Of a stretch of 41,474 nucleotides of DNA, positions 1-41,474 are shown piece by piece. Location of the stretch: the NCBI GenBank assembly GCA_034432995.1, contig DAOUAY010000624.1, positions 1 to 41,474 of the forward strand, in the 5' to 3' direction. Position 1 is the stretch's first letter. Every line of letters begins with the position of its first letter. Origin of the DNA: Anaerolineae bacterium. GTDB lineage: Bacteria; Chloroflexota; Anaerolineae; B4-G1; SLSP01. Both the position numbers and the translations under genes were made by a program. The notes under the pieces were generated by a model. It saw nothing but the letters and a program-made list of their open reading frames with translations, did not search any database and was not told where the DNA came from.

Positions 1-1175
1 TCGCGCAGCGAAATGCGCGGGAATGTGTGGAGCATCATCCCCAGCGGCAGCGCGAACAGTCCCGCTACGACAACCCACGTTCGCCAACCCGGCGCGCGCC
101 GGGCGACTGCCTCGATGAGCGCCAGCGCCCCCACACCAAGCAGGAACGCCAGCGCCGTGAAGGCATGTAAAAGATAAGCCATCACATCCTGCACCGAGTT
201 GAGCGTGAAGCCCAAATGGCCGAGGAGAAACAGCCCCCACAACAACGCCAGCCGGGGGCGGCGCAACAGCAACCAGGCGATTCCCACACCGATCAAGAGC
301 AGCAGCGGCCAGGCATACTGCAAGCGCAGGAGCGTCCAAAACACGCGCAGCCGGTCGAATTGATCCGCCAGCCCAAAATAGAAGAGGTTGACCCGCAGCC
401 CCTGGGCCGTCGCGTGACGGAAAAAGCCTTCCCACGTGCGCATATCGGTGGGTCCGAAGGGAACGGCGGGGCTGCGGAGCGGAAAGTAGAGCCAGGGCGA
501 CAAGCCCGCCAGTCCACAGCCGATGAACATCAGCAGCGTCTTCCACTGCGTCAGGATTTTGGGCCGTTGCACCAGGATGTAGATGGCGTAAGCCGGAAGT
601 CCCCACACAGTGATAGGATGGTGCGTCACGCCGATGCCAGCCAGGAAGGCCAGCGCAAATAACCAACGGTCGTGACCTTCGCGAGACCAACGCAGCAGCA
701 GCCATAACTGCGTCGCCGTGATGGCGGCGCTAAAGATGTGCGCGTTGGAGTGAATGCTGTGCTGCCAGAAGTTCGGCGCTACAGCCAATGCCAGCCCGCC
801 AAGTAGCGCTGCTGCCAACGGCCAGCGCCAACCGGCTTCGGCTATACCGTCCAGGCGCACCTCAAGGATCATCAAGAAGACGCGGCTCACCGTCCACGCG
901 CCGGCAACCCCGGCCAGGAGATGCGTGCGAAAAGCGATATCGCCGATGAGGAAAAGGCGCTGCCACACCCCGGCAACCAACGTGTAGAAGGCGTAGCCTG
1001 GCGGATGGGCAATCCCCCAGATCGCCGGGATGAACTGGTACTCAGAGGGGTCGCCGAAGATCGCGCCACGCGCTGCGGTGAGGCTGTAGAGGAACCAGAC
1101 GCTCAAAAAGAGCGCCGCCGCTGCCCACCCCGCCCAACGGCCAGGAGCACCGATATGGCGCGTTCCATCTGTCAA
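1..1175 (-). CDS. DUF2723/TMEM260-like polytopic membrane protein (putative GT39-like glycosyl/mannosyltransferase); the 3' end runs off the window
   Basis: Absent from the ORF track because there is no stop codon inside the window. My reverse-strand translation from TTG at 1175 stays open to position 1. It reads ...GAIFGDPSEYQFIPAIWGIAHPPGYAFYTLVAG...HSIHSNAHIFSAAITATQLWLLLRW...LPLGMMLHTFPRISLR and is hydrophobic and multi-TM. Plus-strand ORFs 216-662 and 921-1406 are antisense shadows. The exact start is uncertain. Confidence 0.7.
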   Translation of the reverse strand, partial: MTDGTRHIGAPGRWAGWAAAALFLSVWFLYSLTAARGAIFGDPSEYQFIPAIWGIAHPPGYAFYTLVAGVWQRLFLIGDIAFRTHLLAGVAGAWTVSRVFLMILEVRLDGIAEAGWRWPLAAALLGGLALAVAPNFWQHSIHSNAHIFSAAITATQLWLLLRWSREGHDRWLFALAFLAGIGVTHHPITVWGLPAYAIYILVQRPKILTQWKTLLMFIGCGLAGLSPWLYFPLRSPAVPFGPTDMRTWEGFFRHATAQGLRVNLFYFGLADQFDRLRVFWTLLRLQYAWPLLLLIGVGIAWLLLRRPRLALLWGLFLLGHLGFTLNSVQDVMAYLLHAFTALAFLLGVGALALIEAVARRAPGWRTWVVVAGLFALPLGMMLHTFPRISLR

Positions 1176-1278
1176 AATCTCCCCACCATCCCGTTTCTGC
1201 AACTCGCCCCCTTGGCTATCGGTACCAAACCAGACGGGGGCATTATACCGCTTTTTTACCACCTGTCGAACGCTTCGA

Positions 1279-1310
1279 GTAGCCTTCAGCGATCAGCCAT
1301 CGGCTCTCAG
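1279..1310. repeat. Degenerate heptanucleotide tandem repeat (about 4.5 units, NTCAGCN-like)
   Basis: tcag/tcgg recurs at 1286, 1293, 1300 and 1307 with an exact 7-nt period. It shares the 13-mer tcagcgatcagcc with the array at 17207-17237. Confidence 0.6.
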
Positions 1311-1318
1311 TTTTGGCC

Positions 1319-1346
1319 TTGCGTTATCCTGATGATTATCTATAAT
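1319..1346 (+). promoter_or_regulatory. Candidate sigma70-type promoter for the metalloprotease gene
   Basis: TTGCGT (1319-1324), a 16-nt spacer, then TATAAT (1341-1346), about 33 nt upstream of the ATG at 1379. AAGGA lies 10 nt before the ATG. Confidence 0.4.
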
Positions 1347-1378
1347 CGAAGAAAGACATCAACTAAAAGGATAGCGAA

Positions 1379-3478
1379 ATGGGAGAAAATCGAAAACTCT
1401 GGATAGGAATTGGCAGCATTGTGGTCGTTGTGCTGCTTCTGGTGGCATGTACCTGTTGCGTGGTGGGTGGAGCAGCGTTCTATCTGTTCAGACGAGCGCC
1501 TTACGGCTACACGCCGACGCCGCCACCTATCTTGGTGCCAATTACGCCGGTCAAACCGGTGACGCCAATATCACCCGATCTGCCGCCCACGATCAGCGCG
1601 CCGCTACCCGGCGAGGCTGAAGAGACACTTGCAGCGCTCCGCGAGGCGCAAATCCCCGACTCCGATCTGCACGAACTGGGCATCCGGTTCCTGGGTGTGC
1701 CGGCAAATACGGCGCGTACCTTGAACACGTCCAATCCTGACTATCCTCTCGGAAGCCGGCGGAAGTTCAATGTCTCGAACGTCGATAACGACGAGCAGTT
1801 TGAGATCTACGCCATCCTGATCTACAAAACGGCGCACGTTTATATGTGGGTTGAAGAGGGCGCTAACGTGGACGAGGACCAACTTCAACAGGCCGCCGAC
1901 CTGTTCGAAGAGCACACCTATCCGACCAACCGCGAGTTCTTTGGCTCTGAATGGACTCCCGGTGTCGACAACGACCCGCACCTGAGCATCCTGCACGCGC
2001 GCAATTTGGGTGAAACTGTCGCTGGCTACTTCTCCAGCCCGGATTCCTACGTGCGCGCCGTGCGCGCCGACTCCAACGAAATGGAGATGTTCTACATCAA
2101 TATCGACAATGTCAACATCGGTGATGACTTCTACAACGGCGTGTTGGCGCACGAATTCCAACACATGATCCACTGGAATAACGACCGTAACGAGGCAACC
2201 TGGCTCAACGAAGGGTGCTCCGAAATGGCGATGGAACTGAACAATCGTGCGCATCCCGGCGGTTACTACAGCGTCGGCGGCAGCGAGTACGATTATTTGC
2301 GCCGCCCCGATACGCAATTGACGACCTGGCCCGAAGGCGTTGCCGGCGATGCTTCAGCCAACTACGGCGGCTCCTATCTCTTCATGAGCTACTTCCTCGA
2401 TCGTTTTGGCGAAGATGCCACTAAAACCCTGGTCAGCCACGACGAAAACAGCATGGACAGCGTGGATCGCATCCTCCAGAACGATCTGGGGCTTTCGATC
2501 ACACACGCCGACCTGTTTGCCGATTGGGCCGTGGCCAATCTGCTGGACAACACCTCATTCGCCGACGGGCGCTATGGCTATCCCAGCATCAGCGTCACCA
2601 AACCCCGTATCGATGCCACATATCGCGTCGGCAACTCGCCGGTCACCAATCGGACCACCGTCAACCAGTACGGCGCGGACTACATCAAGGTGCAGGCCAA
2701 AGTGCCGGTCGTGTTCAGCTTTAGCGGCTCCACCCAGACCGTCTTGATGGATACGCAGGCGTACAGTGGGAAGTACCTCTGGTGGTCCAACCGCGAAGAT
2801 GAATCGGACGCCCGCCTCACGCGCATCGTCGACCTGCGCGGTGCAACCGCAGCAGAATTGCGTTTCTGGGCCTGGTACCACATCGAGGAAGATTGGGATT
2901 ATGCCTACGTCGTCGTCGGGACGACGCCGGAGGGAACGATTCCGGCCGACTTAAGCTCAACCGACATCCAGTGGGAAATCCTGAGTGATAACGAGCTGGG
3001 CTGCCGTTCCACCAATCCCAACGGCAACAACTTCGGCTGTGGATTGACCGGTAAAAGTGCCGACTGGGAGCAACTCAGCGCCGACCTCTCGGCCTACATC
3101 GGGCAGGAAATCGCCCTGCGCTTCGAGTACATCACCGACGCCGCCGTCAATCAATCTGGTTTTGCGCTGGATGATGTGGAAGTGATCGCCGACGGGCAAA
3201 CGCTGTTCTTCGACGACCTGGAAGCTCGCTCGGCCGACTGGATTGCCGAGGGTTTCGTGCGCCACGCCAATATCCTGCCGCAGACCTGGATCGTGCAGAT
3301 GGTCATCGATGGGGCTGAGCCGCAAGTCGAACGCCTGCTGATGCAGAACGGCACGTCCGGCACGTGGACGATCCCCCTGAGCAGCCGGCAGAACGAGGCG
3401 ATCATCATCGTCTCTGCCCTGGCTCCGGTGACGACCGAAATGGCGGCTTATGAGATTCTGCTGGAACCTGCACCATAA
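1379..3478 (+). CDS. Membrane-anchored zinc metalloprotease (gluzincin MA clan; HEFQH...WLNEG motif, immune-inhibitor-A/M6-like C-terminal region)
   Basis: 699-aa ORF with an N-terminal TM helix (IGIGSIVVVVLLLVACTCCVVGGAAF) followed by a Pro-rich linker. HEFQHMIHWNNDRNEATWLNEG gives HExxH plus a downstream Glu in a WLNEG context, as in M1-type gluzincins. The C-terminal DWDYAYVVVG and ALRFEYITDAAVNQSGFALDDVEV resemble InhA/MAM-like domains. Confidence 0.8.
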   Translation: MGENRKLWIGIGSIVVVVLLLVACTCCVVGGAAFYLFRRAPYGYTPTPPPILVPITPVKPVTPISPDLPPTISAPLPGEAEETLAALREAQIPDSDLHELGIRFLGVPANTARTLNTSNPDYPLGSRRKFNVSNVDNDEQFEIYAILIYKTAHVYMWVEEGANVDEDQLQQAADLFEEHTYPTNREFFGSEWTPGVDNDPHLSILHARNLGETVAGYFSSPDSYVRAVRADSNEMEMFYINIDNVNIGDDFYNGVLAHEFQHMIHWNNDRNEATWLNEGCSEMAMELNNRAHPGGYYSVGGSEYDYLRRPDTQLTTWPEGVAGDASANYGGSYLFMSYFLDRFGEDATKTLVSHDENSMDSVDRILQNDLGLSITHADLFADWAVANLLDNTSFADGRYGYPSISVTKPRIDATYRVGNSPVTNRTTVNQYGADYIKVQAKVPVVFSFSGSTQTVLMDTQAYSGKYLWWSNREDESDARLTRIVDLRGATAAELRFWAWYHIEEDWDYAYVVVGTTPEGTIPADLSSTDIQWEILSDNELGCRSTNPNGNNFGCGLTGKSADWEQLSADLSAYIGQEIALRFEYITDAAVNQSGFALDDVEVIADGQTLFFDDLEARSADWIAEGFVRHANILPQTWIVQMVIDGAEPQVERLLMQNGTSGTWTIPLSSRQNEAIIIVSALAPVTTEMAAYEILLEPAP

Positions 3479-3486
3479 GCTTGATT

Positions 3487-3519
3487 CTGGCGAAGGTTGA
3501 AATGCAAAACCTTCGCCAG
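3487..3519 (+). promoter_or_regulatory. Perfect 12-bp stem-loop spanning the protease stop / murI start junction
   Basis: ctggcgaaggtt (3487-3498), loop gaaatgcaa, then aaccttcgccag (3508-3519). The probable murI ATG (3502) lies in the loop and the SD-like gaagg lies in the left arm. Arm sequences recur at 17378-17396 and 22588-22599. Confidence 0.6.
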
Positions 3520-4323
3520 AGTTCCGCTGCATCACCTATCGGTGTGTTCGATTCCGGCGTGGGCGGGCTTTCGGTGTGGCGAGAGATCGTTCGTCAGTTG
3601 CCCACTGAAGACACGCTGTATTTCGCCGACCAGGCGCACATCCCCTACGGGCAGCGGTCGCTGGATGAGGTGCGCCGCCTGACGGAAAACGTCACACGCT
3701 TTCTGCTGGCGCAAGGAGCCAAGCTCATTGTGGTGGCGTGCAACACGGCCTCCGGTGCGGCGCTACACACACTGCGGGAGACGTTCGTCGACGTGCCCTT
3801 CGTGGGGATGGAACCGGCAGTGAAGCCGGCCGTCGAACATACCCGCACCGGCATCGTCGGGGTGATCGCCACAACTGCCACTTTTCAGGGCGACTTATTC
3901 GCCGAATTGGTCCAGCGTTTCGGCGACGGCTTCGACATCCACACACAGGCGTGCCCCGGCCTGGTGGAGGCCGTCGAAGCCGGGGCGCTCGACACGCCGG
4001 AGACGGAGTCGCTGCTGCGGCGATATCTCACTCCCCTGCTGGCTGCCGGCATCGACCAACTGGTGCTGGGCTGCACGCACTATCCCTTCCTCAGTCCGCT
4101 CATCCAGCGCATCGTCGGCCCGGAGGTGAGGCTCATCGATCCCGCCCCCGCTGTCGCCCGGCAGGTGGAGAGGGTGCTGACCCGGCGCAACCTGCTCGCG
4201 CCCCCGGGACACATCGGCCATCACCAGTTCTACACCAGCGGCGATCCGGCGCAATTCGTCGCGATGGCGCTCGTGTTGACCGGTGCAGACCATGTCACAC
4301 ACAGGGCCAACCCGCTTCCTTAA
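3502..4323 (+). CDS. murI: Glutamate racemase
   Basis: IGVFDSGVGGLSV, VVACNTASG and LGCTHYPFL are the two catalytic-Cys motifs of MurI. The ATG at 3502 (MQNLRQSS...) is preferred over the TTG at 3481 given in the track. Confidence 0.93.
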   Translation: MQNLRQSSAASPIGVFDSGVGGLSVWREIVRQLPTEDTLYFADQAHIPYGQRSLDEVRRLTENVTRFLLAQGAKLIVVACNTASGAALHTLRETFVDVPFVGMEPAVKPAVEHTRTGIVGVIATTATFQGDLFAELVQRFGDGFDIHTQACPGLVEAVEAGALDTPETESLLRRYLTPLLAAGIDQLVLGCTHYPFLSPLIQRIVGPEVRLIDPAPAVARQVERVLTRRNLLAPPGHIGHHQFYTSGDPAQFVAMALVLTGADHVTHRANPLP

Positions 4324-4406
4324 CGTGTTCATGGGAGTATAATGAACAAGCAAGGCAAGGAAAAAATCTGAAGGGTATTTCCACTTTGTCAATCGGGAGG
4401 ATTGAA

Positions 4407-4805
4407 ATGTCCAAAAAACTTGTGATGGCAATCATCGTTGTAGGGGCGTTAGTCCTGTATATCTGGGGCATGGTCATCATCGGCAGCGCCAGCCTGAAGG
4501 CAACAGAAAAAGCACCCGAAATCAACAAGCTCTGGGTCGATGTCGTCGCCGCCGTGACCACCGTCCTGGCGATGAATGCAGGCGCATACTTGGGGCTTCC
4601 TGACAGTATAAGGAGCTTTCGGCTTGATTTCAAGGATCCCGAAACCGTCAGAGGGTTGGCGACGGTGATATACGCCATTGTGATTTTTGCCGCGTTTATC
4701 ATCGCCGCGAGCGCCAAATACCCGCACGCATCATTGACCGATATGGGGGGATCTCTGGTTGGATTTATAGCCGGTTTGCTCACTGTCTATCTTGGCAAAG
4801 AGTGA
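4407..4805 (+). CDS. Small integral membrane protein, function unknown (about 4 TM)
   Basis: ATG at 4407 preceded by GGGAGG (4395-4400). It forms the last 133 codons of track ORF 3738-4805, and the rest of that ORF is an R/G/P-rich out-of-frame shadow of murI. Sequence: MSKKLVMAIIVVGALVLYIWGMVIIG... GC content is visibly lower than in the flanks. Confidence 0.65.
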   Translation: MSKKLVMAIIVVGALVLYIWGMVIIGSASLKATEKAPEINKLWVDVVAAVTTVLAMNAGAYLGLPDSIRSFRLDFKDPETVRGLATVIYAIVIFAAFIIAASAKYPHASLTDMGGSLVGFIAGLLTVYLGKE

Positions 4806-4929
4806 ATGTTTTAAACCAACACGAGCAATTTCCGAAGGAGATGCCGGTGCTAACGCACTCCATGCAAGCACGAAAATCTGCCCATGGATTTTTTGCCATT
4901 TGCAATTTGCCATTTTGGAAGGAGGGATT

Positions 4930-5787
4930 ATGAAAGTTCTACGTCGCATGTTAGGGGTGTTAGTGATGATTGCCGGAATATTGGGCCTGCTGCTCGCCCT
5001 GGCCGGACTGGCTGCTGTATGGATCGTCAAACCCACAGTGTCGGTCTATGCCAACGCCACCATCGACACACTCAACAAGAGTGTTGTCACCAGTAAAAGT
5101 GTTATGGTGACGACCGGTGAGGCGTTGGGCGCTACCGTCGACAGTGTGGATGCCCTCTCAGCCATGTTGGAGACAACGGCGGCCACGGTGGAAGATACCA
5201 AACCGATCCTGGATGAGATTGACACCATTATGTCCGTCACCCTGCCTTCGACCCTGAAAGCCACCACAAACTCCCTTTATACAGCCCAGGAAGCCGCTCA
5301 AGTTTTGGAGACCACGATCCAATCGTTAGACGCTTTTCGCTTCCTGCTGGCCGATGTGCCGCTGGTAGGTGAGTTTATCGGGCAGCCAGAACAGTCCTAT
5401 ACCCCAGAGAAGCCGCTGGCGGATACATTGGGCGAACTGGCCACCAACCTGAAAGGTCTGCCGGATACATTTGTCCAAATGTCGGACGATCTCAGTACGA
5501 CCGACGACAACCTGGGATCCATTCAGGAGAATCTGATCACGATGTCGGACAGTGTCGGCCAGATCTCGGTTAGTCTGGGTGAGTACGAAAGGATGGTCGT
5601 GCAATCCCAGTCGTCGATGGATGATTTAGCTACCATCCTCACGAACATGAAGTCTAACCTGCCGACCATCCTCAACGGCACGGCGATGGTGTTGACCTTG
5701 TTTTTGGCCTGGCTGCTGGCGGCGCAAATTGTCATCCTCAGCCAGGGGTGGGAACTGTACCACGGCACGGCAGATCGCATGAAGTGA
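4930..5787 (+). CDS. Bitopic membrane protein with a long helical Thr/Ser/Leu-rich ectodomain, function unknown
   Basis: ATG at 4930 preceded by GGAGGG (4921-4926). N-terminal TM (MLGVLVMIAGILGLLLALAGLAAVWIV) and C-terminal TM (AMVLTLFLAWLLAAQIVILS). The middle is low-complexity helical, reminiscent of YhgE/Pip or MCP-like bundles. Confidence 0.65.
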   Translation: MKVLRRMLGVLVMIAGILGLLLALAGLAAVWIVKPTVSVYANATIDTLNKSVVTSKSVMVTTGEALGATVDSVDALSAMLETTAATVEDTKPILDEIDTIMSVTLPSTLKATTNSLYTAQEAAQVLETTIQSLDAFRFLLADVPLVGEFIGQPEQSYTPEKPLADTLGELATNLKGLPDTFVQMSDDLSTTDDNLGSIQENLITMSDSVGQISVSLGEYERMVVQSQSSMDDLATILTNMKSNLPTILNGTAMVLTLFLAWLLAAQIVILSQGWELYHGTADRMK

Positions 5788-5875
5788 CGCTTCTGCAAAT
5801 TTGTGCGTCTCATATCAATAGGCGCAACATCGAAATTTCCATATATCCGCATCATAAAAATGGAGGCTCAGCAGT

Positions 5876-6103
5876 ATGGAGACAGAAATCACCCTCAATA
5901 CGACTCTCGGTACACTTTTGGATGACCCACAAGCCGAAGCGGTGCTGGATCAATACGTGCCCGGCATCTCTAGCAATCCAATGGTAGGGATGCTCAAAGG
6001 CATGACTCTGAGCAAACTACTCGCCTTGCCACAAGCCGCTCAATTCGGTCTGACCAAAGAAAAGGCCGAAGAGATTCTGGCAGAAATCAACAAGCGAATC
6101 TAG
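5876..6103 (+). CDS. Small soluble hypothetical protein (75 aa)
   Basis: ATG preceded by GGAGG (5863-5867). An acidic helical protein followed by the hairpin at 6136-6155. Confidence 0.55.
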   Translation: METEITLNTTLGTLLDDPQAEAVLDQYVPGISSNPMVGMLKGMTLSKLLALPQAAQFGLTKEKAEEILAEINKRI

Positions 6104-6135
6104 CCCTATCCGCTCATTGTTCTCTTGAACGCTTC

Positions 6136-6155
6136 CGGCGGATGACCATCCGCCG
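6136..6155 (+). terminator. Stem-loop downstream of the 75-aa ORF
   Basis: cggcggatg-ac-catccgccg, which are perfectly complementary 9-nt arms (effective stem about 8 bp). There is no clear T-tract. Confidence 0.4.
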
Positions 6156-6225
6156 TGACTACGGCAGCGTGGGGTGATCATCCCGCGGAGCGTGTGGTTG
6201 GGAAATTTTCGATTGGAGGCGCCCT

Positions 6226-7989
6226 ATGCGAGAAATCGTCCGGTACAGCGTAGTATCAATCCTCTGTGCGTGCCTGCTGGCAGCCTGCCAGGGCGCGACG
6301 CCGAGTGTGTCCCCCACGGCAATAGTTGTCAGCGAGCCAACTTTTACCCCATTGCCCACTACCGCACCCCCCACGGCCACGCCGCCGCCCACCCCGACCG
6401 CCACGGTTGTCCCACTCGATCTTGTCGCCGCTGAAGCGCGCGCGCCGCAGATTACGTCGCCGGTGGGGATGGACGGTGCGCTCGTCCCCGGGACCGGCGG
6501 CATGCCGTGGTGGAACGACGCTGTCTTCTACGAGATTTTCGTGCGCAGCTTCTACGACAGCGATGGCGACGGTATCGGCGACCTCAACGGCCTGATCGAG
6601 CAGCTGGACTACCTCAACGACGGCAATCCCGCCACCACCGACGATCTGGGCGTCACCGGTATCTGGCTGATGCCCATCATGGCGTCACCCAGCTATCACG
6701 GCTACGACGTGACCGATTATTACACGGTCAACCCGGAATACGGCACCAACGCAGACTTCAAACGGCTGATGGCCGAGGCGCACAAGCGGGGTATCGTCAT
6801 CATCATCGACCTGGTGCTCAACCACACTTCCGCGCAACACCCGTGGTTCATCGAGGCGCAAGACCCGAATTCGGAAAGGCACGACTGGTATCGCTGGCGC
6901 GAAACGGGCGGCGCGGGCTGGCACCGGCTGGGCAGCGCCTACTATTTCGGCCTGTTCTGGGATCAGATGCCGGACTTGAATTTCGAGAACCCAGCGGTGA
7001 CCGATGAAATGCTCAACGTCACACGCTTCTGGCTGGAGGAAATGGGCGTCGACGGCTTCCGGTTGGACGCGATCAAGCACCTGATCGAAGAGGGCGAAGA
7101 GACGGAGAACACGGGGGCAACGCTCGATTGGTTCAAGGAGTTCTACGCCTTCTACAAGAGCATCAACCCCAACGCCTTCACCGTAGCCGAGGTGTGGAGT
7201 CCCACGCACATCGTCGCGCAGTACACCGGCGGCAAAGTGGACGTGTGTTTCGAGTTCGATCTGGCGGAAGCGATGCGCGAGGCCGCCTTTAGAGCGCGCA
7301 CGGGCAGCTTGTTGGTGGCACAGGAAAACGTGATCGCCGCTTACTCGCCGGGCCAGTACGCGACGTTCCTGGCCAACCACGACCAGACCCGCACGCGCTC
7401 CACCCTGATGAACGATGAACAGGCCAAAGTTGCGGCGACACTGCAACTCACCTTCCCCGGCATCCCTTTCATCTACTACGGCGAGGAAATCGGTATGCAG
7501 GGGGCCAAGCCCGACGAGAACATCCGCCGCCCGATGCAGTGGACACCCGACGGCGGCTTTAGCACCGGAACGCCCTGGCGCGGCTACTATGAGGATTACG
7601 CTATGCGCAATATCACAACGCAAAACGCGACGCCGGACTCAATTCTCAACCACTATCGCGCCCTGGTCACGCTACGCAACCACCACGCGGCGTTGCGCAT
7701 CGGCGATTGGCAGCAGGTGACGGTGAAAGGGCGGTCGATCTACAGCTACGTTCGCGCCTACGAGGACGAAGTGGTGTTGGTGGTGGTCAATCTGAGCGGG
7801 CAAGCCGTCGCGGACTACACACTCACCCTGGTAAAAGGGCCGTTCACCGCCGCGCACGCTCCCGCGTGGCTGATGGGCGAAGGCGAATTGTATCTACCGC
7901 CCGTCAACGCGGATGGCGGCTTCGACGCCTACCGGCCAATTCCAGTGCTGCCGCCAAATAGCAGCACTGTCATTCAGTACATGCCGTAG
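6226..7989 (+). CDS. GH13 alpha-amylase-family glycoside hydrolase, lipoprotein
   Basis: GGAGG RBS and the lipobox LLAACQG, followed by a Pro/Thr linker. GH13 regions are present: [62 protein letters not shown]. Confidence 0.9.
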
Positions 7990-8055
7990 ATCAAACTCTG
8001 TTGAATAACACGTCCTATAAGAATGCATGACGACACTTGCCCGCAGGACTGACCA

Positions 8056-8628
8056 ATGACAAACAACACCTTTCTGCCGCCTCACGGCAACTATGAAGAA
8101 CTGCTTTCCTACCAGAAGGCTCAGGTTATCTATGACCTGACCTTCCGGTTCTGCGAGCGGTTCCTCAAGAAAGGCGACCGCACCATTGACCAAATGGTGC
8201 AGGCCGCCCGCTCCGGCAAGCAAAACATTGTGGAAGGCAGCAAGGCCTCCGTCACCTCCACAGAAATGGAAATCAAGCTGACCAACGTGGCTCGTGCCAG
8301 CCTCGAAGAACTCCTGGAAGATTACCGTGACTTCCTGCGCGTGCGCGATCTGCCCCTGTGGGACAAGGACTCACCGCAAGCCCAATACGTGCGCAAGCTG
8401 GGCGCCAGACCCCACGTGACGTACGAAGCCTACCGTGAGTTCTGCGATACCCGCCCCGCCGAAGTGGTGGCGAATATCGCCATTTGCCTAATTCACCAAG
8501 CCAACTACCTGCTGGACCAACAAATTCGCGGGCTGGAGCGAGACTTCCTTAAAGAAGGCGGCATCCGCGAGCGGATGACCCGCGCCCGCTTGCAAGCGCG
8601 CGACCAACAACTACGAACCCTCAAGTAG
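8056..8628 (+). CDS. Four-helix-bundle protein (23S rRNA intervening-sequence protein family) with suffix domain
   Basis: YQKAQVIYDLTFRFCERFL...DQMVQAARSGKQNIVEGS is typical of the TIGR02436-type family. The 3' end overlaps the convergent HIT gene by 18 nt. Confidence 0.7.
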   Translation: MTNNTFLPPHGNYEELLSYQKAQVIYDLTFRFCERFLKKGDRTIDQMVQAARSGKQNIVEGSKASVTSTEMEIKLTNVARASLEELLEDYRDFLRVRDLPLWDKDSPQAQYVRKLGARPHVTYEAYREFCDTRPAEVVANIAICLIHQANYLLDQQIRGLERDFLKEGGIRERMTRARLQARDQQLRTLK

Positions 8629-9111
8629 CAGCGCATCGAACAGCGGACGAAACGCCGCGTAGGTATCGTCCAGCGACTGCGGGATGACGCGTGTCTCACC
8701 GACCACCGTCATATAATTCACGTCGCCGGCCCAGCGGGGGACAATGTGCAGGTGGACGTGTTCTGCCACCCCGGCCCCCGCCACGTGGCCCTCGTTCACG
8801 CCAATGTTGAACCCCTGCGGAGCGAAGACCTGGCGCAGCACGCGCAGGCAGTGCTGCACCAGTTGCATCGTTTCTAGCAATGTGGCGTCGTCCAACCCTT
8901 CCAGCGTGCCCGTGTGTGTGTAGGGGACGACCATCATGTGGCCGTTTGTATAAGGGAAGCGGTTCAACATCACCGCGCAGCGTTCGCCGCGATAGAGGAT
9001 GTGCTCGACGGCATCGTCCTGGGTCAGCTTGTGACAAAACAAACACCCTGCCGCTTTGTCGTTTTCCCCACGCAGATAAGGCATCCGCCACGGCGCCCAC
9101 AACTGTTTCAT
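8611..9111 (-). CDS. HIT-family nucleotide hydrolase/phosphorylase (Ap4A-phosphorylase-like)
   Basis: Histidine triad HVHLHIVPRW. The N-terminus MKQLWAPWRMPYL resembles Rv2613c-type HIT proteins. The ATG at 9111 lies 8 nt below the atpG stop codon, so I prefer it to the track start at 9147, which would overlap atpG. Confidence 0.85.
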   Translation of the reverse strand: MKQLWAPWRMPYLRGENDKAAGCLFCHKLTQDDAVEHILYRGERCAVMLNRFPYTNGHMMVVPYTHTGTLEGLDDATLLETMQLVQHCLRVLRQVFAPQGFNIGVNEGHVAGAGVAEHVHLHIVPRWAGDVNYMTVVGETRVIPQSLDDTYAAFRPLFDALLLEGS

Positions 9112-9118
9112 CGTTCCC

Positions 9119-10078
9119 TCACAATTCAGGCAAGTTGGACTTCCCAAGCAAGCCCGCGCTGCTGGCCAGTTCCTGCATCTCGGTGGTAATGGCCTGGCGG
9201 CGGGCCGACTGCAGCTCCTGCGTCAATTCCTCGACCAAGCGATCCACATTCTGCGTGGCGGACTCCATCAGTTGGAAGCGCGCCGAGTGCTCGGAAGCCG
9301 CCGCGGTCAACAGCAGCGTGTAGAAATTGATTGCCGTCCACTGCTCCACGATGCGCACATACAACCGCAGCGGATCCGTCTCGATGATATACGGCGTGCC
9401 TGGCGGTTCACTTTCCGACACAAGCGGGTTAGCGGATGGTAATTCAGGCGGCAGCAGCCGGAAAACCGTCGGGCTGTAGCGCCCTGGCCCATCGTAGGTG
9501 TTGTAGATCACATCCACAGCATCGATCTCAGCGGCCTCGTATTGCTTTAGCCAATCGCGCGTCAACTGGAATACCAGATCAAAGGCGGGCAGGCGCGTCA
9601 CCGGCAGTCCTTGCGACCAGCGCAACGCGCGTTTTTGCCGGTGGAATATGCGGATGAGCCGTGTCCCGAACGCCGCCACATCCAGGGTCACGCCGCGCTG
9701 TTCCATGTCCGCGAAATGCTGTTCGGCGCGCGTGACCAGCGCGGCATTGTACCGGCCACACAGACCGCGTTCGCTCCCGATGGCCAACGCTATCACACGC
9801 TCTGGCGTGGGATCGGTCAACGCCGGTACTCTACGCAAAGAGAACAAGCGCTGGCGCACAGCGTCGAGCACGCGTGGCATTCGACTCGCGCCCTGGATAT
9901 GCGGCAACAGCAGCGGCAAAAAGGTCAACAGCCGGTCGCTGTAACCCCGCAAGCCGCGCAACCGGTTGAGCGCCATCTGCCAACTGCCGAGCGAGATCGT
10001 GCGCAGCGCCGCTAAAATCGGGCCGACGGCGCGCACGTTCTCTAAACGGCTCTGAATGCGTTCAAGGTCTTGTGACAT
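9119..10078 (-). CDS. atpG: F1Fo ATPase gamma subunit (N-ATPase-type operon)
   Basis: 319 aa. The N-terminal (IQSRLENVRAVGPILAALRTISL) and C-terminal (LTQELQSARRQAITTEMQELASSA) coiled-coil helices are typical of gamma. It is the last ATPase gene of the atpDC..BEFAG order. Confidence 0.85.
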   Translation of the reverse strand: MSQDLERIQSRLENVRAVGPILAALRTISLGSWQMALNRLRGLRGYSDRLLTFLPLLLPHIQGASRMPRVLDAVRQRLFSLRRVPALTDPTPERVIALAIGSERGLCGRYNAALVTRAEQHFADMEQRGVTLDVAAFGTRLIRIFHRQKRALRWSQGLPVTRLPAFDLVFQLTRDWLKQYEAAEIDAVDVIYNTYDGPGRYSPTVFRLLPPELPSANPLVSESEPPGTPYIIETDPLRLYVRIVEQWTAINFYTLLLTAAASEHSARFQLMESATQNVDRLVEELTQELQSARRQAITTEMQELASSAGLLGKSNLPEL

Positions 10079-10085
10079 GGCTTAA

Positions 10086-10424
10086 TCAGTATGTTTCGAA
10101 GCGTTCCAGATCCCAGACGAAAACGACGGCGCTGCCGATATAAGTGGTCGGCATCCCCAGCAATGGGCTGCGCTCAGCGACAAACTGGGAAGACGATTCG
10201 TCCGTGGCCGGCTCCAGCGCAATTTGCGTGCGGCAGTTATCGCGGATGATACCCAAAACTTGATCCAGGTCTTTCTGCCTGACAGCGATGAAGAGCATCT
10301 GCTGCGCCTGGCGCAACATCCCGCCCCGGCTGTCGGTGAACGTTGCCTTGTATCCCGCTGCGATAAGCGCTTCCATCACATGGCCGCCCTGATCGCGCGG
10401 CACCACTGCCATGACCATTCTCAT
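10086..10424 (-). CDS. PII-like signal-transduction protein of the DarA/PstA (DUF970, cyclic-di-AMP receptor) family
   Basis: 112 aa. RMVMAVVPRDQGGHVMEALIAAGYKATFTDSRGGMLRQAQQMLFIAVRQKDLDQVLGIIRDNC aligns position by position with B. subtilis DarA as I recall it ([63 protein letters not shown]). The C-terminal IGSAVVFVWDLERFETY matches VGGATVFVLPVDEFHQF. The ATG overlaps the atpA stop (ATGA), and AGGAGG lies 8 nt upstream inside atpA. Confidence 0.8.
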   Translation of the reverse strand: MRMVMAVVPRDQGGHVMEALIAAGYKATFTDSRGGMLRQAQQMLFIAVRQKDLDQVLGIIRDNCRTQIALEPATDESSSQFVAERSPLLGMPTTYIGSAVVFVWDLERFETY

Positions 10425-12169
10425 AGCCCAAGCCTCCTTTTGAACCAGGCGGTGCGGAAATCCTCCATCATTTCTGCCAGCATCGCGCGCACCTCTTCGA
10501 GGAATGTCGGCGCATATCCGCGTCGCGCATAGAGCGACGGGGTTTCCGCCTCGACGTAGGTCAGCAGCGCTCGTTCAAATGCCAGGATATCATCGGTGGG
10601 AATGTCGTCCAGGTGCCCCTCCGCTGCGGCAGCCAGCATGATGATTTGCGCCGCCAAAGGGAGCGGTCGATGGACAGGCTGCGTGAGCAAACGCTGCAGA
10701 CGCTCGCCGCGACGAATCTGGCGTTGTGTGGCCTCGTCGACATCTGTGCCGAAGCGGGCGAACCGCGCCACCTCCTCGTACTGCGCCAATTCCAACCGCA
10801 GCGACGAGGCCAGGGCGCGCATGGCCGGCGCCTGCGCCGCGCCCCCCACCCGCGAGACCGAGCGCCCGGCATCGATAGCGGGCTTCACGCCGCGATTGAA
10901 CAAATCACTATCCAACAGAATCTGTCCATCGGTGATCGAAATCAGGTTCGTGGGAATGTAGGCCGACATGCTCCCGCGCTGTGTTTCGACAATCGGCAAG
11001 GCTGTCAGCGAATAACCGCCCGCCGCTTCGCTCAACTTGCACGCCCGCTCCAATAGACGCGAGTGCAGGTAGAAAATATCGCCTGGATAGGCTTCGCGGC
11101 CCGGCGGACGGCGCAACAGCAGGCTCAACTCACGGTAAGCGTCGGCGTGCCGAGTGAGGTCGTCGTAGACCACAAGCACGTCGTGGCCCTCCCACATCAC
11201 GCCTTCGGCCATGGTACATCCGGCGTAGGGCGCCAGATAGCGCAGCGCGGGCGGGTCGTCAGGGCTGGAGACGATGACGGTGGTGTATTCCAGTGCGCCA
11301 GCGTGGCGCAAGGTCTCGATCACCGCCAGCGTGGAGGACTTCTTCTGCCCAATCGCCACATAGAAGCAGACCACACCGGAATGTTTTTGGTTGAGGATCG
11401 CATCCACCGCCAGCGTGGTCTTGCCGGTCTGCCGGTCGCCGATGATGAGTTCGCGTTGCCCGCGTCCAATCGGGATGAGCGCATCCACCATCTTCCAGCC
11501 GGTCAGCAGCGGCTCGTTCACCGGCTCGCGGTCGACGATGCCCGGCGCGTCATGCTCGAGGTGAGTGTAGTAGGCCGACTCGATCGGCCCGCGTTCATCC
11601 AGTGGCTGTCCGAGTGGGTTGACCACGCGCCCCAGAAGATTCCGTCCTACCGGAACTTGCAAGCGTTCGCCGGTTGCCATGACCTGATCCCCACCCTGGA
11701 TGCCCTCGGCGGGCCCCAGCAGAATCACATCGACATGATCGCGCTCCAAATTCAGAATCAGCCCTTGCACGCCGGTAGGGAAGGTCACCAATTCATCTGT
11801 GCAGGAACGCGGCAAGCCCGAGAGCGTCGCCACGCCGTTTCCGATACGCTGTACCGTGCCAACCGCGCGATACTGGACCTGCGCATCGATCGTCATCACC
11901 CGGTCGGTGAGCACGCGCACCATTTTGGCGATTTCGGGTCTGATCGAGCCAATGCCGGCGATCGCCGCAACTTCCTCACTCAGATGCTTCACAATGCTGG
12001 TGTCGCCGGCGCGATAGCGCCGCACCTCAGCGCCGACGTGTGGCGCACGCTCCCGCAAAATGCGCAACAGCGTCCTGACATCGGCGCCGTAAGCCGGTTG
12101 TTCCTCTCGCCGTTGTGACACGCCTGGCTGGAGCATAGACGGCGACGACAAGGATTGTCGCTCACTCAT
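10421..12169 (-). CDS. atpA: F1Fo ATPase alpha subunit with an N-terminal extension of about 70 aa
   Basis: Walker A GDRQTGKT and conserved alpha blocks (PGREAYPGDIFYLHSRLLERA, ITDGQI). The start at 12169 overlaps the atpF stop by 8 nt. The canonical alpha N-terminus begins near residue 76. Confidence 0.9.
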   Translation of the reverse strand: MSERQSLSSPSMLQPGVSQRREEQPAYGADVRTLLRILRERAPHVGAEVRRYRAGDTSIVKHLSEEVAAIAGIGSIRPEIAKMVRVLTDRVMTIDAQVQYRAVGTVQRIGNGVATLSGLPRSCTDELVTFPTGVQGLILNLERDHVDVILLGPAEGIQGGDQVMATGERLQVPVGRNLLGRVVNPLGQPLDERGPIESAYYTHLEHDAPGIVDREPVNEPLLTGWKMVDALIPIGRGQRELIIGDRQTGKTTLAVDAILNQKHSGVVCFYVAIGQKKSSTLAVIETLRHAGALEYTTVIVSSPDDPPALRYLAPYAGCTMAEGVMWEGHDVLVVYDDLTRHADAYRELSLLLRRPPGREAYPGDIFYLHSRLLERACKLSEAAGGYSLTALPIVETQRGSMSAYIPTNLISITDGQILLDSDLFNRGVKPAIDAGRSVSRVGGAAQAPAMRALASSLRLELAQYEEVARFARFGTDVDEATQRQIRRGERLQRLLTQPVHRPLPLAAQIIMLAAAAEGHLDDIPTDDILAFERALLTYVEAETPSLYARRGYAPTFLEEVRAMLAEMMEDFRTAWFKRRLGL

Positions 12170-12944
12170 TCGCTAATCTCTCCTTCAACACATCCATCAC
12201 TTCCTCGTGCAAGGCGTCCAGCTTGCCGGCGATGGTGTTATCCAGCATCAAATCGCCAATGCGCACGCGCATCCCCAATCCCAACGCCGGTTCAACTTTC
12301 AGATCGAGCGTGATGTTGCGGTCCGCAAGCGCGGTGAAGGTGCGCACAAGTTGGCCCTGCTGCTCGGCTGTGAGCGAGCGAGCCACGCGCGCAATCACAA
12401 CGGGCGTGCGCGCGCCCAGAGAACGCCGCAACAACTCCACCCGCTGCATGTCGGCGCGCCCCAACTCCCACACACTGTCATTGAGCTGTTTGAGCAGCGC
12501 CTCTTGCAGGGATTCCGACGCGACGCGACCGACCGCCAAGGCGCTCACATCCAAAACTGCGCGGAGCAGGTCTTCGTGGAACTCATCCACAGACTGGCGC
12601 TTCAAGCGATAGGCATCCACCTGCGCCTCGGTAAGAATGTGCTCCACTTCGGCCTGCACTTCCTGCATCAGCGCCACCCGGTCAAGCTCGGCCCGGTTTT
12701 TTGCCTCTTCGATCATCCTGGCAGCCTCTTCCTCTGTGCCTTCCATGCGGGTCTCCAACTCCACGCGCAACGCAGCCGCGGCCTCGCGGTCGGCCAGCAG
12801 TTCTAGCTGTAGCTGCTCCTTTTCCGCAGCGACCGCCCTGATGCGCGCCGACACAGGACGAAAAAGGAAATGGTAGAGCAATCCGGCAAAAACCAGAAAG
12901 TTGAATATCTGCCAGAGAATGGTAAAGACATCTAATTCAAGCAT
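12162..12944 (-). CDS. atpF: F1Fo ATPase subunit b fused to a delta(OSCP)-like C-terminal domain
   Basis: N-terminal TM (ILWQIFNFLVFAGLLYHFLFRP) followed by a long charged helix. The C-terminal ITLDLKVEPALGLGMRVRIGDLMLDNTIAGKLDAL resembles the delta-subunit C-terminus. There is no separate atpH in the operon. Confidence 0.8.
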   Translation of the reverse strand: MLELDVFTILWQIFNFLVFAGLLYHFLFRPVSARIRAVAAEKEQLQLELLADREAAAALRVELETRMEGTEEEAARMIEEAKNRAELDRVALMQEVQAEVEHILTEAQVDAYRLKRQSVDEFHEDLLRAVLDVSALAVGRVASESLQEALLKQLNDSVWELGRADMQRVELLRRSLGARTPVVIARVARSLTAEQQGQLVRTFTALADRNITLDLKVEPALGLGMRVRIGDLMLDNTIAGKLDALHEEVMDVLKERLANE

Positions 12945-12977
12945 CGATTAGCCCTTTCCCATCGCACGCTCACCCCC

Positions 12978-13259
12978 TTAACCCGTCGGGAAAAATCGAT
13001 CCAGCAACGGGTTGGCAAAGATCAACACCAGCACGACCAGCAAGACGTAAATCGCCGTTGTCTCCAGTAGAACGAGCGCAATGAGCATCGTGTTGCGGAT
13101 ATCCCCGGCCGCTTCCGGCTGGCGGATCATCCCCTCCAGAGCCTTGAGGACCGCGCGTCCTTCGACCAGGGCCGGCGTGATGGCTCCGAACACCATCCCC
13201 AACGCCGCCACGATGATTGTCACGACCGTCACCAATGTACCAGGATCTAGCTCTGCCAT
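12978..13259 (-). CDS. atpE: F1Fo ATPase c subunit with a Na+-type ion-binding signature
   Basis: Helical hairpin with the RQPE loop. LLETTAIY equals E65/T66/T67/Y70 of the I. tartaricus ESTGIY motif. Glu (VEGRAV) occupies the Q32-equivalent position, giving two carboxylates. Confidence 0.88.
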   Translation of the reverse strand: MAELDPGTLVTVVTIIVAALGMVFGAITPALVEGRAVLKALEGMIRQPEAAGDIRNTMLIALVLLETTAIYVLLVVLVLIFANPLLDRFFPTG

Positions 13260-13300
13260 ACGACAATTCCTCCTTACGATTATGAGTCATCAAGTTCGTG

Positions 13301-13939
13301 TCATTTGCTGTCCCCAAGCGCCGAAGCGATGTAACTCGAGGCCAAAATAGTAAAAACATAGGCTTGAAAAACGCCTGAAATCGTCTCTAACAGCATCATC
13401 GGCAGCGGCACTATAGGCTGGACTAACGAAAACATCACAGCGACAATGAATTCTGAACTGATCACATTGCCGAACAAGCGTAACGTCAACGACATCGTCC
13501 GGCTCAATTGCCCGATCATTTCCAGAGGGAACACAAAAATCGGGGTAGCCAGACTCTTGAGGTAGCCCCACACGCCCTTTTCACGCACGCCAAAATAGTG
13601 CACCGCAAAGAAGACCACCAACGCCATCGCCAACGGCGTGTTAATATCCTTCGTCGGCGTGTCCAGGAACGGCAGCAATCCCAGGTTGTTGGCAAGCAAA
13701 AGAAAGAGCATCAACGCGCCCAGGAAAGGGAGAAACGGTTCTGCCGACCGGCCCAGCATATCCGACACCATATCACTGACGAAGTCGATGAACATTTCCA
13801 GCGCCTCGGGCATCCAGCGACGCGCGACAAGGACCAGGGCCAAGATCAACGCTATCATGATCCACGTCGAAATCACCGTGTCGCGCACAGGGATGAGGTC
13901 GAAGAGCCAGAAAACGACTTTTGGGAAAACATCATCCAT
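13301..13939 (-). CDS. atpB: F1Fo ATPase a subunit
   Basis: Polytopic, with the conserved stator-Arg motif LSLTLRLFGN. It overlaps the upstream small gene by 8 nt. Confidence 0.88.
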   Translation of the reverse strand: MDDVFPKVVFWLFDLIPVRDTVISTWIMIALILALVLVARRWMPEALEMFIDFVSDMVSDMLGRSAEPFLPFLGALMLFLLLANNLGLLPFLDTPTKDINTPLAMALVVFFAVHYFGVREKGVWGYLKSLATPIFVFPLEMIGQLSRTMSLTLRLFGNVISSEFIVAVMFSLVQPIVPLPMMLLETISGVFQAYVFTILASSYIASALGDSK

Positions 13940-14200
13940 TGGCAGGTCCTTTAGTCAAAAACAACACCGTCCAACGTCCCAACCAGAGGCCGGCAAAGGC
14001 CAATAGGCCCGCAGCGGCGCTTTGCTGCAACGCCGCCACCAAAACGAGCGCCGATAGAGCCAAACGCAGCGCAAACCCACTGACGAACGACGATAGCGCG
14101 CGCACCTCTCCACCTGGGCGCAGTCTGCTAACCGTTCCGGCAACCAACGCGACGTTCAACACAGCCACCACGAAACCGGCAGGCAACCAGAGCCAGGGAT

Positions 14201-14204
<4 letters not shown>
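13932..14204 (-). CDS. Small hydrophobic AtpQ/AtpR(AtpI)-like N-ATPase accessory protein
   Basis: 90 aa with 3 predicted TM segments. It fills the whole atpC-atpB gap and overlaps both neighbours (4 nt and 8 nt). It occupies the atpQ/atpR position of N-ATPase operons, but only one such gene is present. Confidence 0.65.
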
Positions 14205-16070
<1,866 letters not shown>

Positions 16071-16191
16071 TCATTGCCGTCTAAGTATACCAAGAGAATC
16101 CTGAGGAAGCAAGACAAAAACTGTGGGAAGTCATTGCAAAATCCCCATTTGCGTGTATTATCAGGCTGGTAAATGCAATAGGAGAGAAACT

Positions 16192-17199
16192 ATGCCACTA
16201 GTAGAAGAGCTAGGTATCGACCTCGGTACGGTCAATGTGCTGGTCTATGTGCGCGGGCGAGGGATTGTGCTACAAGAGCCTTCGGTCGTCGCCCAACAAA
16301 TTGATAACGGAGAGATCGTCGCCGTCGGCGAAGAGGCGCGCGCGATGATGGGACGCGCCCCGGAGACCATCCAAGTACGACGCCCGTTGCGCGATGGGGT
16401 TATCGCCGATTACCGCATCACCCAGAAAATGCTCTACTACTTCATCAACCGTTCGATTGGCAAAACGCGGTTGATCAAACCGCGGGTCTTCGTCACCGTA
16501 CCCTTCGGCGTCACCCAGGTGGAAAGCCGGGCCGTCCGCGAGGCCGCGTTGGAAGCCGGAGCAGGCCGCGCGTACTTGATCCCTGAACCGCTGGCGGGCG
16601 CGATCGGAGCCGGGTTGCCAATTCACACACCCGGCGGGCATATGATCGTCGACCTGGGCGGCGGCGCAAGCGAGGCGGCGGTGCTGTCCGTCTACGGTGT
16701 GGTGACGTCAGCCGCCATCCGCGTGGGCGGCGTCCGTATGGACGAAACCATCGCCGCGTACGTACGCCGCAAATACAACCTGATGCTCGGCCTGCCGAGC
16801 GCCGAAGAAGCCAAAATCCGCATCGGCTCCGCCATTCCTACCGACGACAGTATGCGCATGGAAGTGCAGGGCCGCGATCAGGTGACCGGTCTGCCGCGTA
16901 GTGTCGAAATCAGCACCGACGATGTCGCCGAAGCCCTGGAAGAGCCAGTCGCCCTCATCATCAACATGGTCAAGTCCGTGCTCGAACGCACGCCTCCCGA
17001 ATTAGCCTCCGACATCATCGACCGTGGCATGACGATGATCGGCGGCGGGTCGCTCCTGCGCAATTTCGACCAGCTCCTGACACAAGAAACCGGCGTGCCG
17101 GTCTACGTCGCCGACGCGCCGATGGCATGTGTGGCGGTCGGCGCGGGCAAGGCGCACGCCCTGCTCCCCTACCTGCAACGGACGCTCTCCAAGCTGTAA
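16192..17199 (+). CDS. mreB: Rod-shape-determining actin homologue MreB
   Basis: LGIDLGTVNVLVYVRGRGIVLQEPSVVA, IVDLGGGASEAAVLS, GIVLTGGGSLL-like MTMIGGGSLLRNFDQLLTQETGVPV. The ATG at 16192 follows GGAGAG. No mreC or mreD follows. Confidence 0.92.
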   Translation: MPLVEELGIDLGTVNVLVYVRGRGIVLQEPSVVAQQIDNGEIVAVGEEARAMMGRAPETIQVRRPLRDGVIADYRITQKMLYYFINRSIGKTRLIKPRVFVTVPFGVTQVESRAVREAALEAGAGRAYLIPEPLAGAIGAGLPIHTPGGHMIVDLGGGASEAAVLSVYGVVTSAAIRVGGVRMDETIAAYVRRKYNLMLGLPSAEEAKIRIGSAIPTDDSMRMEVQGRDQVTGLPRSVEISTDDVAEALEEPVALIINMVKSVLERTPPELASDIIDRGMTMIGGGSLLRNFDQLLTQETGVPVYVADAPMACVAVGAGKAHALLPYLQRTLSKL

Positions 17200-17206
17200 G
17201 CGGCAG

Positions 17207-17237
17207 TTAGCCGTCAGCGATCAGCCTTCAGCCTGAT
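17207..17237. repeat. Degenerate heptanucleotide tandem repeat (about 4.5 units)
   Basis: ttag/tcag/tcag/tcag/tgat at 17207, 17214, 17221, 17228 and 17234-35 with a 7-nt period. It shares tcagcgatcagcc with 1286-1298. Confidence 0.6.
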
Positions 17238-17270
17238 ACACACAAAGCCCCGTGACGGGGCTTTGTGTGT
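17238..17270 (+). terminator. Perfect 14-bp stem-loop after mreB
   Basis: acacacaaagcccc (17238-17251), loop gtgac, then ggggctttgtgtgt (17257-17270). It is followed by gtgg rather than a U-tract. Confidence 0.6.
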
Positions 17271-17280
17271 GTGGCAGCAA

Positions 17281-17376
17281 AGATTACAAAAGTCTCAGCA
17301 GACACCTGCATTTGGCGCGTTTTTCGTTCAACAAGACACTTGGTCAACGCAATCCCATGTGAGACTTTTGTAGTCT
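17281..17376. repeat. 96-bp unit bounded by 17-bp inverted repeats (16/17 match); MITE-like or structured RNA
   Basis: agattacaaaagtctca (17281-17297) against tgagacttttgtagtct (17360-17376). A third copy of the arm, gagacttttgtaat, lies at 22603-22616. Confidence 0.55.
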
Positions 17377-17447
17377 GGCCCCGGCGAAGGTTAAATGCAA
17401 TAGTCCCACTTTTTCAGCAAGTCCTTGCAACTTTTGGCGGGGTTTTG

Positions 17448-17456
17448 TGGTATAAT
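17448..17456 (+). promoter_or_regulatory. Extended -10 promoter element (TGgTATAAT) for the exporter operon
   Basis: tggtataat at 17448-17456. The nearest -35-like hexamer, ttgcaa (17425-17430), sits at a suboptimal 20-nt spacing. The start codon is at 17523. Confidence 0.5.
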
Positions 17457-17498
17457 GACCGGGTCAACTATGACCCTGGTCAACATTGACCCCGGTCA
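17456..17498. promoter_or_regulatory. Three tandem palindromic operator-like sites, TGACC-N1-2-GGTCA
   Basis: tgaccgggtca (17456-17466), tgaccctggtca (17471-17482) and tgaccccggtca (17487-17498). Centre-to-centre spacing is about 15.5-16 bp, and the first site overlaps the last base of the -10 box. Confidence 0.6.
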
Positions 17499-17522
17499 TA
17501 TATATTGGGAAGAGGCAGTCCG

Positions 17523-19074
17523 ATGAAGAAAGTTATAACGTGGATCATCATTCTCGCCTTGATCGGCGGAGGGATCGCCGCGTATCTGTGGTGGCGCGGG
17601 GAGCAGGCAACGGCGCAGCAAAGCAGCAATATCCTCCGCACTGAGCAGGTGACGCGCGGTGATCTGAGCATCACGGTCGTCGCCAGTGGCAATGTTGCCG
17701 TCAACAACAAACTCGATCTGCGTTTCGACAGCAGCGGGATCGTCGATCGCGTGTACGTCCAGGCCAACCAGCGGGTACGGGCCGGCGAAGCACTGGCGCA
17801 ACTGGTTACGACGGACCTGGAACGGGCCGTGCAACAGGCGACCATCGCGCTGGAACAGGCCAAACTCAACCGCGATCTCCTCACCAAACCGGTGGCCACC
17901 GAGGATGTGGAATTGGCGCGTCTGAACGTCCAGAGCGCAGCGCAGGCGCTCGAAGTCGCGCGCATCGGCAAGCAGACGGCGCAGGTCGACGCCAACACGA
18001 TGATCGTCCAGGCACAACGCGCCCGCGAAAGCGCCTACAACGATTACAGCAAGCAACAAAACGAAGACGCGCGCCTCAAGTTTGAAAGAGCTGAGGAGCA
18101 GGAGTACATCGCCAGAAAGAATGCCGAGGTCACGCAGGAACAGGCGCAGGCGCAATGGCTGGCAGCTTACAGTCGTTACCAGCAAGCCGCTGAGAGCCTG
18201 CGCAAGCTCGAAGAAGGCCCTACCGAGCAGCAGGTACGCCAGGCCGAGTTGCAAATCGAACAAGCCGCCTTGAACCTGGAACAGGCGCAAGCCCGGTTGG
18301 CCGACGCGCGCCTCACCGCCCCCTTTGCCGGTTTGGTCGCGGCGGTCAACGTGCAAGAGGGCGTAGCGGCTGCACCTGGCGCGGCTGCGTTCACCCTGGT
18401 GGACGATTCGCAGTTCTACGTCGATGTGACGGTCGATGAGATCGACATCGGCAAAGTTAGCGTCGGGCAGAAGGCAGAAGTGACGCTGGATGCCTACCCG
18501 GATCGCGGCATCGACGGCGTCGTCGAGAGCATCGCGCCGGGCGCGCTCAACCTCGGCGGTATCATCTCGTATCGCTTGCGGGTACGGTTATCCCCTCCCC
18601 CCCTCACCTCCCCCCCCATCGGGGGGGACAGAGGGAGGGGCCTCCCCCCCATCGGGGGGGACAGAGGGAGGGGCCTCCCCCCCATCGGGGGGGACAGAGA
18701 GAGGGGCCTCCCCCCCATCGGGGGGGACAGAGGGAGGGGCCTCCCCCCCATCGGGGGGGACAGAGGGGGGGAAAGCAAGGGGGAGCACGATCCGCGACGG
18801 TATGACCGCCAGTATCGTAATCTACACTGCTACGGTCGAGAACGTTCTGCTTGCGCCGAACTGGGCAATACGGGCAGAGCAATCCAGCGGGGAAACCGTC
18901 TTGTACTGCTATGTGCTCAACAACGATGGCGTTCCCGAACGTCGCACGATCACTCGGGGGCGCTATGACGAATCGTTCACCGAGATCCTTTCCGGCCTGC
19001 AAGAAGGCGATACTGTGGCCCTGGTAACCGAAGAGCGCAACCTGCTCGATCTTATGCAGTTCGGTGGCCCTTGA
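17523..19074 (+). pseudogene. HlyD/MacA-type periplasmic adaptor (paralogue 1), frame-broken within an internal 33-bp repeat array
   Basis: The N-terminal part lies in the frame of ORF 17505-18968 ([16 protein letters not shown]..., coiled coil, ...ISYRLRVRL). The homologous C-terminal part (GMTASIVIYTATVENVLLAPNWAIRAEQ...VALVTEERNLLDLMQFGGP) lies in the +1 frame of ORF 18490-19074. Total length is 1552 nt, which is not a multiple of 3. The colinear paralogue at 19115-20524 is intact. Confidence 0.8.
18591..18775. repeat. Intragenic tandem array: 33-bp unit CCCCCCCATCGGGGGGGACAGAGGGAGGGGCCT, 4 full copies plus 1 partial copy
   Basis: C-tracts start at 18610/11, 18644, 18677, 18710 and 18743, an exact 33-nt period. 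Each unit contains a C7-ATC-G7 palindrome. Copy 1 has C8 (18610-18617) and copy 3 carries one G>A change. The array encodes PPIGGDRGRGL in one frame and PPSGGTEGGAS in the other. Confidence 0.9.
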
Positions 19075-19083
19075 TGAGTCAGA

Positions 19084-19112
19084 AATCAGCAACGAGAAAC
19101 GAGAAACCAGAA
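19084..19112. repeat. Heptanucleotide tandem repeat between the two adaptor genes
   Basis: aatcagc aacgaga aacgaga aaccaga, immediately upstream of the ATG at 19115. No GGAGG-type RBS is present. Confidence 0.5.
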
Positions 19113-19114
19113 CT

Positions 19115-20524
19115 ATGAAGAAAGCGATAACGTGGATCATCATCCTGGCCGTCATTGCTGGCGGGGTGTGGGGAGTACTGTGGTGGCGAGAGCAGCGCGC
19201 GCAATCGCAAAGCGCGACCGGTGACGTGCTGCGCACCGGACAGGTTACGCGCGGCGAACTGGTCATCAGCGTGCCCGCCAGCGGCAATGTCGCCGTCAAC
19301 CGAAAGGTGAACCTCAGCTTCAAATTGCCGGGAAACGTCACTGCTGTCTCCGTGGCGGTCAGCGATCAGGTCAAGGCCGGACAGGAATTGGCGCGACTGG
19401 ACACCGCCAATCTCGAACGGGCCGTGCGGCAGGCGGAGATCGCCCTCGAACAGGCGCGCCTCAACCTGGAAACCCTGCAAAAGCCTGCCACCGAAGCGGA
19501 CATCCGACTGGCAGAATTGGCCACCCAGAACGCAGCGCAAGCCCTCGAAGTCGCGCGCCTCAGCAAGGAAGCGGCGGAGGCGCAGGCCAGTCTGAGCATC
19601 CGTTCGGCGCAGGACGCAGCCGACAAAATGGAAGAGGCGTATGAAGGCGCAGTCGACCGGCTGGATCAAATGGGATTGCCGCTCTCTTACGCCGCCGGTG
19701 TCACCGCCGCTTACATGGAGGCCGAAGGCAATGTCGGCATCACGCAGGTCAAAGCTGAATACCAACTGCAACAAATTCGCAGTCAATGGCTGTCTGCTTA
19801 CCAGTCTTATCGACAGGCGCAGCAAAACCTCGCAAAACTACAAACCGGCCCCGATACCGATAGGATTCGCCAGATCGAATTGCAAATCGAACAGGCGAAG
19901 TTGAGTCTGGAGCAGGCGAAAGACAACCTGAACAATACCAGTCTCAGCGCCCCCTTCGAGGGCGTCGTCGCTGCGGTCAATATCCAGGCAGGGGCTGCCG
20001 CGCCTACCGGCCTCCCTGCGGTCACATTGCTGGACACGTCCGAATTGTACATCGAGGTCAACGTGGATGAAATCGACATCGGTAAAATCGCCGTGGGGCA
20101 GCCGGTGAGCGTCACCCTGGACGCGCATCCGCAGGCCACCTTGCCCGGCACAGTCGAGCGCATCGCCGCGACGCCTACCAATGTGGGCGGCGTGATCACC
20201 TACAAACTGCGCGTGAAACTGCTCGATACCGGCGGGCTGCTGGTGCTGGAGGGAATGACGGTCAGCGTCCTCATCCAGACAGACACCATCAGCGACGTGC
20301 TCCTCGTTCCCAACTGGGCCGTGCGCACCGACCAGACGAGCAGCGAAACCTATGTTTATCGCATGGTGGACGGCGTTCCCGTGCGCACAGCGATCAGCAC
20401 CGGCGAGCGCAGCGACACCTACACGATTGTCACCACGGGATTGCCAGAAGGCGCAACCGTGGCGCTGGTCACAGAGACGCGCAGCCTTTTTGACATGCAG
20501 GGTCCACCGTCGATGGGACGTTGA
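19115..20524 (+). CDS. HlyD/MacA-type periplasmic adaptor (paralogue 2, intact)
   Basis: [19 protein letters not shown] anchor, coiled-coil hairpin, [17 protein letters not shown] lipoyl-like motif and the barrel region [21 protein letters not shown]. By eye it is roughly half identical to paralogue 1. Confidence 0.88.
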
Positions 20525-20532
20525 GAGGGCTT

Positions 20533-21329
20533 ATGTCCAACGCACAAACAAAACGCCTCCCCATCGTGATCTGGATCAACGACATGCATAAAGTCTATAA
20601 AATGGGCGAGAACGAAGTCCATGCGCTGCGTGGCGTCTCGCTCGGGGTGAATCAGGGCGAAACCGTGGCGATCATGGGGCCGTCCGGCTCCGGGAAATCG
20701 ACGCTGATGAACATCCTGGGCTGTCTGGACCAACCGACGTGGGGCCAGTACACGCTCGACGGCAAAGATGTGAGCAAGATGAGCGATAACGACCTGGCGG
20801 CGGTGCGCAATCGCAAGGTGGGTTTTGTTTTCCAAAGTTTCAACTTGCTGCCGCGCACGACCGCCCTGGACAACGTGATGCTGCCGCTGGTCTACGCCGG
20901 AACCAGCACGCGCAAACGCCGCGAGCGCGCCAGGGAGATGCTGGAAGCCGTGGGGTTGGGAGATCGGATGCACCACACACCCAACGAGCTTTCGGGCGGA
21001 CAACAGCAGCGTGTGGCTATCGCTCGCGCGCTGGTCAACGAACCGGCTATCATCCTCGCCGACGAGCCGACCGGCAACCTGGACAGCTCCTCCGGCGAAG
21101 AAGTGATGTACATCCTCCAACAGCTCAACAACGAGCGCGGCATCACCATCATTCTGGTGACGCACGACCCGCGCATCGGCCATCACGCGCAGCGCATCAT
21201 CCACCTGTTCGACGGGAAAGTGCTCAAAGAGGAAATCGTCCCCGACCCCATCCAGGCGCGTGGCGGACCGGACCAGAATCCAGCGCAAGCGCAGGAGGCC
21301 GCTCCAGCGCAAGCGCAGGAGGTGGCGGC

Positions 21330-21333
<4 letters not shown>
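20533..21333 (+). CDS. MacB/LolD-type ABC transporter ATP-binding protein
   Basis: Walker [10 protein letters not shown], signature [15 protein letters not shown], Walker [13 protein letters not shown] and the H-loop VTHD. ATG 20533 follows GAGAGGG. The C-terminal tail is a duplicated PAQAQE(A/V)A. Confidence 0.92.
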
Positions 21334-22568
<1,235 letters not shown>

Positions 22569-22587
22569 GCAACGATGTGAAAGATGA

Positions 22588-22616
22588 ATTCTGGCGAAGC
22601 GCGAGACTTTTGTAAT
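22588..22616. repeat. Copy of dispersed short motifs (attctggcgaag plus gagacttttgtaat)
   Basis: attctggcgaag (22588-22599) matches 3484-3495. gagacttttgtaat (22603-22616) is the exact reverse complement of attacaaaagtctc (17283-17296). Confidence 0.55.
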
Positions 22617-22637
22617 CCTGGAAAAGTGCGCTATAAT
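22610..22637 (+). promoter_or_regulatory. Candidate promoter for the sensor kinase gene
   Basis: TTGTAA (22610-22615), a 16-nt spacer, then TATAAT (22632-22637), about 78 nt upstream of the ATG at 22716. Confidence 0.45.
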
Positions 22638-22715
22638 ATTCTCATACTAACCTGATTGGTTTGAAAACAGCCCCCGGCCGTCCGCGAACCAGGCAGGATA
22701 TTTGGAGAGATACCT

Positions 22716-24929
22716 ATGCACACCACGTCGACCATCGATAAGTTGTATGCCGCTCTGGAAAAACATCAGCGCCAGCTCGAAGCACTCCGCAGTGTCAGTT
22801 TACGCGTCACCCGCAGCCTGGATCTAGAATGGGTGATGCAGCAAGCCGTCGAGGCCGTCTGCACCGTGCTCGGCGTCGAAGCCGCGGCCATCAGCGTGGT
22901 CGATCCCGACCGCGAGGAGCTGGTGATCCGCGCCCAACGCGGCATGAAGTCGTTTGCCCACGAGCCAGTCCATCTACCCAAAGGGGTCGGGCTGGCCTGG
23001 GAGACGTTGCTGAACCACGAGACGATCATTATCGAATCGTGGGAGAACGAACCACGCCTCGCCACACCGGCGTTCCTGGATGAACACATCAGCAGCACCA
23101 TTCTCGTGCCGATGTTCATCAATGGCGACCCCATCGGTGTGCTCAGCGCCATGACGCGCACCAACCACACGTTCACACCCGATGAACAAAACTTGATCGC
23201 CGGCATCGCCGATCAAGTCGCGGCGGCGCTGCTCAACGCGCGCCTGCACGAGCAAACACGCCGGCAGTCGCAAGAGCGCGCCTTTCTCTTCAGCCTGGCT
23301 ACTACCATCGCGCCGCTTCACAATGTCACGCAAGTGGCGCAAACGGCGCTGGCGCACACACTTCAGTATCTTGGCTGGCCTAACGGCGTCTTTCTCGTCG
23401 TCGAGGAAACCAACATCGAGTTACTACCCTTGGCGCAGGCAGGAGACACCGATGCAGTGCAGTCTCTCATTATGGATACGCGCGCCCTCACACGCCTTCC
23501 CGAAAACTCACACACACTCACATGTGGCACCAACGGCGATAAGCCGGGGTGTACCCTGCACATCCCTTTGCAGGCCCGCCAGCGGACCCTGGCCTGGCTG
23601 GTACTGAACACACCTGAACAGAACGTAGGTCTCGCGGATCACTTGCGCGAGACTTTGATCACCGAAGCGGTCTATCTCGGTATTGCGTTGGAAAACATCC
23701 AGCTCTACCAGAAGATGATAGAGCGCGAGCGCGGCAACAGTGTGCTCTACCAGATGACCCGCGCCATGACCGGCTATGATTTGCCACAGATGTTACAACA
23801 GATGCTTGAAGAATTGGTCAAAGGCATCCCTTACGAAGCCGCCGAGATTTTGCTGACCGAACACCCTCTTCAGGTGCTGCTGACAAATCACAGTTTGACA
23901 TCAGAGCAACTCGCCGAGATCGAATCCCACTTGTATGCCTTTCTCGATGTGCCCGAGCATATCGACCAAAATCGCGTCGTCATCCAGAATGGTCAGAATC
24001 CCCTCGATCCCACTCACCCACTCGCTTATCTCGAAACGCCGATTGTGCAAGGCGAACGCACCACAGGCGGGATCATCCTCGCCCGACACGAGCCGTTTTC
24101 CGCGCACGAACAGCGCCTGCTCTTTATCACGGCTTACCAATTAGGGAAAGCGATCATGGCGACGCAGCTTTTCCACCAGGCGCAAGAACAGGCCGACCAG
24201 CTCGAGGAAATTACCCATCTGCTGCGAGAGCAAGAAGTTCAACGCATCCACATCTTCGACGATCTGGCGCGGGAATTGCGCAATCCGGTGACGTTCATCC
24301 AGAGTTATCCCGAACTTCTGCTGGATGGCGGACTTGGCCCCCTCAACGAAGCCCAAAGCAAGGCCCTCACCAGCATCCAGGAACATGCCCAGCTTCTGGC
24401 ACACCTGGTGCGCGATCTAGGCGCCATGCGCAGCGCCGCCCCCGAAAAACTGCGCACCCAACAGGTCGACGTCGCCGGCCTGCTGCACAACGCATTGGCA
24501 GCCGCTCAACCGGCAGCCAAGAAAAAAGGGGTCACCCTGTCCATCGCTCTCGAAAATAATCTGCCTGCCGTGTGGCTTGATCCGCAGCAAATTCTCCGGG
24601 TAATCGAGAAATTGCTCAACAACGCCATCCGTTTTACGTCACCGAACGGGATCATTCACCTATCCGCGCAACGCGAAGGAGGCACGAAAATTCGCGTGGC
24701 GATTACCGATGCCGGCCCAGAAATCCCGCAGCACGAGCGAGAGCTACTCTTCAAACGGCTCTACCACGGCAATCTAGAGCGCGCCTATCCGGGTGTAGGC
24801 ATCGAATTGGCGCTGGCCCAACGCATCGTGGAAAGCCACGGTGGCGCTATCGGCGTGGATAGCGCCGCAGGCGGCGGTAACATATTCTACTTCACACTGC
24901 CAGTGAAAAGCGCACAAGATGGCGCGTAA
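22716..24929 (+). CDS. Multi-GAF sensor histidine-kinase-like protein with a degenerate H-box (Arg at the phospho-acceptor position)
   Basis: GAF-like N-terminal modules. The HisKA helix IFDDLARELRNPVTFIQSYPELLL aligns with the consensus SHELRTPL with H>R (codon CGG, 24270-24272). HATPase boxes are present: NNAIRFT, ITDAGPEI, GVGIELALAQRIVESHGG. Confidence 0.85.
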   Translation: MHTTSTIDKLYAALEKHQRQLEALRSVSLRVTRSLDLEWVMQQAVEAVCTVLGVEAAAISVVDPDREELVIRAQRGMKSFAHEPVHLPKGVGLAWETLLNHETIIIESWENEPRLATPAFLDEHISSTILVPMFINGDPIGVLSAMTRTNHTFTPDEQNLIAGIADQVAAALLNARLHEQTRRQSQERAFLFSLATTIAPLHNVTQVAQTALAHTLQYLGWPNGVFLVVEETNIELLPLAQAGDTDAVQSLIMDTRALTRLPENSHTLTCGTNGDKPGCTLHIPLQARQRTLAWLVLNTPEQNVGLADHLRETLITEAVYLGIALENIQLYQKMIERERGNSVLYQMTRAMTGYDLPQMLQQMLEELVKGIPYEAAEILLTEHPLQVLLTNHSLTSEQLAEIESHLYAFLDVPEHIDQNRVVIQNGQNPLDPTHPLAYLETPIVQGERTTGGIILARHEPFSAHEQRLLFITAYQLGKAIMATQLFHQAQEQADQLEEITHLLREQEVQRIHIFDDLARELRNPVTFIQSYPELLLDGGLGPLNEAQSKALTSIQEHAQLLAHLVRDLGAMRSAAPEKLRTQQVDVAGLLHNALAAAQPAAKKKGVTLSIALENNLPAVWLDPQQILRVIEKLLNNAIRFTSPNGIIHLSAQREGGTKIRVAITDAGPEIPQHERELLFKRLYHGNLERAYPGVGIELALAQRIVESHGGAIGVDSAAGGGNIFYFTLPVKSAQDGA

Positions 24930-24982
24930 TGCCACAATAGGTGACAAGACGATCACGCAGCGCGTCGTGAGGAACTGCAGCC

Positions 24983-25318
24983 GTGGACATATTCAACACA
25001 GAAGATCTGCTCGAACAACGAGAGAGCTTGCGCGTATCCGAGCATGCCCTCCGCGAGGCCCACAAAGAGGGATTGCGGATCAAAGAGGTGTTGCACGTCA
25101 TCTTCAACGGCGTGATCGTGGAACGCTATCCTGAACGCAAGCGCGTGTTGATTGCCGGGCCAGTCCCAGGAGAACCACTCCCTGTACACGTGGTCTGCGA
25201 TTACGCCGACCGTGACGAACTGGTCGCCGTCACCGTGTATATTCCGAATCGACCTCACTGGATCAACGAACAGTTACGCGCAGCCAGTCTCCCGCGGTTG
25301 CTCAGCCTGACGCATTGA
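24983..25318 (+). CDS. DUF4258 domain protein (toxin-like)
   Basis: GTG start. RVSEHALREAHKEGLRIKEVLHVIFNG...ERYPE...PLPVHVVCDY...LVAVTVYIPNRPHW fits the DUF4258 pattern. No partner gene is evident. Confidence 0.65.
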   Translation: MDIFNTEDLLEQRESLRVSEHALREAHKEGLRIKEVLHVIFNGVIVERYPERKRVLIAGPVPGEPLPVHVVCDYADRDELVAVTVYIPNRPHWINEQLRAASLPRLLSLTH

Positions 25319-25334
25319 GTATGTCCGTATTCTG

Positions 25335-26639
25335 TCAGGAATGATAATGGCGCTCGATCTCGCGCCGGGCAATCTCGACGGCGCGGCGAGCATTGTGCAG
25401 GTTGCCGTGAACGGTGTACACGTCGCGCACGATGAACTCGACGAAAACGCCGTGCGTGGCCTCCAATGTCTCGCGGATGTGGGCAGCCCAGGCTTCCTCA
25501 TTCAGCGTCTTGTCCACGCTGAGGAAGTTCGGATCGGGCTTGCGCGAGAAGACGATCTCCGTACCGCGCAATGCATCGCCCATAAAAGGCTGATCGCACC
25601 AGCGTGAGATAGAGACCTTCTTCAAGTTTGGCAATTGGCGAATGTCGTTCCAGAAAGGATGCGCGGGTTCGCAGCAGCCGTAGTAGAGCAGGCCCAGCGG
25701 TTCGCACACGTCGCGATAGTAGGGAAAGCAGAACTCGTGGTACATCCTGGGCGAGATGCCGACCGTCTCCTGGCTGTTGGCGTTGCCCCACATATCACGC
25801 AACCGCACCGGGTCGCCGGTGTATCCGGGCGCGGGCAGTTGCGTGGTGAAGTTGTAACTGGAACCAAAGCTATCTTGATTGCCGTTGTTGAGCCGCAGCA
25901 GGCCCTCGGATTCGGCCCAGCACATCATACGCAACGAGTTGTCGCGCAGGAAAGCCATCAAACGATGCACAGCGTCAGGGGTATCCAACAGTGCCGTGAA
26001 GTATGCCTCCATCCCCATCAACTCAATGACACGATGCGTGAGCATGTTGTTGCCGAAAGCGCCGGTGCGGATGACCACCGGCAAGAAGTCGCCGAACAGG
26101 TCTTCCAAAAACGCCTGCCAGGCATAGGTGCGTTCACGGTCCACATAACAGACGGCAGGCCGGAGCATCTCCAAATCGCGTTCCAGGTCCTTGAGCGGGT
26201 GCAGCCAGCGGTAGCCGGTTTCGATACCATCGGCGTCTTTGACAACCTCGCGCTCGATGCGGATGCCAAATTCGTCAATGTCCACAAACCAGCCGATGTC
26301 GAAGGTGTCCGGGATGACTTTGTCGTCATCGATCGACTCGTGATTGCGGATGTTGCGCAACAGTTGTTGCTCGATAGCCCTGCCGGCAGGCGACGCGCAG
26401 CGGAAAATGCTGTCCGGCATGAAGTCGCGGTCGAAGGTCCAGGTTTCGACGATCACCGGAGGACGCGCGCCTGAACGCGCGTCGTTCAAGGCATACCACA
26501 TCTGCTTGCGCTGCGCCATCACCGGCAACGTGGCATAATCAGCCTGTTTTTGCGCCAGATCGCGCAGGTAGTGCCGTTCATCGTTGGATAATTGCCATTC
26601 GATTGTGCTCATTGCATTCTCACTCGATTGATCCACCAA
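25335..26639 (-). CDS. Hypothetical protein (possibly a URO-D/MtaA-like TIM-barrel fold)
   Basis: 434-aa ORF with normal coding composition. Its stop lies close to the DUF4258 gene end. YYGCCEPAHPFWNDIRQLPNLKKVSISRWCD is weakly reminiscent of uroporphyrinogen-decarboxylase-like proteins. The functional call is weak. Confidence 0.6.
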   Translation of the reverse strand: MVDQSSENAMSTIEWQLSNDERHYLRDLAQKQADYATLPVMAQRKQMWYALNDARSGARPPVIVETWTFDRDFMPDSIFRCASPAGRAIEQQLLRNIRNHESIDDDKVIPDTFDIGWFVDIDEFGIRIEREVVKDADGIETGYRWLHPLKDLERDLEMLRPAVCYVDRERTYAWQAFLEDLFGDFLPVVIRTGAFGNNMLTHRVIELMGMEAYFTALLDTPDAVHRLMAFLRDNSLRMMCWAESEGLLRLNNGNQDSFGSSYNFTTQLPAPGYTGDPVRLRDMWGNANSQETVGISPRMYHEFCFPYYRDVCEPLGLLYYGCCEPAHPFWNDIRQLPNLKKVSISRWCDQPFMGDALRGTEIVFSRKPDPNFLSVDKTLNEEAWAAHIRETLEATHGVFVEFIVRDVYTVHGNLHNARRAVEIARREIERHYHS

Positions 26640-26648
26640 GCCACCGGC

Positions 26649-28166
26649 TCACTCACGCGCCTTTCGTATTCGCAGCGCGACGTAAGGTTTGGCGGGCAGG
26701 TTCACCCGGCACTTACCGGAGAATGTGCCGTCCAACGGTGTGATCGTCATCTCCCAGGCGTCGATCACATCTATAGTATACGCAGCGTCCTCGGGCAAGC
26801 TGATGTCTTTATACGCCGGGCGGTTGATGCCGAAGTAGATCAAGCGATAGGTGTCCGCCGCATCGGTGGATTGGTTCAAATCCCAATATCCGCCGCGCGG
26901 ATCAATCGCGGAGCCGTCTTCCATGATCTGCCGTAGGAAGGCGATACGCGCCGGACTGTCACCGTGGAGCACCCCACCCTTCGACCACCAAAGGATGTCG
27001 TCGGGATGCAGGTAGGTCTCGCCGTGGCCCACGTAGCCGCCACGCGAAAACCCTTCCCAGAAGCGATGCGCCATCTCCTGCGCGGTGATGTTACCCCAGT
27101 TGTGCGGGATGTTGCCTTCGTAGCAACACTCGTCCACCACGACGGGCTTCTTGTACAATTCGCGCCAGTGTCCCACCTGGTTGAGCTCCGAGCGTTGAAT
27201 GCTGCAGTGCGTGACCCAGGGCTTGTTGTGGTCGTAGAAGGTGTGGCAGTTATGGACGGAACGCAAGTGCTGGTACGGGTCGCTCGCCTGCACGATCTGG
27301 AAGAAGCGATCCCAATCCTGCTCGGTCTTGGCCTCCATCAAATCGAACTCGTTCGCCATCGACCACCACACGTTGCGATAGGCCGCCAGCCGCGCGACGA
27401 CGTAACGTAGATAGCGGTCGTCCACTTCGGCGGGCATCGTGCTGTAGCCCCAGCAGTCGTATGGGTGAAAGAGGATGATGTCGGCCTCGATACCCAGGTC
27501 GCGCAGGTTGCCGACGCGCTGTTCCAGGTGGCGGAAGAAAGCCGGATTGAAGCGGGTGAAGTCGAAGCGGTAGCCACCCTCACCCCCAAACGCAGTCTCC
27601 CGGCGTCCCCCTCTCCCAGAGGGAGAGGGGAGTTCCGACTCTCCTCCCTCCAAGGGGAGTTGGAGGGGGGCAAAGGCATGATAGGGCGGCTCGTTCTGAT
27701 TGAAGGTGTAGTGCTTGGGGAACACACACATGCGTAGTTTGTTGAACGGCGCGGTCTTGAGCGTCCCAAGCGTCTGTTCCTCAAGTTCGTCCCCCTGATG
27801 ATTCCACACGTAACACGTCGTGCCGACCGAAAAGTGTGGCGTACCATCCTCATAGGCGAAATGATACGTGTTCCGCACCCGCACCGGCCCGTGATTGCCC
27901 GTCGATGCCGGTATGCAGTCGAACGCGCCCGTCTTGCCATCCAACGCAGCGACGTTGCTGCGCGTCGTGTACGTCCACGCGCCGACCGTGTCCGGCATGA
28001 AGCGAACTTTGTAGACGCCCTCACCATCGTAGAAACCGTCCACGTCGATAACGCGGTGCTTGTACGCAAACCGCGCGCCGAAGGTCACATCAAGGAATGG
28101 ATTACCTTCCGTCGGGCCGTCCAACGTCACCTCGAAAATGTCCCAACGTTCTGCGAATTGCTGCAT
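26649..28166 (-). CDS. DUF5060/DUF4038/DUF5605-type putative glycoside hydrolase with an in-frame repeat-element insertion
   Basis: N-terminal [26 protein letters not shown]...[29 protein letters not shown] is the DUF5060 pattern. The core carries [16 protein letters not shown] and [10 protein letters not shown]. The C-terminal YRLIYFG...[11 protein letters not shown] is DUF5605-like. Confidence 0.8.
27596..27670. repeat. GC-rich double-hairpin element inside a CDS (in frame)
   Basis: cccctctccc-aga-gggagagggg (27608-27630, a perfect 10-bp stem) and ccctccaa-ggggag-ttggaggg (27646-27667, an 8-bp stem). On the minus strand it is translated as ...[29 protein letters not shown]..., a low-complexity segment between the conserved NEPPYHAF and [10 protein letters not shown] blocks. 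Confidence 0.75.
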
Positions 28167-28347
28167 TGTGTTCCTCCATCAACGTGATTTCGCGCTTCAA
28201 TGTAACGCGATGTGATAAAAAGGTCAAATGATGATAAAGCCATCCATCCATACACTTCTTGCGCGAGATGAGAGTCATGATACACTGAAGCCAGATACGA
28301 AAAGCGATAGACAGACAAAGTCGTTACACGATCAAGGACGGAGCAAG

Positions 28348-28578
28348 ATGTCAAAATATGGAGATCAACCCATGCATACGACAATAGACTATCGGCAACA
28401 GCTATTGAAAGAGATTGATACGTTGCCGCCGCGCACGCTAGAGAAAATCTATCAAATGGTGGTCTTCCTCAAAGAAGAGTTCATAGAACCTGACGAAGCG
28501 CGGTATCGCATCACCCTGCAAGAATTCCAGGATCACATATACTTACGCAATATCGGCGGACACGAGATCTTACCTTGA
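28348..28578 (+). CDS. Small protein resembling a DUF2281-type antitoxin N-terminus fused to a RelE/ParE-like C-terminal remnant
   Basis: YRQQLLKEIDTLPPRTLEKIYQMVVFLKEEF is antitoxin-like and RYRITLQEFQDHIYLRNIGGHEIL resembles the last strands of RelE/ParE toxins. It lies in a low-GC patch. The start could be 28348 or 28372. Confidence 0.4.
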   Translation: MSKYGDQPMHTTIDYRQQLLKEIDTLPPRTLEKIYQMVVFLKEEFIEPDEARYRITLQEFQDHIYLRNIGGHEILP

Positions 28579-28594
28579 TCCACAAAACAAAAAA

Positions 28595-28619
28595 GGGCGA
28601 CGCCGAAACTGCGTCGCCC
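28595..28619. terminator. Bidirectional stem-loop terminator between convergent genes
   Basis: gggcgacgc (28595-28603), loop cgaaact, then gcgtcgccc (28611-28619). It is flanked by aaaacaaaaaa upstream and cattttag downstream. Confidence 0.65.
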
Positions 28620-28652
28620 GTCATTTTAGAATGTCCGGCCTTTGACCCAGAC

Positions 28653-29753
28653 CTACAACTTCACCGCCGTAGACTTCGACATCGCCAACACCTCGTCGGC
28701 GGTCACTTCCCGATCCAGCTTCTCCGAGAGGAAGATGCCCTCAGAAATCAGCATCGTATTCAGCGCAACGGCAGCCGTGGGCAACAGTTCCACACGGCCT
28801 TGCAACGCCGCGATCCAGTGATGCTGCGAGCTGTCGTACACGTCGCCGACCTCGTGAACGTTGTGCAAGCGATAATCGAACTGCCCCAGATCGCCTGAAC
28901 CGTTGATCGCCAGGTCGCCGATGTTGAAGTAGTAGCCGAACGGCTCCAGCTTCACCCCACCCTGCGAACCGACGATGTACGAGCCTTCGAAGCCGTCCAG
29001 ATGAATAGCCCACGCTTCGATGATGTCCAGCGCGATGTTGTGCTCCAGGCGCACGAAGCCCATACCTAGTTCCTCCACATCGTAGCCGCTGATTTCCAGC
29101 CGGCGCGGATCAATGGGCGTTTCCTGGTACGTCTTGCCGGTGATGCGCAGCACTTTGGGGTTGTCCAGCAGGTAGAGGATATTGGCGATGTGATACACGC
29201 CCATATCGTAGAACGCGCCGCCGCCGGAGTTGCGCTTCTGCACGAAGGGGGGCGCGCCGTAGCCGTCCACGTAGGGGCGACCCCGCCGCCGGAACCCGGT
29301 CGAACGCGCGTGATAGAGCTTGCCCAGATGCCCGCCATCGATGAGGTACTTGGCGGACTTCGTCTCCTTGCTGTAGAGCGTGCTCAACTGGATATGCAGC
29401 AGCTTGCCGGTCGCTTTGGCGGTCTCCACCATCGTCACGCCGTCGGCGTAGGCGCCGGCGATAGGCTTTTCGCAGTAGACGTGCTTGCCGGCTTCCAATG
29501 CCGCCACCGTGACGGGCATGTGCAGGTTGTTGTGCAGGCACACATCCACCGCGACGATGTCATCGCGCTGCAACAACTCGCGGAAATTCGTGTAGGTATC
29601 AGGGATGCCAAATTCCTGCGCCACACGGCCCAACTCAGCCGCATTGAGATCCGCTGCCGCTACGATTTCCGCGCCCTCGATCTTCTGATAATTCCGTAAG
29701 TGACTCTTGCCAATCTGTCCAATGCCAACGATGCCTATACGCACCTTATCCAT
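28653..29753 (-). CDS. Gfo/Idh/MocA-family NAD(P)-dependent oxidoreductase
   Basis: [19 protein letters not shown] Rossmann motif, EKPIA motif (VYCEKPIAG) and a C-terminal alpha/beta domain. ATG 29753 is preferred over the track start at 29813. Confidence 0.88.
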
Positions 29754-29840
29754 AGTCTCGACCTCCGAAGTATTTTTCAGTTCCAGGTTAACCAGCCAGT
29801 GTCGATCTGACAATCTACGATCGACAAATTTTTCAGTTCT

Positions 29841-31019
29841 CTATACCCGAATATCAAACGCCTGACCTTCCCAAACCTTTGCTAATGCTTCAGTGGGGGG
29901 CAAGGGAGGATCATCCAGGCGGAAATAGAGGTAGCGGAACAAATCGCGCAGCACGGCCGTGATCACCGGCGCGAGAAACAGCCCGACAAGCCCCCCCATC
30001 TCACTGCCGATCACCAACACCACCATCACCAGCACCGGATGCAGTTGCACGCTCCTACCCAAAACGCGCGGCGTGATGAAGATATTTTCCACTTGCTGGA
30101 TGACGACGGCATATATCGTTATAACCAGCGCCAACGTGGGATTCTGCACCAGCGCCACAAGGATCGCCGGAATCGCGCCGAGAATGGGGCCGATGTTGGG
30201 AACTAACTCGAAGACGCCCGCAATCACGCCCAGGATCAACGCGAACTGCACCCCCGCAATCCCAAAGAAAATCGTGGAGATTGACCCAATGATCAACGCC
30301 AGAAAAAGCTGACCGCGCAGATAAGACGCGAAAACCCCGTCGACGAGCGCGGCGATTTTCAACGCATCGCTGCGAATGGAGAAAGGAATCGAGCGCACCA
30401 TCGTCTGGCTCAATTTCTGCGAGTCCAACAGCATGAAAAACGTCCAGAAGGGGATGATCAAAATCGCCAGCAGCAAGCTGAAGGTGTACGAGATCACCAC
30501 CGCTGTGCCACCCACGGCCTGCTGAACAATTCTGCCTACCTGATTGCTGAATTTGGTAAGATTATCGTCGATTTGGACGCGGACCTGCTCCGGCAAGAGG
30601 CGATATTGCTCGAGTAGACCTTCGCTAAAACGAGTTATGAAATCCCAGATCGTCTCTCGCGCAGCCCAGAGCGCCTTGCCCTGATCAATCAGCAGTGGCA
30701 CGAATACCGAGAAAAAGCTTACCAGCAGCGCCAGCACCAGCAGATAGATCAACCCGATCGCCAATGCGCGCGCCGGACGCCGCAAAAAGCGCAACACCCG
30801 AAGGCGGGGACGTTGACTTAACCACAGGATACCCCGCTCTACTGCCTGGACCAACGGCGCGAGAACATAAGCCAGGAGCAAGCCGAAAACGTAGGGGGCC
30901 AATACCCGCCGCGAGGTCCAGACGATCAGCCCGACCGCCGCCGCCGAGATCAACAACAAGATCAGTTGCTTGCGCCGCGAAAGAGGAATCTTACGCCACG
31001 ATTCAACTAATGACGCCAT
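29841..31019 (-). CDS. AI-2E family (PerM/UPF0118) transporter
   Basis: 392 aa and polytopic. ELVPNIGPILGAIPAILVAL and VIQQVENIFITPRVLG are characteristic of this family. Confidence 0.85.
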   Translation of the reverse strand: MASLVESWRKIPLSRRKQLILLLISAAAVGLIVWTSRRVLAPYVFGLLLAYVLAPLVQAVERGILWLSQRPRLRVLRFLRRPARALAIGLIYLLVLALLVSFFSVFVPLLIDQGKALWAARETIWDFITRFSEGLLEQYRLLPEQVRVQIDDNLTKFSNQVGRIVQQAVGGTAVVISYTFSLLLAILIIPFWTFFMLLDSQKLSQTMVRSIPFSIRSDALKIAALVDGVFASYLRGQLFLALIIGSISTIFFGIAGVQFALILGVIAGVFELVPNIGPILGAIPAILVALVQNPTLALVITIYAVVIQQVENIFITPRVLGRSVQLHPVLVMVVLVIGSEMGGLVGLFLAPVITAVLRDLFRYLYFRLDDPPLPPTEALAKVWEGQAFDIRV

Positions 31020-31041
31020 TTCGCCACACTCCCCAACAACT

Positions 31042-32856
31042 TCAGTCCTCGTCCAACCGCAACATCGCCAGGAACGCCTCTTGCGGGATGATGACGTTGC
31101 CCAACGATTTCATCCTTTTCTTGCCGGCCTTCTGCTTTTCCAGCAGTTTCCGCTTGCGCGTGACATCGCCGCCGTAGCACTTCGCCAGCACGTCCTTACG
31201 CAACGCCTGCACATTCACCCGCGCCACCACTTTGCCGCCCACCACCGCCTGGATCGGCACCTCGAACAACTGGCGCGGGATCGCCTCCTTCATCTTGCGG
31301 ATGAGCAGGGAGCCTTTGTCATAGGCCATGTCGCGGTGAACGATAATAGCCAGCGCATCGACCGGCTCCTTGTTCACCAACACGTCCACCTTCACCAAAT
31401 CATCGACCCGATAACTGTCGAAGCTATAATCCATCGAAGCGTAGCCGCGCGTCGCGGACTTGATGCGATCGTGCAAATCGATGACCATCTCCGCCAGCGG
31501 CACTTCGAACGTGAGCAGCACGCGTTTTTGATCCAACGTCTCGGTGAGCAGGAAGTTACCGCGTTTGCGGCGGAAAATCTCCATCAGCACGCCGAGATAC
31601 TCATTGGGCGTGATCACCTGGACCTTCATCCACGGCTCGCGCACCTGGTCGATGAGCGACGGGTCCGGTAGATCGGCGGGGCGGTGAATTTCGATTTCCT
31701 CGCCATTCGTCAGCAACACCTGATAGGCCACGCTCGGCGCGGTGATGACCAAGTCTTGCGCGTACTCACGCTCCAGCCGCTCCTGCACGATAACCATGTG
31801 GAACAGGCCCAGGAATCCACAGCGGAAGCCGAATTGCAGCGCCTGCGACGTCTCTGGGATGTACGTGAGCGAGGCATCGTTCAGTTGGAGCTTTTCCAGG
31901 GCGTCACGCAGGCTCTCATAGTCGTCGGCCTCCGAGGGGTACAAGCTGGCGAAGACCATCGGCTTGGCCGGCTGGTAGCCCGCCAGGGATTCCGCCGCCG
32001 CGCGCCGCTGCTCCGTCACCGTGTCGCCCACGCGCGCCTCACGCACCGACTTGAAGCCGGTGGCGATATATCCCACTTCGCCGGCAGAGAGGCGTTCGAT
32101 TGCCGTCATGCCTGGCGTGAAAACCCCCACCTCCACCGGCTCCGTTTTCGCGCCGGTTGCCATCATCAACAATGGCGTCGTCCCGGTCACCTGCCCCTCA
32201 TAGAGCCGCACGTAGGCGATCACGCCCTTGTACGAGTCGTAGTGCGAATCGAAGACCAACGCCCGCAGCGGCGCATCCACGTTGGAGCCTTTGGGCGGCG
32301 GGACGCGATCCACAACGGCCTGCAACACCGCCGCCACGTTCGTCCCCTCTTTGGCCGACACCGGCACGACATCCGTGACCGGCACGCCGATCAACTCTGC
32401 CACTTCCTTCGCCACGCGTGCCACATCGGCTGTCGCCAGATCGATCTTGTTGATGACCGGCACGATCTCGAGATCGTTTTCCAGCGCCAGGTAGAGGTTC
32501 GCCAACGTCTGCGCCTCGATGCCCTGTGTGGCATCGACGACCAGCACCGCGCCCTCACAGGCTGCCAGCGCCCGGCTTACCTCATAGCCAAAGTCCACGT
32601 GCCCCGGCGTATCGATCAGGTTCAGTTCGTACTCCTCACCATCCGCGGCGACCCAGTGCATTTGCACTGCCGACGCCTTGATCGTCACGCCCTTCTCCTG
32701 CTCCAGATCCATACTGTCGAGCACCTGCGATTGCCCCCCGGCAAACTTCCGCGACTCGACCGTGCCGGTCACTTCCAGCAACCGGTCGGCCAGCGTCGAT
32801 TTGCCGTGATCGATGTGCGCGATAATGCTAAAATTTCGTATATGCTGCGAATCCAT
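31042..32856 (-). CDS. lepA: Translation elongation factor 4 (LepA)
   Basis: IRNFSIIAHIDHGKSTLADRLL, DTPGHVDF, NKIDL, and the LepA-specific C-terminus ...RKRKLLEKQKAGKKRMK. ATG 32856 (MDSQHIRNF) is preferred over 32901. Confidence 0.95.
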   Translation of the reverse strand: MDSQHIRNFSIIAHIDHGKSTLADRLLEVTGTVESRKFAGGQSQVLDSMDLEQEKGVTIKASAVQMHWVAADGEEYELNLIDTPGHVDFGYEVSRALAACEGAVLVVDATQGIEAQTLANLYLALENDLEIVPVINKIDLATADVARVAKEVAELIGVPVTDVVPVSAKEGTNVAAVLQAVVDRVPPPKGSNVDAPLRALVFDSHYDSYKGVIAYVRLYEGQVTGTTPLLMMATGAKTEPVEVGVFTPGMTAIERLSAGEVGYIATGFKSVREARVGDTVTEQRRAAAESLAGYQPAKPMVFASLYPSEADDYESLRDALEKLQLNDASLTYIPETSQALQFGFRCGFLGLFHMVIVQERLEREYAQDLVITAPSVAYQVLLTNGEEIEIHRPADLPDPSLIDQVREPWMKVQVITPNEYLGVLMEIFRRKRGNFLLTETLDQKRVLLTFEVPLAEMVIDLHDRIKSATRGYASMDYSFDSYRVDDLVKVDVLVNKEPVDALAIIVHRDMAYDKGSLLIRKMKEAIPRQLFEVPIQAVVGGKVVARVNVQALRKDVLAKCYGGDVTRKRKLLEKQKAGKKRMKSLGNVIIPQEAFLAMLRLDED

Positions 32857-32969
32857 TCTTCTCCCTTGGAAACAAACCGCCAATCTCGCTAATCTACGCA
32901 AATCTTTCTTGAAAAATTAGCGAGAATTAGCGTAGATTCTGCGAATGCAGACATTCGCGGTTGAATTTT

Positions 32970-33785
32970 TCACCCTTGCTGTTGAAGCGTTCGATCGGCG
33001 CTCGAAGTCCGATCAATCCACATTTGAACATCGTCGGCGTCTGCGCCCAGTACCCACCATCCTAAGAATTCTACGTTGCCGGCCGGGCCAAGTAGCGGGG
33101 AGACCATCAACCCGCGCAATCCCAGACCCAACGCCGCCATCTCCGCCGTCACCGTCTCCAAGACCTGCCGATGCACCGCCGGATCGCGCACCACGCCGCC
33201 CTTGCCGACGTCCGCGCGCCCGGCCTCGAACTGCGGTTTGATGAGCGAGATCACCGCGCCGCCAGGCGCAAGCCAGTTCACTGCCGTCGCGTAAACGATA
33301 CGCAGCGAGATGAACGACACGTCCGACACGATCACATCCACCGGCTCCGGCAGCGCCGCCAGATAACGCGCATTGACCCGCTCCATCACCACCACCCGCG
33401 CATCCTGGCGCAACGCCCAGGCCAGTTGCCCGTAGCTTACATCGATCGCGTAGACCTTCGCCGCGCCGTGCTGCAATAAGCAATCCGTGAATCCGCCCGT
33501 CGAAGCGCCGATGTCCGCCGCAACCGCCCCGCCAACATCGACCGGAAACCGTTCCAACGCCGCCGCCAGCTTCTCGCCGCCCCGGCTCACGAAGCGCGGT
33601 CTGGCTTTGAGGCTGATCGAGACATCTTCTGCCACGTCAACGCCCGGTTTGTCGACTAGTTGCCCGTCGACCAACACCTCACCCGCGCGGATAAAACGCT
33701 GCGCCAGAGAGAGTCCCTCCACCAGGCCACGCTCCACAAGTAGACTATCCAGGCGAACTTTCTGTTCGCAGCGCCGTTTTTTCAT
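32970..33785 (-). CDS. tlyA: TlyA-family rRNA 2'-O-methyltransferase (S4 plus FtsJ domains)
   Basis: RLDSLLVERGLVEGLSLAQRFIRAGEVLVDGQLVDKPG is the S4 domain. DIGASTGGFTDCLLQHGAAKVYAIDVSYGQL is the SAM-binding region. Confidence 0.88.
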   Translation of the reverse strand: MKKRRCEQKVRLDSLLVERGLVEGLSLAQRFIRAGEVLVDGQLVDKPGVDVAEDVSISLKARPRFVSRGGEKLAAALERFPVDVGGAVAADIGASTGGFTDCLLQHGAAKVYAIDVSYGQLAWALRQDARVVVMERVNARYLAALPEPVDVIVSDVSFISLRIVYATAVNWLAPGGAVISLIKPQFEAGRADVGKGGVVRDPAVHRQVLETVTAEMAALGLGLRGLMVSPLLGPAGNVEFLGWWVLGADADDVQMWIDRTSSADRTLQQQG

Positions 33786-34764
33786 GTGTGGTTGTTATTT
33801 TACCACCAATGTATGGGTTAGAAAGATCATCCGGCAGAGACGCCAGTAAATCGGCCAGATCCTCCGGTAGCGGAGCGGAGAAGGTCATCTTCTCTCCCGT
33901 CGTCGGATGCAGCAACGTCAACGCGCGCGCGTGGAGAAACTGGCGCGGCGCGGACAGCGGGCTATGCGCCGGGCCATAGACGACATCCCCCACCAGCGGA
34001 TAGCCGAGCCAGGCGAAATGCACCCGAATCTGATGCGTGCGCCCGGTCAGTAGTCGCACATCCAGCAGCGTGTAGACGCGATTTTGCGCATCGCGGTAGC
34101 GCCCGCGCACCTTCCAGCGGGTGCGCGCCGGTTTGCCATCCGCGATGACGGCCATACGCTGGCGATGAATGCGATGCCGCCCAATCGGCGCTTCGATCAC
34201 GCCCTCATCCTGCGCAATATTGCCGATCACCAGGGCGACGTAGGTTTTTTGCACCTCGCGCTCCTTGAACTGCCGTTGCAGCGCTCGAATCGCCCGATCA
34301 TGCTTGGCAACCACCAGCACGCCGGACGTGTCCTTGTCCAGCCGATGCACAATGCCGGGCCGCAACTCACCGCCGATCCCCCGCAAATCGTCGCAGTGCG
34401 CCAGCAGCGCGTTGACCAGCGTGCCCGAAAGATTTCCCGCGCCTGGATGCACCACCATGCCTGCCGCTTTATTGATCACCAGGATGTCCGCATCCTCGTA
34501 CAATATATCCAGTGGCAGGGCTTCTGGGGACAGCGTCGCGGGCTGTGGGGGGGGAATTCGTACCACCACCGTATCGCCGCGCCGCACTTTATGCGACGAT
34601 CTGGGCGCAGCGCCATTCACCGTCACTTCCCCCGCGTCGATCAGCCGCTGCACTGCCGTGCGCGACAGTTCCGGCAACGCCTCAGCAATGAAGCTGTCGA
34701 TGCGCCCGCCATCGGCTTCGACGAATAGGGTGAACGTCGGGCTGCCGTCTGCCTCGACGGTCAT
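33745..34764 (-). CDS. rluD: RluA-family 23S rRNA pseudouridine synthase (RluD-like)
   Basis: S4 domain (RIDSFIAEALPELSRTAVQRLIDAGEVTVNG), catalytic HRLDKDTSGVLVVAK, and GRTHQIRVH. ATG 34764 forms an ATGA overlap with the hutI stop. The longer track ORF (to 35142) is an R/G-rich shadow over hutI. Confidence 0.9.
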   Translation of the reverse strand: MTVEADGSPTFTLFVEADGGRIDSFIAEALPELSRTAVQRLIDAGEVTVNGAAPRSSHKVRRGDTVVVRIPPPQPATLSPEALPLDILYEDADILVINKAAGMVVHPGAGNLSGTLVNALLAHCDDLRGIGGELRPGIVHRLDKDTSGVLVVAKHDRAIRALQRQFKEREVQKTYVALVIGNIAQDEGVIEAPIGRHRIHRQRMAVIADGKPARTRWKVRGRYRDAQNRVYTLLDVRLLTGRTHQIRVHFAWLGYPLVGDVVYGPAHSPLSAPRQFLHARALTLLHPTTGEKMTFSAPLPEDLADLLASLPDDLSNPYIGGKITTTHEKTALRTESSPG

Positions 34765-36053
34765 GCGGACACCACCTGTCCGTTCACCGCGACGACTTCG
34801 CCGCCTTTGACGACCATCGCCACGGGATTCGTTCCGAAGCGATAGCCCAGATGCCGGTAATCGGGCGCATCCAGGATCAACAAATCGCCCGCGTACCCCG
34901 GCGCGAGGCTCCCCACCCGGTCGCCCAGACCGAGCGCGCACGCCGCGTTCAACGTCGCCGCGACGAGCGCCTGCGCGGGCGTGAGCCGCAGATAGCGGCA
35001 CGCCAGCGCGATGACGAAGGGCAGCGACTCGTTCCAGGCGGTTCCCGGATTGCAGTCGCTCGCCAGCGCCAGCGCCGCGCCTGCTTCCAGAAGCGCGCGA
35101 GCGGGTGTGTAGTCGCGGTGTCCCAGACCGAACGGCGTACACGGCAACGACACCGCCACTGTCTCCGCCGCGCCCAGCGCCGCGATGTCCTCCGGCGGCG
35201 TCGTGACCAGGTGATCCGCCGACGTCGCGCCCAATTCCACGGCCAGGCGCGTCCCGCCCAGCGACGCAAACTCATCCACGTGAATTTTCAATGGGAAGCC
35301 CAACGCCCGCGCCGCCTCAAGGATACGCCGGCTCTGCGCCAGATCGAACGCGCCGTCTTCGCAAAACACATCACAAAAGGGCAAACGCTCCGATCCCAAC
35401 GCGCGCGACTTCTCCACCACGGCGGGCAACATCTCGTGAATCACCATATCCACATAAGTGTCGGCGCGACCCTTGAACTCGGCGGGGACGGCGTGCGCGC
35501 CCAGGAATGTCGGCACCAGTGTCGCCGGGTGGCTGCGGTCGAGCGTGACAATCGCTTCCAACTGCCGCAATTCGGCAGCAGTTTCCAGGCCGTAGCCGGT
35601 CTTCACCTCGACCGTCGTTGCGCCGTGGGCCAGCAGCCGGTCGAGACGCGGGCGCATTGCCGCAACCAGCTCATCCACGGAGACCTCGCGGGTAGCGCGC
35701 ACGGTGGACATAATCCCGCCGCCCGCCGCCATAATCTCCATATACGTCGCGCCAGCAATGCGCTGCTCGAACTCTGCCGCGCGGTCGCCCATCCACACCA
35801 GATGCGTGTGCGGATCGACGAAGCCAGGGCAGACCACTTTGCCGCGTGCATCAATCTCGCGGGTGGCGCGATACTGACTCACCAATTCCTGGGTCGATCC
35901 CACCGCAACCACCCGGCCCGTGGCAATCGCTACCGCGCCATCTGCGATGAGACCCAACTCGCCTAAAGCTATACCGCGCTGCGGGCTGCCCCCCTGTGTC
36001 GGGATTACACACAGTTGCGCTGCCGAATGAACCAGCAAATCTACAGTTTTCAT
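34761..36053 (-). CDS. hutI: Imidazolonepropionase
   Basis: PGFVDPHTHLVWMGDRAAEFEQRIAGATYMEIMAAGGGIMSTVRATR, KIHVDEF, and SDCNPG. ATG 36053 follows GGAGAAGGGG. No hutH or hutU is nearby. Confidence 0.88.
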   Translation of the reverse strand: MKTVDLLVHSAAQLCVIPTQGGSPQRGIALGELGLIADGAVAIATGRVVAVGSTQELVSQYRATREIDARGKVVCPGFVDPHTHLVWMGDRAAEFEQRIAGATYMEIMAAGGGIMSTVRATREVSVDELVAAMRPRLDRLLAHGATTVEVKTGYGLETAAELRQLEAIVTLDRSHPATLVPTFLGAHAVPAEFKGRADTYVDMVIHEMLPAVVEKSRALGSERLPFCDVFCEDGAFDLAQSRRILEAARALGFPLKIHVDEFASLGGTRLAVELGATSADHLVTTPPEDIAALGAAETVAVSLPCTPFGLGHRDYTPARALLEAGAALALASDCNPGTAWNESLPFVIALACRYLRLTPAQALVAATLNAACALGLGDRVGSLAPGYAGDLLILDAPDYRHLGYRFGTNPVAMVVKGGEVVAVNGQVVSA

Positions 36054-36201
36054 CGCACGCCCCTTCTCCAACAGTAGGGATGATATTCTGAATTATACAC
36101 AGAAAAGGCCAGGATTAACATCCTGGCCTTTGCGTCCCCGTGATATGCAATTCCATACACAGCCCTGACCGGTGTGAGCCAACTATCACAGTTCAGTCAT
36201 G

Positions 36202-37803
36202 TTATGGCGATTCTATATAGATACCGAGGGAGATTTCCTCATCACCGGAAATCACCGTCATCGTGCCGACGAGGGTGGCGAAACGGTCCTGGTGAGTCTT
36301 GAAGATCACACAGCCAAACGTCGGTCCCTCCACAACCTTACCCTCCCACTTATAGGTGTACTCGCACGTTCCCCCGTAGCCCTTGGCATAGATCACCGCG
36401 ATCCAGCCGCCTTCAGGAATGCGATATTTGTCCATAGGCCAGGCTTCTGCCATGAACGGGCCAGGGGGACACGCCACAGTGGGCGTAGGCGTGGGAGTCA
36501 ACGTGGGCGTGGGCGAAGGCGTCAGCGTCGGGATTGGCGTCACCATCTTCAATCCATACACAGAGGCGGGAAGGCGCAACTGTGTCGTCTGCGTCCACCC
36601 AAGCACACGCCCATCCGTCGAACCGATGTAGACCCAGTTGGGCATTTCGGGATTGTAACCAAGCAGACGTACTTTGGTGCCCGCCGGCAATGTCAAGGTA
36701 GGATTCCACCACAGTGTAGCGCCTGGACGTAGCTCTGCGCCCTCGTTGAGCACGACCGCCTCCAACGCAGCAGCAAGTTCGCCCCCCGCCCGCGGCGTCA
36801 GCAGCGGCACGAAGGTCGGCGTGGGTGAGGGAGGCGCTGTAGAAGCCGGCAAAACCGTCGATGCACCCGGCGTCGCCGTAGGCGCAGGTGTGGTGGCTAG
36901 GGGCGTTGCCGTAACCCTGGGCGTGGGGAGCACCGCGGGCGTAGCGGTAGGCAGCAACGCGGCGGTGACTTGCCGGGAGGCAGAACACCCATCCCAAGTG
37001 GCCTGAGTCGCGTTATACAGCCAGATACCTATGCTACGGGGAGCGCCGGTTTCTGCAGAAATAAAGCGCGCAACGATGGAAGTCGGCGACACAGCCGGAA
37101 TGAGGGGGGTGCCATCCAGGAGCGCGTTGGTCTGGCCGTAGTAATAGACATCCGAACGGGCAGAATCGGCTACCCAGATAGGGCCGTGCGTGTAACTACT
37201 TTCTATCGCAAAAAAGGCTATCCAGCGACCGGCCGTTCCACAGCGGGAGGCCAGCGCATGCGCATAATCCCGCAGGATAGTCGAGGCAAAAATACGAGGC
37301 CGGCGATAGTCGGTCTGCTCCCATCCGCCATTATAAGCCGCCAAAGCATTGAAAACGTCGCCGTTGCCCTGTTGGATGATAATCGATAGGGTACGCGTGC
37401 CCCAGAAAAGATTCGCGGCAGGATCAAGGAGAACTTCCTTCGAAGGTCGCCAAGAGAACCCGGATTCCTTGGGCATGATCTGCATCAGGCCTACAGAACC
37501 ACCTGGCCCTATGGCGTTCGGGTCGCCACGGGACTCACGCCAGATAAGAGAAGCAACAAAGTCAGGATCCAGGCTGCGCCGGTTGGCTTCCTGCACGATC
37601 AGGGTTTCCCAACGCAGTATCTTGGCGCTCCAATAGGATGACAAAACGGGGGTATCGGAAGACGGCTCGGAGGCAGATGCAAGTTTCTGAGCTGCCAGTT
37701 TTGGGAAATAAAAAGCCCCTACCTGTCCAACGAGCAGGCCAGCCAACACGCCACCCACCGCGAGCGCCGTTATGATCTGGCGCTGTAAGGGTTTTATCAC
37801 CAC
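36202..37803 (-). CDS. Membrane-anchored lytic transglycosylase (SLT domain) with Pro/Thr linkers and an uncharacterised C-terminal Cys-containing domain
   Basis: GTG start and an N-terminal TM. The SLT catalytic region is LIWRESRGDPNAIGPGGSVGLMQIMP...AYNGG. Linkers such as TPTLTPTPTPT are present. Confidence 0.82.
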   Translation of the reverse strand: MVIKPLQRQIITALAVGGVLAGLLVGQVGAFYFPKLAAQKLASASEPSSDTPVLSSYWSAKILRWETLIVQEANRRSLDPDFVASLIWRESRGDPNAIGPGGSVGLMQIMPKESGFSWRPSKEVLLDPAANLFWGTRTLSIIIQQGNGDVFNALAAYNGGWEQTDYRRPRIFASTILRDYAHALASRCGTAGRWIAFFAIESSYTHGPIWVADSARSDVYYYGQTNALLDGTPLIPAVSPTSIVARFISAETGAPRSIGIWLYNATQATWDGCSASRQVTAALLPTATPAVLPTPRVTATPLATTPAPTATPGASTVLPASTAPPSPTPTFVPLLTPRAGGELAAALEAVVLNEGAELRPGATLWWNPTLTLPAGTKVRLLGYNPEMPNWVYIGSTDGRVLGWTQTTQLRLPASVYGLKMVTPIPTLTPSPTPTLTPTPTPTVACPPGPFMAEAWPMDKYRIPEGGWIAVIYAKGYGGTCEYTYKWEGKVVEGPTFGCVIFKTHQDRFATLVGTMTVISGDEEISLGIYIESP

Positions 37804-37871
37804 ACCATCTCCTACTGAATGATGCCTTTCCTTGATAATCTACCCCGAATATAGGAGATTTCGGTGATTTG

Positions 37872-39101
37872 TCAAGCCTCGGCATCCTCGGCAAAAATCG
37901 CCTGCGCTTCCGTAAGATATGAGGCAATCTCGGCCTCTGGTTTCCCTTTGGACTGCAAGTAGCGTTCAAGCAGGTGCAGTGGAGTCATTGCGTCCGGCTC
38001 CAGGCCATCGAGACGGTCCCGGACCGTCCGCTCCACGTCGCGGTTGATCTGCCCGAAGAAGGCATCAGCGAGCAGTGGAGACAAATCGGTATCCCGCAAG
38101 CGCGGTTCTTGCTCCGGCGTCATCTGTACGACCAGTCTGGCGACGGCTCCCGCCAGGTCGCTATCGGCGATGACGCGCTCGATGGCCCGCAGTGGATGGG
38201 CTTCGTAACGGACATCCGCGCGGATGGTGACGAAAGGCCGGGCCTGAACTTCGACATAGCGCCACGTCGTTGCTGCACGCTGTAGCTCGATCCAACAGAA
38301 CCCCTTGGGCTGTTTCTCCTCACCAAAGTCGACCCGCTCCAGACTGCCCGCATAGACAACGGGCGGCATACTCCCAGTATTGAGATTCTGATGTTGGTGG
38401 ATGTGCCCAAGGGCGACGTAATCCCACACCGGATCGGTCAGCGCCGACACAGGGATGGCGACGTCGCGGCCGATCATGATGTTGCGTTCCGAACCCCAAT
38501 GCGCGCTATCGACCGAGAAATGCCCGGCCAGCACCGCCGGTATCTGGGGATCAAGCCGCGCCGCAAAACCCGTAATCAGGCTGACGACGGCCTCGCTCAC
38601 GGCGCGGTCCAGCGCCTCCTGGCGCATCTGCCGGAACTGTTCGCGGGTGAGCAAGCGTTGGCGCACCGGGTACGGGATCGTAGCGAGTTGCAGCGGGCCG
38701 TGGCGCGTCTCAAGGCGCAGCAGGTCGGGACGCGCAGCGACGGTCACGTAAGGCACATCGAGGGTGGCGAAAATCTCGATACTGGACGCGCGTTGTTCCA
38801 TCACCGGCACATCGTGATTGCCGACCAGCAGCACAGTGGGAATCTCCGCGCGCGAAAGGCGGTGAATGCGCTGCGCGAACTCGCGCTGATGGGTGGGATT
38901 GGGATTGCGGGTGCGAAAGGCATCGCCGGCAAAGAGCACCACATCGGCCTTATGGTCGATGGCATACGCCACAACCGTATCCAGCCGCTCAAGAAAGTCA
39001 GCCACGCGACGGTTAAGGCCCGATTCGGGGTCCAAGCGCCCGTAATTTTCCATGCCGATATGGAGATCGGCAAAATGCAGGATGCGTATTGGTTCGGTCA
39101 T
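37872..39101 (-). CDS. sbcD: SbcD/Mre11-family DNA repair exonuclease
   Basis: Metallophosphoesterase motifs ILHFADLHIG, GDAFRTRNP, VGNHD and GHIH. No adjacent sbcC-like ATPase gene. Confidence 0.85.
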   Translation of the reverse strand: MTEPIRILHFADLHIGMENYGRLDPESGLNRRVADFLERLDTVVAYAIDHKADVVLFAGDAFRTRNPNPTHQREFAQRIHRLSRAEIPTVLLVGNHDVPVMEQRASSIEIFATLDVPYVTVAARPDLLRLETRHGPLQLATIPYPVRQRLLTREQFRQMRQEALDRAVSEAVVSLITGFAARLDPQIPAVLAGHFSVDSAHWGSERNIMIGRDVAIPVSALTDPVWDYVALGHIHQHQNLNTGSMPPVVYAGSLERVDFGEEKQPKGFCWIELQRAATTWRYVEVQARPFVTIRADVRYEAHPLRAIERVIADSDLAGAVARLVVQMTPEQEPRLRDTDLSPLLADAFFGQINRDVERTVRDRLDGLEPDAMTPLHLLERYLQSKGKPEAEIASYLTEAQAIFAEDAEA

Positions 39102-39139
39102 GTTGCCTCAGAAAAATTAGAAATGAGAGAGATAAGGGG

Positions 39140-41218
39140 CTAGGGAAGATCGAGGACGCCCCAAACACAGATTTTACCGCTGTCGGAGCCGATAAAAGCA
39201 GCGCCAGAGCCATCCAGGGTGAGTGCGGTGATGGCTTCGTTAGTAACGCGCAGGCGATGCATGGTCAGGTTGGCATCGGCAAAAAGCAGGTCTCCCCCCG
39301 TCGTCCCCCCGAGGATAAGGGACTTCTCCCCCCCACTTTCCCCTCCAATGGGGGGGACGTAAGGGGGGGAGATCCACAGCAGCACCGCGAGCGCGCCATC
39401 GAGCGCCGGTCGGCGTTGATGCACCTTCACCCCCTGCGCCAGGTTCCACAGCACCCACTGCCCGGCCTCGTCCACGGATAAGGCGTAGTCGCCCTGCGGC
39501 GCAAAGGCAATGAAGCGCACCGGCGCGCTGTGACCTTCCAGTACGGCGAGTTCAGTGCCCGCGCTCAGATCCCACAGGCGGACTACACCATCGGCAGCGC
39601 CCGACAGCGCGCGCGGCGGCGAGGCATGTGTTGCCAATGCCGTCACCGGACTCTCCGGGGCAGGCAACAGCCACACCAGCCCGCCAGTCTCCGGCTTCAC
39701 TACCCACAGATAGCCGTTCTCCAGTCCCAGCACCAGTTGTGATGCTCCATCGACATAAGCCAGCGTTTGAATACGCGAAAAGGTTGAAACCCGACTGCGC
39801 AACACGCGCGTCCACGACGGGAATGCATACACGTAGAGATCGCGCTCTTGCGCCACAGCGACCTGCCCGGCAGAGCGGGAGAGCGCAAAAACAGCAGGCG
39901 GCAGCCCATTGGCGACCCGCATCACCTGGGCCAACGCCGGGAAACTGTGACGTGATGTCGTCGCGGATTGCATGGCTCGCACCTCGCCGTTGGCGGCATC
40001 CAGGGCTAAAACCGGCTCCGGTGCGGTGTGATAGCAACCGAGCAGCCTGGCGGTCGAGGCAAATGGCTCGCCCGGCGTCGGCACAGGCGTACCGGCGGCA
40101 ACGGGCCAGTAGTAAGGTGTTGGCGTCAACGTCGGCGTGCTGGTGAAGGTGGGCCAGGGCGTGGGTGTTGCGCCAATAGCCAGCGCCGGGCGTACCGTCG
40201 TCGTCAGCGGGGCAAAGACGGACACCGGATAGAACTGCGCGACGCCCCACAAGGCCGCAAGTACCCCCGCCACGGCAAACAGCTTGGCAGGCCAGCCTTC
40301 AAAAATCAACACAAGCCACGTCAGACCGAGCGCCAGCGCCCAGATCCCCCCGATCAGAAAAGTCGGCCCTAGCACATGCAGCAGCGCACGCCACGACGCT
40401 ACGAACAGCCCGACTGTCGCAGCGGAGAAAGACCGGCCAAACCATGCCCGTATATCCGGCGGCTGGAACATATCCAAAATAGCCAGCAGCCCGACCGCGC
40501 CGACAATCAACCCCGAAGTGAGCAATGGAACACTGATGCAGACCCACCGCTTGCGATCAGGCACCAGCAAAGTGGCGACAAGCGCCAGCGCCAACGCCAA
40601 CAGCGGCGCATACCACACCCAGCGCAGCCATGGCGGAGATTCGGGCCACGCGGCCATCGTGTCCGTCTCGGCCTCGGCAAACAGGGCGGCCAGCTCGGCG
40701 ACATAATCCTGCCACCACACCTGCTGTAGCTGCCCCACGGCGGAATGCGCGCCTGGATCGACGGGGACGCAATAGGACGTATCAGCCTCTGCGCAGGATG
40801 GCAGCGCGCGCCACAACCAATCACGCAAGAGTTCTCCTTGCGCCCCGGTCAGGTACTGTTCCACGTCTGGCGCCAGGCGCTCTGGGGGCGGCGCCTCGCC
40901 AAATCCCCAGGCGATCCAGGCCGGGCCCAGGCGCATCACTGCCGCTTCGACATCCACAGTCGCCAACGCCGCATCGAACAGCGCGCGCAGCGTCTCCGGC
41001 TCACGCGACACCCACGGCGACCACACCTCAGCGGGAATCTGGCGCGGCAGATCGACGGCAAGCGCAGTGCTGGCCTGTGCGACAAAATCGCTTTCGCGCA
41101 ACCAGCGCTGATAGAAAACCGGATTCAACAGTGTGTAACGCGCCAGCCACGTCGTCAGCGCAAAGACACTCACCAACGAAGCGAGCAAGCTCAGAACAAG
41201 CGCGATACGCAGTTTCAT
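39140..41218 (-). CDS. Polytopic membrane protein with a C-terminal WD40-like beta-propeller and an in-frame repeat-element insertion
   Basis: Signal peptide or TM at the N-terminus, several TM segments in the middle, and a TPTPWPTFTSTPTLTPTP linker. WD-type blades are present (GVVRLWDLSAGTELAVLEGHSAPVRFIAFAPQGDYALSVDEAGQWVLWNL). There is no SD before the ATG at 41218, so the start is moderately uncertain. Confidence 0.75.
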   Translation of the reverse strand: MKLRIALVLSLLASLVSVFALTTWLARYTLLNPVFYQRWLRESDFVAQASTALAVDLPRQIPAEVWSPWVSREPETLRALFDAALATVDVEAAVMRLGPAWIAWGFGEAPPPERLAPDVEQYLTGAQGELLRDWLWRALPSCAEADTSYCVPVDPGAHSAVGQLQQVWWQDYVAELAALFAEAETDTMAAWPESPPWLRWVWYAPLLALALALVATLLVPDRKRWVCISVPLLTSGLIVGAVGLLAILDMFQPPDIRAWFGRSFSAATVGLFVASWRALLHVLGPTFLIGGIWALALGLTWLVLIFEGWPAKLFAVAGVLAALWGVAQFYPVSVFAPLTTTVRPALAIGATPTPWPTFTSTPTLTPTPYYWPVAAGTPVPTPGEPFASTARLLGCYHTAPEPVLALDAANGEVRAMQSATTSRHSFPALAQVMRVANGLPPAVFALSRSAGQVAVAQERDLYVYAFPSWTRVLRSRVSTFSRIQTLAYVDGASQLVLGLENGYLWVVKPETGGLVWLLPAPESPVTALATHASPPRALSGAADGVVRLWDLSAGTELAVLEGHSAPVRFIAFAPQGDYALSVDEAGQWVLWNLAQGVKVHQRRPALDGALAVLLWISPPYVPPIGGESGGEKSLILGGTTGGDLLFADANLTMHRLRVTNEAITALTLDGSGAAFIGSDSGKICVWGVLDLP
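39291..39371. repeat. G/C-homopolymer-rich element inside a CDS (in frame), related to the 33-bp unit at 18591-18775
   Basis: Tracts are C6, C6, C7-8, C4, G7 and G7. The minus strand reads cccccccattggagggg and encodes PPIGGESGGE, compared with cccccccatcggggggg encoding PPIGGDRGRG in the adaptor gene. The C7...G7 tracts (39328-39356) can pair. Confidence 0.7.
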
Positions 41219-41220
41219 AG

Positions 41221-41248
41221 CGAATTACGAATTACGAATTACGAATTG
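41221..41248. repeat. Heptanucleotide tandem repeat CGAATTA x4
   Basis: Three perfect units plus cgaattg. It begins 3 nt upstream of the ATG (41218) of the minus-strand WD40 gene. Confidence 0.9.
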
Positions 41249-41250
41249 CA

Positions 41251-41285
41251 AGTAAAGAGTGAAGAGTGAAGAGTAAAGAATGGAG
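41251..41285. repeat. Heptanucleotide tandem repeat AGTRAAG x5 (degenerate)
   Basis: agtaaag agtgaag agtgaag agtaaag aatggag. This is a near reverse complement of the CCTTACT array. Confidence 0.85.
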
Positions 41286-41303
41286 GGAAAAGTCTTTGTT
41301 GCA

Positions 41304-41352
41304 CCTTACTCCTTACTCCTTACTCCTTACTCCTTACTCCTTACTCCTTACT
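41304..41352. repeat. Heptanucleotide tandem repeat CCTTACT x7 (perfect)
   Basis: Seven identical contiguous units at 41304-41352. Confidence 0.95.
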
Positions 41353-41474
41353 CGACTTTTGCAGCGCCGAAAAGGGGCGCGGAACCTTAACAACAACAGA
41401 TAATCAGGGCGTGTTCCAGGGAGCGAGCCGCACGCTCCCCTCCCAGCCACCGGAGTGGCCGGGCTATGAGAACC

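Follow-up and report, generated by a model that had tools for sequence, protein, structure and literature searches.

A PstA/DarA-family PII-like gene between atpA and atpG of an N-type-like ATPase operon in Anaerolineae suggests an undescribed nucleotide-sensing regulator of a sodium-pump-type ATPase

The window analyzed here, i.e., the whole stretch of 41,474 nucleotides of contig DAOUAY010000624.1 from an Anaerolineae bacterium (assembly GCA_034432995.1), encodes an ATPase operon in the gene order D-C-(R/I-like)-B-E-F-A-PII-G, in which atpF and atpA overlap, atpQ is missing and an additional gene for a PII-like protein lies between atpA and atpG. The features of the locus are collected in Table 1 in the direction of transcription.

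Table 1. Features of the ATPase operon and of the embedded PII-like gene in the window.
Feature	Position	Strand	Assignment
atpD (beta)	14595..16013	minus	Pfam and NCBIfam; first operon gene
atpC (epsilon)	14201..14602	minus	PF02823
AtpR/AtpI-like protein, 90 aa, three TM helices	13932..14204	minus	PF03899, 26.3 bits; Arg in TM2 and TM3
atpB (a subunit)	13301..13939	minus	PF00119, 147.8 bits
atpE (c subunit)	12978..13259	minus	Glu in TM1 (ALVEGRA), ETTxxY in TM2
atpF (long b, 260 aa)	12162..12944	minus	PF00430; delta/OSCP-like C-terminus (PF00213, residues 186-248)
atpA (alpha, 582 aa)	10421..12169	minus	Pfam and NCBIfam
N-terminal extension of alpha, ~75 aa	11945..12169	minus	alignment and self-alignment; tandem repeat of the native N-terminal helix
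Shine-Dalgarno sequence AGGAGG	10433..10438	minus	8 nt upstream of the PII ATG, within the atpA coding sequence
PII-like protein gene, 112 aa	10086..10424	minus	PF06153; "class A", the ATPase-embedded subfamily
Codons 28-42 of the PII-like gene, TFTDSRGGMLRQAQQ	10299..10343	minus	T-loop/ligand-site region, most conserved stretch of the subfamily
atpG (gamma, 319 aa)	9119..10078	minus	PF00231, 154.7 bits
HIT-family, Ap4A-phosphorylase-like gene	8611..9111	minus	PF01230; ATG 7 nt past the atpG stop

N-ATPase operons were described with the gene order atpDCQRBEFAG, with a three-TM AtpR carrying Arg in two TM helices as family hallmark and with a c subunit that combines a Glu in TM1 with the Na+ ligand set E(S/T)TxxY (Dibrova 2010, PMC2881411). 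In that description the subunits group apart from those of F-type enzymes, and the N-ATPase always accompanies a canonical rotary ATPase as the second one. The c subunit of the window contains ALVEGRA and LLETTAIY, a motif that is kept in all loci and agrees with the Na+ site of N-type enzymes, and, as in N-ATPases, there is no separate delta gene and the long b subunit ends in a delta-like C-terminus. The 90-aa protein has the topology and the Arg pattern of AtpR, yet it matches PF03899 and not PF12966; its orthologue in locus L030 scores 35.1 bits with the AtpR model PF12966 (cut-off 26). Both atpQ (PF09527) and an R-like gene are present in the relatives L012, L017, L020, L028, L034 and L044. 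The subclade of the window has lost atpQ, which members of the clade at a greater distance have kept. The best NCBIfam match of atpF is alt_F1F0_F0_B, and in the window none of the alt_F1F0 models of NCBIfam reaches its cut-off. In pairwise identities, which do not amount to a full phylogeny, subunits a, c and b of Fo lie nearer to the N-ATPase of pAQ7 than to the F-type enzyme of Bacillus (a subunit: 38% to N-type vs. 28% to Bacillus), whereas alpha, beta and gamma are about as close to the Bacillus F-type enzyme as to the N-ATPase (alpha: 53% to N-type vs. 56% to F-type; beta: 56% vs. 60%). The term N-ATPase, used in a sequence-only reading of this DNA, finds support in the Fo subunits, in the motif of the c subunit, in the long b subunit and in the atpQ and atpR genes of relatives. 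It is not supported by the gene content of the window with respect to atpQ, by the alt_F1F0 cut-offs or by the F1 subunits. Judged by its genes, the ATPase is N-type-like and shows the hallmarks of the family in part only.

The PII-like open reading frame starts with the ATG at 10424-10422 and ends with the stop codon at 10088-10086. The stop codon of atpA (TGA, 10423-10421) shares bases with this ATG, forming the overlap ATGA that is kept in most loci, the AGGAGG (10438-10433) coincides with two Arg codons of atpA, and the ATG of atpG at 10078 follows the PII stop after a spacer of 7 nt. Read directly from the coordinates, the overlap, the Shine-Dalgarno sequence and the spacer all agree with the sequence-only reading, and, going by these coupling signals, the embedding in the operon and the translational coupling that it had claimed are real. 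A scan of the ATPase operon for promoters and terminators yielded no internal signal above chance. On the basis of its position and of the coupling signals we propose that the PII gene is co-transcribed with the ATPase genes and translationally coupled to alpha. The transcription unit probably ends with the HIT-family gene, since only 7 nt separate the ATG of that gene from the stop codon of atpG.

The open reading frame belongs to the PstA/DarA family and has a PII fold. The Pfam family PF06153 (CdAMP_rec; DUF970) matches the 112-aa protein with 53.6 bits (gathering cut-off 27; E 2.9e-14), residues 1-110 aligning with profile positions 1-107 of 109, and PF06153 is present in all 120 homologues among the matches listed. 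This significant full-length match bears out the label DarA/PstA-like at the level of the Pfam family; orthology to DarA does not hold, as the score with the NCBIfam DarA equivalog NF058593 is 53.4 bits, far short of the 140 required. The top sequence matches in the PDB are PstA structures (4d3g/4wk1, E 2.6e-14). An AlphaFold2 model (mean pLDDT 82.7, region 77-87 in the B-loop disordered) predicts a beta-alpha-beta-beta-alpha-beta fold of the PII-like type, in which the T-loop is short and the B-loop long, and in a Foldseek search of this model the PstA/DarA structures 4rww, 3m05, 4d3h and 4rle lead, PstA with c-di-AMP among them, followed by canonical PII proteins. The gene is under purifying selection, with dN/dS values of 0.08-0.16 relative to close relatives, and these values together with the pLDDT and the Foldseek matches argue that it is not a chance open reading frame. 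Two other assignments were rejected, i.e., a canonical PII protein of the GlnB/GlnK type (PF00543, 15.2 bits, cut-off 25) and DUF2179, which scored below its cut-off. One homologue, P0187, resembles a fusion protein; its C-terminal part is lyase-like and unrelated, and the protein was taken as a chimera rather than a meaningful fusion.

The arrangement atpA-PII-atpG is not confined to one assembly, a finding that the sequence-only reading had named as one that would refute it. A survey of gene neighborhoods found it in about 44 independent loci from several orders of Anaerolineae, and every labelled one belongs to Chloroflexota/Anaerolineae. It occurs in 27 of the 32 species-representative Chloroflexota loci, in four more divergent lineages, one of them on a 2.13-Mb Chloroflexi MAG contig, and in 13 metagenome loci, to which A-PII-A'-G variants are added; the identity of the PII proteins among these loci goes down to about 35%. 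The gene is absent from 60 ATPase loci with a gamma subunit of at most 28% identity and from the pAQ7 reference N-ATPase operon, in agreement with the earlier statement that the canonical operon contains no such gene (Dibrova 2010, PMC2881411). It is also missing from three or four operons within the clade, among them the sister operons L046, L058 and L064, and stand-alone class A paralogues exist, namely a second copy in L033 and a gene in L037, a locus without ATPase genes, so that class A is not strictly tied to the operon. As judged from operon content, the gene is dispensable and its product an accessory factor and not a core subunit, and since some sister operons do without it, this factor is most likely a regulator. 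For P0151 and P0177, relatives of the classical type (class B), the contigs were too short to give a useful gene context. A comparison of the gamma subunits of operons with and without the PII gene revealed no distinguishing feature, hence no docking site on gamma can be deduced from it.

The same distribution bears on the reading that the protein is a signaling protein merely co-transcribed with the ATPase, its target being elsewhere, e.g., a transcription factor or a metabolic enzyme. The stand-alone paralogues and the dispensability of the gene in some operons are consistent with such a role, and while the partners of PstA/DarA were called unknown as late as December 2025 (PMC12802241), a preprint of July 2026 proposed that PstA of S. 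aureus forms a complex with GlnR and GlnA (PMC13484208). However, the exact slot between atpA and atpG and the ATGA overlap are kept down to about 35% identity and across several orders, which is hard to account for without a functional tie to the ATPase, and we consider a target elsewhere quite improbable.

The most conserved stretch of the subfamily is the T-loop/ligand-site region, and in alignment A1 the residues T28, S32, G35, L37, R38 and Q39 are invariant. In PstA the contact set for c-di-AMP was described as the consensus T28-KLxxxGGFLxxGNTT-43 together with G94-G-A96 (Campeotto 2015, PMC4316997), and class A proteins deviate from it. The T-loop of the 112-aa protein reads GGML (G34 G35 M36 L37) where PstA and DarA have GGFL, as was noticed in the sequence-only reading, and its caveat that the ligand may differ was justified beyond this one residue: throughout class A, Phe36 is replaced by Met or Val in 90% of the sequences, Asn41 by Gln in 89%, Gly47 by Ala in 88% and Thr43 by Met, and the Asp12-Arg67 pair is lost. 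Retained are Thr28 (99%), G34G35, Leu37, Phe99, GxA (94-96) and Cys64, while R33, R38, Q39 and W101 are clade-specific, near-invariant residues around the pocket. One embedded lineage, P0132 in L038, still has GGFL. These residues set the embedded proteins apart as a PF06153 subfamily of their own, with a predicted ligand pocket that is altered and still recognizable.

In mutational studies of PstA, the exchange T28A abolished binding of c-di-AMP, and binding was weakened by F36A (Kd 7 µM) and N41A (Kd 140 µM) in the Listeria protein and by N41A in the S. aureus protein (Kd 9.6 µM). ATP was not bound by PstA. The replacement of Phe36, Asn41 and Gly47 across the clade therefore makes c-di-AMP binding by the class A proteins uncertain, and c-di-AMP as ligand is possible, its proven binders having a pocket that differs from this one. 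c-di-AMP is a messenger of osmotic and K+ homeostasis. If the embedded protein were a genuine c-di-AMP receptor acting on the ATPase, c-di-AMP would control the extrusion of Na+, a physiologically coherent tie to ion homeostasis. The nearest characterized relatives all bind c-di-AMP, the essential Thr28 is almost always conserved alongside the glycine pair, L37, F99 and GxA, and the GGFL of P0132 shows that an embedded lineage can keep the family motif. The exchanges at positions 36 and 41, where a change to Ala weakens binding in PstA, the replacement of Gly47, the loss of Asp12-Arg67 and the DarA equivalog score far under its cut-off speak against it. On balance we regard a genuine c-di-AMP receptor as possible, if rather doubtful. 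A search of 448 kb of sequence revealed no diadenylate-cyclase motif, and neither the window nor 12 loci yielded a ydaO c-di-AMP riboswitch; both samples are too small to speak for whole genomes. The c-di-AMP receptor is a narrower version of the explanation preferred below, with the ligand fixed.

The remodelled pocket might instead sense another adenine nucleotide and report it to the ATPase, e.g., ATP/ADP as a measure of energy charge, or a linear diadenosine compound such as Ap4A or pApA. Such a change of ligand would be in line with the clade-wide replacement of contact residues and with the near-invariant R33, R38, Q39 and W101, and the HIT gene of the window would offer a link to Ap4A: its product matches the AP-4-A phosphorylase structures 3ANO/3WO5 with an E-value of 1e-35 (the NCBIfam model NF052622 gives 153.6 bits, below its cut-off of 290), and a HIT gene directly follows atpG in 13 of the 42 assessable loci. 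Some PII-like proteins bind several adenine nucleotides, SbtB being an example (doi 10.1101/2023.08.10.552651). The linkage of atpG and HIT is seen in about 31% of the loci only and in subclades that keep the synteny MreB-atp-HIT, so it may be plain synteny; moreover, no member of PF06153 is known to bind ATP/ADP, Ap4A or pApA, and PstA does not bind ATP. A sensor of another adenine nucleotide is in our view rather unlikely.

An alignment of alpha with the subunits of other loci and of E. coli revealed the N-terminal extension listed in Table 1. The self-alignment score of 42 was reached by none of 2000 shuffled sequences, the repeat has z values of 13-16 in L010, L011 and L016, and the N-terminal helix of alpha is duplicated in most loci. 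Repeat and PII gene do not co-vary strictly, the repeat being absent from L028, L038 and L044, which have the PII gene, and present in L046, which lacks it. These data bear on a further reading, in which the protein is a ligand-free structural or assembly factor, e.g., a cap that sits with three-fold symmetry on the alpha3beta3 crown, or a chaperone of alpha. Translational coupling to alpha would suit a 3:3 stoichiometry, the three-fold symmetry of a PII trimer matches that of alpha3beta3, the enzyme has no delta N-terminal domain and the alpha helix is widely duplicated. Nevertheless, in other phyla N-ATPases manage without a PII protein, as do some operons within the clade, the top conservation lies in the nucleotide-site region and not in a distinct surface patch, and the alpha extension does not follow the PII gene strictly. 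A structural or assembly factor is accordingly very unlikely.

Our preferred explanation is that the PII-like protein, as a trimer, is an accessory ligand-sensing regulator of the N-type F1Fo ATPase in Anaerolineae, a proposal for which we see the chances as evenly balanced. According to it, a PstA/DarA-family protein would have been recruited to an Na+-pumping, ATP-hydrolysing N-type ATPase. Because the gene would be co-transcribed with the ATPase genes and translationally coupled to alpha, synthesis of the protein would keep pace with that of the enzyme, plausibly at a ratio near one trimer to each alpha3beta3. As in other PII proteins, an adenine-containing nucleotide would be bound in the clefts between the subunits of the trimer that the protein presumably forms, and in one ligand state it would dock on the ATPase, so that ATP-driven ion pumping would be switched on or, with the opposite direction of regulation, off. 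It is the gene context that suggests a physical or regulatory link between the two putative partners, and the dispensability of the gene would be expected of a regulator more than of a core subunit. In a more specific and unlikely form of the idea, a PstA/DarA-type trimer would serve as a stoichiometric three-fold brake or clutch on the alpha3beta3 head, engaged or released by a di-adenosine signal, i.e., c-di-AMP or Ap4A; Ap4A is a candidate signal because of the co-operonic Ap4A-phosphorylase-like HIT gene.

In the literature searched, no publication was found that links PII-like proteins or PF06153 to an ATP synthase or N-ATPase, that reports a rotary ATPase as partner of the PII family, or that describes the N-ATPase of Anaerolineae, c-di-AMP in Chloroflexi or the arrangement atpA-PII-atpG, which had been called apparently undescribed. 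The data suggest that the embedded gene encodes an undescribed nucleotide-sensing regulator of a sodium-pump-type ATPase. The PstA/DarA family is widespread, and for one of its subfamilies the fixed slot in the ATPase operon, kept across a bacterial class, gives a testable target hypothesis, while N-type ATPases, the physiology and regulation of which are poorly known, would gain a possible nucleotide-sensing accessory protein. If the proposal is true, nucleotide signaling would be tied to ATP-driven Na+ extrusion, and if the brake or clutch form is true, it would be the first second-messenger control of an F/N-type ATPase and would give the PF06153 subfamily a physically defined target. The hosts are uncultured Anaerolineae that are frequent in metagenomes from sludge, sediment and hot springs, and the compact operon makes heterologous expression feasible.

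Compared with the known systems, the locus shares with the N-ATPase (Dibrova 2010) the lack of delta, the long b subunit and the Glu and E(S/T)TxxY of the c subunit. It resembles the N-ATPase in the order of those genes that both have and in the topology and Arg pattern of the AtpR-like three-TM protein, and it differs by the extra gene between atpA and atpG, the loss of atpQ in the subclade of the window and the N-terminal repeat of alpha. With PstA/DarA (YaaQ; DUF970) the protein has in common the Pfam family, the length, the predicted fold, the short T-loop and the long, variable B-loop. In contrast to these, class A has Met/Val36, Gln41, Met43 and Ala47, lacks Asp12/Arg67 and has gained Arg33, Gln39 and Trp101, and the characterized PstA/DarA members are from Firmicutes whereas the class A protein is part of a Chloroflexota ATPase operon.

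Small protein inhibitors of ATP hydrolysis by F-type ATPases are the C-terminal domain of epsilon, the alphaproteobacterial zeta subunit, IF1 and the cyanobacterial AtpTheta. To our knowledge their folds are unrelated, with no PII-like trimer among them, and no homology of the PII-like protein to any of the four was detected; what they may share is the outcome, a conditional block of ATP hydrolysis by a rotary ATPase. Closer in principle are the PII-family genes that lie beside the transporters they control, GlnK-AmtB, SbtB-SbtA, PII-NrtBCD and PotN-PotABCD (PMC10945777; doi 10.1101/2023.08.10.552651). There, as in the operon analyzed here, a small protein with PII fold is co-encoded with a membrane transport machine, and nucleotide-dependent docking provides the template for the mechanism proposed above. 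The partner would here be a rotary ATPase and the protein belongs to the PstA/DarA branch, not to GlnB/GlnK; if the proposal is true, a rotary motor would join the channels and ABC systems that are gated by a co-encoded PII protein.

The 112-residue product of the gene between atpA and atpG belongs to the family PF06153 (CdAMP_rec, formerly DUF970), which it matches over residues 1-110 with 53.6 bits against a cut-off of 27 (E 2.9e-14). The sequence-only reading had assigned this family and described the gene junctions, and all of these statements were correct. Read from the sequence, the atpA stop codon (10423-10421) is shared with the ATG of the PII-like gene (10424-10422) in an ATGA overlap, an AGGAGG (10438-10433) is located within atpA 8 nt 5' of this ATG, and 7 nt separate the stop codon (10088-10086) from the atpG ATG (10078). 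GGML replaces GGFL in the T-loop, as that reading also had it. A profile built from 47 homologues ranks S. aureus PstA (4d3g, 4wk1; E 2.6e-14) first among solved relatives, ahead of L. monocytogenes PstA, PEPE_1480 and B. subtilis DarA. The AlphaFold2 model (mean pLDDT 82.7) shows disorder confined to the B-loop region; in Foldseek it matches PstA with c-di-AMP, 3m05, 4d3h and DarA best among PDB entries, and canonical PII proteins come next. The dN/dS against close relatives is 0.08-0.16, and the gene encodes a real, conserved protein with a predicted PstA/DarA fold. As annotation pipelines already name homologues "cyclic-di-AMP receptor" or "YaaQ", the family assignment is not new; the novelty is in the gene context.

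Features of the operon and its surroundings in the window
Feature	Position	Strand	Basis or remark
mreB	16123-17199	+	divergent from atpD, just upstream
atpD	14595-16013	-	Pfam and NCBIfam
atpC	14201-14602	-	Pfam and NCBIfam
Membrane protein, 90 aa	13932-14204	-	PF03899 match; AtpR/AtpI-like
atpB	13301-13939	-	Pfam and NCBIfam
atpE	12978-13259	-	Pfam and NCBIfam
atpF	12162-12944	-	Pfam and NCBIfam
atpA	10421-12169	-	Pfam and NCBIfam
N-terminal extension of alpha, ~75 aa	11945-12169	-	5' end of atpA
PII-like gene	10086-10424	-	PF06153 match
atpG	9119-10078	-	Pfam and NCBIfam
HIT-family gene	8611-9111	-	

A scan of species-representative genomes yielded 32 loci, all in Chloroflexota MAGs (Anaerolineae, Anaerolineales, Thermoflexales, Ardenticatenaceae), 27 of which have the one-strand order atpD-C-(Q)-(R)-B-E-F-A-PII-G, most with the same 4-nt ATGA overlap. 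The divergent class A representatives (the embedded class, described below) whose position was checked, P0152, P0170, P0132 and P0284, likewise have atpA on one side and atpG on the other; P0284 comes from a Chloroflexi MAG, on a contig of 2.13 Mb. Metagenome loci were collected with a gamma-subunit profile and split by gamma identity to that of the window. The PII gene is present in 14 loci with at least 30% identity (once in the order A-PII-A'-G), absent from three or four such loci (L046, L058/L059, L064), in which the alpha-gamma gap is 15-23 nt, and found in none of the 60 loci whose gamma is less similar. In the reference, the pAQ7 N-ATPase operon of Picosynechococcus PCC 7002, this spacing is 3 nt. 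Based on this presence/absence pattern, the PII gene is a clade-specific, long-maintained yet dispensable insertion.

The loci L046 (1232-3870), L058 (1509-3873) and L064 (1-1045) fall within the same ATPase clade, with 34-52% gamma identity, and represent natural "knock-outs" for comparison. Locus L033 carries a second, stand-alone paralogue of the embedded type (7411-7731), 225 nt after atpG. The syntenic site in L037 (820-1452; Cupin_2 ... VTT-PRK-ThiS) comprises a PF06153 gene and an AtpR-like membrane ORF of 95 aa without any ATPase genes, and therefore may be a deletion remnant. In L032 (5959-6195) the PII gene is truncated to residues 43-112 and an unrelated 825-aa opposite-strand ORF lies upstream where atpA is expected, which points to disruption of the operon or else to misassembly.

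An exhaustive profile search of a representative-protein library returned 1507 PF06153-like representatives with two motif classes, the ATPase-embedded class A (T-F-x-E/D-S-R-G-G-M/V-L-R-Q-A/S-Q ... VFVWD) and the classical class B (TKLxxxGGFLxxGNTT ... VFVLDV). Many class B representatives (P0151, P0156, P0159, P0165, others) consist of two tandem PII-like domains (210-260 aa) and score nearer to the embedded subfamily than Firmicute PstA does. In PstA, c-di-AMP is contacted by Thr28, Arg26, Asn41 and Gln108 and by the main chain of Gly47, Phe36 and Leu37, with Phe36 and Phe99 stacking on it; binding is lost in T28A and when GGFL is changed to AAAA, and is weaker in N41A and F36A (PMC4316997, PMC4475381).

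Ligand-site residues in 184 class A sequences and 49 class B representatives (PstA numbering)
Position	Class A	Class B
12	Q/E	D 91%
Thr28	T 99%	T 100%
33	R 96%	T 55%
G34, G35	100%	100%
36	M 73%, V 17%	F 87%
L37	L 97%	L 95%
39	Q 96%	variable
41	Q 89%	N 87%
43	M 57%, T 25%	T 87%
47	A 88%	G 81%
67	Q and others	R 83%
F99	F 96%	F 89%
101	W 99%	L 55%

In the alignment, class A proteins are most conserved along the ligand-site stretch, and judged from these residues the class A pocket has been remodelled yet is clearly under selection. GGFL is still present in one embedded lineage (P0132, L038). c-di-AMP is a possible class A ligand that cannot be assumed. Some colour is given to the rival view of another ligand by the HIT gene, which is Ap4A phosphorylase-like (closest solved relatives include the M. 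tuberculosis enzyme, PDB 3ANO/3WO5, E 1e-35). A spacer of 7 nt separates its start from the atpG stop, a Shine-Dalgarno-like GAGGG is located inside the end of atpG, and in 13 of the 42 loci that could be assessed the gene lies directly 3' of atpG. It may belong to the ATPase operon and may be a hint of a connection with diadenosine polyphosphates. However, wider synteny is also conserved in the HIT-bearing subclades, and this lead is therefore weak. The MreB-atp synteny is also kept in L001-L003, L008, L022 and L023, so that neighbourhood conservation in the clade reaches beyond the operon. In L030, a glmS ribozyme (RF00234; 9917-10161 (+); 37.1 bits, just above the gathering score) is located ~3 kb 3' of the ATPase operon.

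The best-supported reading of the PII-like protein, held at about even odds, is that of an accessory regulator that senses a ligand and acts on the ATPase; the evidence is all genomic and from uncultured organisms. The fixed position with translational coupling to alpha and the restriction to one ATPase clade argue for it, while a signalling target elsewhere, with the PII gene merely co-transcribed with the ATPase, is improbable. The regulator reading is further favoured by strong purifying selection, which centres on the nucleotide site, and by dispensability in sister operons; a structural or assembly role without ligand is no likelier than a target elsewhere. PII-family proteins encoded beside transport systems typically regulate these by nucleotide-dependent docking, as in GlnK-AmtB, SbtB-SbtA, PII-NrtBCD and PotN-PotABCD (PMC10945777; doi 10.1101/2023.08.10.552651). 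By this precedent, the regulator would sense its ligand and dock onto the ATPase in a nucleotide-dependent manner. Full-text literature searches turned up no account of a rotary ATPase operon that contains a PII-like gene, whether of PF06153 or another family. Binding partners of the PstA family were still described as unknown in December 2025 (PMC12802241), and a 2026 preprint proposed GlnR and GlnA as PstA partners (PMC13484208). The components (PII-like receptor, N-type ATPase, PII-transporter pairing) are of known kinds; their combination is new and gives one PF06153 subfamily a target that can be tested.

The alpha subunit has peculiarities of its own. In its extension, the N-terminal helix and first strand of alpha are repeated in tandem (DVRTLLRILRER..VGAEVRRYRAG vs EIAKMVRVLTDR..IDAQVQYRAVG), and none of 2000 shuffles reached the score of this repeat (z 13-16 in L010, L011 and L016). 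The repeat is conserved across most loci; L028, L038 and L044 lack it. In canonical F-ATPases, delta binds at the alpha N-terminal helix. Two intact alpha genes are present in some operons (L015 1229-4774, L009 1-2696, L056 3-2954), arranged A-A'-PII-G or A-PII-A'-G; the L015 pair is 76% identical and both carry the Walker A motif.

N-ATPases were defined by the order atpDCQRBEFAG with AtpR as hallmark and AtpQ (PF09527), absence of the delta gene, an elongated b subunit whose end resembles delta, Glu in each helix of the c subunit together with a Na+ ligand set, separate clustering of subunits in trees, and occurrence only as second enzyme (Dibrova et al., PMC2881411). The window operon resembles these in its 260-aa b subunit with OSCP-like C-terminus and in its c subunit (...ALVEGRA... 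and ...LLETTAIY..., in all loci). Its gene order fits apart from atpQ, and its 90-aa protein shows the AtpR topology (three TM segments, Arg in two) but matches PF03899, not PF12966; the L030 orthologue matches PF12966 above cut-off. Unlike in N-ATPases, the NCBIfam "alternate F1F0" models all score below cut-offs for the window subunits and atpQ is missing in the window's subclade, where the atpC-atpB interval holds a single small membrane gene (L011-L013, L016, L017, L020, L024, L028, L030, L034 and L044 compared); as more distant clade members have atpQ, it was lost in this subclade. Identities to pAQ7 (N-type) versus Bacillus (F-type) are 38% and 28% for a, 39% and 31% for c, 53% and 56% for alpha, 56% and 60% for beta, and 23% and 22% for gamma, and b aligns over its full length with the N-type only. 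Judged by these comparisons, the enzyme would be best termed N-ATPase-like, with Fo and architecture of N-type and an ambiguous placement of F1.

What the first reader, a model, noticed from the sequence alone, without database searches (positions are those of the whole stretch)
18591..18775. 33-bp x5 palindromic G7/C7 tandem array inside an adaptor gene, coinciding with a +1 frame break at an odd C8 tract
The first MacA/HlyD-like adaptor is colinear with its intact downstream paralogue except for an insertion after ...YRLRVRL. The insertion consists of five tandem copies of CCCCCCCATCGGGGGGGACAGAGGGAGGGGCCT, 33 bp or 11 codons each. The N-terminal homology is in one frame and the C-terminal homology (GMTASIVIY...LMQFGGP) is in the +1 frame. 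Both frames are open across the array. Every repeat has C7 except the first, which has C8 (18610-18617). Removing one C would restore a continuous reading frame of 517 codons (516 aa plus stop) carrying a (PPSGGTEGGAS)n insert. The possible explanations are a homopolymer sequencing or assembly error, a recent pseudogenisation, or slipped-strand (phase-variable) ON/OFF control of one adaptor paralogue. The unit also has strong hairpin (C7-ATC-G7) and G-quadruplex/i-motif potential on both strands.
Basis: seen in the sequence. Interest (0 to 1): 0.7.

Follow-up and report, generated by a model that had tools for sequence, protein, structure and literature searches.

The report
Coding repeat from a spreading palindrome
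The five-copy G/C repeat inside this transporter-adaptor gene is an amplified copy of a 42-base palindromic element found throughout the protein-coding genes of Anaerolineae bacteria and normally read in frame, while the one extra C that breaks the frame is seen only in this assembly.

Summary
There is a 33-bp x 4.9 array at 18611-18771, a C8 tract at 18610-18617 where the other copies have C7, and a +1 frame break between the N- and C-terminal homology. Deleting one C gives a 516-aa protein.

The break is not conserved. A 99.97%-identical genome (GCA_964534215.1) reads C7 at this tract. This is the only indel in 23 kb of comparison. About 25 orthologues I read at this site are all in frame.

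The insert sits in a disordered beta-hairpin loop of the adaptor's beta-barrel domain. It is a coding VNTR: relatives carry 0, 1, 2, 3, 4, 5, 6 or 7 units, always in frame.

The unit comes from a dispersed element of about 42 bp, C7-N5-C7-N3-G7-N5-G7. A scan found more than 116 loci, 85% of them in Chloroflexota MAGs. In that set, 40 of 48 canonical copies lie inside long open frames. All six I tested are real genes. A second copy in this window (39328-39372, WD40 gene) is present or absent among close orthologues.

I conclude the C8 is a one-off slippage product. It could be a real recent mutation or a consensus error; reads are needed to decide. Programmed phase variation is not supported. 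The element family resembles Rickettsia palindromic elements, and I found no description of it in the literature I could search.

The parts
17523..18590 (+). Adaptor 1 (YknX/MacA/HlyD-type membrane-fusion protein), N-terminal 356 codons up to ...YRLRVRL, in reading frame A
   Evidence: Pfam HlyD_D23, HlyD_3 and Biotin_lipoyl_2. Orthologues are 60-86% identical.
18591..18789 (+). The whole insert relative to element-free orthologues. It is 199 nt here and would be 198 nt (66 codons) with C7. Layout: outer C-arm, TCACCT, 4.9 units of 33 bp, outer G-arm, AAAGCAAGGGGGAGCACG.
   Evidence: Orthologues without the element have a 7-codon loop at this site (TDTRAVN in L128, TETGDVV in P0034). AlphaFold2 places the insert in a disordered loop between two beta strands.
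18597..18603 (+). Outer C7 arm of the ancestral nested palindrome
   Evidence: Matches the family layout C7-N5/6-C7-N3-G7-N5-G7. A single-copy orthologue (L129) shows the canonical element at this site.
18610..18617 (+). C8 tract, the site of the +1 frame break. It is C7 in the near-identical genome and in orthologues.
   Evidence: L004 (GCA_964534215.1) reads C7 here, and this is the only indel in 23 kb of comparison. L072, L130 and L123 also read C7.
18611..18771 (+). 33-bp tandem array, 4.9 copies. In the repaired frame it encodes (PPSGGTEGGAS)n.
   Evidence: TRF. Copy number varies from 1 to 7 among orthologues, always in frame.
18790..19074 (+). Adaptor 1 C-terminal part (IRDGMTASIVIY...LMQFGGP plus stop), in frame B, which is +1 relative to frame A
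   Evidence: Translation and alignment to the paralogue and orthologues.
19115..20524 (+). Adaptor 2, an intact paralogue without the insert
   Evidence: Pfam. 41% identical and colinear. The tandem adaptor pair is conserved in synteny.
20521..22568 (+). MacB-type ABC transporter: ATPase (20521-21333) and MacB_PCD/FtsX permease (21330-22568), in the same operon
   Evidence: Pfam.
39328..39372 (-). Second member of the element family in the window. On the minus strand it reads TCT-C7-TTACGT-C7-ATT-GGAGGGG-AAAGT-G7. It is 45 nt (15 codons) and is read in frame as ISPPYVPPIGGESGG in a membrane/WD40 protein.
   Evidence: Sequence and translation. There is a clean 15-codon presence/absence among orthologues 82-91% identical.

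Best explanation
The array is a tandemly amplified derivative of one copy of a ~42-bp nested G/C palindrome, C7-N5-C7-N3-G7-N5-G7. This element belongs to a dispersed repeat family in Anaerolineae/Chloroflexota genomes whose copies lie mostly inside protein-coding genes and are read through in frame. Whatever the frame or orientation, C runs encode Pro-Pro and G runs encode Gly-Gly, so the element always yields a flexible PPxxPPxGGxxGG loop.

One copy entered the loop between two beta strands of the beta-barrel domain of the first YknX/MacA-type adaptor in an ancestor of this clade. Its inner 33 bp (11 codons) has since expanded and contracted, presumably by replication slippage or unequal recombination (inferred). 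Close relatives therefore carry 1 to 7 units, always in frame.

The gene is normally intact with C7. The C8 in this window is a single-base slippage product at the first homopolymer and is unique to this assembly. If it is real, it truncates adaptor 1 and replaces the last ~95 residues with an out-of-frame tail, leaving adaptor 2 and the MacB pump intact. I put the odds at about 55:45 for a real, recent mutation in the sampled population against a consensus error.

Shown here: the anatomy, the C7 in the near-identical genome, the in-frame orthologues, the copy-number series, the dispersed family, its in-ORF location, and the loop position. Inferred: the amplification mechanism, how the element spreads, and whether C8 exists in the cells.
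For: C8 versus C7:
- L004 is 99.976% identical to the window and reads C7. This is the only indel in 23.3 kb of L004 plus L001 comparison.
- 18 other homopolymers of 6 bases or more agree between the two assemblies.

Orthologues:
- The sister-species orthologue L072 is an intact ORF through a 3-copy array.
- Units at this site: 0 (P0027/L128, P0034, P0033), 1 (P0003, P0004/L129, P0010, P0012, P0014, P0023, P0026, P0029), 2 (P0002/L130, P0007), 3 (L072), 4 (P0011, L125), 6 (P0001), 7 (L123). All are in frame.

Dispersed family:
- The scan for CCCCCCCATYGGRGGGGA gave more than 116 stretches. 99 of the 116 are labelled with Chloroflexota lineages, covering about 43 MAG species, with up to about 17 loci per genome.
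- The nested-palindrome consensus has modal length 42, and 155 of 192 runs are exactly 7 long.

In-frame, in genes:
- 40 of 48 canonical copies lie in frames open for at least 60 codons on both sides, and all six relative frames are used.
- All six spanning ORFs I tested are real genes: GH94, RecD2, GH2 beta-galactosidase, a histidine kinase, HsdR and a MutL-like protein. The element lies inside a Pfam domain in four of them.
- The same 33-bp unit occurs in tandem and in frame in an unrelated gene (L124).
- Tandem periods elsewhere are mostly 30, 33 or 36.
- The second element in the window shows a clean 45-nt presence/absence.

Structure: in the 6-copy orthologue the insert has pLDDT below 50 and no secondary structure, and it lies between strands 347-356 and 438-455.
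Against: - No reads were available, so C8 could be purely an assembly error, and copy numbers in short-read assemblies can be collapsed. Three assemblies break at this very array or element (L004/L001, L005, P0030).
- The ORF-spanning test discriminates weakly in 60% GC DNA: 82% of elements against 76% of random positions.
- No transposase, target-site duplication or conserved target was found, so mobility is inferred only from dispersal and presence/absence.
- The enrichment of multiples of three among inter-hairpin spacings is modest (23 of 46).
Confidence: 0.8

Rival explanations
1. Pure artefact: the genome has C7 and the extra C is a homopolymer or consensus error made while assembling an 80% GC, hairpin-forming tandem repeat. 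The gene would then be an ordinary intact gene with an in-frame insert.
For: - A 99.97%-identical genome has C7.
- All orthologues are in frame.
- C7 is the canonical run length in the family (155 of 192 runs).
- The array is hard to assemble: contigs break in it in GCA_964534215.1 and at the same site in GCA_034434455.1.
- The frame-shifted protein P0008 is recorded on a single contig.
Against: The window shows no general homopolymer problem. There are no other indels in 23 kb against the independent assembly, and 18 other tracts of 6 bases or more agree, including 11 seven-mers in the array itself. The contig's modest length, and its passage through the array only thanks to a unique G>A in copy 3, look like a short-read assembly, where consensus indels are rare. 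That last point is my inference.
Confidence: 0.4
2. Adaptive phase variation: slipped-strand mispairing in the C/G runs is used as a reversible ON/OFF switch for adaptor 1. This would be a contingency locus in an environmental bacterium.
For: - Two populations differing by only 6 substitutions in 23 kb differ in tract length.
- Two of the seven differences between them fall in the 165-bp array.
- The array holds 12 G or C runs of 7 or 8, and copy number changes quickly among relatives.
- An intact paralogue could cover the OFF state.
Against: - Only one frame-shifted allele was seen against about 25 in-frame orthologous sequences from independent assemblies.
- The tract lies about 70% of the way into the gene.
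- The same tracts occur in housekeeping-type genes such as a helicase, a glycosidase and HsdR, so they come with the element rather than being tuned for this gene.
- 7-8 bases is at the low end of the tract lengths known to switch (established knowledge of contingency loci).
Confidence: 0.1
3. Plain pseudogenisation: adaptor 1 is being lost in this lineage and the frameshift is the first lesion.
For: The frame is broken and a paralogue sits immediately downstream.
Against: Both halves are otherwise undamaged and about 100% identical to the C7 genome. The two-adaptor arrangement is conserved across the clade. The orthologues are not disrupted. There are no further lesions.
Confidence: 0.1
4. 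Programmed recoding: the ribosome shifts +1 on the C8 (CCC-C proline codons) ahead of a stable structure, so full-length adaptor is made from the C8 allele.
For: CCC-C is a known +1-prone context for tRNA-Pro (established knowledge, not tested here). The tract is followed by a strong hairpin or G4 motif.
Against: C8 is not conserved in any relative, whereas a programmed site would be. Any such shifting would be incidental leakiness.
Confidence: 0.03

Closest known systems
Rickettsia palindromic elements (RPEs; Ogata et al. 2000 Science, 2002 Genome Res, as summarised in PMC10969869)
   Same: Both are dispersed palindromic repeat families whose copies sit inside unrelated protein-coding genes, are read through in frame, land in tolerated surface positions, and show presence/absence among orthologues.
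   Different: RPEs are about 100-150 bp, AT-rich, and confined to obligate intracellular Rickettsia. This element is about 42 bp, built from four G/C heptamers, found in free-living Anaerolineae, and often amplified in tandem. They share no sequence. It is an analogue, not a member.
REP / REPIN elements mobilised by RAYT transposases (PMC3733652)
   Same: Both are short (20-40 bp) G+C-rich imperfect palindromes present in many copies, without target-site duplications.
   Different: REPs are by definition extragenic and carry a conserved GTAG or CGTC head. Most copies here are intragenic and have no such head. No RAYT gene was looked for.
Coding VNTRs / intragenic tandem repeats of surface proteins, including palindromic PARCEL repeats (PMC2996958, abstract seen)
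   Same: The repeat unit is a multiple of three, copy number varies among close strains, and the encoded segment is flexible and exposed.
   Different: Here the unit derives from a genome-wide dispersed element rather than arising within the gene. The host protein is a periplasmic adaptor of an ABC pump.
Slipped-strand contingency loci of host-adapted pathogens (Neisseria, Haemophilus, Campylobacter)
   Same: A G/C homopolymer inside an ORF whose length change shifts the frame.
   Different: There is no evidence of recurrent ON/OFF states. The tract is short and lies far from the 5' end. The tracts are a by-product of the element and occur in many kinds of gene.
Mobile GC clusters and 'byp' elements of yeast mitochondria; coding palindromes in Nematomorpha mitochondria (PMC6649704, abstract)
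   Same: Short GC-rich hairpin elements that colonise coding sequence without destroying the gene.
   Different: Those are organellar. Byps are skipped by the ribosome rather than translated. The resemblance is recalled from knowledge and was not tested here.

Membership tests
HlyD/MacA/YknX-type membrane-fusion (adaptor) protein | Lipoyl-like, coiled-coil and beta-barrel domains, encoded next to a MacB-type ABC transporter | tested here: met
   Pfam HlyD_D23, HlyD_3 and Biotin_lipoyl_2. ABC_tran, MacB_PCD and FtsX are encoded downstream. Precomputed Beta-barrel_YknX and YknX_C hits on orthologues and the paralogue. The AlphaFold2 fold is confident outside the insert.
Coding VNTR (in-frame minisatellite) | Head-to-tail repeats with a unit divisible by three | tested here: met
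   Period 33, 4.9 copies.
Coding VNTR (in-frame minisatellite) | Copy number differs among close relatives while the frame is kept | tested here: met
   1, 2, 3, 4, 6 and 7 units in orthologues, all in frame. P0001 and P0002 match on both sides of the array and differ by 6 versus 2 units.
RPE-like in-frame intragenic palindromic element | Multi-copy and dispersed within genomes | tested here: met
   More than 116 loci, up to about 17 per MAG, from a scan that stopped early. Additional non-seed copies occur at 0.5-0.9 per 10 kb in the fetched loci.
RPE-like in-frame intragenic palindromic element | Copies lie inside ORFs and preserve the frame | tested here: met
   40 of 48 lie in frames open for at least 60 codons on both sides. 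Six of six tested ORFs are real genes. The control is weak: 76% of random positions also pass.
RPE-like in-frame intragenic palindromic element | Presence/absence at orthologous sites | tested here: met
   Adaptor site: 0 versus 1 or more units. WD40 site: a clean 45-nt indel among proteins 82-91% identical.
RPE-like in-frame intragenic palindromic element | Sequence or size relationship to the Rickettsia RPE families (100-150 bp) | tested here: not met
   The element is 39-45 bp and made of C7/G7 runs. Not a member, only an analogue.
REP / REPIN | Extragenic location | tested here: not met
   83% of canonical copies lie inside long open frames.
REP / REPIN | Conserved GTAG or CGTC tetranucleotide head | tested here: not met
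   The flanks show only T/G at -1 and A/C at +1.
REP / REPIN | Cognate RAYT (IS200/IS605-like Y1) transposase in the genome | not tested
   Whole genomes were not scanned.
MITE | Terminal inverted repeats plus target-site duplication | tested here: not met
   The outer C7/G7 arms could act as inverted repeats, but direct repeats at the flanks do not exceed the shuffled expectation. No duplication is visible at the filled versus empty WD40 site.
Phase-variable contingency locus | A simple repeat tract in the ORF whose length change shifts the frame | tested here: met
   C8 versus C7 at 18610-18617.
Phase-variable contingency locus | Recurrent ON and OFF alleles among strains or orthologues | tested here: not met
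   One shifted allele (this window) against about 25 in-frame sequences. A search for the out-of-frame tail found nothing but also missed the window's own protein, so it is uninformative.
Phase-variable contingency locus | Tract-length heterogeneity within a population | not testable with these tools
   No reads were available.
Known RNA families | Match to an Rfam model | tested here: not met
   No match at gathering threshold anywhere in the window.

The most novel reading that the evidence does not exclude
Anaerolineae carry a previously undescribed class of very short (about 42 bp) mobile or self-propagating nested G/C palindromes. They colonise protein-coding genes in all six frames because their C7/G7 design always encodes a harmless Pro/Gly loop. 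They then expand in tandem in steps of 30-36 bp. This would be a free-living counterpart of the Rickettsia 'protein-coding palindromes'. As a side effect it seeds hundreds of genes with slippage-prone homopolymers and G-quadruplex motifs, so frame breaks like this one may be a recurrent, partly reversible source of variation.
Probability: 0.4. Interest if true: 0.75.

Novelty: new variant of a known kind. Interest (0 to 1): 0.55.

Why it matters
For this gene, the frame break should not be annotated as a conserved pseudogene or as a regulatory switch. The normal state is an intact adaptor with a variable Pro/Gly-rich loop.

More broadly, in-frame 'selfish' palindromes in coding DNA have been treated as a peculiarity of Rickettsia. 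A second, unrelated and much shorter family in abundant free-living Chloroflexota would show the strategy is general. It would also give a natural experiment on which protein loops tolerate insertions.

There is a practical consequence as well. These elements break short-read assemblies (three examples here) and produce apparent frameshifts in Anaerolineae MAGs. They also place canonical G-quadruplex motifs inside mRNAs.

Tried and rejected
- Metagenome scan for the exact left junction (31-mer), to obtain more independent C7/C8 calls: 0 hits.
- Protein search with the out-of-frame tail, to find other frame-shifted alleles: nothing returned, not even the window's own P0008, so it is uninformative.
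- Look-ups for Logan contigs of the same strain crossing the junction: only flanking operon pieces were found.
- Target-site duplication and conserved-target search at 56 element flanks: no signal above shuffles.
- Structure significance: the hairpins are predicted but are not better than dinucleotide shuffles, so no claim of a selected RNA structure. There is no Rfam family.
- A longer multi-copy sequence around the hairpin in MAG R24_80 looked like a possible IS end. Inspection showed an intergenic composite repeat next to an ordinary gene, with no transposase.
- Survey of the 8 canonical copies not spanned by an ORF for frameshift signatures: ambiguous, since they lie at gene ends or junctions, and high GC gives spurious open frames.
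- Other overlapping ORF pairs in the window (3481/3738 and 33745/34761) were checked as possible further frameshifts. They are separate genes or spurious ORF extensions.
- Literature: no paper in the held library contains the core 17-mers, and keyword searches found nothing on such elements in Anaerolineae or Chloroflexi.
Full report
**1.

Tandem Repeats Finder reports one array at 18611-18771: period 33, 4.9 copies, 97% matches, unit CCCCCCCATCGGGGGGGACAGAGGGAGGGGCCT. The C7-ATC-G7 core occurs five times exactly, against 0.02 expected from shuffles. The first C run is C8 (18610-18617) and the other four are C7. Copy 3 carries a G>A at 18700, and the fifth copy ends in G7.

The N-terminal adaptor homology (HlyD_D23, HlyD_3, Biotin_lipoyl_2) is in ORF 17505-18968, with the real start at ATG 17523. 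The C-terminal homology is in the +1 frame, ORF 18490-19074. Deleting one C gives 516 aa plus a stop. The downstream paralogue (19115-20524) is colinear at 41% identity and lacks the insert. A MacB-type ATPase and permease follow.

**2. The frame break is unique to this assembly**

Look-ups by exact neighbouring proteins found the same organism in GCA_964534215.1. Contig CAZHPH010000018 (L004) ends inside the array and contig CAZHPH010000132 (L001) starts inside it. Together they cover window 6192-29462. They differ from the window by six substitutions and one indel, and the indel is the C8 tract, which is C7 in L004. Eighteen other homopolymers of 6 bases or more agree, including eleven 7-mers in the array. 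One of the six substitutions is the G/A at 18700, so two of the seven differences fall within 165 bp.

The sister-species representative (JAIOAS010000122, L072) has an intact ORF reading ...YRLRVRLSSPPLTSPPSGGTERGASPPSGGTERGASPPSGGTEGGDEEEGTIRDGMTAS....

**3. The insert is an old, copy-number-variable coding repeat**

Units found at the same site:

| Units | Orthologues |
|---|---|
| 0 | P0027/L128 (HLTDTRAVNIRDGMT), P0034, P0033 |
| 1 | P0004/L129 (DNA C4TC3-TCTGT-C7-GAT-G7-ATAAA-G8, protein SPPSVPPDGGDKGGGT), P0003, P0010, P0012, P0014, P0023, P0026, P0029 |
| 2 | P0002/L130, P0007 |
| 3 | L072 |
| 4 | P0011, L125 |
| 5 | this window |
| 6 | P0001 |
| 7 | L123 |

All of these except the window are in frame. 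P0001 and P0002 have matching sequence on both sides of the array, yet carry 6 and 2 units.

AlphaFold2 on the 6-unit orthologue gives a confident adaptor fold (mean pLDDT 79). The insert (residues 361-429) has pLDDT below 50 and no secondary structure. It lies between strands 347-356 (YRLRVRL) and 438-455 (GMTASVVIY), so it is an expanded beta-hairpin loop.

**4. The unit belongs to a dispersed element family**

Of the 116 listed, 99 are labelled Anaerolineae, Anaerolineales, Anaerolineaceae, Caldilineaceae, Thermoflexales or Chloroflexi(ota). These come from about 43 MAG species, with up to about 17 loci per genome.

The contexts show a nested palindrome: C7-(TCTTT/TTCAT/TCTGT)-C7-(ATT/AAT/ATC)-G7-(ATGAA/AAAGA/ACAGA)-G7. 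Its modal length is 42 bp, and 155 of 192 runs are exactly 7 long.

Forty of 48 canonical copies lie in frames open for at least 60 codons on both sides. All six relative frames are used, and they give PPxxPPxGGxxGG peptides. Random positions pass this test at 76%. The elements are therefore not excluded from genes, but the test alone is weak.

All six spanning ORFs I tested are real genes: GH94, a RecD2 helicase, GH2 beta-galactosidase (two copies), a histidine kinase, HsdR and a MutL-like protein. The element lies inside a Pfam domain in four of them.

The same 33-bp unit occurs twice in tandem, in frame, in an unrelated gene (L124). Tandem periods elsewhere are mainly 30, 33 and 36. No target-site duplication or conserved target was found. 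Non-seed copies occur at about 0.5-0.9 per 10 kb in the fetched loci of the richest genomes. This is a rough estimate, because those loci were chosen for containing a seed.

**5. A second copy lies in this window**

At 39328-39372 on the minus strand, TCT-C7-TTACGT-C7-ATT-GGAGGGG-AAAGT-G7 is read as ISPPYVPPIGGESGG in a membrane/WD40 protein. Orthologues show a clean 15-codon presence/absence:

- Present in P0122 and P0124.
- Degenerate in P0129 and P0134.
- Absent in P0121 (91% identical), P0123, P0126 and all distant ones.

At the DNA level it is a 45-nt indel with no visible duplication.

**6. Mechanism**

Shown here: one element sits in a tolerated loop, its inner 33 bp varies in number among close relatives, the frame is kept everywhere except in this window, and the C8 differs from a near-identical genome.

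Inferred:
- Amplification and contraction occur by replication slippage or unequal recombination between units.
- The +1 C arose by slippage in the homopolymer, either in the cells or during sequencing and assembly.
- The element spreads by an unknown route. There is no duplication and no head motif, and its hairpin nature hints at a single-strand or hairpin-dependent process, but nothing was tested.

I lean slightly (about 55:45) towards a real mutation. The window shows no other indel in 23 kb, and it appears to cross the array only because of the unique copy-3 variant, which is how a short-read assembler would behave. Only reads can settle this.

If the C8 is real, adaptor 1 loses its last beta strands and its C-terminal domain, while adaptor 2 and the pump stay intact. 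Some +1 slippage of tRNA-Pro on CCC-C could leak full-length protein. That rests on established knowledge of such sites and was not tested.

**7. Structure-forming potential**

Four of the six plus-strand canonical G4 motifs of the whole window, and the only minus-strand one, are in the array. Another is in the second element. The nested hairpin is the predicted fold, but its energies are not better than dinucleotide shuffles. No Rfam family matches.

**8. Comparison with known systems**

The closest analogue is the Rickettsia palindromic elements, which are dispersed palindromes inserted in frame in unrelated genes (PMC10969869, citing Ogata 2000 and 2002). The present family is three times shorter, G/C-homopolymer based, lives in free-living Chloroflexota and is prone to tandem amplification. 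It fails RPE membership on size and sequence.

It fails REP membership because it is intragenic and has no GTAG/CGTC head. It fails MITE membership because it has no target-site duplication. The array itself meets the definition of a coding VNTR. The contingency-locus reading meets the tract criterion but fails the recurrence criterion.

No paper in the searchable library contains the core 17-mers or describes such elements in Anaerolineae. That is limited evidence for novelty.

**9. Verdict**

The reported frame break is most likely a one-off slip, real or artefactual, in an otherwise intact gene, and on its own it is of low interest. The thing it sits in is more interesting: an in-frame, copy-number-variable derivative of an apparently undescribed family of coding palindromic elements.

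Noticed in passing
window 39328-39372 (minus strand), inside ORF 39140-41218: A second, single copy of the same nested C7/G7 element is read in frame (ISPPYVPPIGGESGG) in a membrane/WD40 protein. It shows a clean 45-nt presence/absence among orthologues 82-91% identical, and the closest orthologue lacks it.
   Followed up: yes
window 17454-17498: Three head-to-tail 16-bp units, each holding a palindrome TGACCnnGGTCA, lie immediately upstream of the adaptor-1 ribosome-binding site. This looks like a triple operator for a dimeric repressor of the pump operon.
   Followed up: no
window 41221-41353: Heptamer tandem repeats (CGAATTA x4, AGAGTGA-like x3, CCTTACT x7) lie in the intergenic region just upstream of the WD40-protein start, near the contig end.
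   Followed up: no
L004 end / L001 start (window ~18727); L005 end (window ~18593); P0030 C-terminus: Three independent MAG assemblies break exactly at this element or array. These elements therefore fragment short-read assemblies of Anaerolineae and leave 'partial' adaptor genes in databases.
   Followed up: partly
L085 4507-4549 and L029 (~124-141): Two different histidine kinases carry the element at the same structural spot of the HATPase_c domain, between ...W(V/L)ES and G(L/M)GS(T/I)F. This suggests either a preferred target or survival only in tolerated loops.
   Followed up: partly
L095 4640-4900, also L027, L035, L037, L047, L061, L066, L081, L108 (MAG R24_80): In one Anaerolineae MAG the hairpin is part of a longer intergenic composite repeat present in at least nine places: C7AACG7-AATGCACGCGATAGAGTCTTTCCT-C7ATTG7-ATTAAAG8-ACTTGCTCAAGTACGCTGAGACAAACTATGGCGAATACTTTATGAC. 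No transposase lies next to it.
   Followed up: partly
L126 11600-11737 and L127 1-250: A repeat with a period of about 90 bp combines the C7-ATC-G7-ACAGAGGGAG core with a 60-bp spacer. It is open in frame (…SSPPSGGTEGETQGETSTGRENRQQNSL…) and sits at contig ends.
   Followed up: no
window 34547-34554: A G8 tract lies inside the RluD-like pseudouridine synthase gene (33745-35142, minus strand), between the S4 and catalytic domains. It is in frame and is not part of an element.
   Followed up: partly
(tool behaviour): The word-index protein search with the 65-aa out-of-frame tail did not return the window's own protein P0008, which contains it exactly. Negative results from short queries in that tool are therefore not informative.
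   Followed up: no

Follow-up and report, generated by a model that had tools for sequence, protein, structure and literature searches.

The occurrence of short, G/C-rich palindromes inside three unrelated genes of a single contig raises the question of whether such segments are native parts of their proteins or copies of dispersed repeats that have settled in frame, in the manner of the Rickettsia palindromic elements (RPE) to which an initial annotation of this DNA had compared them. The window, i.e., the whole stretch of 41,474 nt that was analysed, comes from an Anaerolineae bacterium (contig DAOUAY010000624.1, assembly GCA_034432995.1). All three elements are present as described there, in the following genes.

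26649 to 28166, minus strand: glycoside-hydrolase-like protein, 505 aa, carrying element (a) (Pfam, orthologue alignment)
17523 to 19074, plus strand: periplasmic adaptor of the HlyD/efflux membrane-fusion family, carrying element (b) (homologues and synteny)
39140 to 41218, minus strand: membrane protein, 692 aa, with a C-terminal WD40 beta-propeller, carrying element (c) (Pfam, AlphaFold model)

Results

Three host genes with extra DNA

According to Pfam, the hydrolase is made of DUF5060, an Apiosidase-like catalytic domain (PF13204) and DUF5605, and element (a) lies in frame within the catalytic domain, the ORF reading through it as a 29-residue stretch (letters withheld). The assignment of the adaptor is backed by the source names of its homologues, by precomputed Pfam families and by synteny with L002 and L005; in the window its ORF switches frame after a tandem array. 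The WD40 ORF reads SPPYVPPIGGESGGEKS across the insert region. When aligned with orthologues, all three segments appear as extra DNA, absent from the more distant orthologues and patchy among the close ones, which agrees with their first description as insertions. The two inserts that were modelled map onto low-confidence coil loops in AlphaFold models: residues 173-197 of the hydrolase are coil with pLDDT <50, and residues 619-631 of the WD40 protein, also with pLDDT <50, lie between strands E610-616 and E634-639. These three sites are the only ones in the 41-kb window, with no intergenic copy; no other large G/C-rich indel came to light in a systematic comparison with L002, L005, L006 and L010 over about 25 kb of syntenic DNA, and an Rfam scan of the window returned no family at gathering score. 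Their presumed repeat nature was likewise borne out, since the segments are members of multi-copy sequence families present in unrelated genes elsewhere. There are two such families, one of BoxC/PIT/TMECO type to which (a) probably belongs, and a separate one with C7/G7 arms of about 42-45 nt for (b) and (c).

The hydrolase insert is probably of BoxC type

27564 to 27670, minus strand: element (a), whole extra segment of 107 nt (comparison with the X3 strain and orthologues)
27577 to 27587, no strand assigned: third triplex-motif block, CCCTCACCCCC on the plus strand and GGGGGTGAGGG on the gene strand
27608 to 27630, no strand assigned: BoxC/TM-type hairpin CCCCTCTCCC-AGA-GGGAGAGGGG with a perfect 10-bp stem
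27646 to 27667, no strand assigned: second C/G-block hairpin, CCCTCCA-N8-TGGAGGG, with a 7-bp stem, within an extra piece of about 33 nt

Element (a) codes for roughly 35 residues (letters withheld) of a hydrolase loop. The extent first given, 27596-27670, does contain the hairpins, but the strain comparison shows the whole extra segment to be larger. The hairpin at 27608-27630 occurs once in the window versus 0.00 times expected (100 shuffles) and is read on the gene strand as the peptide PSPSGRG. Element (a) has the blocks CCCTCTCCC, TCT and GGGAGAGGG, followed by GGGTGAGGG. Between the hairpin and the third block the window has about 20 nt (27588-27607), at a place where DNA alignment finds only CC in relatives; L004 shows the compact unit CTCCCCTCGCCC-TCG-GGGAGAGGGG-CC-GGGGGTGAGGG (first block elsewhere written CCCCTCGCCC) and misses the extra piece of about 33 nt with the second hairpin. 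The flank with the third block is also found beside BoxC-type hairpins genome-wide, and in L004 and most genome-wide matches this second loop measures 2-5 nt (CC/CT, 10-nt stems), which is near, not identical to, the strict published pattern.

G/C-rich motifs of this kind are known as BoxC, PIT (potential intrastrand triplex) or TMECO (Hoyne et al. 2000, as cited in PMC4666352). The TMECO form consists of a C-stem CCCTCNCCC, a loop of 3-6 nt, a G-stem GGGNGAGGG, a loop of 3 nt and another G-stem GGGNGAGGG; it was recorded from 262 proteobacterial genomes, and in E. coli K-12 it is "always located intergenically" (Holder et al. 2015 NAR, PMC4666352). Further traits by which the class is recognised are an intrastrand triplex of its single-stranded DNA in vitro and an association with small-scale local genomic instability (PMC4666352). 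The defining blocks, in the order CCCTCNCCC - loop - GGGNGAGGG - loop - GGGNGAGGG, are found in element (a) and in its orthologous copies, which share with the motif a multi-copy occurrence in many taxa and small local indels, as at the hydrolase site. Judged by this comparison, element (a) is probably a BoxC/PIT/TMECO-type triplex motif whose unusual feature is its intragenic position: it sits in frame inside a catalytic domain, whereas the E. coli motif is intergenic, and the window copy further differs by its second loop of about 20 nt instead of 3 and by the addition of extra blocks. The initial annotation regarded in-frame colonisation by repeat elements as not characterised for this kind of genome; element (a) itself is not uncharacterised, the motif being known from Proteobacteria and cyanobacteria (PMC4666352), and it is its place within a gene that is out of the ordinary.

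Our scanned motif, which broadly agrees with the published TMECO form (PMC4666352), detected hairpin and third block together in at least 120 stretches from many phyla, several loci having 2-4 copies. Of 5426 E. coli genomes, 5066 contain the motif, the median being 4 places. Set beside the 262 proteobacterial genomes of the published TMECO record, the matches come from Chloroflexota, Planctomycetota, Acidobacteriota, cyanobacteria and others. The BoxC type is depleted in ORFs (53% versus 81% of random positions); further in-frame copies lie in L017 (MetRS) and L084 (TPP enzyme).

Close relatives and co-occurring strains present the hydrolase site itself in no fewer than four states, namely no element, a compact unit, an expanded form, and the expanded form with a 27-nt duplication. 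Orthologues without the insert, i.e., all the distant ones and the close P0007 and P0012, have a loop of 6-8 residues with the short sequence EKxxDG, and relatives at 77-89% identity display different motif-derived peptides (e.g., PSPSGRGAGGEG). The duplication, seen in run X2, is a tandem one of 27626-27652 that overlaps the second hairpin. Run X3 contains a co-occurring strain, about 94% identical, which has 23 nt instead of 27564-27670 and is thereby shorter by 84 nt (28 codons).

The adaptor and WD40 inserts belong to a C7/G7 four-block family

18591 to 18789, plus strand: element (b), extra segment of 199 nt (198 with C7) (DNA alignment with L002 and L005)
18592 to 18640, plus strand: founding four-block unit CCCCTCCC(CCCC)-TCACCT-C8-ATC-G7-ACAGA-GGGAGGGG (block architecture)
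18610 to 18617, plus strand: C8 run with one extra base and hence an apparent frameshift (X1, X2 and X3 contigs)
18611 to 18771, plus strand: 33-nt (11-codon) tandem array, C7-ATC-G7-ACAGA-GGGAGGGG-CCT, 4.9 copies with 97% matches
39328 to 39372, minus strand: element (c), 45 nt or 15 codons (45-column gap versus L009)

Element (b), whose end had been set at 18775 and moves to 18789 in the alignment with L002 and L005, stands in place of a turn of four residues, within a part of the adaptor that is predicted to be beta-strand. Orthologues of 60% identity or less have only DTRA or ETGD at this point, and those at 62-86% have at least one unit-like peptide. C7-ATC-G7 is present in every unit of the array, the copy number of 4.9 being that of the window assembly only, as the short-read contigs of X1-X3 break within the array; P0147 has 6 units, P0148 has 2, and P0157 carries an independent array.

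Every contig that covers the C8 run in three independent public runs (X1, X2 and X3) has C7 with 18610 left out, and the extra C of the window is a homopolymer error or a variant. With C7, element (b) amounts to 198 nt or 66 codons and the adaptor ORF runs uninterrupted for 516 aa; the array of the P0147 orthologue is in the same frame, and a pseudogene was rejected on these grounds. In this frame the array reads SPPSGGTEGGA x5 rather than PPIGGDRGRGL x5 as proposed at first. Because the extra C is absent from three independent assemblies, all three hosts most likely keep an open frame, and not two of three as had been counted.

The adaptor insertion is old, being shared by orthologues down to about 62% identity, yet its hairpins in the window are perfect. 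Simple neutral decay does not predict this, and recent re-amplification, gene conversion or selection on structure is needed.

On the gene strand, element (c) reads TCT-C7-TTACGT-C7-ATT-GGAGGGG-AAAGT-G7. It corresponds to an exact 45-nt gap in L009, the closest WD40 orthologue (91% identity), is patchy among the other WD40 orthologues and is missing in all those below 60% identity. The annotated interval of 39291-39371 therefore held a genuine insert with shifted limits (39328-39372), and the C6 runs at 39294-39310 turned out to be native coding sequence (LGGTTGGD) kept in all orthologues.

Elements (b) and (c) have the architecture of a nested palindrome, C7-N5/6-C7-ATY-G7-N5/6-G7, of about 42-45 nt, and the core C7ATYGGRGGGG has 6 sites in the window, all of them in these two elements, versus 0.01 expected. 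The founding unit of (b) shows the same architecture and spacers as (c) and the metagenome copies. On the basis of four common blocks and similar spacers, both elements are homologous beyond the core; the single family proposed from the core and the peptide PPIGG thus holds for the DNA, and the shared peptide was a product of the frame error. The logic of C-block, G-block and G-block recalls the BoxC/PIT/TMECO type, from which the C7 family differs by arms of other sequence and by its four blocks.

Beyond the window, the four-block element has at least 30 near-identical metagenome copies, among which L160 and L186 alone were identified as relatives. The recurring 42-45-nt sequence, including the spacers TCTTT/ATGAAA, TTTCAT/AAAGAG and ACAGAGGGAGGGG and the ATT/ATC loop, is found in more than 25 unrelated genes, and the element is multi-copy within one community, several other contigs of runs X1-X3 carrying it or ending in it. 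As ORF length alone overcalls coding in high-GC genomes, Pfam checks and random-position controls were added: well within long ORFs are 25 of the 32 copies (78%), compared with 80% for random positions taken from these loci. At least 12 hosts are annotated by Pfam, and for 7 of them the annotated domains lie around or across the element without change of frame (GH2 beta-galactosidase at two loci, A2M, a Ser/Thr kinase with LuxR, CheB, the NuoL-like Proton_antipo_M and HGD-D); SNF2, NACHT, VWA and methyltransferase hosts have domains on one side only, and a GH13 amylase is another host. Across hosts the element is read in five different frames (e.g., PPLSSPPMGGKEGG, PPFIPPNGGERGG and PPFHPPQWGGKRG), and the conserved entity is the DNA, not the protein. 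Glycine codons within elements, by reading of the element codons, are mostly GGG, versus a background GGG share of 21%. Five of six frames are open in the C7 consensus and in copy (c), and the hairpin core of the BoxC type is free of stops in all frames.

With a relaxed four-block pattern, no C7-family copy was found in 824 kb of BoxC-bearing loci of other phyla, nor in L002-L010, so the two families do not simply co-occur. The inverted termini of the element, TCTC7...G7AGA, arise from its being itself palindromic. No target-site duplication of more than 1 nt was seen at the one exact empty/filled pair or in 30 flanks; the window and the loci examined yielded no terminal signature, mobilising enzyme or IS, no RAYT or transposase was noticed among the window ORFs checked or in these loci, and neither the window nor the C7-family loci contain a DUF559 gene. 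Single-strand folding energies are not exceptional against same-composition shuffles (z of -0.55 to -1.8), a Watson-Crick comparison that is uninformative here, as shuffled runs of C and G fold too.

Discussion

Taken together, we consider it likely that the three segments are copies of dispersed nested-palindrome repeats which were placed in loop-coding sites, are presumably translated, are tolerated as multiples of three nucleotides and have since become indel hot spots. The repeats are built of C-rich blocks, a loop and G-rich blocks, which on paper could form hairpins, intrastrand triplexes or G-quadruplexes. Once put into loop-coding positions of ordinary genes, they would be translated as proline/glycine-rich surface loops, predicted to be disordered. 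The units are multiples of three (42 or 45 nt, 33 nt for the array unit) and mostly stop-free; with such a length and so few stops, no frame shift would ensue, the host would rarely be truncated, and copies in tolerant loops would persist. The initial annotation had taken the open frames to imply selection for in-frame insertion or purging of the other insertions; no special selection of this kind is needed, the elements being of this length and nearly stop-free. Hairpin and homopolymer structure may then turn the site into a hot spot for slippage, tandem amplification and partial deletion, of which purifying selection would let through only changes by multiples of three. The instability observed has this periodicity, with the 27-nt duplication of X2, the 84-nt presence/absence of X3, and 33-nt arrays of 1-6 units that arose independently in different lineages of adaptor orthologues. 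Slippage probably drives this variation, the dispersal of the elements suggests that they are mobile, and they are presumably selfish or neutral passengers.

Could the elements rather be kept for a role of the nucleic acid? A hairpin, triplex or G-quadruplex might act on the DNA or mRNA, for instance by stalling translation or transcription where structural units meet, by protecting the mRNA, or as a homopolymer contingency tract whose frameshifts switch the gene off and on. In their C7 and G7 runs the elements are reminiscent of the homopolymer tracts seen in phase-variable genes, and it is in such a tract that the window differs by one C from three other assemblies; the perfect hairpins at an old insertion site and the copies in inter-domain linkers (CheB, the kinase-LuxR protein) also speak for a function. 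Against this, all three independent assemblies show the in-frame C7. The hosts (enzymes, transporters, signalling proteins) are unrelated and have no common theme, copies at orthologous sites decay (L005, L010), and published tests of the BoxC-type motif gave neither promoter nor terminator activity and no triplex in vivo (PMC4666352). We therefore regard a functional element as unlikely.

It is improbable, too, that the loops grew in place by slippage of C and G runs, with selection for Pro/Gly linkers at the protein level producing a convergent likeness and no copying between sites. Slippage is clearly active (unit numbers of the 33-nt array, 27-nt duplication, C7/C8 difference) and the sites are variable loops in every orthologue, which would fit such a local origin. 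What it does not account for is the recurrence of a 42-45-nt sequence with non-homopolymer spacers and an ATT/ATC loop in more than 25 unrelated genes; five reading frames, moreover, offer selection no shared peptide to act on. In the BoxC type, the third block CCCTCACCCC was outside the search pattern yet stands beside most matches across phyla, and the exact 45-nt gap versus L009 is close to a precise empty/filled pair. Finally, a sequencing or assembly artefact, such as poly-G/poly-C chimeras or collapsed repeats, is largely refuted and hardly credible: one base of the window C8 run is wrong or variant, the core matches in L133, L140, L217, L236 and L247 are obvious poly-C/poly-G artefacts, and the array copy number rests on the window assembly, but (a) and (c) are reproduced exactly in independent assemblies of public runs, both being present in X1 and X2, a separate NCBI MAG carries an identical hydrolase, and many orthologous proteins of other samples have the same or related in-frame inserts.

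The analogy with RPEs holds as a description of behaviour. RPEs (Ogata et al. 2000, 2002) are, in the account given by PMC10969869, A/T-rich repeats of about 100-150 bp, restricted to Rickettsia and encoding a conserved peptide in one frame. Like them, as this account presents them, the elements described here are palindromic repeats lying in frame in many unrelated genes, where they are predicted to add a peptide that fits the host fold, and genic copies of the C7 family occur at roughly the background rate of random positions. Unlike RPEs, they measure 42-45 nt, are made of G/C homopolymer blocks, reside in free-living Anaerolineae-type genomes, and are read in five frames without a conserved peptide; they work like RPEs but are not members of that group. 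MITEs are said in the same account to yield occasional in-frame fusions (PMC10969869). With MITEs (Correia, ERIC, Nezha and others) and with REP/BIME and their RAYT, our elements have in common that they are short, dispersed, hairpin-forming and non-autonomous. They lack the GTAG/CGTC tag of REPs and are intragenic, whereas REPs are extragenic by definition; no terminal inverted repeats with target-site duplication, such as would mark a MITE, were recognised in the empty/filled pair and the 30 flanks. The small dispersed repeats (SDR) of Nostoc/Anabaena, which were reportedly described by Elhai and colleagues in 2008, are likewise very short (about 21-27 nt), mobile-looking, located between and within genes and often nested; they differ in sequence and in host phylum. 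In the literature searched, we found no description of the C7/G7 family and nothing relevant on in-frame repeats of Chloroflexi/Anaerolineae, and full-text searches with the raw motif strings returned eukaryotic papers only.

It is tempting to speculate further, albeit tentatively, that the C7/G7 element is a mobile and coding-compatible element that colonises ORFs of free-living Chloroflexota at little or no penalty, a second and independent case of protein-coding palindromes after Rickettsia, and that it provides enzymes and transporters with new Pro/Gly loops and with tandem peptide arrays able to expand. As a connected part of this tentative proposal, BoxC-type motifs may be the inverted ends of a small selfish cassette encoding a DUF559 (Vsr-like) endonuclease, or what is left of one; the window and the C7-family loci gave no DUF559 gene, so this lead is limited at most to the BoxC type.

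Colonisation of genes in frame by palindromic repeats has so far been reported mainly from Rickettsia and is usually tied to reductive intracellular genomes. Should a much shorter G/C-block element do likewise in free-living Anaerolineae, as it appears to, the phenomenon would be more general, and proteins would routinely gain new surface loops, linkers and expandable peptide arrays from it. The BoxC/triplex-motif repeats, whose origin and function have posed a question since the 1990s, would gain a new context as indel hot spots that change by multiples of three and are predicted to be translated. Such elements would account for many odd P/G-rich low-complexity stretches in predicted proteins and, in practical terms, they break short-read assemblies and give homopolymer frameshift errors that resemble pseudogenes.

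Palindromic segments inserted in three unrelated genes

The G/C-rich segments that the initial annotation described in three unrelated genes of the window are all present, and comparison with orthologous proteins and with syntenic DNA (loci L002-L010) shows that each of them is an insertion. The observation is confirmed, and its interpretation as in-frame inserts resembling Rickettsia palindromic elements (RPE) is supported, with corrections. The window has a G+C content of about 60%, the proteins searched have their matches among genes from uncultured Anaerolineae (Chloroflexota), and the hydrolase gene is also found, identical, on a separate NCBI MAG contig. The features concerned are the following:

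26649-28166, minus strand: hydrolase-like ORF, 505 aa, with DUF5060, an Apiosidase-like catalytic domain and DUF5605
27608-27630: perfect 10-bp hairpin of element (a), CCCCTCTCCC-AGA-GGGAGAGGGG (1 site against 0.00 expected)
27646-27667: second hairpin in the hydrolase gene, 7-bp stem
18611-18771: tandem array of element (b) in the adaptor gene, 4.9 units of 33 nt, 97% matches, C7-ATC-G7 in each unit
39140-41218, minus strand: ORF of the WD40 membrane protein, containing C7...C7-ATT-GGAGGGG...G7
39328-39372: element (c), a gap in locus L009, on the gene strand TCT-C7-TTACGT-C7-ATT-GGAGGGG-AAAGT-G7

Distant orthologues do not hold these segments as conserved protein sequence: distant hydrolases have a short loop (YHAFEKxxDG-WDF), as do the close homologues P0007 and P0012 (84% and 82% identical in the search listing), adaptors at 60% identity or less have a four-residue turn (DTRA or ETGD), and every WD40 orthologue below 60% identity is without the insert. 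In both AlphaFold-modelled cases the insert is predicted as a low-confidence coil (pLDDT below 50) between beta-strands, at residues 173-197 of the hydrolase and at residues 619-631 of the WD40 protein, between strands E610-616 and E634-639.

At the hydrolase site, relatives at 77-89% identity carry differing low-complexity peptides at the exact insert point (PSPSGRGAGGEG, PSPSGRVAGGE, PSSPGRGDGGE and PSPPTPLPEGEGW), and the homologue P0001 shares the long form of the window. The DNA of L004 holds a compact unit, CTCCCCTCGCCC-TCG-GGGAGAGGGG-CC-GGGGGTGAGGG, and that of L005 reads CCCCTCACCC-CCGA-CCCCTCTCCC-AGA-GGGTGAGGGG; in the window this hairpin is joined by about 20 extra nt ahead of the GGGGGTGAGGG block and by a further stretch of about 33 nt. 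Among three independent public metagenome runs (X1-X3), X2 shows a 27-nt (9-codon) tandem duplication at this site and X3 a strain, about 94% identical, whose short loop, the ancestral state, makes a net difference of 84 nt, or 28 codons.

L009, the closest WD40 orthologue at 91% identity, is shorter by exactly 45 nt (15 codons). Variably decayed, the insert occurs in 5 of about 15 close orthologues. Element (c) is the segment 39328-39372; the C6 runs at 39294-39310, which had been included in it, are native sequence (LGGTTGGD). In the WD40 orthologues P0132 and P0133 a different loop (alignment A4, columns 553-571) holds an unrelated insert of 19 aa (REKALLEESVLLEGELVLS), several others have a 4-aa insert (QVAA/PIVA), and the N-terminal extension of P0126, with repeated IRHSPFA, is spurious. 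Three adjacent heptamer arrays (CGAATTA x3.9, AGTAAAG-like x4.1 and CCTTACT x7.1) lie at 41221-41353, directly upstream of the WD40 start, and the neighbouring intergenic spacer of syntenic loci has other short heptamer-like repeats (CACGTAT...).

The adaptor array and its reading frame

Nearly all adaptor orthologues at 62-86% identity hold one unit-like peptide (PPSVPPDGGDERG). Arrays of five units in the window (a number that rests on the window's assembly, since the short-read contigs of X1-X3 break inside the array), six in P0147, two in P0148 and P0153, and three to four of differing sequence in P0157 have expanded independently in several lineages. Although the insertion is old, its hairpins in the window are perfect; simple decay does not account for this, which points to a recent round of re-amplification, to gene conversion or to selection acting on structure.

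In the window, the extra segment (18591-18789) measures 199 nt and has C8 as the first of its C runs, against C7 in the remaining four units. In the contigs of all three runs a letter is missing at 18610. At C7 length the segment comes to 198 nt (66 codons), which leaves an intact ORF of 516 aa whose array translates as SPPSGGTEGGA x5, in the frame used by P0147. All three host genes are therefore most likely open, and not two of them as first proposed. The homopolymer at 18610-18617 differs in length from that in three independent assemblies, and other apparent frameshifts in the window's assembly may likewise be errors. In the spacer that immediately precedes the adaptor gene lie a perfect 16-bp hairpin (ACACACAAAGCCCCGT/ACGGGGCTTTGTGTGT, 17238-17270) and a 16-nt tandem repeat (AATGACCCCGGTCAAC x2.9, 17454-17498).

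A dispersed family of four-block palindromes

Within the window the core C7ATYGGRGGGG occurs at 6 sites (0.01 expected), only in (b) and (c). Their assignment to one family holds on this core and on a common architecture of four blocks (C-run, spacer, C7-ATY-G7 hairpin, spacer, G-run) with similar spacers; the peptide PPIGG, also invoked, is a by-product of the frame error at C8. Scanning metagenomes for the core gave the full architecture in about 30 of the matches listed, a lower bound, with the 42-nt consensus CCCCCCC-TCTTT-CCCCCCC-ATT-GGGGGGG-ATGAAA-GGGGGGG and, in some, the (b)-type right flank ACAGAGGGAGGGG. Several further contigs of X1-X3 end in or carry the element.

This C7 family is placed in ORFs as random positions are: 25 of 32 copies (78%) lie deep in ORFs of at least 150 aa, against 80% of random positions in the same loci. 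The hosts are real genes by Pfam: GH2 beta-galactosidase (two loci), alpha-2-macroglobulin, a Ser/Thr kinase with LuxR, CheB (linker), a NuoL/M-like antiporter subunit and HGD-D have domains on both sides of the element or across it, all in one frame, and the SNF2, NACHT, VWA and methyltransferase hosts show theirs on a single side. A relative of the window organism provides a further host, a GH13 amylase. One DNA sequence is read in five different frames (PPLSSPPMGGKEGG, PPFIPPNGGERGG, PPFHPPQWGGKRG and others) and its Gly codons are, by our reading, mostly GGG (background share in the window 21%), so the conserved entity is the DNA and not the protein. By the same reading, the consensus and (c) are each open in five of six frames, and unit lengths are divisible by three; preservation of the frame therefore calls for no special mechanism, and the selection for in-frame insertion proposed earlier is not required.

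Two spacer arrangements, TCTTT...ATGAAA and TTTCAT...AAAGAG, occur in C7 loci (L146, L156, L168, L232 and others). They are mutual reverse complements, yet share the ATT loop, so the central loop is inverted relative to its flanks in one form; we speculate that a template switch inside the palindrome may be the cause.

Element (a) and the BoxC/PIT/TMECO motif

Our scan for CCCCTCTCCC-N3-9-GGGAGAGGGG, with one genome per species, matched at least 120 stretches from Chloroflexota, Alpha-, Beta- and Gammaproteobacteria, Planctomycetota, Acidobacteriota, cyanobacteria and others. Most listed matches have a third block on one side of the hairpin, although it lay outside the query, as CCCTCACCCC-NN-[hairpin] or [hairpin]-CY-GGGGGTGAGGG. 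Hairpin and third block broadly fit the published form of BoxC/PIT/TMECO, a potential intrastrand-triplex motif, CCCTCNCCC-N3-6-GGGNGAGGG-N3-GGGNGAGGG (PMC4666352). Element (a) can therefore be placed in a known class of repeat, here at an unusual position, in frame within a catalytic domain.

TMECO has 3610 copies in 262 proteobacterial genomes, and its 23 copies in E. coli K-12 are "always located intergenically" (Holder et al. 2015, PMC4666352). The triplex forms in vitro as single-stranded DNA, its formation in vivo not having been demonstrated, and small local rearrangements are associated with the motif (PMC4666352); an earlier study cited there found no promoter or terminator activity. 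The instability predicted for such motifs is seen at the (a) site itself, in the source community (X2, X3). A 45-nt consensus query found the motif in 5066 of 5426 complete E. coli genomes, and BoxC-type matches are depleted in ORFs (53% against 81% of random positions). At L089:444-802 (Anaerolineales bacterium H38_463) at least four BoxC-type units, each about 42 nt long and of the form CCCTCACCCC-NN-CCCCTCTCCC-loop-GGGAGAGGGG, follow one another head to tail, which indicates that this family also makes tandem arrays in Anaerolineales.

Relation to known systems and mode of spread

RPE are translated in frame in many unrelated genes (PMC10969869). The C7 family behaves alike, as judged from sequence, but is not an RPE member: its units are 42-45 nt against about 100-150 bp, it consists of G/C blocks without a conserved peptide, and its host is free-living. 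The analogy thus holds for behaviour and not for membership. By structure, both the (a) type and the C7 family group with the G/C-rich triplex motifs described by Holder et al. In the literature searched we found no description of such elements inside Chloroflexota genes.

The elements are dispersed, multi-copy nested palindromes that sit at loop-coding positions of unrelated genes and vary by indels of multiples of three and by tandem amplification. The one exact empty/filled pair, (c) against L009, has no target-site duplication longer than 1 nt, the flanks of 30 C7 copies show only palindrome extension (T...A), and no transposase was noticed among the window ORFs checked. The elements would be selfish or neutral passengers, which may survive in their hosts since they are unable to shift the frame and seldom bring in a stop, and their hairpin and homopolymer structure would promote slippage.

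BoxC-type motifs next to DUF559 genes

At three loci found solely by motif pattern, genes of DUF559 (a Vsr-like endonuclease) lie directly between or adjoining BoxC-type motifs (L017:1777-4515, minus strand; L033:5593-6027; L101:2080-2457). The MetRS ORF of L017 holds motif, DUF559 and inverted motif in one frame, between its anticodon-binding and tRNA-binding domains, and such inverted pairs look like the termini of a small selfish cassette. Among the papers listed that mention DUF559, none looked relevant by title or abstract. The E. coli DUF559 gene ycjD (L251, K-12 NC_000913.3 1351040-1351760) ends in a motif-like hairpin, CCCTCTCCC-TGAAAGA-GCGAGGGGG; a full TMECO stands about 180 nt downstream, before fabI, and a piece of the ycjD 3' end is duplicated ahead of it. 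BoxC was first described at fabI (envM).
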